DNA from: an uncultured virus (IMG/VR IMGVR_UViG_3300044620_001996)
Taxonomy: Duplodnaviria > Heunggongvirae > Uroviricota > Caudoviricetes
Virus record (IMG/VR): IMGVR_UViG_3300044620_001996
Reading direction: 5' to 3' (one strand)
Length of the DNA stretch: 64,000 nucleotides
In this document: piece after piece, positions 1 through 64,000 of the stretch
Layout: every line of letters begins with the position of its first letter
How positions within the stretch are numbered: the first letter of the stretch is position 1
The notes under the pieces: generated by a model
Database searches by the model: none
The model's input: the letters and a program-made list of their open reading frames with translations, nothing else
What the model was told of the DNA's origin: nothing
Made by a program: the position numbers and the translations under genes

Positions 1-1
1 T

Positions 2-1441
2 GCAAATACTATTTACTTTGATACTAGTTTTGGTAGTGCAACGCATGGATCGTTTGAGTTCCGTAGCAGCAATGCTGGAACTACGCGAATGCTTATCGAC
101 ACCTCAGGCCGCCTAGGTCTGGGGACTAGTAGCCCTAGCACTTCGCTGCACACACGAGGCGCGAATAGCACTACTAATTTTACAATCACAAACCTTTCCG
201 CTCTTGTAACCTTACAAGACACTTCCTCCTCTGCCGGAGCCGGGCCAAAGATTGCATTTGGATGCTCGTACGATGGTACAAATACGCTTGGTCAAGCTTT
301 AATTGGCTCATCAAAAGAACCTGGCAGTGGAAGTGGAGGCGATCAATATAGAAACTCGTTAGTTTTTCACACGTCTAATATTGCTTCTGGCGTCAGGGAA
401 ACAATGCGTTTAGACCCAGATGGCAGATTAGGGATTGGCACTACAAGCCCTGCCAGGGTGCTTTCTGTTTATTCGACCAGTTCGATTCCTTGCGATATTG
501 AATCAAGTCAAAATGACAGCTCGCTCCGCCTGATTACGGCTGGTGGAAGTGGGCAAATTTGCGGTATTCAAAACTCATCAGGTAACTTGCTATTTAATGC
601 TTCAGGCTCCGAACGCGCCCGCATTGACAGCTCCGGCAGGTTGTTAGTTGGCACGTCTACTGGTTTTGGCAACTCTACTTTTACAAAAGCGGAGTTTGTC
701 AATAGCGCATCTTATACAAACATTGTAGTAGGTAGAACCGATGGTGCTTCAGGATCAGGCAGCACTATTGGTACGATTTCTTTTTTAAGTAATGCTGGCG
801 GCGCTGGAGAGTATCACGCATCAATAGCAGCAGAAATGGATGCGGCCAGTGGAAGCGGAGACAAACCAGGCCGTTTAGTGTTCTCCACTACCGCCGATGG
901 AACGAGCAGCCCGACGGAGCGGATGAGGATAAATAACGCCGGAAACGTAATTTTCTCAAATCTCGCCGCTGCTTATCCTGCGACTGACAACGCAGTTACT
1001 CTTGGTGCATCCGGCCAACGTTGGTCTGCTGTATGGGCTGCCAATGGAACTATTCAGACTTCAGACGAACGAGCCAAGACAGATATTAACGACGCGCAGC
1101 TTGGTTCCGATTTCATCAAGTCTCTGCGGCCTGTTTCGTACAAATGGATAGAGGGCAGCAAGCGTGATACTGGTGAGCGTGATGAGGACAACAACTATAT
1201 CTATGAATTCGTCCCTGGCACACGCACCCATTGGGGCTTTATTGCCCAAGAGGTAAAGCAGGCCGTTGACGCTGCGGGCGTTGACTTTGGAGGATGGGTG
1301 CTGACTGACAAGGATGACCCCGATAGCCAGCAAGCCTTGCGCTACGACCAATTCATTGCACCGTTGACCAAGGCACTGCAGGAGGCGTTAGCCGAGATCG
1401 AAGCTCTCAAAGCCAAAGTTGCAGCCCTTGAGGGCGCGTAG
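2..1441 (+). CDS. Tail fibre, C-terminal part (5' truncated), with peptidase S74 intramolecular chaperone
   Basis: Frame is open from base 2. Repeats RMLIDTSGRLGLGTSSP, MRLDPDGRLGIGTTSP, ERARIDSSGRLLVGTS. S74 motifs SDERAKTDI and WGFIAQEV, then a C-terminal coiled coil. Confidence 0.9.
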   Translation, partial: ANTIYFDTSFGSATHGSFEFRSSNAGTTRMLIDTSGRLGLGTSSPSTSLHTRGANSTTNFTITNLSALVTLQDTSSSAGAGPKIAFGCSYDGTNTLGQALIGSSKEPGSGSGGDQYRNSLVFHTSNIASGVRETMRLDPDGRLGIGTTSPARVLSVYSTSSIPCDIESSQNDSSLRLITAGGSGQICGIQNSSGNLLFNASGSERARIDSSGRLLVGTSTGFGNSTFTKAEFVNSASYTNIVVGRTDGASGSGSTIGTISFLSNAGGAGEYHASIAAEMDAASGSGDKPGRLVFSTTADGTSSPTERMRINNAGNVIFSNLAAAYPATDNAVTLGASGQRWSAVWAANGTIQTSDERAKTDINDAQLGSDFIKSLRPVSYKWIEGSKRDTGERDEDNNYIYEFVPGTRTHWGFIAQEVKQAVDAAGVDFGGWVLTDKDDPDSQQALRYDQFIAPLTKALQEALAEIEALKAKVAALEGA

Positions 1442-1452
1442 ACCTACTCACT

Positions 1453-1484
1453 AGACCATTTTGTTGATGTCACCAATATGGTCT
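1453..1484. repeat. 32-bp imperfect palindrome
   Basis: AGACCATTTTGTTGA-TG-TCACCAATATGGTCT; arms match 13/15. Confidence 0.8.
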
Positions 1485-1502
1485 GATCGCCCGCGTCAAG
1501 CG

Positions 1503-1546
1503 TATAGTGGTGGGGCAGCGAGTTTGCACCTCCTGCCCCTGGCCAC
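1503..1546 (+). promoter_or_regulatory. -10 box and leader hairpin upstream of the small-ORF array
   Basis: TATAGT at 1503-1508. Stem GGGGCAG (1512-1518)/CTGCCCC (1533-1539), extended by GTGG/CCAC. Confidence 0.5.
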
Positions 1547-1561
1547 AGTTCCCTAGAAACC

Positions 1562-1765
1562 ATGACCTTTGAAGCTTACGACCCCGACCCCGATTTCGAT
1601 CCAGATGGTGGACACTGCCAACACACCGCTTGGGTAAAAAACGGCAGGGTCTTTTTGTCGAACGATGATGACTCGTATTACGAGCAAGATTTCAAGAACA
1701 GAGAGGAACTCCAGAAGTTTGTAGATCACCTCTGGTCCGTAGCCGATGAAGCCTGGCCAGATTGA
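1562..1765 (+). CDS. Small acidic hypothetical protein (cassette 1)
   Basis: 67-aa ORF; its stop abuts the repeat at 1766. Confidence 0.75.
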   Translation: MTFEAYDPDPDFDPDGGHCQHTAWVKNGRVFLSNDDDSYYEQDFKNREELQKFVDHLWSVADEAWPD

Positions 1766-1788
1766 GTAACCATTACCACTAATCACCC

Positions 1789-1998
1789 ATGACAGACCAA
1801 CAAAAACTTGAATACCTTCTTTCTAAGCTCCAAGAAAGCGCAAACTGCAAGCACTGCATTGATGTGTATGGAGATGATTACAGCCCTTCAGACGCTGGAA
1901 ATTATGACGATACTTTCGATGATGGGCGTTGGTATGGCGAGATTGAGTTTGCCCGTGAACTGCTTCGGCATATTGCTGACCAACCTGCAACCCCGTAG
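1789..1998 (+). CDS. Small acidic hypothetical protein (cassette 2)
   Basis: 69-aa ORF starting 6 nt after repeat 2; its TAG lies inside repeat 3. Confidence 0.75.
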   Translation: MTDQQKLEYLLSKLQESANCKHCIDVYGDDYSPSDAGNYDDTFDDGRWYGEIEFARELLRHIADQPATP

Positions 1999-2012
1999 TC
2001 GCTTCCCCTTCT

Positions 2013-2192
2013 ATGCCACAACTCAAACACAAACTGGTTGAACTTGTAGGAGGTGATGCTGATGGCAAGTGCATCCGCATCCCTGCTTATGCTTCCATCA
2101 TTGCCGTTCCTATTGGAAGGGGCAAGAACTACAGGGAACTGGTCTACAACCAAGACGAGGCATCCCCTCAGCGATACTTGTACCAGCCCTAG
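2013..2192 (+). CDS. Small hypothetical protein (cassette 3; not in the ORF track)
   Basis: 59 aa, MPQLKHKLVELVGGDADGK...QRYLYQP; fills the interval between repeats 3 and 4. Confidence 0.7.
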   Translation: MPQLKHKLVELVGGDADGKCIRIPAYASIIAVPIGRGKNYRELVYNQDEASPQRYLYQP

Positions 2193-2224
2193 TAGTCACC
2201 TTCACTAGCGTTTTTACACAAGAA

Positions 2225-2266
2225 AAGCCTGGCCGACACCCTTTTTGTCAGCCAGGCTTATTTTTT
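2225..2266. terminator. Probable bidirectional intrinsic terminator
   Basis: AAGCCTGGC...GCCAGGCTT stem with A and T tracts on either side, between convergent ORFs. Confidence 0.7.
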
Positions 2267-2267
2267 G

Positions 2268-2492
2268 TCAGTCGCGCTTAAGGGTCTCGTCGGCTTGCAT
2301 AATAAAAGCGCTGAGCTGCTCTTCGTAGCCGGGCTCTGGCTTTAGCTCTGACTTGGCCACCTGTTCGTAACCTGCTGCTTCAAGCACTTCGCGCGCAAAA
2401 GCGATGACAGCATCGTCACCGCTGAATTGAACCACGCTGCTAAAGCCGCATGCGTGACCGTACATTATGTTTAGTATTTCGGCGTCGGTCAT
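2268..2492 (-). CDS. Hypothetical protein
   Basis: 74-aa ORF divergent from the recombinase. Confidence 0.6.
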   Translation of the reverse strand: MTDAEILNIMYGHACGFSSVVQFSGDDAVIAFAREVLEAAGYEQVAKSELKPEPGYEEQLSAFIMQADETLKRD

Positions 2493-2521
2493 GGTAGTGT
2501 GTTAGAGCTTTACGCTTAACA

Positions 2522-3376
2522 ATGCGTTTAACCCTATCACAAGCTTGGGACCGCTTCCTAGCCGAGCGCTCGGTTTCACTGTGTCCTACAAGTCTCACTT
2601 CGGACTACAGCCAAACCACAAAATGGCTCCACCGCTGTCCGATTCAAGATGTTGAAGAAGGTCGGCAAGTATTGACTTGGGTTCTCCAGCAGCAGCCCGT
2701 CCTCGCTTCTCGTCGCGTTGCTATGTACGTCAGAAGTATGTACAAATGGTGTGCACAAGAAGATATTGCCATTCTGCAACGCAATCCAGTCGCTAGTTTC
2801 AGGATGCCAAAGCGACCGCAGCGAGACGAAGAAATCATCGTAATTCCGCGCAACGAGGTCGCACTGCTGCTAGTCGCACTCGAGGCGAAACGCACCTATC
2901 GCTCCACAAATTGGAGTGCCTATGCCGAATTTATGCTACAAACCGCAATGCGTACTGGAGAAGTCAGAGCTATGCGTTGGGACGATATTAAAGACGGCAA
3001 GATTTTGGTTCATCAAAATTTTACGCTAACACATGGACTCAAAAACAGCACTAAAACAAACAAAAAACGCTGGGTACCACTTAACCTTCGCGCTAAACAA
3101 ATCATTGAGTCTATAGATCAATCTACCGAGTACGTTTTTCCCTGGGATCGCCTTGCCTTTCAGAGCTACTTCAGAAAGAAAGCGGTCCAGCTTCACGGTG
3201 CGGGCTTGACGTCTCACGTCTACCGTCCATACGACGCCCGCCATACTGCCATCAGCCGCTGGCTCGAAGCTGGCATCCCAGTCACGCAGGTTGCGGCCTG
3301 GGCCGGCAATACTGCAAACGTGATCTTCAAACACTATGCGGGAACTACCCAGGACTACGAGATGCCAGTGCTTTGA
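2522..3376 (+). CDS. Tyrosine recombinase/integrase (no arm-binding domain)
   Basis: TAMRTGE (Arg), TKTNK (Lys), YDARHT (HxxR variant), WAGN, KHYA (Tyr); only 284 aa. Confidence 0.9.
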   Translation: MRLTLSQAWDRFLAERSVSLCPTSLTSDYSQTTKWLHRCPIQDVEEGRQVLTWVLQQQPVLASRRVAMYVRSMYKWCAQEDIAILQRNPVASFRMPKRPQRDEEIIVIPRNEVALLLVALEAKRTYRSTNWSAYAEFMLQTAMRTGEVRAMRWDDIKDGKILVHQNFTLTHGLKNSTKTNKKRWVPLNLRAKQIIESIDQSTEYVFPWDRLAFQSYFRKKAVQLHGAGLTSHVYRPYDARHTAISRWLEAGIPVTQVAAWAGNTANVIFKHYAGTTQDYEMPVL

Positions 3377-3441
3377 ATCGGTAATCCGCCGTGTTTTTTG
3401 GTGGCGATACTGCTAAATTTGCTGTATCGCCACCTTTTCTT

Positions 3442-3756
3442 ATGGCAACCACTTTTGAATGGCACATCGCGAACATGGAGCATTATACGGCGGATGGCGT
3501 CGTATTTACGGTGCATTATACAATCGGCGCCAATGACGGCACTTATAGCAGTTCTGCGTATGGATCTATTGGGCTTGAAAAGCCTGATCCTTCCGCAATG
3601 GTGCCGTATGCCGATTTAACTGAGGAGCTTGTGGTGGGCTGGGTGAAACAAAACTTTGGTGACGACAAAGTCGCTGAAATCGAAGCCGCGCTTCAGCAGC
3701 AACTTGATCAGCAGCATGCACCTACCGTTGCGCCCGGTCTCCCGTGGGCTTCTTGA
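3442..3756 (+). CDS. Tail-fibre-associated small protein
   Basis: MATTFEWHIANMEHY...VHY...YADLTEELVVGWVK...GLPW, a type I recognise as following cyanophage tail fibres. Confidence 0.65.
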   Translation: MATTFEWHIANMEHYTADGVVFTVHYTIGANDGTYSSSAYGSIGLEKPDPSAMVPYADLTEELVVGWVKQNFGDDKVAEIEAALQQQLDQQHAPTVAPGLPWAS

Positions 3757-3851
3757 TCGCCGTCACGGCATCACTGCTAGCCATCGTCATTCTCGGCTTA
3801 ATGATTTGGCAGTGGTGCCATACTTCTGATTGGCAAGATCGTTACTACTAA
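3753..3851 (+). CDS. 32-aa single-TM peptide
   Basis: TTG start overlaps the upstream stop; IAVTASLLAIVILGLMIW. Confidence 0.45.
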   Translation: MIAVTASLLAIVILGLMIWQWCHTSDWQDRYY

Positions 3852-3856
3852 CTAAC

Positions 3857-3881
3857 AGCCGGCGTCAATAGCCGGCTTTTT
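3857..3881 (+). terminator. Intrinsic terminator
   Basis: AGCCGGC-GTCAATA-GCCGGCT followed by TTTT. Confidence 0.75.
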
Positions 3882-3957
3882 ATTGATTTACCCCGAGCCC
3901 GAACCCATTCTAAGGTTATGCACCCATGTAAGCTAACCTCAGCTCCCTAGCGCTTCA

Positions 3958-4095
3958 TTGGCAACAAAAGCAAAAACCGGCACCGGCCGGCTTGACCACC
4001 AAGCTGGTCGCCCCAAGACCACCCGAGACGGGTACGGCCAGAACAGTCGTCCTCGGAGACGCGGCAAGAAAAAACGAGTCGGCCAGGGCCGCTAA
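3958..4095 (+). CDS. Small basic protein ending GQGR
   Basis: TTG start; 45 aa, ATKAKTG...PRRRGKKKRVGQGR, resembling small RGQG-ending cyanophage proteins. Confidence 0.55.
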   Translation: MATKAKTGTGRLDHQAGRPKTTRDGYGQNSRPRRRGKKKRVGQGR

Positions 4096-4126
4096 TCTGA
4101 GAAAAAGGTCAGCGACATGCCTTGTA

Positions 4127-4378
4127 ATGGAGCACTTCGACGAGGCACCCGTTAGCGCCAAACCCCCTGAAAACCCCTTCAACCAAATCGTGCCAGCTCT
4201 GTTGACCGCTGCAGTGGTCGGCCTAGCTGGCCTTTTTATGCAAGTCGCCAAGCTGGACCAGTCCGTCAGCACCGTCGCCGCCGACATCCAAGAACTCAAA
4301 AACGACTCCAAAGAACGGCTCACCGATCTCGAAACCCGCGTGCGTCACATCGAAATGACCGTCGGCAGCAAAAAATGA
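4127..4378 (+). CDS. TM plus coiled-coil protein (possible holin-like lysis accessory)
   Basis: IVPALLTAAVVGLAGLFM followed by a heptad-rich segment; close to the endolysin. Confidence 0.5.
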   Translation: MEHFDEAPVSAKPPENPFNQIVPALLTAAVVGLAGLFMQVAKLDQSVSTVAADIQELKNDSKERLTDLETRVRHIEMTVGSKK

Positions 4379-4560
4379 GCGTCGTCAACACCACCGACTA
4401 CGGCAACGGCTTCAGCCTGGATCAGCTGGAAAACGAGCGCGGCGAACTGTACTACCGCGCCTGCAAGGACAGCATCTGCCGCTACGCCGAGGACCACTAC
4501 ATCGCAATGATGTATCTCGAAGGCATGGGCTGGGACTTTAAGCAAACTCCCCTGGCTTAG
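4375..4560 (+). CDS. Hypothetical protein
   Basis: 61-aa ORF, ATGA-coupled to the upstream gene. Confidence 0.6.
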   Translation: MSVVNTTDYGNGFSLDQLENERGELYYRACKDSICRYAEDHYIAMMYLEGMGWDFKQTPLA

Positions 4561-4696
4561 CCCCAAAATCCGGCCCCGGGTCCCGCCCCGTCTTCAACAC
4601 CGCCACCGCCCTCGCATAGAACGGGCTGCTGGTCTTACCTGCGCGCTCCAGGGCCTCCTTCACCTTCGCCCAGTTCTCCCGAGTGCGGTCGTCCAT
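4538..4696 (-). CDS. Small cyanophage-type hypothetical protein
   Basis: MDDRTRENWAKVKEALERAGKTSSPFYARAV; start coupled to the endolysin stop. Confidence 0.6.
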   Translation of the reverse strand: MDDRTRENWAKVKEALERAGKTSSPFYARAVAVLKTGRDPGPDFGAKPGEFA

Positions 4697-5835
4697 CAGT
4701 ACAGCCACTCGGCTGCAGGCCTGGCACCGGCCCCAGGAACGAAACCTCCGCCCCCGCGCGTGTCCATATGCACGAAGCCGCGTGGTCGCCCATCGCCCAG
4801 ACCCCCAGTCCACCTGACTTTTATCCACTGGTAGAAGCTGTCCAGGCTCCGGTCCACTGGGTAGAGGTCGAACGCCTCCCCGAGGACGTGCCTCGAGCCC
4901 GGTACCCCTCCCACCTGGGCATTGATCGGCTCCGGCCTGTAGAAGCTCGTCACCCCCAGGGGCCGCCCCCACGCCTCGCGCACTCGCTGAAACTCCGCCG
5001 CAGTGCGCAGCAACCGCGTCCGCACCGACGACGTCGGCCCTGGAATTCGCCGCCGGTCCCACTGCAAGATCTCACCCACAGTCAGATTTGGCGTTACTAG
5101 ACAGTTGAAGTCGCCCCAATCGACATCAGGGCGCATGAACTCCCCCGAGCCGATCACCTTCCGCCAGTGTGGCTCGAACACAAACCAAGTCCCGGCCCCC
5201 GCCGCCAACTCCACCCGCGCATGCCCATCCGCCGGCCGCTCCGTGTATGCAACCACTGCATAATCTTTCCCGACGGGCACCAGAACCTTCTCCTTCTCAC
5301 CGAGCTCGGCAGCCGGAACTGGCTCCTTCTTCAGCCATGTCACATGCACCGCCTCGATCCGGTACAAGATCGACTTTGGCTCCGCCTTAACCACAGGCTT
5401 GCTCACCACCGAGGACGGTGCCCGCTCATCCATCAGCTTGATCAACTTCTCTGCGTAGGTCGGATCTGTCGCGTACCCCTGATCCACCAACGCCTTCGCC
5501 GCATCCTCTCGCGTCGCCGCCCGATTCACACCTTCGTATTTGTCCCAGTCCTTATACCAGCGAGTAACCAAGTACCTCACACACGCCCCGAGATCCGAGA
5601 AGTCAATAAATTCTGCCGTTATAGTTATCCACTTTCCATCCATAAACTCTTTAGTTTCTTTACCTGTTCCAGTACCCTTCAAACCAAAATAATTATGTTT
5701 ACCACTCGTGTGCTTCCCGTAGCCACTCTCAAGTGCCCACTGTGCTGCCACAAGCTCGGGGTATTTAGCCCCAGCATCTTCCCCTGCCTGCCGCACACCC
5801 TCCCAGGTGTTCGAGTACGTCTTGCGAGTAGCCAC
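4696..5835 (-). CDS. Two-domain endolysin: glucosaminidase (GH73/FlgJ-like) plus peptidase M15A
   Basis: N-terminal AQWALESGYG, HNYFGLKG, GYATDPTY. C-terminal SFYRP..N..VGG...SRH..GEAFD...FVHMD. Confidence 0.85.
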   Translation of the reverse strand: MATRKTYSNTWEGVRQAGEDAGAKYPELVAAQWALESGYGKHTSGKHNYFGLKGTGTGKETKEFMDGKWITITAEFIDFSDLGACVRYLVTRWYKDWDKYEGVNRAATREDAAKALVDQGYATDPTYAEKLIKLMDERAPSSVVSKPVVKAEPKSILYRIEAVHVTWLKKEPVPAAELGEKEKVLVPVGKDYAVVAYTERPADGHARVELAAGAGTWFVFEPHWRKVIGSGEFMRPDVDWGDFNCLVTPNLTVGEILQWDRRRIPGPTSSVRTRLLRTAAEFQRVREAWGRPLGVTSFYRPEPINAQVGGVPGSRHVLGEAFDLYPVDRSLDSFYQWIKVRWTGGLGDGRPRGFVHMDTRGGGGFVPGAGARPAAEWLY

Positions 5836-5858
5836 AGATTTCGCGCAGATACTTCACG

Positions 5859-6086
5859 CTACCGGCGCCGCTGCACCTCACGCCAATAGCGGTCCTCAAC
5901 CTTGCCCTGCCAAGCCTGGTACTGCGACATACGTGCCGACGCCCGAGCTCGTTTCTTCCGCAGGTTCCAGTCATAAAAAAACTGGGCATCCTCCACCAAG
6001 CGATGAAGGAGCCCATTTGGTAAACGCTCTGCGATTCGGTTAAGCCGAGCCAACAACCGAGAACGCAGCTCGCTCTCGTCCATCAA
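5859..6086 (-). CDS. Hypothetical protein
   Basis: 75-aa ORF coupled to the cyAbrB stop. Confidence 0.6.
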   Translation of the reverse strand: MMDESELRSRLLARLNRIAERLPNGLLHRLVEDAQFFYDWNLRKKRARASARMSQYQAWQGKVEDRYWREVQRRR

Positions 6087-6463
6087 CCAGCCACAGCCAC
6101 AGACTTACTGGAGGCTTTCACGCTCGCTGCAGATTGCGGCACAAGCCGAATTGCATCATCCTCGATCACGATCTGCAGTTCATCGCCCGGCTCCACACCA
6201 AACTTCTCCGAGTACGTCTTGCCTACCAAAATCACACCATTACGATGGACGGTAGTCATAAACTGCGCTGCTTTACCAGGCTTCTTGCTGGTTTTCAGCT
6301 TTACACCTTTAGCTTCAAGCAGTGCCTCGTGCAACTTACCGATGAGCAAGCGCTCATTACCCTTATCTGTATTGCGCACGTAGCCAGCCTCGCGAGCTAG
6401 CTCGGCTTGATCCATGTCCGCATTGGCTTTCACAAATGAAAGCAGGTCTTGCCCAGTGAGCAT
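6083..6463 (-). CDS. Cyanobacterial AbrB-like (cyAbrB) regulator
   Basis: MLTGQDLL...AREAGYV...ALLEAKG...TVHRNGVILVGKTYSEKFGVEPGDELQI fits the cyAbrB layout. Confidence 0.8.
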   Translation of the reverse strand: MLTGQDLLSFVKANADMDQAELAREAGYVRNTDKGNERLLIGKLHEALLEAKGVKLKTSKKPGKAAQFMTTVHRNGVILVGKTYSEKFGVEPGDELQIVIEDDAIRLVPQSAASVKASSKSVAVAG

Positions 6464-6504
6464 GAGTGGTAAAACGCTACGAAAACAGCGTATCACACAA
6501 AGCT

Positions 6505-8454
6505 CTACTTGGCATCGGCCCAGCTACTACCAAAAGAAGCTTCCGCCACGATAGGCACCAACTGACAAACTACCGAACCCGCGGCTTCCATAGCTCCGGC
6601 TAATGTTTTCGCCCACTTCTCCACTACCCCATCCTCAACCTCGAGAACGATCTCGTCGTGCACCATGGCAATAAGCATCGCTTCCCCTGGCTTAGCCGCT
6701 TTTATGTTGTCCCATATCATCGCGATGGCAATCTTAGCGATGTCACCCGCTGTACCCTGCACTTGCGTGTTGATTCGCGTAGTGTATTTATCATTAAAGC
6801 CTGTCAGTATCCTACGCCTACCATACCTAGTAAATACAGCGCGCGTAGTCTTATTGCCTTCTTGCATCTGCCACTCATAAAGCTGGGGATACGCTTCACG
6901 AAACCCAGTAACAAGACCCTGGGCTTCTTCTATCTCCATATCTACACCATATTGTGCAACAGCTTGCTTTCTTAACGTAGCAGCACCTGCCCCATACAAA
7001 AGCCCGAAATTACAGAGCTTCGCGGACGTACGCTCTTTCTTCGTAATAGTATCAGCACTTTTACCTGTCACTAAAGCTGCGGTCTCTGTGTGCAAGTCCC
7101 GCCCAGCTCGGTACGCCTCTAGCATGCGCTCCTCACCAGATAGCTCCGCGGCCACCCTCAGCTCCACCTGACTGAAGTCAGCCACAACCAAGGTGTAACC
7201 CCCACGAGCGCGAAACAGGCGCCGAAACTCCCCCTCCCGCGGCACTTGCTGAAGATTCGGACCTGAGCAACTCAGCCTGCCCGTCTCTGTCCCCATCTGC
7301 CGGTACCCCGCATGGATCCGCCCATCCGGTCCAATCGAATCCAGCAGTTTCTCAATGTGAGACACACGGGTTACAGCCGCCTTCCACTCCATGTACATGG
7401 CCACGAGCTCGTACTCCCCCTTCAGAAACGCCAGCAGGTTCTGATCCAAACTCGGTGCTCCCTTCTCGTCTGGTGGCAGCAGAATGCCCGCCTGCTCAAA
7501 CCGCTCCGCCATCTGCTTCGGCGAGCGCGGGTTGAACCCCTTGTAGCGCTTGGTTCCAGCGCGGATCGACCCCGAGTCCTTCTCACGTGTGTTTAAGGCC
7601 CCGTCCTCATCCCGCGGTAGCCACACAGCCGGCTCATCCGAGTTCTCCTGTTTGATCGCCAGATCCAACGCCTCGAGGAATGTCGTCTTAAGCGTCTCAG
7701 CATTGTCTTGCAATGAGACTTGCAGCGCCGCGGCAGACACCGCATCAAATCCAAACCCGTTCCACTGCATCCGAGCGATGGGCCGAAGCGCCATCATCTC
7801 CAGCTTGAAGATGTCCCACAGCGTCACCGAGGGCGACACCTCTGACTCCTTCAGCGCTGCTACGAGTGCGGGCACCATCCTCGGTAGACACACCGCGTCC
7901 CGGGCGGCATAGCGGACCATCTCATCCGAGATCTCCCCTGCCCAGTTGGCCTTCTGTAGCTCCTTAGGCAGCGGCACCTTCAGCACACGGCTTACCAGAC
8001 TCCCCAGGTCGTTTTTTGCCCCTGTGCCGTTGTTGACCACCTTGGCGGCGATCATCGTGTCGAAGATCGATCCTCCGAGCTCGACACCTTCCCCCGCTAG
8101 GAAGTTCAAGTCGAATGCAGCATTCTGCAGCACCTTCTTTTTTGGCCCTTCGAGCAGCGCCTTCAGCTGACGTAGCCCTGGTGCATCCCAAGGCAGCTGC
8201 CGCCCGCCCTCGGTGCGCCAACCTTCCACATCGACCACCAACGCATAGTCGCAACTTGCGACTTGGATGAGACGCACGCGATTCACCAGTGGATCCAGGC
8301 CAGTGGTCTCTGTATCCACGCCCAGCGGACCCACTGCCTCCGCGAGCTCGGAAACGCGCCGTGTCAGCAATGCCGCAGCCTGTGGACCACGAATGAAGTC
8401 GAAATCCACATTATCTAAAGCTTCCTTGTGAGCAAGGGATTCATCGGACGGCAT
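6505..8454 (-). CDS. polA: DNA polymerase family A with 3'-5' exonuclease
   Basis: Exonuclease DTETTG, NAAFD, YAARD. Polymerase TGRLSC..PNLQQ, ADFSQVELR, RTSAKLCNFGLLYG, VHDE. Confidence 0.95.
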   Translation of the reverse strand: MPSDESLAHKEALDNVDFDFIRGPQAAALLTRRVSELAEAVGPLGVDTETTGLDPLVNRVRLIQVASCDYALVVDVEGWRTEGGRQLPWDAPGLRQLKALLEGPKKKVLQNAAFDLNFLAGEGVELGGSIFDTMIAAKVVNNGTGAKNDLGSLVSRVLKVPLPKELQKANWAGEISDEMVRYAARDAVCLPRMVPALVAALKESEVSPSVTLWDIFKLEMMALRPIARMQWNGFGFDAVSAAALQVSLQDNAETLKTTFLEALDLAIKQENSDEPAVWLPRDEDGALNTREKDSGSIRAGTKRYKGFNPRSPKQMAERFEQAGILLPPDEKGAPSLDQNLLAFLKGEYELVAMYMEWKAAVTRVSHIEKLLDSIGPDGRIHAGYRQMGTETGRLSCSGPNLQQVPREGEFRRLFRARGGYTLVVADFSQVELRVAAELSGEERMLEAYRAGRDLHTETAALVTGKSADTITKKERTSAKLCNFGLLYGAGAATLRKQAVAQYGVDMEIEEAQGLVTGFREAYPQLYEWQMQEGNKTTRAVFTRYGRRRILTGFNDKYTTRINTQVQGTAGDIAKIAIAMIWDNIKAAKPGEAMLIAMVHDEIVLEVEDGVVEKWAKTLAGAMEAAGSVVCQLVPIVAEASFGSSWADAK

Positions 8455-8477
8455 ACTCGGTTAAATGCAGTGGTTGT

Positions 8478-8699
8478 GTGGACGACCTTACTCTTAGCTT
8501 TGCTCAAGAAGCAGCACTAAGGCAGATCGATGATTGTACCAATGTAGCAGAGCTAAAAGCTCTAGCTAAGAGTCTCATTAAGTCTCACTTCACATCGCGC
8601 AGCTTCATAGCAACACTCTTGCTCCGCGAAACAACCCTGGGGCCCAGCCCCAGCTACCAGGCCGAGCTCGATGACGAGCTCCCCTGGCGCCAGGGCTAA
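8478..8699 (+). CDS. NblA-like small helical protein (tentative)
   Basis: LTLSFAQEAALRQIDDCTNVAELKALAKSLIKSH resembles two-helix viral NblA proteins; lone plus-strand gene in the replication operon. Confidence 0.45.
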   Translation: MDDLTLSFAQEAALRQIDDCTNVAELKALAKSLIKSHFTSRSFIATLLLRETTLGPSPSYQAELDDELPWRQG

Positions 8700-8709
8700 G
8701 AGCGCAATA

Positions 8710-11463
8710 TCAACCCCAATCGGTGTCCTCCCAATCTCCGTAGTCCTGCGTAGAACCGGGGGTCCCATATATCTCCGAGGCCGTGTCCAAAACCTCCGGC
8801 GGTTTTTCCGAAACCGCTGTGCTGGAGAGGGTTTCAGCCTCGGAGGTTTTGGACAACCCCTCTGTGTGTCCAAAACTGTCCGAAACCTCTAGGGGCATTT
8901 CGGCAGCGTTTTCCACAAAAGTTTCCACAGGCAGCTCGGTCTCGTGCGTCTCAGTTGAGACTGTGCCTTGCTGAACTGTTTCGACCTCGGAGGTTTTGGA
9001 CACTTCGGGGTTTTGGACAATTTCGTCTGTACCCTGTCCAAAACCCAAATCCCTTCCAGCACAAGGAGTTCCAAAGAAAGAAGGAGGGTTTTGGACACTC
9101 CGACCCTCGTATATAGGGGCTTTGACAGAAAAACCCACCAGAGGGCGCCCCCCTTTCTGTCCCGGCTGTCGCACCCGAGTTTCTTCCACGAGGCCGGCAA
9201 CAACCCACCGCTGCGCCCACCGCTTAACCGTCTTCTCACTGACGATCGTCCCCGGCCCCCTACGCCCCGCCAGCCGGCTGTTGAGCGCGTAGCGCAGCTC
9301 CTTAGCTGTCATCGGCGCTTCCGCTTCCTTGAGGATCCCGAGAACGATCGTCCGTGGCGTCTCATCGCCCTGCCCACCGTTCTCTCGGGTCACAGTCGGG
9401 GTGAGATCCTCAATGCTCAGCGCTTCCTCAATGTCCTCCTGCACCAGGAAGCGATCCCCACCCCGCATGCCCCGACTCTTGTCGATTTCGAGGATGAGCG
9501 CATGATCCCCGTACTGAGCGCGCTCCTCGTCCGTCAGGTCCTTCAGTTCCCAGGTCTCGTGCACCGCATTCCGCAGCGTGTCTGTGCCGCGGAACTTCGT
9601 CCCGTCCTTGGTGTTGTGGTGGATCCACAGAAACGTCGTCGGCGGGAACGCCGTCCCGTTCTCCCGCGCCAAGCGGTACAGCGTGTTCGAGTACTCCTTC
9701 TCGTACTCCTTGGCCGCAATCATCGTGCTCACCGACGTGAGTGAGTCGACTACCACCAGTACTGGCTTGAGCTCTTGCAGCCACCGCAAGAGCACCCTGT
9801 ACTGGCTTTGTTGCCACTGCGGTTTGAATCGGAACCAGGTATCGGCACCGGTCGAGTCAATCCCCTGCTGATCCAGGTACTCCGCATAGTCCGTCATCGA
9901 CATGTCGTTGCCGATGAACAGCACATTCCCCGAGACCGTCGGCTCGACCGTCAGCCCCCGCACCTTCATCGGCAGCTTCTGGCCCACGATCTTGGCCAGC
10001 AGCACGGCAAGGCGCGTCTTACCCATCCCGCCCCTTGCGTGCAAGAGAATCGAGCTCGGTGCCGACACAAAGTCCGGGATCAGGTAGTCCCGCTGCCCGC
10101 GCATCTTCTCCTGCCACTGCGGGTCTTCCTCTACCTGCTCCTGGTGCAGCAGGAACCGCTCGAGCGCTGACTCCACCTGCGGCCCCGACTTGTACACGTG
10201 CGTCAGCCCGGAGTCCCGCACCAGCTCCATCAACTGGTAATGCGCGAGCTCGGCATTGTCGTACCCGTTGATGATCTTCTCGGCTGCCGTGAAAAACTCC
10301 TGCCCCGATAGCCGTTTCAGCGGCGCATCTTTGATGGTGACCTCGGTCGCCGTTGCGCACGCCGGGTAGTCGTACCCCAGCTCCACGGCCAGCTCCGCCA
10401 CATAGGCCTCGAGGGCGGGCCCACTCGGACGCCCAGCGTGCATGTCCTTGGTGCGGATCTTGTGGACGAAATCGAGCACGTCACCACCTACACCACACGC
10501 TTTGCAGTCCCAGCAACCGGTCTCTTCCGCGTACTGGAATGTCGTCCCGCTCTGCCCCCCGTGCCACGGGCAGCCGCTCATGCGCTGGGGCTTATCTCCA
10601 CCGCGGCTCTTCCACCCGTACCGGTCAAACACCTCGTGGTTGAACACCAGATCAGCCAACCGCGGCCGCAGCAGCGACTGCACCTCCTCCTTGAAAAACC
10701 ACCCACGGATCTGACGTGGCGGGACAGCTGTCTGCCCCCCGAGCTCGCTCATCACCTCCTTCTGCTCAGCCTCGGACAGCCATTGCACCGGCTTCCGATG
10801 TGGGCGCAGCACATCCAGCACCCACTGCGGTGCCGTCTCTACCTTTCCGCCGTTGTAGTTGAGGAACCGATAGGGCTGCTTTGTTTCCGGGTGTGGTGAG
10901 CCAGGGACCACGCTCTGACAGGCGTTGAACCGCAGCACCACCTCTTCGTAGGCAGCCCCACTGATCGCGTCCACATCACCACCGGCACCCCGGTTTGTAT
11001 CCCCATGCCCCAGGTGCCACTGCCCATCGTCCGTGCGCAGGATCAAGGTCTTCACATCCCCGAGCTCGGGAACCAAACGCTTGGGTACCTGATACAGGAT
11101 CTGCCGACGCCCAGGCTTACCCGAAGTCCACGACATGGTCCGCTCCTCGCCATAGACCTCGTACTCCGGCCCCGCCACTTCGCGATAGCGCTGATCGGCG
11201 TCAGGTCCATCGATGTCGAGGGCGATGAGTCCCCCCGAGAACGAACCTGTCACCACACCCAGGCCTACGTATTCCTGCCTGAGCTGGTAGGCCGTCATGC
11301 ACTCAATCCGCGTCAACGGCTTAGTGCTCCACTCCTTTACAAAGGTGGCTTTTCCCGCAACTGGCACAAAAGCCCATCCATCTGGAAATACATCACGTCG
11401 CAGCAATTCGATAGCTCGCCCCTTTAAGAGATCCGAGCTATTGCCATTGAGCTCTTTGTCCAT
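8710..11463 (-). CDS. Primase-helicase: Prim-Pol, CHC2 zinc finger, AAA (RepA-like) helicase, wHTH
   Basis: IALDIDG, SVVPGSPHP; CPWH...WDCKACG; Walker A ARGGMGKT; Walker B LVVVDS. Confidence 0.9.
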   Translation of the reverse strand: MDKELNGNSSDLLKGRAIELLRRDVFPDGWAFVPVAGKATFVKEWSTKPLTRIECMTAYQLRQEYVGLGVVTGSFSGGLIALDIDGPDADQRYREVAGPEYEVYGEERTMSWTSGKPGRRQILYQVPKRLVPELGDVKTLILRTDDGQWHLGHGDTNRGAGGDVDAISGAAYEEVVLRFNACQSVVPGSPHPETKQPYRFLNYNGGKVETAPQWVLDVLRPHRKPVQWLSEAEQKEVMSELGGQTAVPPRQIRGWFFKEEVQSLLRPRLADLVFNHEVFDRYGWKSRGGDKPQRMSGCPWHGGQSGTTFQYAEETGCWDCKACGVGGDVLDFVHKIRTKDMHAGRPSGPALEAYVAELAVELGYDYPACATATEVTIKDAPLKRLSGQEFFTAAEKIINGYDNAELAHYQLMELVRDSGLTHVYKSGPQVESALERFLLHQEQVEEDPQWQEKMRGQRDYLIPDFVSAPSSILLHARGGMGKTRLAVLLAKIVGQKLPMKVRGLTVEPTVSGNVLFIGNDMSMTDYAEYLDQQGIDSTGADTWFRFKPQWQQSQYRVLLRWLQELKPVLVVVDSLTSVSTMIAAKEYEKEYSNTLYRLARENGTAFPPTTFLWIHHNTKDGTKFRGTDTLRNAVHETWELKDLTDEERAQYGDHALILEIDKSRGMRGGDRFLVQEDIEEALSIEDLTPTVTRENGGQGDETPRTIVLGILKEAEAPMTAKELRYALNSRLAGRRGPGTIVSEKTVKRWAQRWVVAGLVEETRVRQPGQKGGRPLVGFSVKAPIYEGRSVQNPPSFFGTPCAGRDLGFGQGTDEIVQNPEVSKTSEVETVQQGTVSTETHETELPVETFVENAAEMPLEVSDSFGHTEGLSKTSEAETLSSTAVSEKPPEVLDTASEIYGTPGSTQDYGDWEDTDWG
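8784..9097. repeat. Iteron-like cluster TGTCCAAAACC (putative origin)
   Basis: Perfect copies at 8784+, 8845-, 8992-, 9009-, 9035+, 9087-; one-mismatch copies at 8867+ and 8877+. Confidence 0.75.
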
Positions 11464-11620
11464 TACGATTTCAGCAGCAAGTGAAGGCCAAGACCCTCCG
11501 CCACAAGCGGGGGGTTTTTTCTTGGCCGTGTTTCACCGTAACGAGCTACCAGATCCCCGACAACCCACCGCGGTAAGTCTCACGAGACTCACTGATTATT
11601 GCGAGTTTTCCTGCAGATCG

Positions 11621-11649
11621 TTGACGAAGTCACGCCAATCCCATACGAT
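11621..11649 (+). promoter_or_regulatory. Sigma70-type promoter
   Basis: TTGACG-17 nt-TACGAT in the divergent intergenic region upstream of the SSB gene. Confidence 0.7.
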
Positions 11650-11716
11650 CTGCTCACGAGGCCGGGAAACCCCCGACCTCTGGCACATCACCCACTATTT
11701 ACGGGATTTCGCCCCC

Positions 11717-12250
11717 ATGTCCACGTTCCTTTCAAAAGGTGCTATTGAGGAGATCTCCAAGGAGTCTTCCGGCGCCGGTCGCTACCTGAACCCCTCCAAG
11801 ATCACCGACGAAGTCCGAGTGCGCTTCTTTGGCGCGGGCGTGACAGGCTTTGAAGCCTGGACCACCGACAACAAGCCCATCCGCTGGGAAAGCAAGCCCG
11901 AAGAGCTCCCCTCCAACATCCGCCAGCAGGAGGGCTACCAAACCGTCAAGCGTTTCATCGCCGGTGTGGTCTACGACTACTCCTCTGATGACTTCAAGAT
12001 CCTGCAGATCACTCAGAAGACTCTGATGGATCAGCTCTTCAAGTTCATCTCCGACGAAGACTACGGAGACCCCACTGGCTACGACGTAAAGATCGGCAAA
12101 ACCGGTGAAGGTAAAAAAACCGAATATACCTTAGTAGCCGCACCTCCTAAGGCTGTCAAAGCTGACGTTCAGGCACGCTTCGATGACCTCAAGTGCGACC
12201 TGAATCGTCTATTCGACGGTGAGGATCCATTCGCTGAAGCCTCCGCCTAA
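11717..12250 (+). CDS. Probable ssDNA-binding protein
   Basis: VRVRFF...KILQITQKT...YGDPTGYDVKIGKTGEGKKTEY and an acidic DPF tail; replication context. The track's 11297 start is over-extended. Confidence 0.7.
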   Translation: MSTFLSKGAIEEISKESSGAGRYLNPSKITDEVRVRFFGAGVTGFEAWTTDNKPIRWESKPEELPSNIRQQEGYQTVKRFIAGVVYDYSSDDFKILQITQKTLMDQLFKFISDEDYGDPTGYDVKIGKTGEGKKTEYTLVAAPPKAVKADVQARFDDLKCDLNRLFDGEDPFAEASA

Positions 12251-12257
12251 CAGCCAC

Positions 12258-12282
12258 AGGGGAGCTATCTGCTCCCCTTTTT
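12258..12282 (+). terminator. Intrinsic terminator
   Basis: AGGGGAGC-TATCT-GCTCCCCT followed by TTTT. Confidence 0.7.
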
Positions 12283-12294
12283 ACTTAGTACCTC

Positions 12295-12528
12295 ATGGAC
12301 ACCACACAGCTGCTCGGACGCAACATTCGCTTCCATCTCTTCCGCACCCGGCTAACACTGCGCGATGTCGCCGAAGCCTCTGGCATATCCCCCTACTCCC
12401 TTGGTCGCATGGCCAGTGGCAAAACCAAGCTGATCGATCCCAACGTTCTCGCCGATCTCATGCGTGTCTTCCGCTGCGACGCCAACGCGCTGCTCCTACC
12501 CATAGAGGGCGTCCCCTATGACGGCTGA
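12295..12528 (+). CDS. XRE-family HTH regulator
   Basis: LTLRDVAEASGISPYSLGRMASG. Confidence 0.8.
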   Translation: MDTTQLLGRNIRFHLFRTRLTLRDVAEASGISPYSLGRMASGKTKLIDPNVLADLMRVFRCDANALLLPIEGVPYDG

Positions 12529-13198
12529 CCTCATCCGCGGCCTACCCAAGTACGAACCAGTCCGCTCCCACGAGAACGGTGAACGCAGCTACTCCACACC
12601 ACTCGGATCCTGCAGCTCCGTTACCACAATCCTGAGCGGCACCCGCGATAGCTCCGGCTTACAAGCCTGGCGCGAGTCCGTCGGTGAAGCCCGCGCAGAC
12701 TTCATCTGCAACCTCGCCAGCTTCCGCGGCACCCGCCACCACGACGCTGTTGAGCGCTACCTACTCGACGGCACCGAGCCCGGTTTCGACTTTCTCAACA
12801 CGCCCTACTGGAACAGCACGCGCAGCTTCCTCGACCGCATTCGCCGTCCTCTCGTCTGCGAAGGAGCTATCTACCACCCGCTCCGCTACGCCGGCACGTT
12901 CGACTGCATCGCTTATCTAGAGGACGATGGTGAACAGCCCTCTTTGCTGGACTGGAAAACAGCCGATAAAGTCCGCAACCCAGCAAAGATGTACGAATAC
13001 TCTCTGCAAGTTGCTGCTTACACCGCCGCCGCTAATTACGTCTACAAACCACAAGGCCTAAATATCACCCGAGCGCTGATCGTCGTAGCTATCCCCGACG
13101 AAACACCTCAAATCGAAGAGCTCTCGCTCCGCAAGCTCACCCAGTACATGCAGCACTTCGAGGCTCGCATCAAACGCTTCACCCGGTCCCGCGCATGA
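12518..13198 (+). CDS. PD-(D/E)XK exonuclease
   Basis: SVTTIL, RGTRHH, E, YAGTFD, LLDWKT, QVAAY. Confidence 0.85.
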   Translation: MTADLIRGLPKYEPVRSHENGERSYSTPLGSCSSVTTILSGTRDSSGLQAWRESVGEARADFICNLASFRGTRHHDAVERYLLDGTEPGFDFLNTPYWNSTRSFLDRIRRPLVCEGAIYHPLRYAGTFDCIAYLEDDGEQPSLLDWKTADKVRNPAKMYEYSLQVAAYTAAANYVYKPQGLNITRALIVVAIPDETPQIEELSLRKLTQYMQHFEARIKRFTRSRA

Positions 13199-13584
13199 GC
13201 GAAACCACCCCTATCCACGCGCTGGTCAGCAACGTCATCGGAGGCTCCCTCCTAGTGCAGCACGCCAATGCGCTGGACATCGATCCCGAGCTGCTCGCTG
13301 ACCCCAGCAGCCCCGAGTCCTTCGAGCTCTACCGCAAGCTCACCACGCACCTAGGCCTCGACTTTGAAGTCGCCGCTTCGCACGTTCTGAGCTCCGTGAC
13401 AGCACTGCTCATCGACGCCGAGATCAAGGACTACAACGTCCGCTACCTCGCCACCGCGCTCTGGAAAATACTCGGCGATCCCGCACATAACGGCGACGAA
13501 CCCCCACCGATCTACAACGAGGCCGCCAAGGCGATGTACGCCTGGACCCTGACCCTTCTCCACCCCACTTTTATCCGCCCCTGA
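13195..13584 (+). CDS. Hypothetical protein
   Basis: 129-aa translationally coupled ORF. Confidence 0.7.
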   Translation: MSETTPIHALVSNVIGGSLLVQHANALDIDPELLADPSSPESFELYRKLTTHLGLDFEVAASHVLSSVTALLIDAEIKDYNVRYLATALWKILGDPAHNGDEPPPIYNEAAKAMYAWTLTLLHPTFIRP

Positions 13585-13586
13585 TC

Positions 13587-14198
13587 ATGCTCATCGGTAT
13601 CTACTCTCCCGCCGCCGGCAGCGGCAAATCTTCCGTCGCCGACCACCTGGTCACACAGCACGGCTTCACCCACCTCAGCTTTGCCGAACCGCTCAAGTCA
13701 ATGATCAGCTCGCTGCTCTATGACTTCGGCTATAGCCCTCAGGACGCGCACCACGCGACCCACGTCGCCAAAACTGCCCCTCTCCCCGAGATCGATGACA
13801 ACGTCGACGCTCGCCACCTGCTTCGCACCCTGGGCACCGAGTGGGGCCGCAGCTGCGTCCACCCCGACATCTGGCTCCGCTGCTGGACTTCCCGCTACAT
13901 GCGCCTTCAGCTCCAAGGCATCGAGCGCGTCGTTGTAGATGACATGCGCTTTCTCAACGAAGCCGCCCTCCTCGATCGCTTCGGCGCCCATCTCTGGAAA
14001 GTCACACGCCCGGGAACCGAGCGCAACACCGACCACGCCTCTGAAGGCGGCCTCGACCACCTCCATGCCCTGACTGACCCCGAGAACGACTGCTCCCTCG
14101 CCTTCCACCACATCATCGAAAACGACGAATCCCTCGACGCGCTATACAGCCAAGTAGACGACGTCCTCGCGTTTGATTATTTCTCCGAAGTCATATGA
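13587..14198 (+). CDS. Deoxynucleoside monophosphate kinase
   Basis: AGSGKS P-loop, SFAEPLK, RHLLRTLGTEWGR, DDMRFLNE, HASE. Confidence 0.9.
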   Translation: MLIGIYSPAAGSGKSSVADHLVTQHGFTHLSFAEPLKSMISSLLYDFGYSPQDAHHATHVAKTAPLPEIDDNVDARHLLRTLGTEWGRSCVHPDIWLRCWTSRYMRLQLQGIERVVVDDMRFLNEAALLDRFGAHLWKVTRPGTERNTDHASEGGLDHLHALTDPENDCSLAFHHIIENDESLDALYSQVDDVLAFDYFSEVI

Positions 14199-14583
14199 GC
14201 TCACTATCCGTAGTCGAATTGCGTGCCCACTCCACCAACGTTGAAGACCACATAGCCAGCGTGCTCAACGACTTCAGCGAAATCACTGGAGTAGCCGTCG
14301 AAGCTTTAACAATCACTCCAGCTTCCACCGCCGATTCCTTCAGCACCACATACTACGTTCAGCTAAAAATCACCCTCTAGTGGATCAGCATCTCGCCACC
14401 GTCCTACCGCAGTACATGCGGCTCGCCTCCAGCGCATCTGCCGAAACCATCCGTCGCAACCCCGTCACCGGCCCCTACAGCGAGCTCTACTTCAAACTCG
14501 CGCGCCAGCACGGCCTCACCCACGCCCGAGCCTGGCTACTCGGCTCACTGGTCCGCGACCTTCACAGCTCCGCTGCTTCTTGA
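14195..14583 (+). CDS. Two small hypothetical proteins (14195-14380, 14380-14583)
   Basis: Coupled ORFs of 61 and 67 aa. Confidence 0.55.
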
Positions 14584-14589
14584 TCAGCG

Positions 14590-15480
14590 ATGTCGGACCT
14601 CATCTCCCAGTACCTCAGTGACATCTCCCGGCATCCGATCCTCTCGCGCGAAGCCCAACTCCGTCACGCCTATCGCATCCGCGCATGGGTCGACTACACC
14701 CCACCCGGCTCCACCGAGCCCGACCGCTCCGCCGCCCCCGCTCACATTGCACGCCCCGGCAAGCGCTCCCTGGACATCATGGTGCGAACCAACCTGCGCT
14801 TAGTTGTCCACCTCGCCAAGCGCTATCAGAACCGAGGCCTCGAACTCAGCGATCTGATCCAGGAAGGCAGCCTCGGTCTCATCCGAGGCATCGAGCTCTT
14901 TGACCCAACCCGCGGATACGCCTTCAGCACATACAGCTATTGGTGGATCCGCCAATCTATTTCACGCGCAATCTATAACTCCTCCCGCACAATACGGCTA
15001 CCAATAAACGTGCAGGATCTTTCTACCAAGATCAAGCGCGCCATGCACACGCTGACTGCCTCTTACGGCAGACCCCCCTCCATCGACGAGCTCAGCACCG
15101 AGCTCGAGCTTCCCCCTGAGCGCATCACCGAGACCTTGATCAGCTGCACCATTACCAGCTGCACCTCCATTGACGCCCTATGTCAGCTCTCTGATGCCCC
15201 CATCTCCGAGGTACTCAGCTCTGACAACCCGACCCCGTCAGAAAGCCCAGAACTCACCGTATCCCTCATCGAGCGCGAAGAGCTTCTACAAAAAGCCCTC
15301 GCGACCCTCGACCCTACGCAACTCCTTGTGGTCCAAGCGATCCACTTTGAGCAACGCAGCCGCCACGAGCTATCCGACGAGCTCGGTATATCCCGCTATT
15401 GCATCTCATCGATCTACAAAAAAGCTATGCACAAGCTAAGAGTAGAGCTCACTTATAGCTGGGATGCTTTTAACGAGTGA
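14590..15480 (+). CDS. RNA polymerase sigma-70 factor (RpoD/group 2-like)
   Basis: NLRLVVHLAKRY, DLIQEG, FDPTRGYAFSTYSYWWIRQ, RTIRLP. Confidence 0.93.
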   Translation: MSDLISQYLSDISRHPILSREAQLRHAYRIRAWVDYTPPGSTEPDRSAAPAHIARPGKRSLDIMVRTNLRLVVHLAKRYQNRGLELSDLIQEGSLGLIRGIELFDPTRGYAFSTYSYWWIRQSISRAIYNSSRTIRLPINVQDLSTKIKRAMHTLTASYGRPPSIDELSTELELPPERITETLISCTITSCTSIDALCQLSDAPISEVLSSDNPTPSESPELTVSLIEREELLQKALATLDPTQLLVVQAIHFEQRSRHELSDELGISRYCISSIYKKAMHKLRVELTYSWDAFNE

Positions 15481-15481
15481 G

Positions 15482-16129
15482 CTACCAGACAGTAAATTCT
15501 TCTACTTCTATGCCCTCCATAGCAAAAGCGTATACACCTGTGTGCTTACAACGATACACTCGCTGATAGATTGTAGAGTAATTTAGTCCTAATTCTTTGC
15601 ACAAACTCTTAGCATTATACAGTACTCCCTGATACAGGTACATTGTTTTAGTTACGTGACCTACTACAGGTCTTTTACTACGTAGCACCCTAGATGCAGC
15701 TATGCGCACTGTTTGTTCCTGCGGGGATACGCAGTCTTTATTCCGTCTACTCTTAGCTACTCCGCTTTCATCTCGTCCGTTATCGTCTTGCCATCCTAGC
15801 GCTAGTTCTTCTTTTCCTATGTGCCGGACTACCATACTACCTGGATTTTGACCCGTTTTTAAGTAGTACGCAATCCTATGGGCATAAAATAATCCATGTC
15901 CCCGCACAGACACTAACCATTTTGCTCCGCTTCTTGAACCAGCTGGTTCACCTATTTTAGCTTTACCATTTTTACTAGCGACTTTCCAAACAAGGCCCGA
16001 AGGCGATGTACTAGATATCTCGAGCAGCTCTTCAACTATTGGTGGAATGGGGCGTGGAGCTCCCTTCCTATTGAGCGCGTAGTGCACATCGGTAAGCGGA
16101 AGGCAGCGCTGGTATGTCTGAGCAGGCAT
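15482..16129 (-). CDS. HNH homing-endonuclease-like protein, catalytic core degenerate
   Basis: SPSGLVWK...GEPAG...YAHRIAY...VRH, but the D-x-N-x-x-N-N segment is missing; AT-rich and antisense to neighbours. Confidence 0.6.
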   Translation of the reverse strand: MPAQTYQRCLPLTDVHYALNRKGAPRPIPPIVEELLEISSTSPSGLVWKVASKNGKAKIGEPAGSRSGAKWLVSVRGHGLFYAHRIAYYLKTGQNPGSMVVRHIGKEELALGWQDDNGRDESGVAKSRRNKDCVSPQEQTVRIAASRVLRSKRPVVGHVTKTMYLYQGVLYNAKSLCKELGLNYSTIYQRVYRCKHTGVYAFAMEGIEVEEFTVW

Positions 16130-16315
16130 ACAGGTCTCTGAGGTACCCCACAAGCATACCCCCCTACAACTTTTATTTATATACAGTTTTTCTAGCCCAG
16201 GATGTGACATATCCCCCTCTAGCCCAATCTCACTGCGACGCAGGGCTGGACTCAACTTGCAACACACCGAGACTCATGTCCCTCAGGTGCGACGCATGAG
16301 ACTCACTGGGGTGGC

Positions 16316-16557
16316 TTGACGACCGCGCAGCGCCATGCCAGACTGACCTCACGCGCGCACATCATGCGCGTTTTCGTCTTCCTTGGCAACCCTCCCTAGC
16401 GGGTTGCTTGACGGATTGGCGGATCTCGTGCAACACTCAAGACATCGGGAGCGCAGCCATCCCGCGGAGCCTAGGCCTCAGGTCAGCTCCCCATGGCTGC
16501 GCGCCGGTACCGGCTCCGGCCGGTTGCTTGACAGATCGGCACCCCACGTGCCACACT
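16316..16557 (+). promoter_or_regulatory. Tandem early promoters
   Basis: TTGACG-17-CAGACT (16316), TTGACG-18-AACACT (16408), TTGACA-18-CACACT (16528). The last two lie in a 36-bp imperfect direct repeat (16402, 16522). Confidence 0.65.
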
Positions 16558-17103
16558 TCATTCAGTTCAGAACCACCAATGCATTAAGCGCAACAGCGCA
16601 GCCGATAAAGCGCGGCCGGCCGGGCGGATCCCGGAGCTATAGCAGCAGTGCGCCCAAACTGACTGGGCGCTAGCTCTTGCACCTCACGGACGGCCTGCTC
16701 GGATCACACCGAGCACGAGGACCGTCGCCGAGATACCCGAACGCCGTAACAGCTGGCGATAGAAGGTGAGGCGACCAGTACCCGATGGCTGGGGGCAAGC
16801 AAGCGAACGCGGAACCTCCTGCAGGAGGGCGCACTGCATGTGTTTTTACCGATCCCGCTGCTGCAGGGGGATCAACGCTGCTCCCGACAGGGATCACAGC
16901 GGGTGCACCGGCCCCTTAACGCCCGGTCTGCAGATACGCCCATAGGGCAGCCCGCCGCTCCGGCTTCACTAGGACGGCCAAGCCCCGGCACACGGCTCTG
17001 CCGGGCACAAACCATCTCCCCCAGAAGTTCCCCCTGGCGCACTGCGTCCGGGGGTCTTTTGGCTGAGGTGCTTTGCATCTCACGTCCCCAAGCTGTGTCC
17101 AGC

Positions 17104-18285
17104 ATGCGTTTCAATTCCCGCCGCGCCGATGTCACCGGCTATCTCGAGTTCATCTGGATTGAGAAAGATCTCCCCGAGGGCGTCAACCCTCAAGCCATCG
17201 CCCTGATCACGGATACGACCGACGGCCGCTTCCACGGCATGTACGGCCTCCAAACCGTGTTTGGCCCCACCGTTTCTGCCGTCAAGGCAGAACTGTTCGC
17301 CCTCATTGAGGCCGGCCAGTGATCACCGAGCACGCCACCGCCGAGCACTTCGCTCGCTGGGAGTCCCACGCGGCAACGCTGGACGCCTACTCCCTCCGCT
17401 ACATCGTGGCCGACTGCCACCAGGCCGCCGCCGGTATGCGCGGCTGGAATCCCGCCCGTGAGGGCTACTACCTGGACCAAGCCGCCACCTATGGCATGGA
17501 GCTAACGCGCCGCAACCGCTCCCTGCCTCCCGCCCTCCGCCACCGCTGACATGTCCGCCCACAACTCCGCCATCCATGCCTTCCTTTGGGCCGACAGCAA
17601 CGGCCCCGGCACCCGTATCAGCAACGACCTGATGCACCGCATCGGCGCCGATTGGGAGCGCTTCCGCGAAGCCGCCGAAGCCCTCGGCTTCGACGCCACC
17701 GAGCACCGCGCTACTGCCATCGACCCCACCGAGGGCGATGAATGGGACTACGCCGCCCACGATTTCATCCTCACCCGCAACCACCACGGTGCCGGCTTCT
17801 GGGATGGCGGCTGGCACGCCCCCTGGGGCGAGCGCCTCACCGCCCTAGCCCACACATTCCCCGAGCTCGAGTCCTATCTCGATGACGACGACATCCTCCG
17901 CCTCTATTGACATGCAGACCCACTTCCGCGACCCCGCTACCCCGCCCGTCTCCCCCGAGCAACTCCGCTCCGTAGGTGTGGACCCCACCGACCTCTACTG
18001 GTCCGGCACCTTCCGCTCGTGGCGCCTCTCCGGCCCCATCGCCACCCGCTCTCCCTACTTCACCACCGGCCAGATCCTCCACGAGCTCGGCCTGACCCCC
18101 CACCCAGACGCCTGACCATGCTCCTGATCGACACCTCCACCGGCACCGTGCTCACCGCCGAGCACTGCGTTCTCCTCCCGGATGACGCCCTAACCGAGGC
18201 CGAATGGGACGCCCTCGACTCCATGTCAGACAGCGAGGCCGCTGATCTCGGCCGCCTGCGCGGCACCCCCATACTCCCCCGCTGA
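17104..18285 (+). CDS. Five small early hypothetical genes (17104-17322, 17319-17549, 17551-17910, 17912-18115, 18118-18285)
   Basis: Tightly packed ORFs with C-ending codons, downstream of the early promoters. Confidence 0.65.
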
Positions 18286-18361
18286 ATCGCCCCCGGAGCT
18301 CCACCCCTTCTATGGGCGGGCTCCCTGGGCGCCTCGCCCCTTCCCACAAGCTGTAGACAGC

Positions 18362-19045
18362 ATGCACTCCGCCCTCACCGTCCGGTCTTCCAACTCGAAG
18401 ACCGGACCCATCGCCGTGTCCACCACGGCCCGCCCCAGCTGCCCACCCACCTGCCCCCTCGCCGGCGACGATGGCTGCTACGCCGAGGCCGGCTACTACA
18501 CCCGCGACCACTGGGACCGCGTCACCGATGGCACCCGCGGCGTCCCACCCGAACAGTTCATCGCCCAGGTAGCGGCCCTCCGCCCCGCCACCTTCTTCCG
18601 CCACGACGTCGCCGGGGACCTCTGGCACGAGGCCGGCCGCATCCACGCCGCCCTGCTGCGCCGCCTCGCCAACGCCACCCGCCACCTCGGCGCCGCCTGG
18701 ACCTACACCCACCACCTCCGCACCACCGCCAACCTCGCCGCCATCCGCAGCGCCCTCCGCCGCGGCTTCGTCGTCAACCTCTCCACCGAATCCCGCTCCG
18801 AGGCCGCCCGCTTCACCCGCCGCGGATACCCCACCGTTTGCGTCGTCCCCGAGGACGCCCCCGCCCACTTCGAGCACGACGGCATCCGCTTCCGCCAATG
18901 CCCCGCCACCTTCGATGGCTCCCCCACGCAGTGCGCCACCTGCGGCGGAGGCACGCCGCTTTGCGCCCGCGCTGACCGCACCTTCGTCGTGACCTTCCCT
19001 GTCCACGGCAACCGCTCCGCCACCGCTGCCACCTCCTGCTCATGA
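18362..19045 (+). CDS. GP88-like (radical-SAM-like) Fe-S protein
   Basis: SNSKTG, CPPTCP..GCYA, FRHDVAGD, WTYTH, VNLS, CPA...CATC..LC. Confidence 0.6.
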   Translation: MHSALTVRSSNSKTGPIAVSTTARPSCPPTCPLAGDDGCYAEAGYYTRDHWDRVTDGTRGVPPEQFIAQVAALRPATFFRHDVAGDLWHEAGRIHAALLRRLANATRHLGAAWTYTHHLRTTANLAAIRSALRRGFVVNLSTESRSEAARFTRRGYPTVCVVPEDAPAHFEHDGIRFRQCPATFDGSPTQCATCGGGTPLCARADRTFVVTFPVHGNRSATAATSCS

Positions 19046-19999
19046 CCCGCCCCCGCCGCCCCACCCCTCCCTGGGTCCGCGCCGAACACATCGCCGGACT
19101 GTGCCTCGGCCTGGCCCTCGCCGCCATGGCCGTCGACTACGGCTACCAGCGCCCCAGCGACACACTGCGCCCCACCCCCACCCTCTACACAGGCCCATGA
19201 CCGACACCCCCGATCCCCGCCCCCTCTCCCCCCGCGACCCCGAGCCCGACGCTCCACCCATCCGCGTCTGGCACTTCCTCTCCGCCGACCTCGAACACGA
19301 GCACTGGGTGGAGGACCCCACCGAGGTCGAGCCCCTCCTCATCGAGTACGCCACCCGCGCGCAGCCCTACACCCTCAACCACTACGTGGAAGATCCGCAC
19401 TAACTGCAGCAAAGCTGCTAACTTCCTTGCGCTCCTCACCGATCCTTGCTAAACCTCACGCAGATGCGTAACCCCACCCGCACAACCCGCACCTACAGCC
19501 CCACCGGCGCCATCGGCCGCCGTCTCACCGCAGCCCACGAGCTGCAACTCCAATCGCAGCGCATCACCGCTGAGCTCACCGCTCACCGCACCTGGCTCTG
19601 CGACCGCATGGAGCGCCTCGACCTCGACCGCATCGAGCAGGGCGACCTCATCGTCACCCGCAAACTCCGCCACCGCTGGACCTACACCCCCGAGACCGAG
19701 GCCGCCATGGAGGCCCTCCGCAAAACCCAACTCCGCGAGCAGGCCGAAGGCCTCGCCACCGACTCCCCCACCGTCTACGTCGCCCTCACCACTCAGTTCC
19801 TGCCATGAGCCTCACAGCCCTCTCCCCCACCGAGCTCCACCACACCGTCACCGCCATGGAGCGCCACGGCGGCGGCTTCTGCCGCGCCCTCGCCGCCGCC
19901 TGGTACGTCGCCGACCCCAGCAACAAGCGCCGCCTCGAGAACGCCTTCAACCACATCCTCGAGGACTTCGCCCCCGGCTCTTACTTCTACAACCGCTGA
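19042..19999 (+). CDS. Small early hypothetical genes (19042-19200 with TM, 19197-19403, about 19464-19808, 19805-19999)
   Basis: Mostly coupled ORFs with the genome's codon bias. Confidence 0.55.
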
Positions 20000-20164
20000 C
20001 CCCATGCGCATCATCACCCTTCAAGTCGTGCGCGAGCACGGCACCGAGCCACGCCTTGCCGTTCAAGTGGACGGCCGCCGTGGCGTCCCTTCATTCCTCG
20101 CCCCTGAGGACGTTGGCACCTGGATCCAGGGCTTCATCGCCGCACTCCCCCCGCTGGAGGACTG

Positions 20165-20485
20165 ATGCGCCGCTTGCTCCTCTCCTTCGCAGCCGCCGCG
20201 CTCTGCACCCCCGCGCACGCGCGCACCGTCACCGCCACCGTCTACGACGGCTGGTACCACGGCCGTATCACCTACTGCGGTGATGTCTACCGCCACTGGG
20301 AAACCTCCGCCGCCCATCCCTGGCTCCCCTGCGGCACCCGAGTGCGCGTCTCCCACCGAGGCCGCACCCTCACGGTGCCCATCACCGACCGCTGCGACTG
20401 CGCAAGTTTGGATCTCAGCGCCGGCGCCGCCTACCGCCTCGGCGTCCCCCTAGACGGCATCGCCTCCGTGCACATCTCTTACTGA
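20165..20485 (+). CDS. RlpA-like double-psi beta-barrel protein with signal peptide
   Basis: Signal peptide MRRLLLSFAAAALCTPAHA; ATVY..YHGRIT..SAAHPWLPCGTRVRV..ITDR..LDLS. Confidence 0.8.
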   Translation: MRRLLLSFAAAALCTPAHARTVTATVYDGWYHGRITYCGDVYRHWETSAAHPWLPCGTRVRVSHRGRTLTVPITDRCDCASLDLSAGAAYRLGVPLDGIASVHISY

Positions 20486-20490
20486 GTCTC

Positions 20491-21238
20491 ATGAGTCTCA
20501 CTATCCGCTACCTCCGCAAGGAGCTCCTCCACTTCACCGACGGCACCATCGCCGAACACACCCGCAAAGAAGTGGAGCGCCTGTCTTCCCTCGAGCACGA
20601 ACCACCCCCCGTTAGCCGGGGTGTCGGCGCATTCCTCGTCCCCGCCTCTGACCACTACCTGCAGTCCTGGCGTGACATCAATCCCGCCATCCGCAACGTC
20701 ACCTTCTCCTACACACGCGTATGACTGACCTCACCCTTCCCACTGTTCATCTAAACGGCACCAGCCGCGCCACCCTCTCTGAGGGCTACTTCAACGCCTA
20801 CCGCGCCCTGCAAGACGCCATCCGCGCCTTCAACGAGATCGAGTTCAACTGCCGCGACTACTACGTCCAGCCCGCCGGCGCCTGGGCCACAGCCGTCACC
20901 GAGCGCGACGCCGCCGCAGCCCACCTCCGCGCGGTCCAGCAGTACCTCGAAGCCCACCTCATCCACCTCGGCGAATGAACGACCCTGCTTTCAACCTGCT
21001 CCAGCTTGAGTTGCGCCCCAACTGGTACGACCACCTCAGCGCCGTCGAGGCCGCCATGGCCGCCCAGGACCGCATCGACACCGCCCGCTTCCGCGCCGGC
21101 TGGTCCGGCGATGAGGGCGGCTGGTACTCCCCCGACGGCATCCACGAATCCGACTGGGAGCTCGAGGGCTACCCCTTCCCCGAGGACGAGGGCTACGCCA
21201 CCTTCTGGCACGCCTACATCCACAGCGCCCCCGTCTGA
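20491..21238 (+). CDS. Three small hypothetical genes (20491-20724, 20721-20978, 20975-21238)
   Basis: ATGA-coupled ORFs. Confidence 0.65.
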
Positions 21239-21309
21239 CCACCCGGAGGGCTGCGCCTCCGCTACCAACGCAGCCGGTTCCGCCGGCCCAGCACCCCTAC
21301 CGCACCACC

Positions 21310-22392
21310 ATGCGCGACTACAACCCCAACACCGTCACCACCGCCTACGCCGCCGACGGCCGCGGCCCTGCCGTTTACGGCAAGTACCGCGAGCACGGCT
21401 ACGCCGTGAACCCCCTCACCGCCCAGCTCGGCACCTTCGTCCCCGAGCGCGCCTCCGCCACCGAGGCCTTCGCCATCGCCGGCCTCAACTGGACCGCCGA
21501 GAAGCGCCCCGTCTTCTACATGGGCCCCGACGGCCGCCGCATCGAGGCCCCCGACCACTGCTCCATCGTCCGCAGTGACAACGACGCCCTGCTCGGCATC
21601 CACGGCACCGCCTACACCCCGGTGCAGAACGACGCCCTGATCAACCTCCTCGACTACCTCCGCGAGAACATCCACCTCGAGACCGTCCTCTCCATCCGCG
21701 ACGGCCGCCGCGTCTTCGCCACCGCCGCCATCGACACCGAGAGCGAAGTCGTCCCCGGCGACCGCGTCCGCCGCTACCTCCACCTCTTCAACTCCCACGA
21801 CGGCAGCTCCGGCTTCGGCGTCTTCTTCAGCGACGTCCGCCTCGCCTGCGCCAATCAGCTCAACTACCTGACCGGCCGCGCCGCCACCGCTGCCGCGTCC
21901 GCAGGCACCGGCCTCCGTCGCAAGCACACCAGCAGCGTCACCGAGTTCGCCCGCCATCTCCCGCAGCTGATCGACATCGAGCGCCGCACCTTCGCCGCCT
22001 CCATCGACGAGCTGCGCTCCCTCGCCAGCCTGCGCCTCACCCCCGAGACCGCCCGCCGCGTCCTCGAAGCCACCTACGCCGACAAACTCACCACCCCCAT
22101 CCGCGACAAATCCACCGGCGACAAGCGCCCCCGCGTGCTCGCCGACCTCCCCGAGATCGCCACCATCCGCAGCCACTACTCCGGCACAACGGGCCTCGGC
22201 ATCCACGACATCCCCGGCATCCCCGGCACCGCTTACGCCCTCTTCAACGCCATCACCCAGCACGCCACCCACGACTCCGGCCGTGCCACCGACTCCACCG
22301 AGCGCGCCCGGGCCCGCCTCGAAGCGCTCTGGGGCGGCGCTGCTGCCAAGCGCATCGAGCGCGCCCGCGAAGCCTGCTTGGCGCTGGTGTAG
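21310..22392 (+). CDS. DUF932/TIGR03299-family phage/plasmid protein
   Basis: AGLNW, YTPVQN, GRRVF, NSHDGS, VRLACANQL, TAYALFNAIT. Confidence 0.8.
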   Translation: MRDYNPNTVTTAYAADGRGPAVYGKYREHGYAVNPLTAQLGTFVPERASATEAFAIAGLNWTAEKRPVFYMGPDGRRIEAPDHCSIVRSDNDALLGIHGTAYTPVQNDALINLLDYLRENIHLETVLSIRDGRRVFATAAIDTESEVVPGDRVRRYLHLFNSHDGSSGFGVFFSDVRLACANQLNYLTGRAATAAASAGTGLRRKHTSSVTEFARHLPQLIDIERRTFAASIDELRSLASLRLTPETARRVLEATYADKLTTPIRDKSTGDKRPRVLADLPEIATIRSHYSGTTGLGIHDIPGIPGTAYALFNAITQHATHDSGRATDSTERARARLEALWGGAAAKRIERAREACLALV

Positions 22393-22456
22393 CCAGCACC
22401 CTGCTGTGGCCGGCTCCGCCGGCCTTCCTACCCTTGCCCTAGAGCGCCCTCCAGCC

Positions 22457-24543
22457 GTGCAAATACCCGACAGCCCTGAGGCACTCTTCGAGCACCTCAG
22501 CGACAGCAGCGTCCGCGAGATGTTCTCCAACTACGACGCCCTGCGCCCCCGACACCGCAAGCTCGTCCACCTGCTCCACACCGAGCTCACCAAGGGCGAA
22601 CTCAGCGACTCGGCCTTCATGGACACGATCGCCTTCATCACCCTGCTCTGGCGCTGCTTCAACCGCACCGCCTGCTTGCAGATCGAGCAGCTGATCGACG
22701 ACCACGACGAGCTCGAACCTCGCTGGATCAACGCCGCCCTCGACTACGCCCGCGTCAACCAGTTCATCGACGCATGCCTCAACCTCTACGACGCCGCCCC
22801 CGACCTAACCGAGCTCGACGGCGAGAGCACCTACCACATCCGACGCACCTTGCCAGACTGATAAAGCCGGCCCTCCCCGAGCGCTGAGCGCCGCCCGGCC
22901 CACTCTTCACTCCCCTTCACGGCCCTGCCGTTGCTTTCGCATGGCTTCGCTTGCGTTCGCCTACTACGACCTGTGCAACCCCACCACAGGCACCATCCTC
23001 TATCGCACTTGCGCCACCACCTCCGAGATCCTCCAAGCCAATGCCCGACTACGAGACAGCGGGATATCCAGCCGCTACTACCCAGCCGACACCTTCCACG
23101 CGCCTCTACTACACGATCCGCGCTGAGGGCGGCTTCCTCGCCGCCAGCCACGCCTCCGACGGTCCACCCATCACGACAACCGCCGCCCCCGAGAGCGCCA
23201 CGCGCTTCGTCGACATCCTGACCGCCGGTCGCCGCGCCGCCGCGCTACAGCAACTCGGCTGGCGCGACCTGCGCGTCATCGCCATCTACCTCCCATCCAC
23301 ACGCCCATGAGTAAAGCCGTCCCCCCTGAGCGCTACACCGAACTGATCACCCTTGCGGAAGCCCACTACTCCCGCCAAGGCTTCGTCAAGTGGAGCGCCC
23401 TGGCCACCGAGCTCGGCCTCAGCCGCCAACGCATCCTCCAGCTCATGCAGCAGGCCGTCGGCCTCGGCTACATCACCAGCGACGACCTCGACCGCTATCG
23501 CTCCGAGGCCGCCCGCCGCATGGCCGCCCGCACCAACCGCGAGCTACGCCGCGATCTGGAGCGCCTCAAGCTGCAGGTCGTACTCACCCCCGACAACCTC
23601 AGCTGGCTCGACGCCGCGCTCGCTGCCGCCCCCTACGGCATCACCCGCAGCGACCTGATCAACACAGCTATTGCACATTTCCGCACAGCCACCAATGCGT
23701 AAAGCCACCCTCTTCCGCTCCATAGCCCGCTACTGCTCCGAGCTCGCCCCCATCGCCGGCCCCGTGCTGCTCAGCGCCGCCGACCTCGCAGGCGCCCTCG
23801 AACGCGCCGCCCTACCGGCAGCCGCACCACCCGCCAAGCTGCCGGGATCCCCCGAGGACGACTGATCCGCACCTCTTGCCCACCCACATCGACCCTCTGC
23901 AACTCCCTGATGACCACTTCATCGAGCGCGCCCGCGCCATGTGCGCGACAAAGATCCCTCACCTGAACCGCCAGGCAGCTGCCGCGCACCTCCGCCGCGG
24001 CAGCTACAACGGCACCCCGTATCACTGCCCTATCTGTGGCGACTGGCACACCACGACCTACGACCGTGCCCAAGCCAAACGCTTCGCTCGCCGCTTGTCC
24101 CGCCTACTCCGCAACTAAATGCAACGCACAAAGCTTTATCAAGCCCGCCTTCAATGCCGCACTATCGGCTTGATGGCATTTGACTTAGAAGATGCTAAGG
24201 TCTGTCTGCAAGAGCTTTACCCCAATGAAACGATACTAAGTCTCATACTCGCTCCCGAATGGTGCAACGACGATGACGCTGCGTAGCACCCACACCAAAT
24301 GACCCTGCACGAGATCGAACTACTAACAGCTATCTACATAGCTGCTTGCTTCCTTCTATTGTTCATCGCCTCCAAACTCCTGCCATGACAATCGACCCCA
24401 AAACAGAACAGCGTCGTCAGGACTACCTCGACGCCCTGTACGAACGCAGCGGCCGCATCTGCAGCACCTACACCGGCCTCTACCAAGAGCGCCTCACCGA
24501 GCTCGTCCAACGCGACATGCAGGAGATCCTCAGCGATGCCTGA
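22457..24543 (+). CDS. Hypothetical genes, including an HTH/RHH-like protein (23307-23702) and a Zn-finger protein (23876-24118)
   Basis: LATELGLSRQRILQL HTH and TRSDLI; YHCPICGDWH. Confidence 0.55.
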
Positions 24544-26223
24544 CTATGCAACACCCGAGCAGTGGGCCCAGTGCGAGGAGTGGGTGAACAACCCCGTCGT
24601 CGGAGCTACCGATGCTTGCCTCCTGGAGCTCCGCACCAGGGTCAGCGCGCTTGAAGACGACAGCTGGAAGCAAGCAGAGAGCGCCCGCTTCTGCGTTGAT
24701 GTACTGGTCAAGCGCATCGAAGCGCTGGAGGCCAACTCCAAGCGAACTTCTAATCCAAGCCAAATTAGGAGTTCGCTTGTTGAGGATCTCGCCGATCTGA
24801 TCGCTGTGCAGACCAAGGATCACGGCACCGAGGACGACACAGCCGCCCGGGCAGTCCTCAACGCTGTCGCCCTCTGGCTCAGCCAACACGCCGGCGGCAC
24901 CCGCGCCTGCTGGCTCCTCGAGCGCGAGGCAGAGCGATGACACAACACCCCATCACCCCGCCGCCGGAGCTGGAGTCGTGCTGTGAGTGGATCCCCAAGT
25001 GGACACCTTGGGACGCTGATCAACTCCGTGCCGCCCGCCGGCCCGATCCACTGAGCTTGAAGGAACAGGCGCTTGAGCAGTTGGATGGAATTGCAGCCGT
25101 ATTCCGAATGTCTCACGGTGGCAACCTCGTATGTGACACCATCCGCCGCGCACTGGAGCAGCTCGATGACTGATTTCTTGAATCTAAAAATCTCCCAGAA
25201 GCAAATCGTCTGCCCCAAGCACGGCACGCACAAGTACGACATCAGCAGCGACATCGAAGGCCACGAAGGGCACTGGTGCATGTTGTGTTGGCTTGAAAGC
25301 CTTGGCCCCTCACTGCCCCTTGTGGAGGAGCAGCTTGATGACTGACCATCTCACCTCCCGCGCCCAGCGTCTAATCGAAGAGTTTGAGTACGGCGAAAGC
25401 GTTCGCGAGGGCATTGCCAACGTGCTGCTGCACTTGGCCGCCACCTGGGACAACTACAGCGATGGCGACGAGTATTGGCACGGGGTAACGGTTGACACCC
25501 TTGAAGAGTTTGCCACTGAATTAACCGCTCCCACCTTGCTTGACCGAGCTCTGGCCGGTGATCGTGCTGCCGCCAGGCAGTTCCTGCAGGAGGCAGGCTT
25601 TGTTGACGAGCACGGCCAACTCACTGCTCCCTATCGACTGGAGACCCCCGATGATTGACAACCGAATGATACAAGCATTCATGATTGGTTTTTTGGCTAA
25701 TCCCATGCTCTGGATCGCAATCCATCACTTGATCAATTACCGTCAATGACTGGCCTAATCTCACTTGAAGAGCACAACAAAAAGCACGGTACTCTTTATG
25801 ACTTCACACATCCCCGTAGAAACGGAATTGCTTGTCCAGCCTGTGGTTGCGAATTGATAGATTCCAACCCTTCTACGGTGCTTGCTAGTTATCCCCCTCA
25901 ATATCGCGTTCATTGTTCGTCTTGTGACTACCATGGCACCCGCTTCTGATCTCTCCCCCGCCGCTCGTGCAGTCCTAGATGCCGCCTATCGGCGTATGGA
26001 CGACAATCCGCACAACGAGGTAGAGGCAACGCTCGCCGCCGCCCTTCGCGCCGCTGTTGATCAGGTGGTGCCAGATCAAAAAGAGCCAGCCAGCTCACCA
26101 CACATGGGCAATTTCATCACCCATGCACATTGGCGCCAATGCCAGGCTATCCGCAACCAACTCCTTGCTCTTGCCACTGAGCTTGAGCCCAGTAATTACG
26201 CCCTTGACTCACTAACCGAATGA
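24536..26223 (+). CDS. Variable block of small cyanophage-type ORFs (24536-24940, 24937-25173, 25166-25345, 25338-25658, 25651-25749, 25746-25949, 25933-26223)
   Basis: Overlapping start/stop junctions; weaker C-skew than flanks; two CxxC/CxxH zinc-ribbon ORFs. Confidence 0.6.
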
Positions 26224-26615
26224 AAAACAACACCACCTTCACCATCAGCGTCACCATCGCGAGTCTCGCCGCGCTCGCTTTCATCCTCTGGGGCCTGCCA
26301 CAACTCGGCGTCTACAACCGCACCCTCGCCGGTAAAGCCGCACTGATGGAAGCCGAGAGCACCCGCCAGGTGAAAGTCCTCGAAGCCAAAGCCAAGAAAG
26401 ACTCCGCCTCGCTCGAGGCCGAAGCCGAGATTGAGCGTGCCAAAGGCGTCGCCGAAGCCAACCGCATCATCGGCGACTCCCTCAAGGACAACCCTCGCTA
26501 CCTCCAATACCTCTACATCGTTGGCCTCCAAGAAGGCAGCGAAAAAGGCAACCGCACCATCTACGTCCCCACCGAGGGCGGCCTCCCTATCCCCACCCTC
26601 GGCATCGAAAAGTGA
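26220..26615 (+). CDS. SPFH/band-7-like membrane protein (short form)
   Basis: N-terminal TM; AEAEIERAKGVAEANRIIGDSL..YLQYL..IYVPTEGGLP. Confidence 0.65.
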   Translation: MKNNTTFTISVTIASLAALAFILWGLPQLGVYNRTLAGKAALMEAESTRQVKVLEAKAKKDSASLEAEAEIERAKGVAEANRIIGDSLKDNPRYLQYLYIVGLQEGSEKGNRTIYVPTEGGLPIPTLGIEK

Positions 26616-26818
26616 CTTCCATGGATTACGACCCCAACTACCTCGTCTATCAAGTCGGCTGCATCGAGTGCGGCGTCAGCTCTTATCCCATCAAGACCTG
26701 CGCAACCCTCGACGAAGCCAAATCCGTAGCCACCTCCCACCCCAGCACCTGGGACACCGAGGGCGGCGAAGGCTACGTCACCATCATCGACCTCCACACC
26801 TGCAAAACCGTCGCATGA
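26612..26818 (+). CDS. Hypothetical protein
   Basis: 68-aa coupled ORF with CIEC. Confidence 0.55.
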   Translation: MTSMDYDPNYLVYQVGCIECGVSSYPIKTCATLDEAKSVATSHPSTWDTEGGEGYVTIIDLHTCKTVA

Positions 26819-27549
26819 GTACCTCTCCCATCGACCCTCACTTCCGCGTCGAAGTTTTATCCCGCACTGAGCACCCCCAAACGCTCTGCTGGTGGGCCAT
26901 GCACCAGGACTACTCCGAGAACTTCGTCTTTGATGAAGACCCCCCATCTGAATCCGAGGCCGGCGCCCTCATCGTCAAACACCTCCTCGCCGGCGAGCGA
27001 GGCCACTACGGACCCCTCGAACACCCCGCCATCACCTTCAACGTCGGCGGCTTCCCCCACTCGGTGATGCAGCAAGCTCGCACCCACCGCGTCGGCGTCA
27101 GCTTCGACGTTCAATCCGGCCGCTACACCGGCCGCCGCATCCTCGACGTCTGCACCGGCACCCGCGACGCCGAAGAAGTCTTCTACCTCCGTCCCGTCGG
27201 TACCTACCGAGACCGCCAAGGCAAGAAGTACGACTACACCGAAGACCAGCGGATCATCCACCGCATCATCTGCATCGACTCCGCCGCCCGCTACAAACTC
27301 GCCATCGAGAACGGCTTCAGCGAAGAACACGCCCGGGACATCATCCCCTACGCCATCCGCCAGGACTTCGTGGTGTCCTTCAACCTGCGCTCACTACTGC
27401 ACTTCATGGATCTCCGCGCCAAGCGCGACGCCCAACTCGAAATCCAGGCGCTCTGCGATCTGATGTGGCCTCACCTCGAAGCGTGGGCCCCCGAGATCGC
27501 CGCCTGGTACGCCGCCTCGCGGCTACACAAAGCCCGCCTTGCACCTTGA
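26815..27549 (+). CDS. thyX: Flavin-dependent thymidylate synthase
   Basis: GHYGPLEH, QARTHRVGVSFDVQSGRY, EHAR, NLRS..HF.DLR...AQLEI (cyanobacterial type). Confidence 0.93.
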   Translation: MSTSPIDPHFRVEVLSRTEHPQTLCWWAMHQDYSENFVFDEDPPSESEAGALIVKHLLAGERGHYGPLEHPAITFNVGGFPHSVMQQARTHRVGVSFDVQSGRYTGRRILDVCTGTRDAEEVFYLRPVGTYRDRQGKKYDYTEDQRIIHRIICIDSAARYKLAIENGFSEEHARDIIPYAIRQDFVVSFNLRSLLHFMDLRAKRDAQLEIQALCDLMWPHLEAWAPEIAAWYAASRLHKARLAP

Positions 27550-27552
27550 ACC

Positions 27553-27957
27553 ATGACTGACAAACCCTATACGTTCGCTGACCTCCGCACGATCGTGCCC
27601 GCTGCAACACCTGCTTGGATACGAGTTATCGAAGTGTACGTAGCCGAACAAGAAGATAAGTCGCTAACCAAAGAATGGACAGACGAAGTAATTCCTGTTC
27701 TTGCGTATGCAACCTTACCCAATGGAGAAGGTGCGTTTCTAATTTATTACAACGATAGGTATCCATCAGGACCAACATGGGTTACTCGATATACAGGCCC
27801 AGATCGGTACACGGACTCATCTAAGGTCCGCATAGAGTTGAGTGTAGGTAACCAGCCCATAAAGGGGGCATCTTGTGAAATTACAGAAGGTCATAAATAT
27901 GTCTCCACAGATGTAAGCCCCTTCGAGCCCGGCGAATGTCTTTGGTGGGTTCTCTGA
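27553..27957 (+). CDS. AT-rich hypothetical protein
   Basis: 134-aa ORF with atypical codon use. Confidence 0.6.
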   Translation: MTDKPYTFADLRTIVPAATPAWIRVIEVYVAEQEDKSLTKEWTDEVIPVLAYATLPNGEGAFLIYYNDRYPSGPTWVTRYTGPDRYTDSSKVRIELSVGNQPIKGASCEITEGHKYVSTDVSPFEPGECLWWVL

Positions 27958-27958
27958 T

Positions 27959-28135
27959 ATGGCCTCCCCCCTCCTCATCACCATCCGCTCTACCCCCGAC
28001 GGCTACTACCGCTGGGAACTCCACGACGGCCCTGACGGCGCCTTCACCTACGCCGGCACCGCACCCCTCCTCGAGCGCTGTTTCGAGGACATCATCCGCG
28101 CCCAGTGGGCCCTAGCCGAACACCTCACCACGTGA
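27959..28135 (+). CDS. Small hypothetical protein (not in the ORF track)
   Basis: 58 aa, MASPLLITIR...AEHLTT. Confidence 0.55.
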   Translation: MASPLLITIRSTPDGYYRWELHDGPDGAFTYAGTAPLLERCFEDIIRAQWALAEHLTT

Positions 28136-28611
28136 CAACCCCCTGCCCCGAGTGCGGCACCACCCACACCCACGTCATCCGCACTGACCACCTCCGCAAC
28201 GGCACCATCCGCCGCCGCCACGCCTGCTACTCCTGCACTCACCGCTGGACCACACTCGACGGCCCTCTCCCACCACGCGCCGCCCCCGCACCCCGCTCAA
28301 GCCACCACAGTTGGATCGGCCTCACCGAGAGCGACATCGTCCACATCCTCCGCTCCCCTCTCTCCGACACCGCTCTCGCACCCCTCTACAGCTGCAGCCG
28401 CCAATCCATCTCCAACATCCGCAGCGGCCGCAGCTTTGCCACAGTCCGCCCTGACATCCCCCGGCGCTCTCCGCGCCATCAATACTCCGCGGACGGCCCC
28501 ACCTGCGCCAGCTGCTCCCACTGGAGCGGCTCCCGCTGTGGCTTCGGCTACCCCGAGGCCGCCGAAGACCCCCGCTTCGCCCAGGACTGCGACCTCTACT
28601 TGGCCGCATAA
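28132..28611 (+). CDS. NrdR-like zinc ribbon plus HTH protein
   Basis: CPECG..T.V..T....IRRRH.C..C..RWTT; LAPLYSCSRQSISNIRSG; C-terminal Cys cluster. Confidence 0.65.
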   Translation: MTTPCPECGTTHTHVIRTDHLRNGTIRRRHACYSCTHRWTTLDGPLPPRAAPAPRSSHHSWIGLTESDIVHILRSPLSDTALAPLYSCSRQSISNIRSGRSFATVRPDIPRRSPRHQYSADGPTCASCSHWSGSRCGFGYPEAAEDPRFAQDCDLYLAA

Positions 28612-28630
28612 CACCATCACGCTACCGTTA

Positions 28631-29239
28631 ATGCTCCTCTCCGACACCGAGATCACGACCCTGGCCACCGAGGCCGGCATGATCACACCCTTCATCCCTG
28701 CCCTGGTCCGCACCCGCCGCGACGAGCGCCGTGTCCTCAGCTACGGCCTCTCCAGCTACGGATACGACCTCCGCCTCAGCGACCGTGAGTTCCTCGTCTT
28801 CCAGCCGCTACGCGAGCCCGGCACTAACAACCACGCTGTAGTTGATCCCAAGGACTTCAATCCAGCTCACCTGAAGCCTGTACCCCTCCACAACACCTCC
28901 GAGGGCGATTCGTACTTTGTGCTACCCGCACACAGCTACGGCCTTGGTGTTGCTGTCGAATGCTTACAAATACCGTCAGACATTACCGCACAATTCATCG
29001 GAAAAAGCACTTATGCACGCTGCGGAGTAATTGCTAACTTAACGCCCGGAGAAGCCGGCTGGAAAGGGCACCTCACCCTCGAATTCAGCAACAGCTCTGA
29101 CTCTCCCTGCCGCATCTATGCCAACGAAGGCATTGTCCAGGCGCTGTTCTACCGCGGAGCTCCTTGCGCTACCTGCTACGAAACCCGCGCCGGTAAGTAT
29201 CAGGACCAACCCGAGCGCGTCGTAACCGCACGCATCTAG
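28631..29239 (+). CDS. dcd: dCTP deaminase
   Basis: LSYGLSSYGYDLRL, GKSTYARCG, TPGEAGWKGHLTLE, YANEGIVQ, GKYQDQ. Confidence 0.93.
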   Translation: MLLSDTEITTLATEAGMITPFIPALVRTRRDERRVLSYGLSSYGYDLRLSDREFLVFQPLREPGTNNHAVVDPKDFNPAHLKPVPLHNTSEGDSYFVLPAHSYGLGVAVECLQIPSDITAQFIGKSTYARCGVIANLTPGEAGWKGHLTLEFSNSSDSPCRIYANEGIVQALFYRGAPCATCYETRAGKYQDQPERVVTARI

Positions 29240-29302
29240 CCAACTTCAATCGCACCCGTATATTCTTCCGCTAGTCTGAACCTATCGGAACACTTACGCC
29301 CA

Positions 29303-29797
29303 GTGGTTGATCGCGTCTACGGCCCCGACGGCCTTAACGAGCGCCAACGCATCGCTGCCAACTTTCTCGCGCGCGGCACCACCATCCGTGAAACCGCGCG
29401 CAAGATTGGCGTCAGCGAAAAGTCCGTCTACACCTGGCGTCAGCGCCCCGCCGTCCAGCAAGCCATTTCCCGCATTCAGCAGGAACTCCTCTCCGAGACC
29501 GGCGGGATGAACATCAGCACAATCCCCGCTGCCATTCAGGTCCTCGACAGCATCATCAACGACGACGGCGCCCGGGCTGCCGACCGCATCTCCGCCGCCC
29601 GCACGCTGATGAGCGGAGCCCAGGCCTACCAAGAGCGCCGCATCCTGGAGCGCCAAATCGCCGACCTCGAGCGCCAGCTCCTCCGCCTCACGGCACCCGC
29701 CGACGTCGACACCACCGCTGTACCTCCGCCGGCTGAAGACCTCGATCCCGACGACCTGCTGCTCCCCTCTGCCGACCCCGAGGACTTCGACAGCTGA
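29303..29797 (+). CDS. terS: Terminase small subunit (HTH)
   Basis: HTH TIRETARKIGVSEKSVYTW; directly upstream of terL. Confidence 0.7.
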   Translation: MVDRVYGPDGLNERQRIAANFLARGTTIRETARKIGVSEKSVYTWRQRPAVQQAISRIQQELLSETGGMNISTIPAAIQVLDSIINDDGARAADRISAARTLMSGAQAYQERRILERQIADLERQLLRLTAPADVDTTAVPPPAEDLDPDDLLLPSADPEDFDS

Positions 29798-31200
29798 TGC
29801 CGTCCGTTTCCACCCTGCGCAAGCGCGTCGAACGCCTCCAAACCGAGCTAGCTCGCCGTCAGGCGCGGGCTGCCCTTTACGAGACCTCCACTGCTACCTC
29901 GCTGCCTAGCGTCGATCGCTGGCCGTCGTTCGCACGAGGCACATGGATCCGCACCAGCGGCACCGTCGCCCCCTTTGATCCCTACGAGTACCAGATAGAG
30001 CTCATCCGCTCCATCAACGCCAACCCCAACACCCTCGTCAACAAGTCCCGTCAGACCGGCGTATCCGAGACCGTCTGCAACTACCTGCTCTGCCGCGCCC
30101 TCACCGAGCGCGGCTTCGCTGCAGTGATCTTCAGCAAGACGCAGCAGGACGCCTCCGAGCTTGGCCGCCGCGTGCGCGCTATGGCTAACAGCCTTCGTGG
30201 CGAAACCGTCCGCTACCTCACCGACAGCAACACGCAGCTCGCCTTCGAAGGTCGCGGCACGCTGTACTTCTTGCCCGCCTCACCCCGCGCCGCCCGCGGC
30301 ATCCCGAGCTGCTCCGTCCTCTTCATGGACGAGGCCGCCTTCCTCGAGGGCGCCGCCGAGATCTACCGCGGTGCTATGCCCACGCTCTCCATGGTGGGCG
30401 ACGCGGCCAAGGTCATCGTGGTCTCCACTCCCGACACCGAGCTCGACTGGTTCGGTCAGCTCTGGCATTCCGACGAGGGCGACTGGAACAAGGTCGCCAT
30501 CCACTACTCGCAGCACCCGATCTACGGCGCTGACCCCGATTGGGCCCGACGCACTCGCGAGTCGCGCCGCATGACGCTCGCGGCATGGAACTCCGAGTAC
30601 GAGCTGCAGTTCGGTGCCACCGACACCCAGATCTACCCAAACGAGCTGATCACCCGCGCTTCTCGCGGACATTGGCGCGAGTGTGGTTCGATCAATCGCA
30701 GCTACGTCATCGGCATTGACCCCAACGCCGGGGGCAACGATTACTTCGTAGCAATGGTCTTGGACATCACCACTACGCCTTACGAGATCGTTGGTATGTA
30801 CCGCGAAAACGGCAAAAGCACAGACTATAGCTTGAAACATGTAAAAACCTTGATTGAGGACTACATGCCGCAGCGCGTAATAGTAGAGAAGCAAGCGATG
30901 GGTTCCGTGATCGCCGAAGCGCTACAACATGTGTTACCAAACTACGCCATTGAGACGTTCAACACCAGCCGCGCGTCCAAGACCGTAGCCACCGACAGGC
31001 TTCTGTATCTGCTCGAGCGCGACGAGCTGGTATTCCCTCCCGGCATCATCGCGGACGAACTCCGCGCGTTTCAGCAGCAGGAAAGCGGTGCCCGTCAAGC
31101 CGTAAGTGGCGCCCACGACGACACTGTCATGGCGCTCGCCTTCGCGTGTTCGCTAATCCCCGAAACACCTGCTACTGCTAGCTTCTTCGACAACATCTAG
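29797..31200 (+). CDS. terL: Terminase large subunit
   Basis: PYEYQ, NKSRQTGVS, LFMDEAAF, VSTP, IGIDP, HDDTVMALA. Confidence 0.92.
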   Translation: MPSVSTLRKRVERLQTELARRQARAALYETSTATSLPSVDRWPSFARGTWIRTSGTVAPFDPYEYQIELIRSINANPNTLVNKSRQTGVSETVCNYLLCRALTERGFAAVIFSKTQQDASELGRRVRAMANSLRGETVRYLTDSNTQLAFEGRGTLYFLPASPRAARGIPSCSVLFMDEAAFLEGAAEIYRGAMPTLSMVGDAAKVIVVSTPDTELDWFGQLWHSDEGDWNKVAIHYSQHPIYGADPDWARRTRESRRMTLAAWNSEYELQFGATDTQIYPNELITRASRGHWRECGSINRSYVIGIDPNAGGNDYFVAMVLDITTTPYEIVGMYRENGKSTDYSLKHVKTLIEDYMPQRVIVEKQAMGSVIAEALQHVLPNYAIETFNTSRASKTVATDRLLYLLERDELVFPPGIIADELRAFQQQESGARQAVSGAHDDTVMALAFACSLIPETPATASFFDNI

Positions 31201-31258
31201 CACCACCGCTACGCTCTAATCACCGAGAGCGTCGGCAGAGGAACGCCTCGCAGGTAAC

Positions 31259-31588
31259 TCAGGCGGCTATCCATCCCTGAGTTGCTTCGCCTATCCACAG
31301 GCGGATGGCGTGTTCCCGGTGTGGCGACCACCAGCTTTGCTGTCTGAACCAATGCTGCCAGTCGAGCTCACTGCCTTTGGCTCGATTGCACGGAGCACAA
31401 CAGCAGACCAAGTTCGCCCGGTCTGTCCGTCCTCCCCGGCACCGAGGCCGGACGTGATCCAACGTGTCCCCTGGCTGCCCGCAATAAGCACAAAGGGATC
31501 CCCAACTACTGAGGATCCCTTCGCGGAATTGCTGTTTGGCTTGCCGTTTGGTCAGGAGACTTGATCCATCGATCCGATGGTCAACCAT
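31259..31588 (-). CDS. HNH endonuclease
   Basis: CAYCG...TLDHVRPR..GG...NLVCCCAPCNRAK. Confidence 0.85.
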   Translation of the reverse strand: MVDHRIDGSSLLTKRQAKQQFREGILSSWGSLCAYCGQPGDTLDHVRPRCRGGRTDRANLVCCCAPCNRAKGSELDWQHWFRQQSWWSPHREHAIRLWIGEATQGWIAA

Positions 31589-31650
31589 GCCCTGGGAGGT
31601 GGCTGCACCAGCCTACCCAACCATCCGGCTGTCAACTCCTGCACAGGTAC

Positions 31651-31738
31651 GTTACCAGATACCAATATCGGTCACCAGATGCAGAATCACGTTACCAGAT
31701 ACAGATATCAGTTACCATATTCACTTGCATCTGGTAAC
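31651..31738. repeat. Four 10-bp direct repeats at exact 20-bp period plus one inverted copy
   Basis: GTTACCAGAT 31651, GTCACCAGAT 31671, GTTACCAGAT 31691, GTTACCATAT 31711; ATCTGGTAAC 31729. Confidence 0.85.
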
Positions 31739-31805
31739 CGATATCTATGATCTTTTGCTGCATACCGCTACTCTGAGCACAGCTCTCCCCGAGCCTGTTT
31801 GTGCT

Positions 31806-33632
31806 ATGACCACTGCATCCTCAGACAAATACCGGAATGATGGTGCATTAGTTAATGCGCTAACAGGCCTAGGTGTACCCGCAAAAGATAAAACAACCGC
31901 TACAAGTGTCAGCTTTCAGACTCTGCTGACCGAAGCCGAACTCGAATCCCTATATACCAACGGCATCCCTCGTCGCTACGTCGACTGCATTGCTGACGAG
32001 ATCCTGCGCCACCAACCGAGCATCGCCCTAGGCGGTGACGCCGCTGCAGACAACGCCGACCTTCTCACCCGGTTCAACCAGTTCCTTCAGGCCACCCAGT
32101 TCCACTTCGCCCTCGCCGAAGTCATCAAGCTTCAGCGCCTCTACGGCGGCGCCGGCCTTGTGCTGCTCATCGACGACGGCGGCCAGCCCGATGAGCCTGT
32201 CGAGATGGGCCGCATCCGCGCTGTCCGCGGATACGTCCCGCTTTCGCGGCACGAACTGATCCCCGAGGACTTTTCCATCACGGACTACTCCCGTCCCTCG
32301 CACTACCGGATCACCACGTCGCAGCGCATCACCCCGAATCAGACCAGCGGCTACGTCAACATCCGCGTCCACCACACCCGCGTAGCGCGCTTCGACGGCC
32401 TCTACCTGCCCTGGAATCTCCGCTCTCGCAACACCGGCTGGGGCCAGTCCGTCCTCCAGCTCGTCTGGAACGCCTTCAAGCGCTACGAGACCGCGATGTC
32501 CGGCCTCGAGTCGATGACCTCCGATTCAGACGTCTTCGTTCACAAGATCCCAGGCCTGTTCAACCGCATCGCCGCAGGCAATGAGTCCGATCTCCGCAAG
32601 CGTCTCGAAGCCAACAACCTCAGCCGTAGTGTCTACGGCGGCATGGTCGTTGACGTCGAAGAAGAGATCAGCTTCATCAACCGAGCACTGAGCAACATCG
32701 CCACCGCCACTGACCCCTTCATCAAGGATCTGCAGGCAGCTACCGGATGGCCCGCCTCCATCCTCATGGGTGATAGCCCCGGAGGCCTCGGTAAAGAAGG
32801 CCGATACGAAGAGCGTGTCTGGGCCTCTCTCGTTGAGCAGTGGCAGGAGGTCTACTGCCGTACCCCAATCACCGAGGTCTTCACCTACATCCTCGCCTCG
32901 CGCGAAGGTCCAACCCGCGGCCGCATTCCCGAATCCTGGTCTGTCAGCTTCCCCTCTGTCTTCACCCAGACCGAAAAAGAGAAGGCCGAGCTCCACCAGC
33001 TCAAGGCAACTTCAGACGCGCAGTACATCCAGCTCGGCGTCCTGAACCCGCTGGAAGTGCGCGAGTCCCGCTTTGGCGGCACCGATTACTCGATTGATAC
33101 AAAACTCAACGAAGCAATCACCGAGCAGCTCATCGCCAGCACCGACGCCCAGTTCCAATCGCAGATGGCGGGCTACGACGCCCAACTGCAGGCCGCCACG
33201 CAACCTCCGGCACTCCCCGAGGGCGAGGAGGAGCCTGCCGCTGAAGGTGGCGCTGTCCTGCCCCCTGCCGAAGGTGGCCGCGGCGACTTCCTGTTCGACG
33301 ACGCCGACGGCCTTCGCATCGCTATCACCCACCGCCACGGCGATGTCGTCGCCGGCCCACTCGTCGGCCCCGACGGGCAGCGGATCGACAGCAGCGCTGC
33401 CGCCCCTGTGCTGATCCTTGGCCCACACCGCACCCGAGCGCGCAAGCTTTACCGAGCTCGCTTCGCCCTCGACAGCGCTATCACGGACGGCCCCTACACC
33501 ACAGGCTTCAACTCACTCCGCGCCGCCAAAGTCGCCGTTCAGCACTTCTTCCCCGGTCAGAATGTGGCAGGGCTATCTCCAGTGCCCGACGCCGAGGCTG
33601 ACGCCTTCCGCGCCTACAACGAGGGCTACTGA
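31806..33632 (+). CDS. Portal protein (DUF1073 family) with C-terminal extension
   Basis: RLYGGA, VHHTRV.RFDG, WGQSVLQ, AATGWPASILMGDSPGGL; lies between terL and MuF. Confidence 0.85.
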   Translation: MTTASSDKYRNDGALVNALTGLGVPAKDKTTATSVSFQTLLTEAELESLYTNGIPRRYVDCIADEILRHQPSIALGGDAAADNADLLTRFNQFLQATQFHFALAEVIKLQRLYGGAGLVLLIDDGGQPDEPVEMGRIRAVRGYVPLSRHELIPEDFSITDYSRPSHYRITTSQRITPNQTSGYVNIRVHHTRVARFDGLYLPWNLRSRNTGWGQSVLQLVWNAFKRYETAMSGLESMTSDSDVFVHKIPGLFNRIAAGNESDLRKRLEANNLSRSVYGGMVVDVEEEISFINRALSNIATATDPFIKDLQAATGWPASILMGDSPGGLGKEGRYEERVWASLVEQWQEVYCRTPITEVFTYILASREGPTRGRIPESWSVSFPSVFTQTEKEKAELHQLKATSDAQYIQLGVLNPLEVRESRFGGTDYSIDTKLNEAITEQLIASTDAQFQSQMAGYDAQLQAATQPPALPEGEEEPAAEGGAVLPPAEGGRGDFLFDDADGLRIAITHRHGDVVAGPLVGPDGQRIDSSAAAPVLILGPHRTRARKLYRARFALDSAITDGPYTTGFNSLRAAKVAVQHFFPGQNVAGLSPVPDAEADAFRAYNEGY

Positions 33633-33634
33633 CG

Positions 33635-36436
33635 ATGACGCCGCGCAACACCACTCCCGAAGGCTTCCGCACCGCGGCTTACCTAGCCACCAAGGCACGC
33701 CTCGACGCCGCTCGCAGCCGCACCGGCAAAACCGCCCGCGCCGTTGACTGCAATCCACCCAACGTGAAGTGCGGTGGCCGCTGCATCCCGCCTAGCTGGG
33801 ACTGCCGGCTCAAAGGTCAGGGACCCGATCCGCACCTACGGGCAGTTAAGACTGATCCCCTTGGCGGTCTGGCCAGCATCCAGCGGGGAGCTACCCGCAT
33901 CGCCCGTGGTGTCACCCGAGGCAACATCTCCGAGGTCGAAGGCGGCAAGCGCGCGATCATCCGTGGCGTGGTCAAGGCCACCCCGGGCGACCTTCAGCGC
34001 AAGCAGAAACTGCAGGCAACACTCGAGAATCGCACTCGCCTGATTGGTACAGGACTGGCAGTGGTGACTGTCGGCCTGGGCACTCATGCTCTTTTGATGA
34101 AGTCCAACACCTTCGGCTATCGCCAGGGCGTGGGGGCAAACATCAACAACGCGGTCCGTCTTGGTATGAGCCGCATCCTGGACGCCACTCCGATAATCGG
34201 AGCCAACCGAGCCCGCGTGCGGCGGCAGGTCGGAGCTGTTATCGGTGCACAGCTCGAGCGCCAGGCCAATCCGGTCTCTTCCGTACTGACCAACCAGCTG
34301 GCCCGTACACAACCCTCGCAGGCTGACAAAGATAGTCGTTCGGCTCTGGTCGCAAACCTCGCAGAAGTCAATAAAAAGTTCGAAGCCCCCGAGACTGGAG
34401 AGTCCACAAAACCTGGCGTAGGCCTTTCTACTTTTGATCGTTGGGATCGTGAGCACCAGCGTGCGTTCTATAACACTACTAGGAAAGAATCGGGTGTAGG
34501 GTTAAGTGAAGATCAACGTGGAAACATCTTCGCTCGTCCCGCTACTAATGAGTTCTTAGCTCGTCAGTTCAATCTGAGCGGAGACGATGTATTAACCACT
34601 GCCTCTATTAAAGATGCTGTTAGGACTCAACTAACAGATTACAAAGACTCACTGCTTGATCTTGCTCAGCAACAGGGCTTTAGGGTAAATAATACCCGTA
34701 ATGGGCGTGTTATAGACGTTGCCGATCAGCGCAGGTTTATACAAGGTGTAGTGGGAACAGCGCTTCCAAAAGGCCAGAGCAATATCTCGGTTCGGCGCAA
34801 ACTAACCGAGTTCGTAGAGGACACGCTTAAGCGGACTCCCACAGGCCTCACAGATAAGCTGTATAGCGATACGTATAAAGGGTTCAACGATTTTTATACA
34901 AAACAAGGTGTAACCATTAGCAAAGTTGCTGAAGTTTCTCGCATGACAAAAGAGATGCGCGAGTCCGGCGCCGAGCAGGTGCTCTTGGATGGACGTCTAG
35001 CTCGCGCTCAATATCTGATGCAGTTCACTAACAAAGGTGCCGGTAAACAGATTCAAGGGGGAGCTCACGCTGAACTCGTGCTACGCGACTACTTCGCCAA
35101 CCGCGTCTCCACAGCACCGCGCCGGATGTACGCCATCACAGAGCGCCTGGCAGTTACTGCAGCCTCAGAGCTCGAAGGCCGTCCCGTCTCAGCTCGCGAC
35201 GCGTTCAACGTCCTCGAGCGTGAAGGCTTCACCGGTGCCGTGCCTGCCGTTGCTGCTCGACCCGCTCGCGCTGCTCGCGGTGCCCAGGCACAGGTTGGAG
35301 ATCTCGCTCGCTCCCTACGCGAGTCCGCTCAGCGCCGCGGCGAAACCATGAGCCTCGAGGCCTCCTACCGTGCCGCCCGGGCCGAAATCGCCCGCCGCCA
35401 GCGGGGTGACAGCCTCGAGCACGACCTACCTCCCCGCGTCCGCGCATACCTCGCCACCCGCGCCGACCTCGCAGAACGTGGTGGCACTGGCAAGCCCTGC
35501 GGCGCTTCACACATCCCCAAGGCTCATACCTGCACAAAGGGCAAAAGTGCAGTAGATAAAAACGAAAAAAAGTTATACGAAAAATCAGCCACTAAAGCAG
35601 AGAAAGCGTATATAGAAAAGCGCGGAATGCCCAAAGATACGCTTAGTATCATCGAAGCCGAAATGGCGTTAGAGAAAAAAGCAGCTCCACAGAGCGGCAG
35701 TAAAACGCGCAACCGTGTTGCTATCGCGGCTGCTATCGGTGCGGGTGCTGCTTTGGCTGCCGGTGGAGCGATTGCATACAAAAACAAAGAGGTAGTGGTA
35801 CCCGCGATCAGCAAGCGGGTGATTAAATCGTTGTCGAGCGCGGAAATAGACGCTGGCATAAACCGCATACCTAAACAGTTCCAGAAGTCGGTGCGTGGGC
35901 TGGTTGGAGACGCCAAAGCAAGTGCTGCTTACATGGCTCTGAAGTCCAAAGGAGGTGAAATCACTTCAGTAAACACAAAAGATAACTTCACCAACTGGAA
36001 AATGAAAGACGGTAGCTTGCTCAGCACAGGCTCCGTCGGGGAAACACTTCTTATTTACTCAACAAAACCGCAGGAAAGCATCGGAGGTGCGCGCACTTAC
36101 TCAACTCAGTTCCGAGTAGATGGAGAATTTGACGCAAAGTCAGAAGCAGCGTCCCGCAACGCCCGTGGTGTAGCCTCCACCGTCAAAAAGATGTTCCAGG
36201 AGCAGGTAGACCAACTACCCGACAACTCAATTATCTATGCTATTCCCTACTCTAATGACACCAAAGGTGCAAAACGCCGTTCTGTCTACGAAAAATACGG
36301 GTTCCGCCCAGCACTGTCCTCTGACGAACGGCTATTCGCAATGAAGCGCGGAGGCAAATTCATGCGCATGCAGGATTCGCATGTGGAGCAGATCGCCGAT
36401 CTCATCCGCAACGACAAGGCTGATGCAACTCCTTGA
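33635..36436 (+). CDS. Large modular head-associated protein (two Cys modules, two hydrophobic helices)
   Basis: 933 aa; CGGRCIPPSWDC and CGASHIPKAHTC, each preceded by AYLAT..RxD. Confidence 0.75.
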   Translation: MTPRNTTPEGFRTAAYLATKARLDAARSRTGKTARAVDCNPPNVKCGGRCIPPSWDCRLKGQGPDPHLRAVKTDPLGGLASIQRGATRIARGVTRGNISEVEGGKRAIIRGVVKATPGDLQRKQKLQATLENRTRLIGTGLAVVTVGLGTHALLMKSNTFGYRQGVGANINNAVRLGMSRILDATPIIGANRARVRRQVGAVIGAQLERQANPVSSVLTNQLARTQPSQADKDSRSALVANLAEVNKKFEAPETGESTKPGVGLSTFDRWDREHQRAFYNTTRKESGVGLSEDQRGNIFARPATNEFLARQFNLSGDDVLTTASIKDAVRTQLTDYKDSLLDLAQQQGFRVNNTRNGRVIDVADQRRFIQGVVGTALPKGQSNISVRRKLTEFVEDTLKRTPTGLTDKLYSDTYKGFNDFYTKQGVTISKVAEVSRMTKEMRESGAEQVLLDGRLARAQYLMQFTNKGAGKQIQGGAHAELVLRDYFANRVSTAPRRMYAITERLAVTAASELEGRPVSARDAFNVLEREGFTGAVPAVAARPARAARGAQAQVGDLARSLRESAQRRGETMSLEASYRAARAEIARRQRGDSLEHDLPPRVRAYLATRADLAERGGTGKPCGASHIPKAHTCTKGKSAVDKNEKKLYEKSATKAEKAYIEKRGMPKDTLSIIEAEMALEKKAAPQSGSKTRNRVAIAAAIGAGAALAAGGAIAYKNKEVVVPAISKRVIKSLSSAEIDAGINRIPKQFQKSVRGLVGDAKASAAYMALKSKGGEITSVNTKDNFTNWKMKDGSLLSTGSVGETLLIYSTKPQESIGGARTYSTQFRVDGEFDAKSEAASRNARGVASTVKKMFQEQVDQLPDNSIIYAIPYSNDTKGAKRRSVYEKYGFRPALSSDERLFAMKRGGKFMRMQDSHVEQIADLIRNDKADATP

Positions 36437-37286
36437 GCGCTACAACGCCGCCCTGCGTCGCTCCGAGGACGTCACCATCGCCCAGCTCAACCGCATCCTC
36501 GACAGCAGCTTCAACCGCCTACTGCGGCGCACCCGCATCCAGCTCCGCAGCGGAGCCCCCGCAGCTGACCGCAACGTCGCCCTACTGCAGGAGTTCCGCC
36601 AGCTCGTTCCCGCTTTCCGCCCCGACCGAACCGACGCCTATGACCGCGTGCTGCGCTCCCTACTCCGCAGCTCCGAAGGCCGGGGCGTCACCGTCGCCCG
36701 AGAGCTTCTCCGCGACTCCGGCTCCCAGCGCCGCCTGATTAACGTCTCCATTCCGATCGAGGCCACCGTGGCTGCCGCAGCCCAAGCCCGCGGCTACCTC
36801 CGCCGCCATGGCGAAGCCTTTGCAGCCACAGCCACCGATCTCGTCGCCCAAGGCATCGCTGAAGGCCGCCCTACCGACGCCATCACCAACGACCTACGTC
36901 TGCGCCTCGGCGTGGTGAAGTCTCGCGCTGACGTCATCGCCCGCACCGAGTCGCTACGCGCATACAACGCTGCCAGCAACCAGTACTACGCAGCCAACGG
37001 CATCGACCTCGTCATGTGGTACGCCACCAGCGATGACCGCACTTGCCCCATCTGCAACGCCCGGGCCGGCCGCATCTACCGTCGGGCTAGTACAAACGCA
37101 CCTGCACACCCCCGCTGCCGTTGCTACCTAGCCCCCTGGGATCCCGAGATCGCCGCGATCGACCCCGAGTACGCCGCGCTTCCCCGCACTCACCGCGAAG
37201 AAGTATCCCGCGTAGCCACCATCGGCCCGGCCGACCTCAACAAAGCTGCAGTCTTCGAGCAGTTCGCGCCTCAGCCCTTCGACTGA
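36423..37286 (+). CDS. MuF / SPP1 gp7-like minor head protein
   Basis: RADVIARTE..RAYN, W.ATSDDRTCPIC, PAHPRCRC. Confidence 0.9.
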   Translation: MQLLERYNAALRRSEDVTIAQLNRILDSSFNRLLRRTRIQLRSGAPAADRNVALLQEFRQLVPAFRPDRTDAYDRVLRSLLRSSEGRGVTVARELLRDSGSQRRLINVSIPIEATVAAAAQARGYLRRHGEAFAATATDLVAQGIAEGRPTDAITNDLRLRLGVVKSRADVIARTESLRAYNAASNQYYAANGIDLVMWYATSDDRTCPICNARAGRIYRRASTNAPAHPRCRCYLAPWDPEIAAIDPEYAALPRTHREEVSRVATIGPADLNKAAVFEQFAPQPFD

Positions 37287-37526
37287 TCAGCCAAGAAAGC
37301 GCCTTTTTGCCTTATCCAGCGCAACTGCTGTACCAGCACTTGCTACACCTGAAGGAAAGAACAGAGCAGCCGTAGTCATCCAACGATCAAGACAGGCATT
37401 AGCGCTACCCCTGTTGAGTACATTTGGGATCTCACAAGATCCGACAAAGAAAGCAGCAAAAACAAGCTGACCAATCAGCAACCCCGAGGCCGCACCACTC
37501 CCAGCAACTAAGCGAAGCAAGTTCAT
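37287..37526 (-). CDS. Small membrane protein, antisense within the head module
   Basis: Two hydrophobic segments; lower GC. Confidence 0.5.
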   Translation of the reverse strand: MNLLRLVAGSGAASGLLIGQLVFAAFFVGSCEIPNVLNRGSANACLDRWMTTAALFFPSGVASAGTAVALDKAKRRFLG

Positions 37527-37614
37527 AACCAAAACAGATAGCTGCTTTCAGCCTATCGAGCCCTATAGCACAAGGCAGCTACGCTGTGTGAAGCAATACT
37601 CGGGGCTCTACGCC

Positions 37615-38793
37615 ATGCCCGCCAAGTCCGCCGCCTACGAGAAAGGCATCCGCGAAGGCCGCGCCATGGCCGCACGCTCCCGTAACCCCGAAGCCTCCGA
37701 GCCCGAAGAAGAGGAGGAAGAGGAAGAGATGGACATGGCCGCCAGCCACAGCCGTAAGCGCAGCGCTAAGGGCGCCAAACACACCAAGCCCGCTGCCGAC
37801 GGCTACGGCAAAAAGCCCATGGATGCCGAGTGCGGCTGTAAGGGCAAGAAGGGCGCCAAGTGCGATGGCAACTGCGGCTCCATGCGCAAGCGCAGCGACT
37901 CATTGACCCCTCTCGAGTACCTAGACGCCTGCGAGCTCGGCATCCAAGACCGCAGCCCCACCTACATCCGAGCCCGCCTCGACACCGCGGAGCGCCTCGA
38001 CCTGAAGTGTGGCAAGGGTGCCATCTCCAAAGGCGAAAAATGTACTAAGGGTACTGCTCAAGAAGTTATTAAAAAAGCCGCGCCTATCGCTCTCGGCTTG
38101 GGGCTGGCTGCAGGTGCTATCGCGCTGCGTCGCCGGGGTAGAAAACCTCGTGTTGGAGATGGTCGGACTGTGCCGAACATCCCTAAGACTCCTCCTAGGC
38201 CTGGAAGGGTTTCCAGCCCGGCGAGCAGAGCTCAAGCCGAGGCAATGGCGACCCGTGTAACCGAGCGCGTTAAACAGCGTGTGCGTGAAAACCCTCAAAA
38301 AATAGGCTACGAAATGCAAGCGGAAGAAATTAAAAATGCAGCGATGAGAGATGTGGTGCAAAGCAAAAAGTTCCAAGATGCGTTTAAGCGCAGAACCCTC
38401 ACTAAAGAAGAGCTAGCTGAACTAGCTCGCGATCCTGATGCTTTATCTAAATGGCTGAAGCGTACAGACTCCGCACTAACCTCGAGCACAATCCGCTCGG
38501 ACCTCAAATGTGGCCGCGGATCTATCTCCGAGGGCGAAAAGTGCACCAAGGGGCCCGCTCAGCGGGTGCAACATAAGCGCAGCGGTCGTGCGAACAAAGG
38601 CCCCAGAGCCCGATCCAACAAATCAGGGCCTATGCACTCCGCCGTTTCAGGTTTTCAGGCGAACGCGCGCAGCGCTAATAGGGCCGCCCTCGGGGCAATG
38701 TTCGCGTCATCGGGAGGCCCCGTTGGAGCACGCGCAGCCCGCAATCTGTGGGCAGATGGCTTCTCCGCTGACTCCGGCTCCTTCGACATCTGA
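37615..38793 (+). CDS. Modular protein with two LKCGxGxISxGEKCTKG modules and WADGF tag
   Basis: Modules at 38008 and 38509; TM-like APIALGLGLAAGAIAL. Start could be 37588. Confidence 0.75.
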   Translation: MPAKSAAYEKGIREGRAMAARSRNPEASEPEEEEEEEEMDMAASHSRKRSAKGAKHTKPAADGYGKKPMDAECGCKGKKGAKCDGNCGSMRKRSDSLTPLEYLDACELGIQDRSPTYIRARLDTAERLDLKCGKGAISKGEKCTKGTAQEVIKKAAPIALGLGLAAGAIALRRRGRKPRVGDGRTVPNIPKTPPRPGRVSSPASRAQAEAMATRVTERVKQRVRENPQKIGYEMQAEEIKNAAMRDVVQSKKFQDAFKRRTLTKEELAELARDPDALSKWLKRTDSALTSSTIRSDLKCGRGSISEGEKCTKGPAQRVQHKRSGRANKGPRARSNKSGPMHSAVSGFQANARSANRAALGAMFASSGGPVGARAARNLWADGFSADSGSFDI

Positions 38794-38796
38794 ATC

Positions 38797-39618
38797 ATGA
38801 CGCTCACCCCATCCACCATCCGCTCTGACCTCAAGTGCGGCAAAGGCAGCATCTCCGAGGGCGAAAAGTGCACCAAGGGCCCCGCTACGCCTGCTAAAAC
38901 CAACAACAACAACACCATCCGCAACGTTGCTCTCGGAGTGGGAGGCGCTGCTGTTCTAGGTGGCGTTGCATTTGGTGCTGCAAAAGCTCGCGCGAGCCAA
39001 CGCATCCTTTCGACACCTCTGGGAGCGAAGGCCACTCCTGATGAAAGTATTGCTCAAGGTAAAGCGGCCTTCAAGAAGGCTCGCGGTATGGCTCTCGGAG
39101 CCGAGATTGCAGGTGTTGGCTTAGGCATTGCCGGAGCCGGGCTACTCGCCAACGAGTACGCCAAAAAACCCAATAAGCGCCAGGCCGGAAGCCTTGCTGC
39201 TGGCAGCGCACTCATGTATTTAGGTGGTGGCAGCATCACGGCAGGTCGTTCTTTGCGTACCAACTTGGCTGCCGCCGAGCGTGAATGGGCTATGGGCGCC
39301 GAGGACTACAAGCGCCAGTGGAACTCTGCGCGTGATAGAGCCAAGCAAAACGCATCCTCAGGAAGTCGCAACGTCGGAACTAACAAAGCAGTAAAAGATC
39401 CTTTCAAAGATCTCGGCATTTCTGAAAATGCATCCGAAGCAGAGATCAAAAAGAAGTGGCTACAGCTGATGCGAGAAAACCACCCTGACGTTGGTGGTGA
39501 CGTTCGCAAAGCCCAGAAGATCAACGCCGCCTACCAAGAGATCCTGCGGCGCCGCGGCAAGCTCGATTCGATTTACGCCGACGGTTTCGACATCGACTGG
39601 GACACCATCGCGTTGTAA
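38797..39618 (+). CDS. Modular protein: Cys module, hydrophobic helices, DnaJ (J) domain
   Basis: DPFKDLGI..ASEAEIKKKW..LMRENHPDVGG..KINAAYQEI; C-terminal KLDSIYADGF. Confidence 0.85.
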   Translation: MTLTPSTIRSDLKCGKGSISEGEKCTKGPATPAKTNNNNTIRNVALGVGGAAVLGGVAFGAAKARASQRILSTPLGAKATPDESIAQGKAAFKKARGMALGAEIAGVGLGIAGAGLLANEYAKKPNKRQAGSLAAGSALMYLGGGSITAGRSLRTNLAAAEREWAMGAEDYKRQWNSARDRAKQNASSGSRNVGTNKAVKDPFKDLGISENASEAEIKKKWLQLMRENHPDVGGDVRKAQKINAAYQEILRRRGKLDSIYADGFDIDWDTIAL

Positions 39619-39621
39619 GCC

Positions 39622-40113
39622 ATGACCTTGACCCCCACCACTCTTCGCACCGATGTTTTCGTAGGCAACAAAAAGCTCAACTGCGGTTCAACTTCTAAGG
39701 CCTGTGGCAATGCTTGCATTCCCCGTGATCACCAGTGTCGCGCCTCTTGGAACAAGCCCGTCAAGCTCGCGGCTGGAGCTGCGGCTTTGACTGGCGCCGC
39801 CATCGTAGGAACTGCTTTTCTGCATCCCCGTTCCGGGATGAGGGCAGCCGCCCGCGCAGTAGTTGAGCCCGCATTGCAGGCTGGCTTTGGCGTGGGCAAC
39901 GTTGCTCGAGGCAACTGGTCTGGAGCAGCAAAAAACGCCGCTAACGTCGCAGCAACTGGTGAAGGCATGGGCCGCAACCTCAGCACCCTGGCTAAGGGCT
40001 ACGGCACCGACATCAAAGGTTTTGTCAACCGAGGCCGTAACGCCGCATCCAAGCGGCGCGACTCTGTGTACGCCGACGGTTTCTCCCCCGAGCTCGATCA
40101 ACTTGCTATCTGA
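39622..40113 (+). CDS. Modular protein: leader, Cys module, hydrophobic helix, YADGF tag
   Basis: MTLTPTTLRTD...CGNACIPRDHQC...RRDSVYADGF. Confidence 0.75.
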   Translation: MTLTPTTLRTDVFVGNKKLNCGSTSKACGNACIPRDHQCRASWNKPVKLAAGAAALTGAAIVGTAFLHPRSGMRAAARAVVEPALQAGFGVGNVARGNWSGAAKNAANVAATGEGMGRNLSTLAKGYGTDIKGFVNRGRNAASKRRDSVYADGFSPELDQLAI

Positions 40114-40116
40114 GCC

Positions 40117-40626
40117 ATGACCCTGACCCACGCCTCCCTCCGCCTCGACCTCAAATGCGGTAAAGGAGCTATCTCCGAGGGCGAAAAGTGCACTAAAGGT
40201 CCAGCAACTAAAGTTGAACCAACCTCACGTCCTAGCGCACGCAAGTGGGGAAAGGCGGGTAGTAGCCGCAACCTGCGCTTAACCTCAGAAGAGAAACAAA
40301 AACTGAGTGCTATGGGTCTGTTCCCGGCTCGTGACGCGTTAGCTCGCACTGAACTCGAGCTAGCACTCGAGGATATGCGGGGGAAACGCCGGGATGCCGG
40401 TACCACTGAGTCCCGCATGGACCCCCGCGGCACCAAAGTTGCCGCCATGGAAGCCGAGCTCGCCAAGCAAGCCGCCGCTCGCGGCCTCAAAGGTGAACGC
40501 GCCGCCGCTTACATCTACGGCACCCTCAACAAGATGGGCTACAAGAAGGGCAGCAAGACCACCCGCAAGGGCGCTGCCAAGATGAAGCGCTCTGACTCCA
40601 TCTGGGCCGCCGGTTTCGAGCCATGA
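40117..40626 (+). CDS. Modular protein: leader, Cys module, basic cargo, WAAGF tag
   Basis: MTLTHASLRLDLKCGKG...KRSDSIWAAGF. Confidence 0.75.
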   Translation: MTLTHASLRLDLKCGKGAISEGEKCTKGPATKVEPTSRPSARKWGKAGSSRNLRLTSEEKQKLSAMGLFPARDALARTELELALEDMRGKRRDAGTTESRMDPRGTKVAAMEAELAKQAAARGLKGERAAAYIYGTLNKMGYKKGSKTTRKGAAKMKRSDSIWAAGFEP

Positions 40627-41309
40627 ACCTCACCCCCGCAACGCTGCGCATCCGCGCCGACGCCCGCGGGGTCATCTTTGCTGACAAAAAGCTGCACGCC
40701 GCAGTAAAAGCAGAGGCCAAGCGCAAGTTCAAGATCTACCCGAGCGCATATGCCAACGCTTGGATGGTCCGCGAATACAAAAAGCGCGGCGGAACCTTCC
40801 GCAATGACGCCCTCGACAAGTGGTTCAAGGAAAAGTGGGTCCGCATGAGCAGCAGCGGCCGTATCCTCGGCCCCTGCGGTGACCGCACCGAGGGCGAAGG
40901 TAAGCCAAAGTGCCTACCTTCCGCCAAAGCTCTGGCCCTTTCTCCTGCGGAGCGCCGCCGGCTCGTCGCGCGCAAGCGCCGCGAAGACCCGCGCAAAGAG
41001 CGCACCGGCGCCCCTGTCATGGTGAGCTCCAAAACCGACGTCTGGGCCGCCGGTTTCGACACCGAGGACGGCAAGAAGTACACCAAGGTGGTGACCAACC
41101 CCGAAACGGGTCGCAAGAACCGCATCCGCTACGGCGCCAAGGGCTACACCATCGCCCCGGGCACCGACAAAGGCGACCGCTACTGCGCCCGCAGCTTCGG
41201 CGACATGAAATCCGAGGGCTACAACTGCGCCGGCGCTGAACGCAACACCCCGCTGTGCTTGTCGCGGGCAAAGTGGCGCTGCTCCGGCAAGACCAGCCGC
41301 CGCAGCTAA
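40623..41309 (+). CDS. Modular basic protein (PSAYAN, KWFKEKW and KKY...YGAKGY mini-domains)
   Basis: MNLTPATLRIRAD leader; internal RND and KTDVWAAGF separate short domains. Confidence 0.7.
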   Translation: MNLTPATLRIRADARGVIFADKKLHAAVKAEAKRKFKIYPSAYANAWMVREYKKRGGTFRNDALDKWFKEKWVRMSSSGRILGPCGDRTEGEGKPKCLPSAKALALSPAERRRLVARKRREDPRKERTGAPVMVSSKTDVWAAGFDTEDGKKYTKVVTNPETGRKNRIRYGAKGYTIAPGTDKGDRYCARSFGDMKSEGYNCAGAERNTPLCLSRAKWRCSGKTSRRS

Positions 41310-41344
41310 CGCCCCTAGCCTGATAGCAACAGCGCTATCTACCC

Positions 41345-42610
41345 GTGGGCCAACGCATTGTCAATAACGACCGCTACGAGCTCGAGTACGTCCGCGGCGA
41401 CGTCGAGTATCCCGTACCCGTCCTCGCTAACACCGGCACCAGTGGTGACGCCTTCGGCCGTCTCCGAACAAGCTCGCCCTTCACCATCTTCGATAGCCAG
41501 CATCGCTATCAAGAGAACGACAAATGGGACACAGCACTAAATGGCGGCGGCTCCAAGACCTACGCCGCCAACGAAAGCTGCATCAATCTCATTGTCCCCA
41601 CCACATCCGGCGCTTACGTCTACCGCGAAACCAAACGCGTCTTCCCTTACCAGCCCGGTAAATCGATGCTGGTGATGACGTCCTTTGCTTTCGCCGCGCC
41701 TCGAACCAACCTGCGCCAACGCATCGGCTACTTCGGCACCCAGAACGGTATCTATCTCGAGAGCGATGGCACCGCGACCTACCTCGTTCGCCGCAGCTAC
41801 GTCACCGGCAGCGTCGTTAATACCCGCATAGCCCAGGCCGACTGGAACAACGACAAATTCGATGGCACCGGCCTTTCCGGCCGCACTCTCGACCTATCCA
41901 AAACCCAGATCTTCTGGATCGACATCGAGTGGCTCGGTGTCGGCGACGTCCGCTGCGGCTTCATCGTCGATGGCCGCATGGTCATCGCTCACACCTTCCA
42001 CGGCGACAACATCAATACCACCAGCTACATGACCACCGCGATCCTCCCCCTACGCCAGGAGATCGAGAACACAGGAACTATTGCGACCTCAGCTACCGCA
42101 AAGCAGATCTGCAACACCGTCGCCTCCGAGGGCGGATACGAAGGCTTCAGCCGCCGCTACAACATCGCCACCGGCTCCACCGCAGTCACACTCGCCACTG
42201 CCGGCACGATCTACCCCGTACTGGCGCTGCGCTTAAACAGCACCCGTTTAGATAGTGTAGTTGTTCCATCCAACTTAAACGCGGCTGTCGAACAGACGAC
42301 AAATAACAAGCTAGACATTGTCCAGTACCATGTTTTGCTTAACCCCACAATCACAGGAGGCACCTGGTCCACTCACGTCAATAACAACGTCCAATACAAC
42401 ACCACAATCACCAGCTTCACCGGTGGTACCGAGATCGCAGGAGGCTATCTCACAAGCTCTTCTTCACTAGACCTCGGCAGCATCACTGACTTCAATTTCC
42501 AGCTCGGTCGCACCCTCGCTGGCGTAAGCGACGTACTACTGATCGCCGCTACTCCCACCCACAACGCCTCCAAGCTATTCCTCGACCTCGCGTGGTTCGA
42601 GATCGTCTAG
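41345..42610 (+). CDS. Virion structural protein (beta-rich)
   Basis: DAFGRLRTS..TIFDS, YQPGKS, EWLGVG; located in the head module. Confidence 0.65.
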   Translation: MGQRIVNNDRYELEYVRGDVEYPVPVLANTGTSGDAFGRLRTSSPFTIFDSQHRYQENDKWDTALNGGGSKTYAANESCINLIVPTTSGAYVYRETKRVFPYQPGKSMLVMTSFAFAAPRTNLRQRIGYFGTQNGIYLESDGTATYLVRRSYVTGSVVNTRIAQADWNNDKFDGTGLSGRTLDLSKTQIFWIDIEWLGVGDVRCGFIVDGRMVIAHTFHGDNINTTSYMTTAILPLRQEIENTGTIATSATAKQICNTVASEGGYEGFSRRYNIATGSTAVTLATAGTIYPVLALRLNSTRLDSVVVPSNLNAAVEQTTNNKLDIVQYHVLLNPTITGGTWSTHVNNNVQYNTTITSFTGGTEIAGGYLTSSSSLDLGSITDFNFQLGRTLAGVSDVLLIAATPTHNASKLFLDLAWFEIV

Positions 42611-42822
42611 ATATCTTTTACTAATTCCTGCAACCTAACATCGTAGATCTCGCTCAAAGCTATCAGCTTCATAACTGACACCTCTATCTCTCCTTTCTCC
42701 AACCGCGAATATGCAGCTTGGCTAACGCCTAACCTCTCTGCAACTTCAAACTGCGTAAACTTATGGTATTCCCGTAGTGCCCTGATACGCCGACACAACG
42801 TCAACTGCCTATGAATCGCCAA
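42607..42822 (-). CDS. XRE-family HTH regulator
   Basis: RIRALRE...TQFEVAERLGVSQAAYSRLEKG; start uncertain. Confidence 0.8.
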   Translation of the reverse strand: MAIHRQLTLCRRIRALREYHKFTQFEVAERLGVSQAAYSRLEKGEIEVSVMKLIALSEIYDVRLQELVKDI

Positions 42823-42884
42823 GTGCTGTAACCGCTCTGTGCATAAAGCTAAGCAAACGCACAAGAACCGGTAAGCTCTTAAGC

Positions 42885-44165
42885 ATGGAAACATCAGTGT
42901 CCAGGTACGACTTCGCTCCCATCACGGGCAGCGAAACCACCCCCGAGGGCTACCTCCGGGTTTGGTGTCGCGCCGCCCGCTCGGGTACGCAGCTCTACCG
43001 CCGGTCTGATGGCTCCCAAGTCCGCGAATACCGACCCCCTGAGGAGGTCAGTAACCCGGACTCCCTCTCCACGTTCGGCATGAAACCCGCAACGTGGGGT
43101 CACCCACCGGTTCTTCTCGACTCCGCCAACACCAAGCAGTACCAAGTCGGCTACTCCGGTAGCCAAGTTCGGTACAACGACGGTTTTGTCGAAGTCGCAC
43201 TCGTTGTCACCGACGCCGATGCCATCGAGAAGATCAAGCGCAAGGATGCCACCGAGGTATCTGCCGGCTACAAGGTCGACTTTGACCCCACCCCCGGAAT
43301 CACCCCCGAGGGCGAAGAGTACGCCGGCGTCCAGCGCAACATCCGGGTGAACCACATCGCCATTGTCCCCCGCGGCCGGGCTGGCCCGGAGGTACGACTC
43401 TTGCTCGATCGAATGGATGCAGCTGATGCTGTAGCCGCCTTCCCCGAGCACGAAATGGCGCCCCAGTCCAGTTCAACTGCATCTCCCGTTATGGCAACCG
43501 TCAAACTCGACGGCCTGGAGATCGATCTGCCCGCAGAAGCAGCCAGCGCGGTCCAGTCCTACTCCCGGGACATGGGGCGCCAACTGCAAGCACTCACCAC
43601 CGAGCGCGACGAGCTTGCCACCAAGCTCGACACTCTGCAGGCCGACTTCGACGCTCTGGCCTACGACAAAGAGGCCGCTGAAGGTCGTGCCGATGCACTC
43701 GAGGAGCAGCTCGCTGCCTCCGGCGACGCCCGCATCGACACCGCCGAGCTCGACCAGCTCGTCGCTGAGCGCCTCGCAACCCTGCAACGCCTCGCCCCCG
43801 CGTTCACCGAGGACTTCAAGTTCGACGGTATCGACGACGCCTCCCTGTACGTACAGGCTTTCGAGAACCTCACCGGCTCCGCACCCCGCGACGACGCCGA
43901 ACCCGCCTACATCCAGGGCGTGGTTGAAGGCATCCTCGCCGCCCGTGCTGACGCCGAAGGCGACGAAGATGGCGACCCCGAGGACGACGACTCCGAGGAT
44001 GCCGACGGCGAAACCAAAGAGGACGCCGATTCCGATCGCGCCGACAGCACCGCCACCCTGCGTGACGCGCTGAAAGGTGCCGGCCGCTCCACCGACAGCC
44101 CCATCGCTGCCTATCGCAGCAAGGTGACTGACGCTTGGAAACGTCCCCTCACCGCTACCAAGTAA
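42885..44165 (+). CDS. Prohead protease-scaffold (DUF2213 family)
   Basis: TPEGYL, RPPEEV, GHPP, EVSAGY, QRNI.VNHIAIV.RGRAG; acidic coiled-coil C-terminal half. Confidence 0.85.
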   Translation: METSVSRYDFAPITGSETTPEGYLRVWCRAARSGTQLYRRSDGSQVREYRPPEEVSNPDSLSTFGMKPATWGHPPVLLDSANTKQYQVGYSGSQVRYNDGFVEVALVVTDADAIEKIKRKDATEVSAGYKVDFDPTPGITPEGEEYAGVQRNIRVNHIAIVPRGRAGPEVRLLLDRMDAADAVAAFPEHEMAPQSSSTASPVMATVKLDGLEIDLPAEAASAVQSYSRDMGRQLQALTTERDELATKLDTLQADFDALAYDKEAAEGRADALEEQLAASGDARIDTAELDQLVAERLATLQRLAPAFTEDFKFDGIDDASLYVQAFENLTGSAPRDDAEPAYIQGVVEGILAARADAEGDEDGDPEDDDSEDADGETKEDADSDRADSTATLRDALKGAGRSTDSPIAAYRSKVTDAWKRPLTATK

Positions 44166-44178
44166 GGAGTTCCTTCCA

Positions 44179-44799
44179 ATGGCCGTATCTTTCACCCCTA
44201 CTGTCGTCAGCAACCCGACCGGCGCTCAAGGCAGCTACCCCCTGGAGCTGACCGTGGGCCACGAGGGCATGATCGCTGACCTGCAGGCCTATGTGTCCCG
44301 CAGCTACTACAACCAGTCCGGCGTTGCCATCCCCTTCGGCTCGCTGGTCGCCATCGATAACGACCCCACCAGCAACGATCCCTTTGCTGTGCTGCTGGCA
44401 ACCAGCGGTACCGGTGTCGTGGGTCTGTCCGTTGACGGTCTGACCTTCGAGGGCGTTGGCGGCAGCTCTGCCTACACCCCCAACCCCACCAACGTCATCG
44501 GTGACGGCTCCCTTCGCGTGGGCTACCCGAATGGCCAGACCATGAACGTCGTCTCCAAAGGCGTCGTCTGGGTCTACAGCACCGCCGCCATCGCCCTCGG
44601 TGATGCTGTGCGTTTCTTCGGCGTCGACCACTCGTCCACCGTCACCGGTGCTTTCGTGGGTCGCTTCACCAAGACCGCCGTGGCCAACAAGACCTTCGCC
44701 ATGACTGGCGGGGCTCGCTGGCTGTCTGAAACCAGCGGCGCCGGCCTGGTCCTCCTCGAGATTGACATCCCGGGGATCACCTTCACCGCCGACACCTGA
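44179..44799 (+). CDS. Head decoration/cement protein
   Basis: IPFG...V.KGVVWV; lies between protease and capsid. Confidence 0.7.
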   Translation: MAVSFTPTVVSNPTGAQGSYPLELTVGHEGMIADLQAYVSRSYYNQSGVAIPFGSLVAIDNDPTSNDPFAVLLATSGTGVVGLSVDGLTFEGVGGSSAYTPNPTNVIGDGSLRVGYPNGQTMNVVSKGVVWVYSTAAIALGDAVRFFGVDHSSTVTGAFVGRFTKTAVANKTFAMTGGARWLSETSGAGLVLLEIDIPGITFTADT

Positions 44800-44816
44800 T
44801 CCCGGAGCCCCATCCC

Positions 44817-45734
44817 ATGACCACCGACATCCGTAACGACTCGGTCGGCCTCTTTCTTGCTCGCGAGCTGGAGTCCATCCTCGCTCGCGCCTTCGAGGTT
44901 GAGTACGCCGACATCAAGTACAGCACCGTCATCCCCGTCTCCTCCGAGGTCGGTAACGGCGCTGATTCCTTCACCTATCGCGTCTTCGACAAGCAAGGCT
45001 CGATGAAGGTCATTGGCGACAAAGCCCAAGACCTGCCCCGTGCTGACGTCCTCCGCAAGGAAGTGACCCACCCGGTCCGCAGCCTCGGTGCTTCCTTCGC
45101 CTACACCGTCCAGGAAACCCGTGCCGCCTCCATGGTGCCCGGCATGAACCTGGAGCAGCGCCGCGCTAACGCCGTGCGCCGCGCCTACGAGGAGAAAGTG
45201 CAGGAGATCGCCTACTTCGGCGATGCCCCCTCCGGCATGAAGGGCTTCTTCAACAACAATCAGGTGGACAAGCTGGTGCCGGACCACTGGTTCGACACCG
45301 TGGACATCACCACCGACGAGATGCTGCAGCTGCTCAACGAGCCCGCCACGCGGATCGTGCAGAACAGCAACATGAAGGAGATGCCCAACACGATGCTGGT
45401 GCCCTACAACGTGTACCGCATCATCTCCACCACCCCGCGCAGCACCACCTCCGACACCACGGTGATGGAGTTCTTCCTGCGCACCAACCCGATGATCACC
45501 GCGATCGAGCCCATCAACGAGCTCGAAGCCTCCAAGTCTGGTGGTGTCCTGTCCAAGGACCGCGTGATCTGCTACGACCGCAGCCCCGACAAGCTGCAGC
45601 TGCACATCCCGCAGCCCCTCGAGTTCTTCCCGCCCGTGCGCGCCGAGCTCGAGTTCTCCGTCGCCGCTCACGCTCGCATCGGCGGCCTCGCGCTCTACTA
45701 CCCCAAGAGCGCCATCGTGCTCGAGAAAGCCTGA
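44817..45734 (+). CDS. Major capsid protein (DUF2184/encapsulin-like HK97 fold)
   Basis: FLARELE, DLPRAD, A.RAYEE....AYFGD...GFFN, PNTMLVP, GGL..YYP; very strong codon bias. Confidence 0.88.
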   Translation: MTTDIRNDSVGLFLARELESILARAFEVEYADIKYSTVIPVSSEVGNGADSFTYRVFDKQGSMKVIGDKAQDLPRADVLRKEVTHPVRSLGASFAYTVQETRAASMVPGMNLEQRRANAVRRAYEEKVQEIAYFGDAPSGMKGFFNNNQVDKLVPDHWFDTVDITTDEMLQLLNEPATRIVQNSNMKEMPNTMLVPYNVYRIISTTPRSTTSDTTVMEFFLRTNPMITAIEPINELEASKSGGVLSKDRVICYDRSPDKLQLHIPQPLEFFPPVRAELEFSVAAHARIGGLALYYPKSAIVLEKA

Positions 45735-45779
45735 TCCAGGCTGCGCGCTTGCTTTGTTGGCTCTTTCACCTTTCTGATC

Positions 45780-47742
45780 ATGATCCTCGTCTATCGCCCC
45801 GAACTCGAAAGTCCTCCAATGGACCCCGAGTGCACGATTGGCTTCTCCTTTGTCCAACACACAGGACAACCGGAAAGCATCCAGGTGAAGTCCGGTGTCA
45901 ACCGCGGCTTCCCCGAGAAAGTGTGGGAGCAGATCAAGGACTACGACGTCGTCAAGAACATGCTGAAACTCGGCGCCCTGCGCGTCGAAGAGGATCAGGC
46001 CTTCGTGTCCGATCCTGCAGCAGCCGCTGACGTGGACTCCATCGCAGACATGCCTGTCACGCAGGCACTCCGTCTCGTGGAGGACAGCTTCGATGTCGCC
46101 CAGCTCCAACGTTGGGAGTCAGGTGAGCAGCGGATCCGCATCCGCAACGCCATCAGCAAGCGCATCTCTGCCATCACAGAGGGTAACGGCTAATGGCTGT
46201 CCCCACCTCCAGTGAGTTCCTTACCCGCTTCCCCGAGTTCGGCGAGCTTTCGCTCCCCGTAGTCCAGAGCGCCCTCACGGAGGCTGGCCGTTCCACCCCT
46301 GCGGCCAACTGGGGCACCGTTCACACCGAGGCCGTCAGCAATCTGGCGGCTCACATCCTCTCCACCCGTGTCATGCAGATCGGCCTTCAGGTCGGTAGTC
46401 AGGCAGGCCAGCCCCTCGGCACCGGTCTGACCGCCAGCTTGTACGGCCAGGAGTACGAACGCCTCAAAGGCAACCTCGCTCTTTCTGGATTCGCGCTGTA
46501 GTCATGGCTATCTCCGCCGCCACGATCGCCAGCTACGCCCCCTGGGGCAATGCCCAGCTGGCATTCGAGGTTGGCGGAACCACCCTCACTACGGACGCCA
46601 GCACGGGCAACACGGTGCAAACCGTCGAGACCGTCGAATACCTGGCTGCGCTCAAACTCGAGGCCCCCTCGTGGGATGGCCAACCAGGAGCCGACAACTC
46701 GAGCTACCGCTGCAGCGGGCGCCTGCTCAGCCCTGATCGCCTGGACCTTCGGATTACCAACGGCAGCCAAGCGGAAGCCATCATCAATGGCTACCGCGGT
46801 CGTTTCGAGCTCGTTTTCGATCTCGATATGGACGCCGCTGCCTACCAGGACATCCGCCAGTCCATCCAAGGCACGTTCCGTGTCATCGGAGGCTTCATCG
46901 ATGGCTAGACGCCCACTCGACGCACAGCTCCGCGCTGCCACCGCCCAGGCGACCCGGCAGCTTGCCACTTGGCTCGACACCCGCTTCACCGCGGAGATCT
47001 CGTCGGCCAAATGGGACTACCCCACACCTCCGAAGGTGCGGGACATCGTGGATACCGGCCGCCTCCGTGCCAGCCAGACTCGATCCGTCAACGCTGATGG
47101 GTCAGTCACCTTCACCTGGCCGGTGGAATATGCCGCCCAGGTCCACGAGGGCGGAGTTGCCATCACCGGCCTCCGCTTCCCCGGCCGACCTTGGACTAAG
47201 GCTCCTCTTGAAGAAGCACAAGCCCAGTTCGACCGCTTCCTGCGCAACGCTCTCCGCGCTGAGCAGTCATGACGATCTCAACCAGCTGCCCCGAGGTGCG
47301 CTCCCTGCGCACCACCATCGAGCGCTACATCCTCGATCTCTACGAGGTCGATGGCACCACGCTCAAGTCGCAAGCCAGCTGGCCCGGCTACTACACCTTG
47401 CCCAACAACACCCGCATCCCTGCGGTCTACGTCGTCGGCGAGGCCATGGTTCCCTCCAACTGGGCTGTAACCGGAATCGAGTGCACCATCACTGATGTAC
47501 CCGAGATCGTCTCTCCTGGCTCCGTCGGAGCCATCCTGTCCTTCGAGCGCTGGCCTGTTCGTTTCACGAACTACGGCACCCGCAAGGGCACTCGCATGCC
47601 GATCTCTCTGCTGGACATCAGCAGGCGTTTGGCACGCACCTTCCCCCGGGATAGTGCTACGCACACTCCCCGGACCGAGGCCACATACGAGGCCTTGACG
47701 GTGTCCATCTTGGGCCCCGTTCTGAACCCCCCGATCCCATAA
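45780..47742 (+). CDS. Neck genes: 45780-46193, 46193-46501 (DUF4054-like adaptor), 46504-46908, 46901-47272 (HK97 gp10-like), 47269-47742 (tail terminator-like)
   Basis: FLTRFPEF...YGQEY; RDIVDTGRLRAS...RPW; position between capsid and tail tube. Confidence 0.65.
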
Positions 47743-47754
47743 GGAGTCCCAACC

Positions 47755-48765
47755 ATGGCCGACTACGCCATCGGGCTGTCGTTCCACAAGGCTCACCGGA
47801 CCCTAGTCCGTGCCGTGGACCTCACCCCTCCCTGCCGCTACTTCGCAACCCGCGACACCGCCGGCATGGTCACCCTGCCCACTCTCGACGCCGGTTCCCG
47901 CTACGTCGAGATCCAAGGTGTCAGCAACACCACCTTCGCCATCAACGACAACAACCAGGAGTTCCGCCTTCTGGGTGACGACGGTTGGGGTGACTCGGTG
48001 ATCACCGGCTCCAGCGTTCAGGCCTCTGTGACTGCCTACTTCCTGAAGGACACAGGCATCCCGGCCGGCCAGAACTGCCCCGTGTTCCGCGGCAACTACG
48101 AAGAGGGCTTTTCTCTTATCGAGAAAGCGCGGTACAACAAGGACTACGAGCTCTACATCGAGTTTCTTAAAGAGCTCGGTCAGGCCAACGGTACTAGCGG
48201 CAACTACATCTACGACTTCACAGGCTTCAACGCCGTCGTGATGAACTACAACGAGAACCTCACCGCAGAGGGTCTCACCGAGGTCTCCTTCGACCTGATG
48301 TCCCGCGGTCGCCCCGTATTCGGCCGCTACGACGCTGGTGCTACCCCCCTGGCCTTCGGTGGCGTGCAGTCGAGCCTGCTGTTCACCTCTGCTACCTCCG
48401 GCACCCGCCGGTATGCGGTTGTGCCGGCTAACAACGCTGACGAGATTGCAGTAGGCGACAACCTCACTGTCACCTACACCAGCGATGGCAGCACTGCGCT
48501 GACCCAGCTCTCCCTGGGCCAGACCAACGGCAGCGGCTTCCGCCTCGAAGTCGCCTCCAGCGGCACTCTTGTCCCTGCTGTCGTATCCCTGGCCAGCAAC
48601 GTCGTCACTATCAACCCCTCTGCCAATCTGGCGGCTGACACCATCTACCGCCTCCGCGTGGCTGACGGTGCCATCAGACAGGCCCTCGACAACAGCGGTA
48701 ACCCCTCTGCTACCGGTGTTCTGTTCCCCCTCCAAGGTTTCGAGACCCTCTTCCGTACGGCCTAA
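47755..48765 (+). CDS. Major tail tube protein with C-terminal Ig-like domain
   Basis: Position; strong codon bias; VTINPSANLAADTIYRLRV (Big-like). Confidence 0.75.
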   Translation: MADYAIGLSFHKAHRTLVRAVDLTPPCRYFATRDTAGMVTLPTLDAGSRYVEIQGVSNTTFAINDNNQEFRLLGDDGWGDSVITGSSVQASVTAYFLKDTGIPAGQNCPVFRGNYEEGFSLIEKARYNKDYELYIEFLKELGQANGTSGNYIYDFTGFNAVVMNYNENLTAEGLTEVSFDLMSRGRPVFGRYDAGATPLAFGGVQSSLLFTSATSGTRRYAVVPANNADEIAVGDNLTVTYTSDGSTALTQLSLGQTNGSGFRLEVASSGTLVPAVVSLASNVVTINPSANLAADTIYRLRVADGAIRQALDNSGNPSATGVLFPLQGFETLFRTA

Positions 48766-48794
48766 GGGTCAGACTGAGCTCGAGCCAACTACTC

Positions 48795-48819
48795 AGCCCC
48801 GCCACCGCGGGGCTTTTTT
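48795..48819 (+). terminator. Intrinsic terminator
   Basis: AGCCCCGC-CACC-GCGGGGCT followed by TTTTT. Confidence 0.8.
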
Positions 48820-48831
48820 GTACCTACAGCA

Positions 48832-49065
48832 ATGCAACACGACCTCTTAATGGACGCAGCCCACATGGTGTATGCAGTGAACTGCCAAGTACAAGGCGAC
48901 ACCCTTCACTGCGGCGCCTTGTACCTGGAGCCCCTGATCCCGTTCAAATCTATACGCTTAGCGTATGAGGCTGCTAGCGTGATGGTTGAACTACCTGACG
49001 AGCTCGTAAACCAAGTTGAGCCTTTCAGGTCTTGGTCCATCGATCTCCCCATCGCTGATGTCTAA
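48832..49065 (+). CDS. Hypothetical protein
   Basis: 77-aa ORF overlapping the chaperone start. Confidence 0.5.
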   Translation: MQHDLLMDAAHMVYAVNCQVQGDTLHCGALYLEPLIPFKSIRLAYEAASVMVELPDELVNQVEPFRSWSIDLPIADV

Positions 49066-50031
49066 GTACGCGTCGCTCCTGTTCTCCCCCGAGGAGTACC
49101 ACGAGATCGGCCCTTTCCGCTTCCCCGTTTACCACGACCTTGTACCAGGTGAAGCTAAGGGCATTGAAACGCTAAGCCGTAAGCAATCTAAGTCGACATT
49201 CCGCTCTATTAAGCTTGCGCAACGCATTGCTAAAGACAAAGGCATCACAACCAAAGAAGCTATTGACCTTCTCGGCAACTCCGCCGAAGAGAACCAAGAG
49301 CTTCTCTACGACTACGCTTCTGATCTTGAAGAGCTGCAGCGCGACGCCATTGGAGCTGTCGAGCAGCAAATCGCCTTCGTCACGCTCTTCATGCAGTACC
49401 GCGGCGAAGCCAAGCTGCCCCGCGCCAAGGACTGGCAAAAGCTTGAAGACTGGACCGAGGCCGACACCGAAGCCATCCCCACCCGCTTGATGGAGCAAAT
49501 CTTCGAGCTCCTCACCTGGGAGCGTGATGGCTGGCCCACAGCGGAGGGAAACGATTCGGCGGAGGAGCCCGAATTCAGCCCTCCCCCGAGCAAATCCTGA
49601 AACAGGCCGAGGAAACGCTACGCACCCCGCTGTCTGACTGGGACTCGGTGTACTTCCGAGTCCGTTCATCTCCAGTAGGTGGAGACTTCACCCCCGCCCG
49701 GTTCCTCCGCACCCCGATTAGCACAATCCGCTGGCTGCTGCGTCAAATCGACGACCTCGAGCGCGGTAATGCCAACACGCAAAGCGTCACCGCGGCCCGG
49801 CTTACCACCGTGCTGATCCAGATCGCACACGGTTTCTCCGGTTCCAAGCGCCCCGCACCCAAGGTGCAGCCCCGCGATTTCTTCCCCTTCCCTGACTGGA
49901 AACCAACAGCAGCAGTCTCCGACGGCCCCGACGGACCCACCAAGTTCATCCTCTCCGAGCTCGTACGCACCCAGTGCCTGCCGCTGCACGTCTACGCCGC
50001 GCTCGCAACCGCAGCCACAGGCCCGACCTAA
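49058..50031 (+). CDS. Tail assembly chaperones G (49058-49600) and GT via -1 frameshift
   Basis: Slippery G GGA AAC at 49546-49552; the -1 frame is open to 50031; directly upstream of the tape measure. Confidence 0.8.
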
Positions 50032-50055
50032 CATACGAGTAGCGCATATCGGCCC

Positions 50056-53000
50056 GTGTCTGACTTTCGGCTCAACGTAATAGCTGAAACTCAGGCCGCT
50101 GAGCGAAAACTACAGCAGGTAGATAAACTCGCTACTGCGGCTACAAAGTCGCGTAAATTCAGTATTGACCTGAGAAGTCTAAACAAAGACTTTTCAAACA
50201 TACAGAACGATATTAAGGCAGCCAGCAACAATATACGTACCTTCTACTCCATCAGTAAGAATATACCTGGAGTAGGGGATAAAGTCCGCGAGTTTGAGAG
50301 CCTAGCTAAGACCACTGCAGCCACAGCAAAACAGCAGTTCCAGTTCGGCACAGCGCTTAAGGAAAGCGCGCAGGCAGGAAGCATTCTCTCGCGCTCACTC
50401 ACTGTCGCCGGCACCGTCGGTGGCCGCCTTATCGATGTACTCGCCAAGGTCGGATTCGCCACCTTCGCCCTCAAAGAGGCCGTCGGCGTCGTCCAAGCCG
50501 CATGGAATGGCTTCTTCAACAACACCATCGGCCGCGAGATCAAGCTCCGCGAGACGATCCTCAAGACTCAAACGACACTCGCGTCTACAAACCGCGTCTT
50601 TGCCGGTGGCAAAGAGATCACCGATCCGTACCAGAAGATCGTCTCACTGACCGGTGCTGTCGCAGAGCGCATCGATTCCATCCGAGAACGGTCCATCGCC
50701 CTGGCGGGCGTCACCTCGAATGACGTCATCGAGGTCTTTGGCCTCGTTGCTGCACAGGTAGGACAGATCGGCGGTGGCTTGAAGGAAGCCGAAGACCTCG
50801 CGATCAACTTCGCTGCCGCTCTCGGCACCTTCGGAATACCGCTGTACCAGGCGCAGCAAGAGATCGGCTCCATCCTTCGTGGTGACATCACCACGGACTC
50901 GTATCTAGCCAAAGCGCTCGGTATCACCAATGAAGACATCGCTCGCGCCAAGTCTCAAACCGGCGGCGTAACCAAGTTCCTCGAGGACCGCCTCGCCGCC
51001 GCAGTAGCCGGCCAGAAAATTGCCGCTCAGGGCTTCGCCGGTGTCATCTCCAACATCGCTGACCTCGGTGAACTCATAGGCCAGAACTTCGGCCGCGGCC
51101 TTCTCGACCCCCTGCTTGCCGGCCTGACCAGTGTCTTCGAGACCCTGTTCAAGATCCGCACCCAGATCTTCGCCATCGCCGAGGGCGCCGGCCAAGCCAT
51201 CGGCCGCGCCGGGCAGCTCGTCGTCGGGCTCACCGCCGGCCGCACCGGAATCGGCGCCGGCGACCCCTCCCGCGCCGCCTCTGCCGCTGCCTCCGTCGCG
51301 CAGCAAGGCTTCAACCAGATCGAGCTTGTCGCTCAGCGCACCGTCGGTGCCCTCACGCAGGCCATCGAAGCGTTGAAGCCCACCGCGCTGATCCTGGTCG
51401 ATGCCTTCCGCAACATCGCCGAGGCCTTTGTCCGCATCAAGGTCGGAACCTTCGAGGCCCTCGCCTCCGCCCTGGCCAACATCGCCAGCGTCGTCGGCGC
51501 TATTTCGCAGCCTCTGGCGGGCCTCTTCAACCTCTACTCGCGCTTCCTCAACACCCCCGCCGTCCAGTACTTCTCCGAGGTCGCCGCAGTACTCGGTCTC
51601 CTCAAGCGCGTCGGGCTCGACGCCGCTACACAGCTCGTACTCTTCGGCCGCTTCATCGTTGGCGCAGTCATCCCCGCCATCGGCGGCCTCGGCACAGCTC
51701 TCGCCGGCCTGGTCGGTGCCATCGCCGCAGTTGTCCTAGCCGTCGGCAAACTGATCGTCCTCTTCGCCGGTCTGGCCACAGCGCTCGTAGGCCCAGCCGC
51801 CGCTATCCCCGCTCTGGCAGCCGGCCTCAAGGCGCTATCAGTTGAGCTGCTCACCATAGGCAAGCAAGCTGTCACGTCAGGTGCACAACTGAACGGCCTC
51901 GCTGCTGGCTTCCGCGGCCTCGGTGCTGGTGCAAAAGCCGCCGGCGCATCAATCCTGGCTTCCTTGGGCTGGATCGCCGTCATTCAGATCGGTATTGCTG
52001 CTGTAATCGACGCCTTCGGTCGCTTCCAGCGTGCACAAGAGGATCAACGGTCAAGTGCACGCGCCGCGCAGGCGCTACGTGAGTTACAGACAACATATAA
52101 AGATGTAAACGAAGCATCTGATAGTGCGACTAGATCAGCCCGCGACTTCAGAGAAGCCATTGTCAATGCCAACTACAGCCGCAATATCGATCAGCTAGAA
52201 GAAGTACGCAAGAAAATCAACCAGATTCGCTACGAACTCAAACCCGGTATCCAGAGCTGGGGCGAATTCTGGGATGCGCTCTCTGGATCCGAGGTCGGCC
52301 GATTCGAGGAACGCTCTCGTCAAGTACTCGGTGGCCTGCTCAGAGAGGAAGCCAAGATCAAAGCCGAGCTACGGGGTGTAGACGCTCAGCGCGACCGCGA
52401 ACAAGCGATCAAGGACATCCAGCTCCAAGCACAGAACCGCACCAATCTGGAGCGCGAGATCGCTGACCTGCGCCGCCAGCTTGAGAACGACCTATTCCAG
52501 CAGCGCGAAGCCTTAGCTCAGAAGGAAGTCGACATCTTCCGTGCCGCCGGCGAGCTGCGCATCAAGCAGATCGAGCGAGCCAACGCCAAACTCATTGAGG
52601 GCGAAGAAGGCGCCTCCCGCGCTGCCCTCGAGGCGCTCAACAACTACATCGCCACCCGCGAGCGCGGCGAACTTGAGATCGAAGCCGCCAAGCAGACCAT
52701 CGCCATTGAGGTCACCAACCTCGAGAAGGCAATCAGCGACTACCGCTACGACACTGAGAAGAAGATCGCCGAGCTCCGCAAAAAGTCCGCGGACTACGAG
52801 CGCGATTCTGCCGACGCGCGTCAACGTGCCGCTGGCGGCGCCACGGCAGCAGCTCCCGGCGTCACTGCGGGCTTCCTCGTTGGCAGCACAGGCCGCAGCA
52901 CCGGCCCGCATCTCGACATTCGCAGTCCAACAGGTAACAAGCAGGCCGTCATCAACGAGGCAACAGCAATCATCAAGGCTTGGCAAGGTCAAGGCCTCGA

Positions 53001-54960
53001 GTACATCGAGCTCAGTAACGCCAAAATCGACGTCAAGAATATGTTTGACGAGGCTGAGCTCCGCAAGGCTCTGGCCAAGGAACAAGCTGTGCACGGTCGC
53101 CGTTCAGGTGGCGGCGCAATCGATATCGCCGTTCCCGCTGGCACACTCGTGCCTACCCCCGTCGGCACCCCTTCTTGGGGAGGAGCGGGCGGCTGGCAAG
53201 CCACCTCTCTTCAGACCGGCAACCTATTCCTGCACGGCCTCGGCACTTCTGCCGCAAGCCCGGGTGGTAGGCGCGCAGCGGCTCCCGCAGCTCCTGCCGC
53301 CCCTACCGCCGCAGGCAGCGGCATGCCCGATGCCGGTGCCGCAGCTCAGCGCTACGCCGACGCGGTTCGCAGCCTTGCAGGCGCAATGGAGCGCCTCCGC
53401 TCACTACAGGCAGCGATTACAGAGGCCAACACAGCAGAGGCGTTTGACGAGATCGCCAAAGCAGCCTTCCCTCAGGTCGCCATCGAGCAGTACCAAGACC
53501 AGCTGCTCGAACTCCAGGCCAATTACGACGCGCTCTCCCGTAGCGACTCGGCAACCTTTAGCCCTGAGCGCACCGCCCTGGAGTCCAACCTGTTTGCACA
53601 GCGTGCGACAGCTGCGCGTGAGCTCCAACAGATCCTCGACGGTATTGCTAAACAGACAAAGCTGAGTGATACCGAGCGAACACGCGCTATTGAAGCGGTC
53701 AACACTAAGCACGCACAGTACTTGCGGGGCTTGGAGCAAGAATCGTTACTAAAACAGCGCATTCTGACTACTGAGCAAGCGACAAACTTTATTCAACAAA
53801 TGCGCGGTCAAGCTCGTGGCATCTACGAGGACATTGAAGCCCTCAAATTGCGCAACCGCTTGCAAGCAGAAGGTGTCGCACCAGAGTTTATTGCAGCCGA
53901 AGTAGCCAAGTTAGATATTCAGCGTGAAGTAAACCGCCTCACCACGGAGCTCAGCACACAGCTGACCACCGAGCTCGCGCTCCGCGACGAACTCCAGCAA
54001 AAGATCGCAGCGACTTCGGGTACCGAAAAGGTTGAACTAGAGAAACAGCTCGCTGCCGCGCTCGCCACCATCGAGCGCTTGCGCAAGCAGATCGCAGGTG
54101 TGGGAGCAGCGGGCAGTGCTGTCGCAGGGGCCGAAGACGCCCGTGCGAAAGCCGCCACCGAGCCTGGCACGCGCATACGGGGCTTCATTGGTGATGCACA
54201 ACGACAGCTAGAAGATCTCGAAGGTGTCGCTATTACTGTTTCTCAAGGCATCGGAGATGCCGTCGGTAATGCATTAACAAACGGTATAACTGGACTCATC
54301 GAAGGCACGACAACAGCAAAAGAAGTATTCTCCAGCTTCTTAAAAGACATCGGTCAGATTTTAATGCAAGAAGCCGCTAAGATGATTGCCACATACATAG
54401 CAATCGGTATTGCTAAGCAGTTTGCTGGATTGTTTGGTGGAGGTGCAGGTGGAGCTAAACCACCACTCCCAGGTTCATTCCCCCTGATGGCTGCTAAGGG
54501 TGCCTACTTCGACGGGGGCACCGCTTACTTCGCCAAGGGTGGGGTTGTATCTTCTCCGACCTTATTCCAGTTCGCTGATGGAGGTGCGGTGCAGGCCGGG
54601 CTAATGGGCGAGGCCGGCCCGGAAGCAATCATGCCGCTCAAGCGCGGACCTGACGGCAAACTCGGTGTTGCCGCTCAACTGGATGGGGCTATGGGTAGAT
54701 ACCGCCGGTCTCCAGGTTCTGCTAGCGGTTCAGCAGGCGGAGGCACCACCGAGGCCGGTGGTGGAGCCGGTGTTGCCTCAACAGCGCCCATCGACGTCCG
54801 CTACAGCGTGGAGCGTATCAACAATGTGGACTACGTTACGGCTGACCAGTTCAGAGCCGGCATGGCACAAGCTGCCCAACAAGGCGCTATCCAAGGCGAA
54901 CGCCGCGCCATGCGCAGCCTGAAAAACAGTAGTTCGGTTCGCCGCTCCGTTGGAATCTAA
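50056..54960 (+). CDS. Tape measure protein with internal M23-like motifs
   Basis: 1634 aa, Ala-rich and helical; GSTGRSTGPHL; C-terminal FAKGG...MGEAGPEAIMPL. Confidence 0.9.
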   Translation: MSDFRLNVIAETQAAERKLQQVDKLATAATKSRKFSIDLRSLNKDFSNIQNDIKAASNNIRTFYSISKNIPGVGDKVREFESLAKTTAATAKQQFQFGTALKESAQAGSILSRSLTVAGTVGGRLIDVLAKVGFATFALKEAVGVVQAAWNGFFNNTIGREIKLRETILKTQTTLASTNRVFAGGKEITDPYQKIVSLTGAVAERIDSIRERSIALAGVTSNDVIEVFGLVAAQVGQIGGGLKEAEDLAINFAAALGTFGIPLYQAQQEIGSILRGDITTDSYLAKALGITNEDIARAKSQTGGVTKFLEDRLAAAVAGQKIAAQGFAGVISNIADLGELIGQNFGRGLLDPLLAGLTSVFETLFKIRTQIFAIAEGAGQAIGRAGQLVVGLTAGRTGIGAGDPSRAASAAASVAQQGFNQIELVAQRTVGALTQAIEALKPTALILVDAFRNIAEAFVRIKVGTFEALASALANIASVVGAISQPLAGLFNLYSRFLNTPAVQYFSEVAAVLGLLKRVGLDAATQLVLFGRFIVGAVIPAIGGLGTALAGLVGAIAAVVLAVGKLIVLFAGLATALVGPAAAIPALAAGLKALSVELLTIGKQAVTSGAQLNGLAAGFRGLGAGAKAAGASILASLGWIAVIQIGIAAVIDAFGRFQRAQEDQRSSARAAQALRELQTTYKDVNEASDSATRSARDFREAIVNANYSRNIDQLEEVRKKINQIRYELKPGIQSWGEFWDALSGSEVGRFEERSRQVLGGLLREEAKIKAELRGVDAQRDREQAIKDIQLQAQNRTNLEREIADLRRQLENDLFQQREALAQKEVDIFRAAGELRIKQIERANAKLIEGEEGASRAALEALNNYIATRERGELEIEAAKQTIAIEVTNLEKAISDYRYDTEKKIAELRKKSADYERDSADARQRAAGGATAAAPGVTAGFLVGSTGRSTGPHLDIRSPTGNKQAVINEATAIIKAWQGQGLEYIELSNAKIDVKNMFDEAELRKALAKEQAVHGRRSGGGAIDIAVPAGTLVPTPVGTPSWGGAGGWQATSLQTGNLFLHGLGTSAASPGGRRAAAPAAPAAPTAAGSGMPDAGAAAQRYADAVRSLAGAMERLRSLQAAITEANTAEAFDEIAKAAFPQVAIEQYQDQLLELQANYDALSRSDSATFSPERTALESNLFAQRATAARELQQILDGIAKQTKLSDTERTRAIEAVNTKHAQYLRGLEQESLLKQRILTTEQATNFIQQMRGQARGIYEDIEALKLRNRLQAEGVAPEFIAAEVAKLDIQREVNRLTTELSTQLTTELALRDELQQKIAATSGTEKVELEKQLAAALATIERLRKQIAGVGAAGSAVAGAEDARAKAATEPGTRIRGFIGDAQRQLEDLEGVAITVSQGIGDAVGNALTNGITGLIEGTTTAKEVFSSFLKDIGQILMQEAAKMIATYIAIGIAKQFAGLFGGGAGGAKPPLPGSFPLMAAKGAYFDGGTAYFAKGGVVSSPTLFQFADGGAVQAGLMGEAGPEAIMPLKRGPDGKLGVAAQLDGAMGRYRRSPGSASGSAGGGTTEAGGGAGVASTAPIDVRYSVERINNVDYVTADQFRAGMAQAAQQGAIQGERRAMRSLKNSSSVRRSVGI

Positions 54961-55737
54961 TGGAATACGCTTACGGCCACTTGTTTGAGGTCGGCCCTAG
55001 TGGCCAAGCAGCACAATATCGTTTTCAGAACTATGCTATAAACCAAAACATAAATGGATACCTATTCCTACCGTTCAGCTTCGGTGGAGCTGTGGCCTCC
55101 CTTCAGGGCGACAACTTAGACGCCACGCTTCAGTTTGCTAACACCGCGATGACTCGAGCCTGGATCGTTGACGCCCTCGATAACCTATGGGTTGCCAAGG
55201 TCACCACGGTGCTCTGGGAACCCTCCACTGGAGCAGTCCAGAGCACCCTTTACACCTATTGGGGCACCTGTTCCAGCGGCGGCTGGGACGAAACCAACAT
55301 CCAGATCAGCTTGAACTCAGTGCTGGACGCGGTTCAAACCAACATCCCAGCCCGTCGACTCCATCGTTGGCAAGTTGGGAGCATTCCATTTACTGCACAG
55401 ATACGTGTGTGATCATCTAATTGGGCGAAAGTACGCTCGTTGTCATCAGCTAGTAATAGAAGCTATGGCAGCTATTGGGCTTAATCCCCCTAGTGATCAA
55501 CCCGATTGGTATGGGCTTGAAATTAAAGGTATTCTACGCGAAGTTAGAAAGTATGGTGATCGTATAGAGGCTCCGCTCTATGATGGTGACGTGGTATTGC
55601 TGGCCTCAAACCCAGCAGCTCTCGGGGTGACATGGCAGAACGGAATCCTGTATCTCAATCGCCTGACCGGAACAGCCGATTGGAAGCCGGTGTCCGCCCT
55701 TACGATCCTCCGCTCTTACCGTATGAAGTCGCACTGA
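54960..55737 (+). CDS. Tail-tip proteins: 54960-55412 and degenerate NlpC/P60-like 55405-55737
   Basis: Position after the tape measure; HLIGRKY.RC..LV...GDVVL. Confidence 0.55.
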
Positions 55738-58700
55738 TTGAAGCGCTTGGCTGCAGTGAGCAAGAATATCGCGTATTTATACGTCACGCTCAGTCACGGG
55801 CGCATGTAAGACCAGCCGAGTACGACCATATCCCAGACATCAACAACTGGGAAGTTGTAGCGATCGTCAGCCTTGTTTTAGGCTTAGCATCGACAGCTGT
55901 CAGCATCTTGCTGGCACCTAAAGCGCCTGCTTTAGAGACACCCGCCAAGATCAGAGGTAAAAAGCTCGCGGATCAGATTGGCCCGAGCCGCTTCAACCAA
56001 ACCACCAGCTTCGACAATGTCAGCAGCCTTGCTGAGTACGGTCAACCAATCCCCATACCCTTCGGCAAACGCGGAACTGGACGCGACGGTGTACTAACTG
56101 GGGGCCTAATCCTCGCTCCCGCACTGGTCTGGAGTCGTCTGTACTCCTACGGCAGCTACCAAGCATTTGAGGGTATCTATGTTGCCGGAGAGTACGGCGT
56201 TGAGGCACCACAACTCGGAGGTATCCGTCTTGATACATCAGCTCTTAATAGTCTTGGCTCACGCGATTACGCTCTCTATTGGTCTTCGCAGCTAGGTGAA
56301 AATCGCCCTATACCTTCGCGTCTAATCGCAGGTACACAGGGGTTACCGGATAGCGGCACGGGCACGCGCCCTATCTTCACTGCACCTACGGCTGACGGAG
56401 AGTTTAGTCAAGGATTCTCCATGACGTACAGCCCACAGAGCAACACTGCTTTTGGGACGTCAGAACCTATTCATAACGGATCGGCCTATCGCTTCAACTG
56501 GGAAATCATCAGTGCACCGTATGCTAGTACAAAAGGCTCCGAAGATGATATTAAAACAGCACGCTTCGAGACCCAAGCAAAGCGCACCAAAATAGCCGGT
56601 GCTAATGCAAACGTTTTGCACAGATACGAGGGACAACCTACAGAGGATCGCAAGCAAGTAGGTATGCCCGGCGTCGGGCGCGCATACTCACGCGGTATGG
56701 GCTTTGTCAGCCATAGCCGCACAAACGGAGGCAATGATATAGCGGATCGCACGATCGTATCAGTGAGTGAAGGTGATACGCTGGTATTTCGTATCACGTT
56801 AGGTCAGCAGTATAGAGAATTGATGGATCGTACAGTAGAAGAGGGTGGATTTAAGAATACGGATGTAGACATAAAAGACTTACGTACATCGTCTAAGTCA
56901 TGGCGCGAACGCGCGTACGACTTGCTAACTATAGGTTCTAAATGGGTTATAGCCGGCAGCGTATGGGTCGTACAAAGCCGCTCAGAGCGTGATACAAACA
57001 AGAATCTATTGTCTAACATAACGTTTCTCTGCACTGCAATTATTGGTGTACCAGAAGTTGGTATCCCCGGCACGCGGACCATCGAAGAACCGCTTGGTGG
57101 GTACGAAGGTCCGTGGCCTGGTCCGGGCGCACCACCTTTTCCCCTAAGTGGTGACGGGTTTAACACGCGGAAGCATTGCGGAGCAGCTTTTTACAACATA
57201 TGCAGACTACACATCGCAACAATTCGCCCTGTGCGCCGTGACACCGAAGTTATTGAGCTCGGTATCCGCAGTCAGGTGTGGAATAGAGCTAATGGATTGT
57301 GCAATTTCAATGCAATACCGACAGCCGATAAACTACACACGCTGGATAAAGCGAACATAACGGTGACTACGCCACGTATGGACAAGTACTTTGAACGGTC
57401 GTCGTGCTTCTCTTTATGGGTTCGTCCGGTCCAACGCTATGGCCAACCACAACAGCCATGGGCTCGTATCCCACGAGTATTTTGCGTCACAGGCAAAGCT
57501 CCTATTGACCTGTATAACTACTTACGTATCCGCCCGCGCACATCTGGGTACTACGAGTACCGCATAATACCCCGCACAGGATCTGATATCGCCATCAATA
57601 GTATTGACAGCAATCTAGCAACAAGGCTTGACGCTTCCGGCGGTAAAGTAATTGGAGAAGATTATGCAACTCCTTACGGTGATTTTCGCATCACAACGAC
57701 GGGTGAAGTAGTTGTCATTTCTAGCATAACTTTTAACGAAGAAATGCTTGCAGATCCTAAGCAATCTGTGCAGCCCACTGTAACCACCACAACTACAACA
57801 ACGCCTACTGGTTTATCACAATATGCACAAAGTTCAAATACGGGTAGCATACAACTAATACGCCATGCCTGGCTAACTGAAATACTAGGATTCGCTCCTA
57901 GCTACGCCAATCAATGGCGTTCTGTAGACGTACAGCATTACAAACCCAACGGAGATAGATACATCACTGTACGCGTTACCGCGTATTCAGGTGCGGGAGT
58001 TTTTGGCGTTGATGTCGGGTCGAGATATGTATCAGCGGCAGGTTCGACTTACCGTTGGACTTCCGAATCGTACAGCGTAGTCTCTGCTACAAAAAGCTGG
58101 GCAGTAGGTGACGCTTTTACGATAGAAAAAGCTACACCTAGTACTAACCCCTTTGCACGACAAGAAGGCTACTCGTCTGTAGGTTTTGCTTTTAGTGTGT
58201 CAAGCGTTGCAGTAAAGAGTGTAGAAGTTCCTGGTGAAATCCTTATCACTGGAGAAGGCCGTATTTTCGAGGAGAATTCTCAGGTCTCAGACTGCAGCCA
58301 CTACCTAGAGCTGGTTAAGTCGAATGAAAGCTCCCCCGAGCACGAGATCGTTTACGTCAACGAATCCATCTCCAATGAATCGCTTGCCGAATACTACGGC
58401 ATGTCAACATTCGGACTAGCAGTTAAATCTAGTGGGCAACTTGGCGGAATTGGTCAACTGCGCGCTTGGGTCCCAACCGGTATCAATGTCTACCGCCTAA
58501 TCGAGGGCGATACCAAACCCAGCAACTTATTCGCGGATCTGGTCTACTATCTACTAACCAGCAAGAGCCAAGGCGTTGGTAATATCGTACCGCCAGAGTT
58601 GATCGACATCGACTCCCTACGCATCACCGCCAATTTCCAACGCTCGAACAGAATCTTCTTCGATGGTGTTGTAGAAGATAGCGATAGCTTCCGCTCCTTC

Positions 58701-59534
58701 CTGTACGACAACGCAGCCCTACAGCTCTGTAACTTCACCATCAAAAATGGCCGATTCGGAATGATGCCAGCGCTGCCTTACAACAGCAATTACGAAATCA
58801 GCACCAGCCCGATTGCTGTTGATCAAATTTTCACTGCCGGCAACATCATCCAAGACAGCCTGCAAGTTCAGTACATCGACGCCGCCCAGCGTTCAAACTT
58901 CCGTGCTCTGGTTAGTTGGCGCATTACCGTCGAGAACGACCTACCCACGCAGGCATCCGCCTTGGTCGACTGGGCCGACATCGCGGAAGGCAACCGTGCC
59001 ACCACCCAGCAAGCCTTTGATCTGACGGACTTCTGTACCAACCGCGCCCAAGCGTTGCTGACTGCTCGCTTCCTGCTGAGCATCCGCCGCCGCGTCACTC
59101 ACACCGTCAGCTTCAAAACCGTACCCGACGCCCTCGGCATCCAACCCGGTTCCTACATCCGTGTGATCACCGAAGCCACCACCTACAGCGCCACCAACAA
59201 CGGCGGCATCACGGACGCCGGAACCTTGGTCAGCATCACAACCATCGCCAACGGCACCTACGACGCCCTGGTCTACAACCCCGCTACCGGCGCTGTAACA
59301 GAACAACGAATCACCATCGCAAACAATGCCGTTACAGACTCAACGCTGTACGGATGCCTGTTCACGCTGCTCAGCTCGACGGCCAACACTGGTATGTATC
59401 AAGTGGAGCAGCTCACCCTCGACGAGGACGGTCTGGTCAGCGTTTCCGCTGTGGAAGTCCCGGTCGATAGCACTGGAGCTAGCATTGTGGCAAAGGACGT
59501 GTTGAACGAAGCCGCGTTCCGGGTGCTTGAGTAA
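55632..59534 (+). CDS. Central tail tip / host-specificity J-like protein
   Basis: 1300 aa; YGQPIPIPFG; C-terminal FDGV...FT.GNI...GIQPGSYI. Confidence 0.75.
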   Translation: MAERNPVSQSPDRNSRLEAGVRPYDPPLLPYEVALIEALGCSEQEYRVFIRHAQSRAHVRPAEYDHIPDINNWEVVAIVSLVLGLASTAVSILLAPKAPALETPAKIRGKKLADQIGPSRFNQTTSFDNVSSLAEYGQPIPIPFGKRGTGRDGVLTGGLILAPALVWSRLYSYGSYQAFEGIYVAGEYGVEAPQLGGIRLDTSALNSLGSRDYALYWSSQLGENRPIPSRLIAGTQGLPDSGTGTRPIFTAPTADGEFSQGFSMTYSPQSNTAFGTSEPIHNGSAYRFNWEIISAPYASTKGSEDDIKTARFETQAKRTKIAGANANVLHRYEGQPTEDRKQVGMPGVGRAYSRGMGFVSHSRTNGGNDIADRTIVSVSEGDTLVFRITLGQQYRELMDRTVEEGGFKNTDVDIKDLRTSSKSWRERAYDLLTIGSKWVIAGSVWVVQSRSERDTNKNLLSNITFLCTAIIGVPEVGIPGTRTIEEPLGGYEGPWPGPGAPPFPLSGDGFNTRKHCGAAFYNICRLHIATIRPVRRDTEVIELGIRSQVWNRANGLCNFNAIPTADKLHTLDKANITVTTPRMDKYFERSSCFSLWVRPVQRYGQPQQPWARIPRVFCVTGKAPIDLYNYLRIRPRTSGYYEYRIIPRTGSDIAINSIDSNLATRLDASGGKVIGEDYATPYGDFRITTTGEVVVISSITFNEEMLADPKQSVQPTVTTTTTTTPTGLSQYAQSSNTGSIQLIRHAWLTEILGFAPSYANQWRSVDVQHYKPNGDRYITVRVTAYSGAGVFGVDVGSRYVSAAGSTYRWTSESYSVVSATKSWAVGDAFTIEKATPSTNPFARQEGYSSVGFAFSVSSVAVKSVEVPGEILITGEGRIFEENSQVSDCSHYLELVKSNESSPEHEIVYVNESISNESLAEYYGMSTFGLAVKSSGQLGGIGQLRAWVPTGINVYRLIEGDTKPSNLFADLVYYLLTSKSQGVGNIVPPELIDIDSLRITANFQRSNRIFFDGVVEDSDSFRSFLYDNAALQLCNFTIKNGRFGMMPALPYNSNYEISTSPIAVDQIFTAGNIIQDSLQVQYIDAAQRSNFRALVSWRITVENDLPTQASALVDWADIAEGNRATTQQAFDLTDFCTNRAQALLTARFLLSIRRRVTHTVSFKTVPDALGIQPGSYIRVITEATTYSATNNGGITDAGTLVSITTIANGTYDALVYNPATGAVTEQRITIANNAVTDSTLYGCLFTLLSSTANTGMYQVEQLTLDEDGLVSVSAVEVPVDSTGASIVAKDVLNEAAFRVLE

Positions 59535-61229
59535 TGGCGTTTCCTCCGCTGCCTCCAACCAGCCGCGACTTCAGCCCAGGTGACTGGCCGATCAAGCGTT
59601 TCAGCTCTCAATCTGGTGCTGAAGTGCGCATTCTGTATGGAAGTCAGCGGATTAACGCCAAACTTAAACTAGGCTACGAAAACATTAGTGATACAAACGC
59701 ACAACTGTTTCTAGATGACTACGCAGCCCAAATTGGCACACTACGCACGTTTGACTTACCGGTAGCCACGCGCACTGGCTGGAGTGGCAGCTCTGGCAGT
59801 ATTGACGCGCCCCCGGGGACACGCTGGCGCTACGAGAACGAACCATCGATAAAAGCAGTTCGCCCTGGTCGCAGTAGCGTTACAGTGAATCTGGTGGCTG
59901 TGATCTGATGGCAAAGGTCTATACCGGGCGCGACGGCCGCCTCTTAATCGACGGACTCGAGCAGATCAAGGTAACAAATTGGTCAATGTCGGGCAATCTA
60001 GAGACGCTTGAAACGACCAGCCTTGGTGATAACCAACGTACATACGTACCGGGCGTACAAGACTTTAGCGGCAGCGCTACCTTGCTGTACTACAACGACG
60101 GGACAGGGCGTAACGATGCCGCTACAGCGCTTAAACACTTACTAAGAATTGGTGCAGTAGCTGAATCTGATACAGTAGATCTTAGACTTAGGCTCTCGGA
60201 AGGTAGCAGTAATCATGATGTACGATTAACTGCATACATCACTAATGCTAGTTTTGGTGCCAGTGTAGGGGAAGTTAGTTCCGCTCAGATCAGTTTTCAA
60301 GGAACAGGAGCGCTTACAGCGGTGACCATATAATGGGTATTTATTTAGGACAAATTGGACAGATAGAACTCAGCCGCAAATCACTAGAAGGCTCCTTAGA
60401 ATCTGTCGTAAACCCCTCTGATGTAAACCCTGAGCGTGACCGCTTTAGTTTTGATTTTGATGAAGGCTGTTTAATCAGTGGTGACCTGATTGAGATAACA
60501 GCAACTGACGGAACAACGCTCGACTTCATCACCGCCGCTGGTTGGGCAATCGGTGCGGTGCAGCCAAGTGGCAACTGGTACGTTTTTATTGACGAGCTCG
60601 GTGGGATACGGCTTTATGATAACTTTGACGACAGCTTAGAAGGTAGTACCGCTGGCCAAATAAGCCTCGCAGCAATCACACGCAATATCCCTATACGTGT
60701 TACTGTGCGCGATCGCGATTCACGCATATTAGCTAATGTTGTTGAGTATGAACTCAACACTAATCGTGAGACGGTTGACGTCACCGCACTCAGCGATCAG
60801 CATCGTCAGCAGTACAGCAGCCTTATCACAGGTAGTGGCAGGCTTACTGCTCATTGGGATTACACCAATATCACAGGCGCGGAGCCTGTTCACTACTTAA
60901 TGCAGCTAGTTATACGTACCGAGGTCGGCTCAGCTTTCCACGGCAAGTTTTACGTCAAAGCGCAAGACACCAGAGCTCGGGGCGGCGCGTTCGACGCTAC
61001 TCAAATTAACGATGCTCTCTGGTGGGAATTCGATGCTTTAGTGACAAATTCTGCTGTTAGTTTTACTGCAGACAGCATTATAGTTGGTACTATTGATTTT
61101 GTAGCTACGGGCCCAATACGGCTGCGAGCTCGCACACAGCAGCGACGCTACTTACTACAAGAATCAGGTGACAAAATAGAGTTAGAGCAAGATCCGACTT
61201 CTTACCTACTATTAGAAGAGCTGGAGTGA
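59534..61229 (+). CDS. Three tail/baseplate proteins (59534-59908, 59908-60333, 60333-61229)
   Basis: Coupled ORFs; tube-like LETTSLGD and VDVTALSD motifs. Confidence 0.6.
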
Positions 61230-61275
61230 GCCCTATACTGGGCATAACTGTAAGCACTGCCAGGAAGCTGCGGGC

Positions 61276-62949
61276 ATGGCCGATCTCAGGATTACGGAAC
61301 TGGCGGCTCTTGCTGGTGGCGATCTCGCGGCTGGTGACCTGCTGGCGATTGCGGATATCAGCGCCAGTGAAACCAAGAAGATCACAGTCACCGACCTGGT
61401 TGGTCGGGCTACCACTCTGATTGCTGACGCCACGATTCCAGGCGCCAAAATACTATTCGGTAGCGAGCAGATCGCTGGTAGCGCCATCGCGAGTGGTGGC
61501 ATCGGCGCAACCCAGCTCGCCAACGACGCTGTAACCGCCGCCAAACTGGCCGACGAATCCACTGTCGATCTCGTCACAACGCTCCCCGCCTCCGGCGCTT
61601 TCGTTGGTCAGATCGCACTGGACACCGACGACAGCAAGATCTACTGCTGGAACGGCAGCACTTGGGTCAGCATCAAAGCCGCCGGCAGCGTCAACACCGT
61701 TATCGGCAGCAGTAGCGGTGTCGTCAATATCAGCGTTACCACCTCCGGCGACGAAGTCACGATCAGCACCACGCTGGACAACACCAGCGCCGCAGCACAA
61801 TTCCTCGCTGGTCCGACTGCCGCTGCTGGAGCTGTAGGCTACCGCACGATTGCTGCAGGCGACCTGCCAACTGCCACTACAAGCGCCAAGGGTGCTGTTG
61901 TCGTCAACGGCAACGGTCTGGTGCTAAGCGGCGACACCATCACCATCAATAACACGGTCACCGCCGAAGCTAGCAATTACCATGTTGTTCAGTACACCTC
62001 CAAGGGACTTGTAACCGGTGGCCGCACACTCGTAGGTGCTGATGTACCTGTAGCCACCGTAAGTACGGTTGGTGTTATCAGTCCCGGTAGTGGTTTAGGT
62101 GTTACCGGTCTCGGTACCCTCAATCACAGCAATGCAGTCGTTGGAGGTACTGCAGCTAAAGTCACATACGACAATCAAGGCCACATAACCAGCGCGCTAT
62201 CTCTCAGCTCTACTGATATTCCAGATCTTGACGCTAGCAAGATTACAAGCGGCACATTCAGCACTGCCCGTCTTGCACCAAACAGCGTCACCGCAGATCA
62301 GCTAGCTGACTACGGAATCGCGCAAGTCAGCAGCTCGCAGCCTGTCCCCGAGTTCGCCGGCCAACTCTGGATCAATCCCACCGACCGCACCGCTTACGTC
62401 TGGGTCGGTCAAGTCTCCCCAGCTCAGGGCTACTACCTCCCACTTAACAACGAGTTCGGCGCTCAGGCCAACTTGCGTTTCGGTGGTACGTACAACGCTA
62501 ACACCAACACCATCGCCAGCCTGAACACTTACGGCGCCGGCGCTGGTCTGACAGTTGGATCCTCGCTGGTTGCCCCGACGGCAGCCAGCGCTGGCGTTTA
62601 TCTGCTGGTAACCACTGCTGGCACTGGCGTAGCACCTGCACCAGCTGTCGCCCTCGACGTTGGCGACTGGATCCTCAGCCCCGGCCAAGGCACAACGTGG
62701 ACACACGTCAACTTGGTTGGCGCGGGCATCAGCGTGATTGATGCTGGTGACGTCACTTTCTCTGGTGGCTCCTTAACGCCCGCCATGACTGGCGTCGCGG
62801 ACGCCGAAGCAGCTCTGACCACATTGTGGGGCCGCGTCCAGATCGCCACAGCATCAACGCTAGGCATTGTCCTCGAAACAACCGAGATCGAGGTCAACAA
62901 CTCCACGGGTGCCATGACAGTTGGCACTGTCGATGAAGGCACCTACTGA
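61276..62949 (+). CDS. Tail fibre-like structural protein
   Basis: MADLRITELAAL; VTAAKLA repeats; ends VDEGTY. Confidence 0.7.
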   Translation: MADLRITELAALAGGDLAAGDLLAIADISASETKKITVTDLVGRATTLIADATIPGAKILFGSEQIAGSAIASGGIGATQLANDAVTAAKLADESTVDLVTTLPASGAFVGQIALDTDDSKIYCWNGSTWVSIKAAGSVNTVIGSSSGVVNISVTTSGDEVTISTTLDNTSAAAQFLAGPTAAAGAVGYRTIAAGDLPTATTSAKGAVVVNGNGLVLSGDTITINNTVTAEASNYHVVQYTSKGLVTGGRTLVGADVPVATVSTVGVISPGSGLGVTGLGTLNHSNAVVGGTAAKVTYDNQGHITSALSLSSTDIPDLDASKITSGTFSTARLAPNSVTADQLADYGIAQVSSSQPVPEFAGQLWINPTDRTAYVWVGQVSPAQGYYLPLNNEFGAQANLRFGGTYNANTNTIASLNTYGAGAGLTVGSSLVAPTAASAGVYLLVTTAGTGVAPAPAVALDVGDWILSPGQGTTWTHVNLVGAGISVIDAGDVTFSGGSLTPAMTGVADAEAALTTLWGRVQIATASTLGIVLETTEIEVNNSTGAMTVGTVDEGTY

Positions 62950-62957
62950 GTGGTGGC

Positions 62958-63116
62958 ATGTCCGGCTTTAATTACAATGGCGAAAACCTGCCCAAAGGAG
63001 GCACACCCGGTGAGCTGCTTGTAAAAGTCAGCAACGCCGATTACTACGTCCAATACAAAACTCTCACGGAAGTCTTCGCCGAGTACGAATTCGAGATCGA
63101 CGAGGGCGAATACTAG
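62958..63116 (+). CDS. Small tail-associated protein (not in the ORF track)
   Basis: 52 aa, MSGFNYNGENLPKGGTPGELLVK...IDEGEY. Confidence 0.6.
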   Translation: MSGFNYNGENLPKGGTPGELLVKVSNADYYVQYKTLTEVFAEYEFEIDEGEY

Positions 63117-63153
63117 ACTGGGCCGTAACGCCGTCCCAGAGGGGAGTTAAGGC

Positions 63154-64000
63154 ATGGCTACTTGGCAGCATCTCCGTAGCAGCACCGCAAATAAGCGCCC
63201 CACCACCAGCTTGGCTGACGGGCGCATTGCGATCAACACGAATACCGCAAGCCCCGGCCTTTTCTTCAAGGATTCTGCTGGTACAGGCATCGTCAAGGTC
63301 GGCCCTGTCCACGTAGGTACCACAGCGCCGAACAGTGTGCCGGCTTCCGGCGGCAGCACCGGAAACTACACAGGTGAGCAGTGGCTGGACACGAGTGTGT
63401 CCCCTGCTCAGATGAAAGTCTGGAACGGCAGCACCTGGGTCGGCATTGTCGCCGACGAACTGCCTGTCTCCAAACTGCAAGACGGTGCTGCCCGCCAGCT
63501 CATCCAAACTGATGCTGCTGGTACTGGTGTTGAGTGGACCAGCAACGTTGATGTACCAGGCACGCTGGACGTTACCAGCACCGCAACATTCGACAGCATT
63601 GCGCAGCATCCGTTGGGTACTGCTGGCGCACCGACGATTACCTTCACCGGTGACACCAACACCGGCCTGTACTCCCCCGGCGCAGACCAAGTAGCCATCT
63701 CGACTAATGGCACTGGGCGGCTGTTTGTTGATGCGAGTGGGAATGTTGGAGTAGGACCAGTATCTACATCCTCATTCCAGTCTGCATCGTCTACAGTATT
63801 GTCTTTAAGAGATACTGCCAGTAGCAATATTGCTTCATTGAAAGTACTCGGTGGCGCAGGCGCAGGCGCTATTGCAGAGTATGGAGCAACAAACGGCATT
63901 GGTTTTTGTGGCACTAGCGGCGCTCACGACTTTGCTTTTTATACAAACTCCAGCGAGCGCATGCGCCTGGACTCCAGTGGCCGATTGGGGCTGGGGACTA
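63154..64000 (+). CDS. Tail fibre, N-terminal part (3' truncated)
   Basis: MATWQHLRSSTANKRP...KVGPVHVGTTAPN; ends RMRLDSSGRLGLGT, the same repeat type as 2-1441. Confidence 0.85.
   Translation, partial: MATWQHLRSSTANKRPTTSLADGRIAINTNTASPGLFFKDSAGTGIVKVGPVHVGTTAPNSVPASGGSTGNYTGEQWLDTSVSPAQMKVWNGSTWVGIVADELPVSKLQDGAARQLIQTDAAGTGVEWTSNVDVPGTLDVTSTATFDSIAQHPLGTAGAPTITFTGDTNTGLYSPGADQVAISTNGTGRLFVDASGNVGVGPVSTSSFQSASSTVLSLRDTASSNIASLKVLGGAGAGAIAEYGATNGIGFCGTSGAHDFAFYTNSSERMRLDSSGRLGLGT

What the first reader, a model, noticed from the sequence alone, without database searches (positions are those of the whole stretch)
1438..3376. Integron-like array of single-ORF cassettes bounded by 17-bp direct repeats beside a tyrosine recombinase
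Seen: four same-orientation sites of consensus GTAGTC-N5-CACTA (1438, 1766, 1995, 2192; site 3 is weakest). Each sits at the stop of the upstream ORF, and the best copy is a dyad, CTAGT-N10-ACTAG. The intervals 1766-1995 and 1995-2192 each hold one promoterless ORF; the first interval also carries a palindrome, a -10 box and a leader hairpin. A terminator closes the array, followed by one minus-strand ORF and a 284-aa recombinase without an arm-binding domain. The block separates the tail fibre from a gene type that usually follows it. Inference: a gene-capture platform (promoter, cassettes, recombinase) with no attC hairpins and no IntI insertion. The link to the recombinase rests on adjacency only.
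Basis: partly seen in the sequence, partly recalled or inferred. Interest (0 to 1): 0.85.

Follow-up and report, generated by a model that had tools for sequence, protein, structure and literature searches.

The report
Swappable gene cassettes in cyanophage genomes
A short conserved DNA junction marks the borders of small genes that lake cyanophages swap among themselves, but the integrase gene next door does not appear to be what moves them.

Summary
In the window alone they are no more than chance. Relatives make them real. The same 16-bp junction, GTAGTC-N5-CNCTW, recurs in 89 distinct arrays from viral contigs. It has four or five fixed centre types kept in one order (114 of 122 neighbouring pairs). 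The upstream stop codon lies inside it (87 of 111) and the next start codon follows 0-8 nt later (81 of 111). The 167 ORFs between junctions fall into 54 families, and some families occupy different slots. Identical cassettes sit between unrelated neighbours. Lake-metagenome contigs break at the sites and join the window's orfB to other partners. A conserved head element (-10-like box plus hairpin) and a terminator frame the array as its own operon. The integron reading fails on the recombinase. Only 2 of 55 arrays found through the site have the Int homologue. Other array-bearing phages carry a serine recombinase, a different integrase, or neither type searched for. There are no attC-like hairpins and no IntI. 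Most likely these are recombination linkers for module exchange between co-infecting phages, like T4 PeSLs. A dedicated site-specific mechanism is not excluded.

The parts
2..1441 (+). 3' part of a tail-fibre gene. Its stop codon TAG 1439-1441 lies inside junction site 1.
   Evidence: phrog_18345 tail fibre, E 4.7e-41. PF13884 chaperone of endosialidase, E 7.3e-14.
1438..1453 (+). Junction site of type 1 (centre CTACT; left-arm variant GTAGAC).
   Evidence: The same type follows the tail-fibre stop in L005, L010, L014, L015, L016 and, more degenerate, L004.
1454..1483 (.). Palindrome GACCAT-N18-ATGGTC just after site 1.
   Evidence: Near-identical in L010, L025 and L199 only. Function not tested.
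1503..1561 (+). Head element of the array: -10-like TATAGT (1503-1508), conserved hairpin (1507-1546), then a leader running into the orfA start ATGACC.
   Evidence: Conserved in 31 further distinct loci, with varied DNA upstream and varied ORFs downstream. On the 29-sequence alignment, 97.1% of cells pair against 37-65% when partners are slid, and one pair is A-U in 21 and G-C in 8. Promoter activity is inferred, not shown; the sigma-70 consensus scan did not call it.
1562..1765 (+). orfA, 67 aa, no known family. First ORF of the array.
   Evidence: Homologue (60% identity over 47 aa) in the same slot of L005.
1766..1781 (+). Junction site of type 2 (centre ATTAC; left-arm variant GTAACC, which travels with orfA-type upstream ORFs).
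1789..1998 (+). orfB, 69 aa (cassette family F4).
   Evidence: The family is seen in slots 2-3 (3 times), 3-4 (once) and 1-3 (once). A 100% identical copy sits between unrelated neighbours (L002 against L131). In run X2 its contig has depth 40.9 against 4.6-10.2 for its neighbours.
1995..2010 (+). Junction site of type 3 (centre GCTTC; right-arm variant CCCTT).
2013..2192 (+). orfC, 59 aa (cassette family F6).
   Evidence: The family is seen in slots 3-4 (twice) and 1-4 (once).
2192..2207 (+). Junction site of type 4 (centre ACCTT), the last of the array.
2225..2259 (.). Terminator hairpin (14 pairs) between the convergent orfC and orfD.
   Evidence: A hairpin of another sequence follows type-4 sites in many relatives.
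2268..2492 (-). orfD, 74 aa, no known family. Not part of the array; it goes with the Int module.
   Evidence: Homologues lie next to Int in L003 (70%) and L017 (41%).
2522..3376 (+). Tyrosine recombinase (Int), 284 aa, Xer-sized. An independent module, not a defining part of the array.
   Evidence: PF00589, E 1.6e-14. phrog_1 integrase, E 9.8e-38. Weak XerD/XerC model hits far below their cut-offs. 70% identical to the S-LBS1 integrase.
3400..3434 (.). Conserved hairpin in the Int-DUF7936 spacer.
   Evidence: The 65-nt spacer is conserved in 7 Int-bearing loci. Role unknown (terminator or att candidate).
3442..3756 (+). DUF7936 gene, the usual right-hand neighbour of the array.
   Evidence: PF25590, E 1.6e-36. 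Lies within 400 bp after the last junction in 23 of 55 site-seeded arrays.

Best explanation
The four sites are copies of a conserved intercistronic junction about 17-20 bp long (cA-GTAGTC-N5-CNCTW-at). The junction bounds exchangeable modules, mostly single ORFs, inside a small accessory operon.

In the window that operon sits between the tail-fibre gene and DUF7936. It has its own head element (a -10-like box and a 5' hairpin) and its own terminator.

The junction carries the stop codon of the upstream ORF in its left arm and is followed at once by the next start codon. Its 5-nt centre comes in a few fixed types that keep one order along the array.

I read the junctions as recombination linkers. 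When related phages co-infect a cell, crossovers fall inside the junction. Whole ORFs are then swapped, lost or gained without breaking frames or the operon.

Different centres at neighbouring junctions leave at most 6-7 bp of unbroken identity within one genome. That should disfavour self-deletion, while the same junction type in another genome offers 12-25 bp.

The enzymes are most likely general short-homology recombination functions of phage or host, as proposed for PeSLs of T4-type phages. The neighbouring Int is a separate integrase module lodged in the same hot spot.

Shown: the junction's conservation, geometry and order; varied ORF content; identical cassettes in different contexts; lack of a constant recombinase. 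Inferred: that junctions are where crossovers occur, the role of the centre, and the kind of enzyme.
For: Recurrence:
- The same four centre types recur in relatives found through Int, not through the motif.
- Of 264 loci examined, 105 have at least 2 chained sites, giving 89 distinct arrays and 122 intervals.
- Order is ascending in 114 of the 122 pairs, the same type in 5 and descending in 3.

Geometry:
- The upstream stop is the TAG of the site in 87 of 111 intervals that hold an ORF.
- The next start codon lies 0-8 nt after the site in 81 of 111.

Content:
- 82 of 122 intervals hold one ORF.
- 167 ORFs fall into 54 families, 40 of them singletons. Families occur in more than one slot.

Recent exchange:
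- 11 pairs of equal-length intervals are at least 97% identical. In 4 the left flank is unrelated and in 5 the right flank is unrelated.
- Left-arm variants follow the left neighbour and right-arm variants follow the right neighbour.
- Hybrid junctions exist in L003, L011 and L012.
- In four lake-water runs, contigs end at 1452, 1759/1782, 2006/2010 and 2188/2191. Loose ends join orfB to two other left partners and two other right partners.

Independence from Int:
- 2 of 55 site-seeded arrays have the Int homologue.
- No integrase was found among 115 ORFs of 14 loci.
- The genomes differ in recombinase type or have neither type searched for.

Local element: in five whole contigs the sites occur only in the arrays, 11 matches against 0 for the reversed control.

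Precedent: PeSL-mediated shuffling (PMC2839356, abstract and section 14 read; PMC4122927, abstract read).
Against: - The uninterrupted identity on offer (5-12 bp when arms or centres differ, up to about 25 bp with the shared leader) is short for ordinary homologous recombination.
- Passive linkers do not explain why unrelated slots share the same two arms, or why 11 positions stay nearly fixed.
- Some F0-F1 gene pairs are joined by an overlapping ATGA with no junction. The junction is therefore not needed for expression, and nothing forces its conservation there.
- No recombination intermediate or product was observed directly.
- The pattern-seeded sample is biased towards exact type-2 and type-4 sites. 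A reversed 16-mer control gave 84 loci against at least 121, so raw hit counts carry no weight.
- My first pass mis-oriented some loci and was redone.
Confidence: 0.5

Rival explanations
1. The junctions are core sites for a dedicated site-specific recombinase. Two short arms (AGTAGT / ACTAAT, an imperfect dyad) flank a 7-bp centre (C-N5-C) in which strands are exchanged. Different centres make neighbouring sites incompatible with each other but compatible with the same type in another genome. The result would be ordered cassette exchange, a natural counterpart of engineered exchange with heterospecific sites. The enzyme would be a simple Xer-sized tyrosine recombinase: the window's Int acting in cis or in trans, or a host enzyme.
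For: - The pattern is bipartite, with fixed arms and a variable centre. Flanking positions 0, 17 and 18, which were not part of my search pattern, are conserved, and two of those three extend the dyad.
- Arm variants segregate with their own flank, which places exchange in the centre.
- Hybrid junctions between different types share only 5-6 bp.
- The same cassette occurs behind two different centres (L209 against L246).
- Int is Xer-sized with no room for an arm-binding domain; its alignment to the XerD model starts at residue 26.
- In the minimal loci L014-L016 and S-LBS1, the only sizeable non-coding DNA beside int is the 82-87 bp stretch that holds a junction.
Against: - No recombinase is constant. 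Int is present in 2 of 55 site-seeded arrays. A serine recombinase, a different tyrosine integrase, or neither type is found in other array-bearing genomes.
- The dyad is only 4-5 bp per arm. Right-arm position 13 varies freely with no compensating change.
- The arm/flank pattern is also what short-homology recombination would leave, because homology ends at the junction.
- Host genomes could not be searched for a matching site or enzyme.
Confidence: 0.25
2. The junctions are first of all expression signals of a conserved operon: stop context, an unstructured pyrimidine-rich leader for re-initiation without a Shine-Dalgarno sequence, or an RNA-processing site. Gene replacement happens by rare illegitimate events that selection trims to ORF borders, and the conserved spacers survive simply because they work.
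For: - The geometry relative to stop and start codons is fixed.
- All sites point the same way as the genes. The longest ORF is on the site strand in 96 of 115 intervals.
- The commonest content, F0 in slot 2-3 and F1 in slot 3-4, looks like one ancestral operon.
- The head element is a conserved promoter-like box plus RNA hairpin.
Against: - The same F0-F1 pair works with an ATGA overlap and no junction.
- The window's sites show no RNA or DNA structure, and region 1-4200 gave no Rfam match with E below 0.46.
- Illegitimate events would not leave a perfect 16-bp junction between many unrelated left and right contexts.
- They would not give 100% identical cassettes in different contexts within single lake samples either.
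Confidence: 0.2
3. Chance resemblance of four short intergenic stretches that all contain a TAG stop codon.
For: The window alone gives no significance.
Against: The sites are conserved exactly, type by type, across 89 arrays with unrelated flanks. In the seed loci there are 178 additional same-strand sites. On the other strand there are 68, of which 46 are two conserved tail-fibre coding sequences. My analytic estimate of the chance expectation is about 11 per strand.
Confidence: 0.02

Closest known systems
PeSLs (promoter-early stem-loops) of T4-type phages (PMC2839356, abstract and section 14 read; PMC4122927, abstract read)
   Same: Both are conserved short intergenic elements running from the stop of one small ORF to the start of the next. 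Both are concentrated in variable regions full of ORFs of unknown function, and both mark the points where closely related phages differ by insertion, deletion and replacement. The window's head element (-10-like box plus stem-loop) resembles a PeSL in make-up.
   Different: The junctions have no promoter and no stem-loop and are only about 17-20 bp. They are bipartite, with a typed centre kept in a fixed order. They occur in cyanophages of siphovirus and podovirus size classes rather than T4-type myoviruses. Mini-circles, shown for PeSLs, were not looked for successfully here.
Integrons (attI/attC, IntI); features recalled from general knowledge
   Same: Both are same-orientation arrays of mostly single, promoterless ORFs. 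The boundary element overlaps the ORF end, a promoter sits at the head of the array, and cassette content differs between relatives.
   Different: There is no IntI and no folded attC. The recombinase is usually absent and, where present, lies downstream and points the same way. The junctions are 16-bp duplex-type sites of a few fixed types in a fixed order, whereas attC sites are variable and order is free.
pdif modules of Acinetobacter plasmids, and elements that exploit host Xer (recalled, not tested)
   Same: Gene modules are bounded by short recombinase-type sites with no recombinase gene in the module. A host enzyme is the presumed agent.
   Different: pdif sites are 28 bp with 11-bp arms and alternate in orientation. 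Here the sites are 16 bp and all point one way. No host site or enzyme could be examined.
Morons and boundary sequences of lambdoid phages (recalled)
   Same: Both are autonomous units (promoter, gene or genes, terminator) lodged between late genes and the att/int region. Short conserved sequences lie at module borders.
   Different: Here several ORFs share one unit and are separated by a defined, typed junction.
Engineered cassette exchange with heterospecific lox/FRT sites (recalled)
   Same: Shared arms with different centres would allow exchange only between like sites and would keep order.
   Different: This is purely an analogy. No recombinase has been shown to act on the junctions.
Start-associated sequences of cluster K mycobacteriophages (recalled)
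   Same: A short conserved motif lies just upstream of many start codons in one phage group.
   Different: Those motifs are spread genome-wide and are thought to act in translation. Here the motif is confined to one array per genome and coincides with exchange points.

Membership tests
Integron | Integron-type integrase (IntI clade with its extra domain) | tested here: not met
   Int hits PF00589. In NCBIfam it hits only XerD, XerC and XerA-type models at 16-31 bits, against cut-offs of 220-335, and no integron-integrase equivalog. It is 284 aa long.
Integron | attC sites: imperfect inverted repeats that fold as single strands | tested here: not met
   The four window sites with flanks, folded as ssDNA, give -0.3 to -1.9 kcal/mol and z-scores of 0.04, 0.32, 0.55 and -1.34 against shuffles. 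Arm variants are not compensated.
Integron | Integrase gene next to the insertion site at the head of the array, with a promoter reading into the cassettes | tested here: not met
   Int lies after the last site and points the same way. It is absent from 53 of 55 site-seeded arrays. A promoter-like head element does exist.
Integron | Cassettes excised as circles and re-inserted | not testable with these tools
   All runs were available only as assembled contigs. No circle joint was listed, and contigs cannot show rare forms.
PeSL-type shuffling elements | Sigma-70-like promoter plus stem-loop in each element | tested here: not met
   No + strand promoter-like site was called in 1300-3900. The junctions form no hairpin. 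Only the head element combines a -10-like box with a hairpin.
PeSL-type shuffling elements | Elements lie between stop and start of small variable ORFs and coincide with indel and replacement points between close relatives | tested here: met
Tyrosine-recombinase core site | Inverted-repeat arms around a 6-8 bp centre | tested here: inconclusive
   The arms AGTAGT and ACTAAT match in 5 of 6 positions around C-N5-C. However, only 4 bp are a strict dyad and position 13 varies.
Tyrosine-recombinase core site | Co-occurrence with its recombinase | tested here: not met
   Int is present in 2 of 55 site-seeded arrays. Searches agree.
Tyrosine recombinase (the Int protein itself) | Catalytic domain with the conserved Arg, His-x-x-Arg region and C-terminal Tyr | tested here: met
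   PF00589 matches residues 110-272. R144, R240, H241, W260 and Y272 are invariant in 10 homologues. Assigning these residues to catalytic roles is inference.
Moron-like autonomous unit | Own promoter and own terminator, lodged between late genes | tested here: inconclusive
   The terminator is called. The head element has a -10-like box, and in several relatives a terminator lies just before it. No transcript data were available.

The most novel reading that the evidence does not exclude
The junctions are natural heterospecific recombination sites: a family of minimal core sites with shared arms and a few mutually incompatible centres. A simple Xer-like recombinase would act on them, either phage Int in trans or a host enzyme. 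This would give cyanophages an ordered, register-keeping cassette-exchange system. It would be integron-like in outcome but would work on duplex sites and need no resident integrase.
Probability: 0.25. Interest if true: 0.85.

Novelty: new variant of a known kind. Interest (0 to 1): 0.68.

Why it matters
How phages shuffle their many small genes of unknown function is mostly explained by illegitimate recombination plus selection. PeSLs are one of the few defined elements known to be involved.

Here a defined, typed 16-bp junction marks the exchange points in at least 89 distinct arrays, from lake cyanophages of several genome types.

This gives a concrete sequence to test for how accessory genes next to the host-range (tail-fibre) module are traded in natural populations. 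It also gives a simple marker for finding and cataloguing such accessory genes in metagenomes.

If a dedicated enzyme acts on the junction, it would be a new natural cassette-exchange system and a possible tool.

I found no description of this junction in five full-text searches, nor in the S-LBS1 paper (PMC6157547, passages read). The library does not hold most subscription journals, and I read no supplementary files.

Tried and rejected
- Window-only statistics are not significant.
- Raw counts of the exact 16-mer in viral contigs carry no weight. Of the 121, 67 had neither a second site nor a homologue.
- Promoter for a T7-type phage RNA polymerase: type 1 recalls the core of such promoters (from memory). 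Rejected, because sites occur only in the arrays of five whole contigs and only 1 of those 5 encodes PF00940.
- Hairpin or attC-like folding: none.
- Rfam on 1-4200 gave only a sub-threshold Trp-leader hit at 3801-3884. No tRNA or tmRNA gene in the window could point to an att site.
- Prophage or attB search: the Int profile found only two MAG contigs in bacterial genomes. Both look like phage contigs (Int, DUF7936 and, in L264, an endolysin), and one begins exactly at a type-4 site. No integrated form was found.
- The window's own assembly is not held, and the nearest record, G001, does not cover the locus.
- Contigs laid on 1-4000 showed no circle joint of a cassette. One joint, 1793 to 1995, has a side of only 21 letters and unknown letters between, so I give it no weight.
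- DUF7936 as a hidden recombinase: the model is good (pLDDT 90.2) but has no PDB fold match at E <= 0.001.
- Cassette families F0-F13: only F0 (phrog_32006) and one zinc-ribbon-like ORF (F9) hit anything, and both hits are of unknown function.
- The first-pass array census chose the strand by total hits. Conserved tail-fibre coding look-alikes on the other strand flipped some loci. It was redone using only the five centre types.

Full report
**What the window is.** The 64-kb window is a siphovirus-type cyanophage genome or a large part of one. It encodes terminase, portal, tape measure, tail fibres, DNA polymerase, a primase-helicase, a sigma factor and thymidylate synthase. Its nearest cultured relatives are Synechococcus phages. 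DNA runs that hold the locus are mostly labelled lake water. Bases 1-4000 have 48-51% G+C, against 62% in the next kilobase and mostly 55-70% over the rest of the window.

The gene order at the locus is:
- tail fibre (to 1441);
- orfA (1562-1765), orfB (1789-1998) and orfC (2013-2192);
- a terminator hairpin (2225-2259);
- orfD on the other strand (2268-2492);
- a 284-aa tyrosine recombinase, Int (2522-3376);
- DUF7936 (3442-3756);
- a small membrane-like ORF, then lysis genes.

**Check of the observation.** On the window's evidence alone they could be chance. There are 13 matches at up to two mismatches against 9.9 expected. A four-member family with this mask arises in 96 of 400 simulated 901-bp regions. 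Part of the motif is simply the TAG stop codon.

**Relatives found through Int.** I fetched 19 viral-contig loci encoding Int relatives (62-100% identity) and the cultured phage S-LBS1. The motif recurs upstream of Int in these loci. Each of the window's four sites also has its own counterpart, recognisable by the 5-nt centre:
- CTACT after the tail-fibre stop;
- then ATTAC;
- then GCTTC;
- then ACCTT nearest Int.

Distances between sites differ from locus to locus. The window's orfB and orfC have no tblastn match in most relatives. Some relatives (L014-L016, S-LBS1) have a single site 82-87 bp before Int and no ORF in between.

**Wider sampling.** A reversed-motif control returned 84 loci, so many single hits are chance. 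The evidence therefore has to come from context, and the context is strong.

The type-2 site is followed in dozens of loci by the same 7-nt leader and a start codon. It is preceded by at least 25 different sequences, and it also precedes at least 8 different ORF starts. Type 4 shows the same pattern and is often followed by a hairpin.

**Census of arrays.** My first census chose the strand wrongly in some loci. Two conserved tail-fibre coding sequences mimic the motif on the other strand. The corrected census examined 264 loci.
- 105 loci have at least two chained sites, giving 89 distinct arrays and 122 intervals.
- Order is ascending in 114 of 122 pairs, the same type in 5, and descending in 3.
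- 82 intervals hold one ORF and 11 hold none.
- The upstream stop is the TAG of the site in 87 of 111 intervals that hold an ORF.
- The next start codon lies 0-8 nt after the site in 81 of 111.
- The 167 ORFs fall into 54 families, 40 of them singletons.

Two families dominate: F0 (phrog_32006, unknown function), mostly in slot 2-3, and F1, mostly in slot 3-4. Families are not tied to slots. The window's orfB family occurs in slots 2-3, 3-4 and 1-3, and the orfC family in 3-4 and 1-4. In five whole contigs the sites occur only in the arrays (11 matches, 0 for the control).

**Evidence for recent exchange.** Eleven pairs of equal-length intervals are at least 97% identical. In four the DNA left of the left junction is unrelated, and in five the DNA right of the right junction is unrelated.
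- A 100% identical orfB sits between different neighbours on both sides.
- A two-cassette block is identical in L010 and L025 with unrelated flanks.
- One cassette sits behind two different centres.

Hybrid junctions exist: the left arm and centre of one type are joined to the right arm and downstream DNA of another (L003, L011, L012). Across 186 distinct junction contexts, left-arm variants follow the left neighbour, right-arm variants follow the right neighbour, and the centre follows both.

In contigs of four lake-water runs laid on 1-4000, pieces end at 1452, 1759/1782, 2006/2010 and 2188/2191, which is at the sites. Loose ends attach orfB to two other upstream and two other downstream partners, all known from the fetched loci. 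In run X2 the orfB piece has depth 40.9, against 4.6-10.2 for its window neighbours. These are assemblies, so they show linkage variants but not rare molecules.

It is conserved in 31 further distinct loci, with varied DNA before it. In several loci a terminator-like hairpin with a T-run lies just before it. Different ORFs follow it, yet they share their first six codons.

On a 29-sequence alignment, 97.1% of cells pair, against 37-65% when the partners are slid. One pair is A-U in 21 sequences and G-C in 8, probably a single event.

Together with the closing terminator, this makes the array a self-contained unit. Promoter activity is inferred. The consensus scan did not call a promoter there, and no RNA data were available.

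**The recombinase.** Int is a genuine tyrosine recombinase. It is Xer-sized, with weak matches to Xer models starting at residue 26 and no solved relative by sequence.

Its link to the array does not hold.
- Among arrays found through the site, 2 of 55 with enough downstream DNA have an Int homologue. DUF7936 follows the last junction directly in 23 of 55.
- L022 is 99-100% identical to the window from 4127 onward, yet it has an array, no Int, and a different DUF7936 allele.
- Fourteen arrays lie in quite different contexts: nucleotide metabolism, replication, or next to terminase. None of their 115 ORFs is an integrase.
- Of three near-complete array-bearing genomes, one has a different tyrosine integrase about 4 kb from the array plus a T7-type RNA polymerase. 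One has a serine recombinase about 3 kb away and no PF00589. One has neither recombinase type.

In relatives, Int has its own terminator and -10-like box just upstream. I read Int as an ordinary integrase module sitting in the usual place, between the tail-fibre end of the late genes and the lysis genes.

Its own att site was not found. The S-LBS1 paper proposes two sites elsewhere and does not mention the junction (PMC6157547, passages read). The bacterial-genome scan gave only two phage-like MAG contigs.

One caveat remains. In the minimal loci the only sizeable non-coding DNA beside int contains a junction, so Int acting on junctions cannot be excluded.

**Mechanism.** Three readings remain.

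1. *Recombination linkers (my preferred reading, 0.5).* Junctions are used by general short-homology recombination between co-infecting phages, as argued for PeSLs (PMC2839356, PMC4122927). The typed centre limits identity between neighbouring junctions of one genome and preserves it between like junctions of two genomes. That fits the kept order. The window and some relatives encode a PD-(D/E)XK exonuclease, but I found no annealing protein.

2. *Dedicated site-specific recombination (0.25).* This is supported by the bipartite shape, a weak dyad that extends into positions I did not select for, and joints across only 5-6 bp of identity. It is opposed by the lack of any constant enzyme and by the short, loosely symmetric arms.

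3. *Expression signal with incidental exchange (0.2).* This is supported by the fixed geometry and orientation. It is opposed by F0-F1 pairs that do without the junction and by the clean junctions between unrelated contexts.

The arm/flank pattern does not separate the first two readings, because homology ends at the junction in either case.

**Comparison with known systems and novelty.** In outcome the array resembles an integron. However, it fails the three integron features I could test (integrase type, attC folding, platform layout), and the fourth (circles) could not be tested.

It shares with PeSLs the position between small variable ORFs and the coincidence with exchange points, but the junctions lack the promoter and stem-loop that define PeSLs. 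Only the head element has that make-up.

I file it as a new variant of the known kind 'conserved intergenic elements that mediate modular shuffling in phages'. Five full-text searches found no description of it. The library is incomplete, and I read no supplements.

**Verdict.** The cassette architecture with head and terminator is supported. The integron and recombinase mechanism is not supported.

Noticed in passing
window 1503-1561; 31 further loci (e.g. L044:3751-3846, L160:1289-1384): A conserved element of a -10-like box, hairpin and leader heads the arrays. The ORFs behind it differ but share their first six codons (MTQE[DE]Y-like). It could be a promoter with a 5'-terminal stabilising hairpin, or a regulatory RNA.
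   Followed up: partly
window 1-4000: The block of tail fibre, array, Int and DUF7936 has 48-51% G+C, against 62% in the next kilobase and mostly 55-70% over the rest of the window. It looks like a module acquired from other phages. The tail-fibre genes at 55-61 kb are also low in G+C.
   Followed up: no
window 429-444 and 876-891 (minus strand): Two motif look-alikes inside the tail-fibre gene are conserved coding sequence. They recur in 23 and 20 relatives' loci and can flip strand assignment in automated searches.
   Followed up: yes
G002 (contig of L036 and L041), 1672-2057 and 47943-48153: A 100%-complete T7-like podovirus contig carries a type 2-4 array at each end, with different cassettes (site spacings 370 and 195 bp). 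It looks like two population variants assembled on the overlapping ends of a permuted genome.
   Followed up: partly
L198, L058, L084: phrog_32006 (family F0) occurs in up to five copies per locus. In some copies F0 and F1 are joined by an overlapping ATGA with no junction. In others a type-3 junction sits between them.
   Followed up: partly
window 3442-3756: The DUF7936 model (pLDDT 90.2) has a three-stranded sheet packed against two helices. It has no PDB fold match at E <= 0.001. It is the usual right-hand neighbour of the array and may be tied to the tail fibre.
   Followed up: partly
window 3377-3441: The 65-nt spacer between Int and DUF7936, with hairpin 3400-3434, is conserved in seven Int-bearing loci whose Int identity ranges from 76 to 100%. 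It may be a terminator or a candidate att region.
   Followed up: no
L264 and L265: Two contigs binned in a Hyphomonadaceae MAG and a Methylacidiphilales MAG carry Int and DUF7936 (L264 also an endolysin), so they are probably mis-binned phage DNA. L264 starts exactly at a type-4 site, as if the assembly broke there.
   Followed up: partly
G005:C1:5400-5813: A complete array-bearing phage genome has a 454-aa serine recombinase about 3 kb from its array, where the window has a tyrosine recombinase.
   Followed up: no
L014:42-123, L015:3719-3800: Between the single junction and Int lies a TTGACA...TACCAT promoter-like stretch, followed by a second, degenerate junction-like sequence about 25 nt before the Int start.
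   Followed up: no
window 14590-15480 and 12518-13198: The phage encodes its own RpoD-like sigma factor and a PD-(D/E)XK exonuclease. Either could bear on expression of the array or on recombination at it.
   Followed up: no
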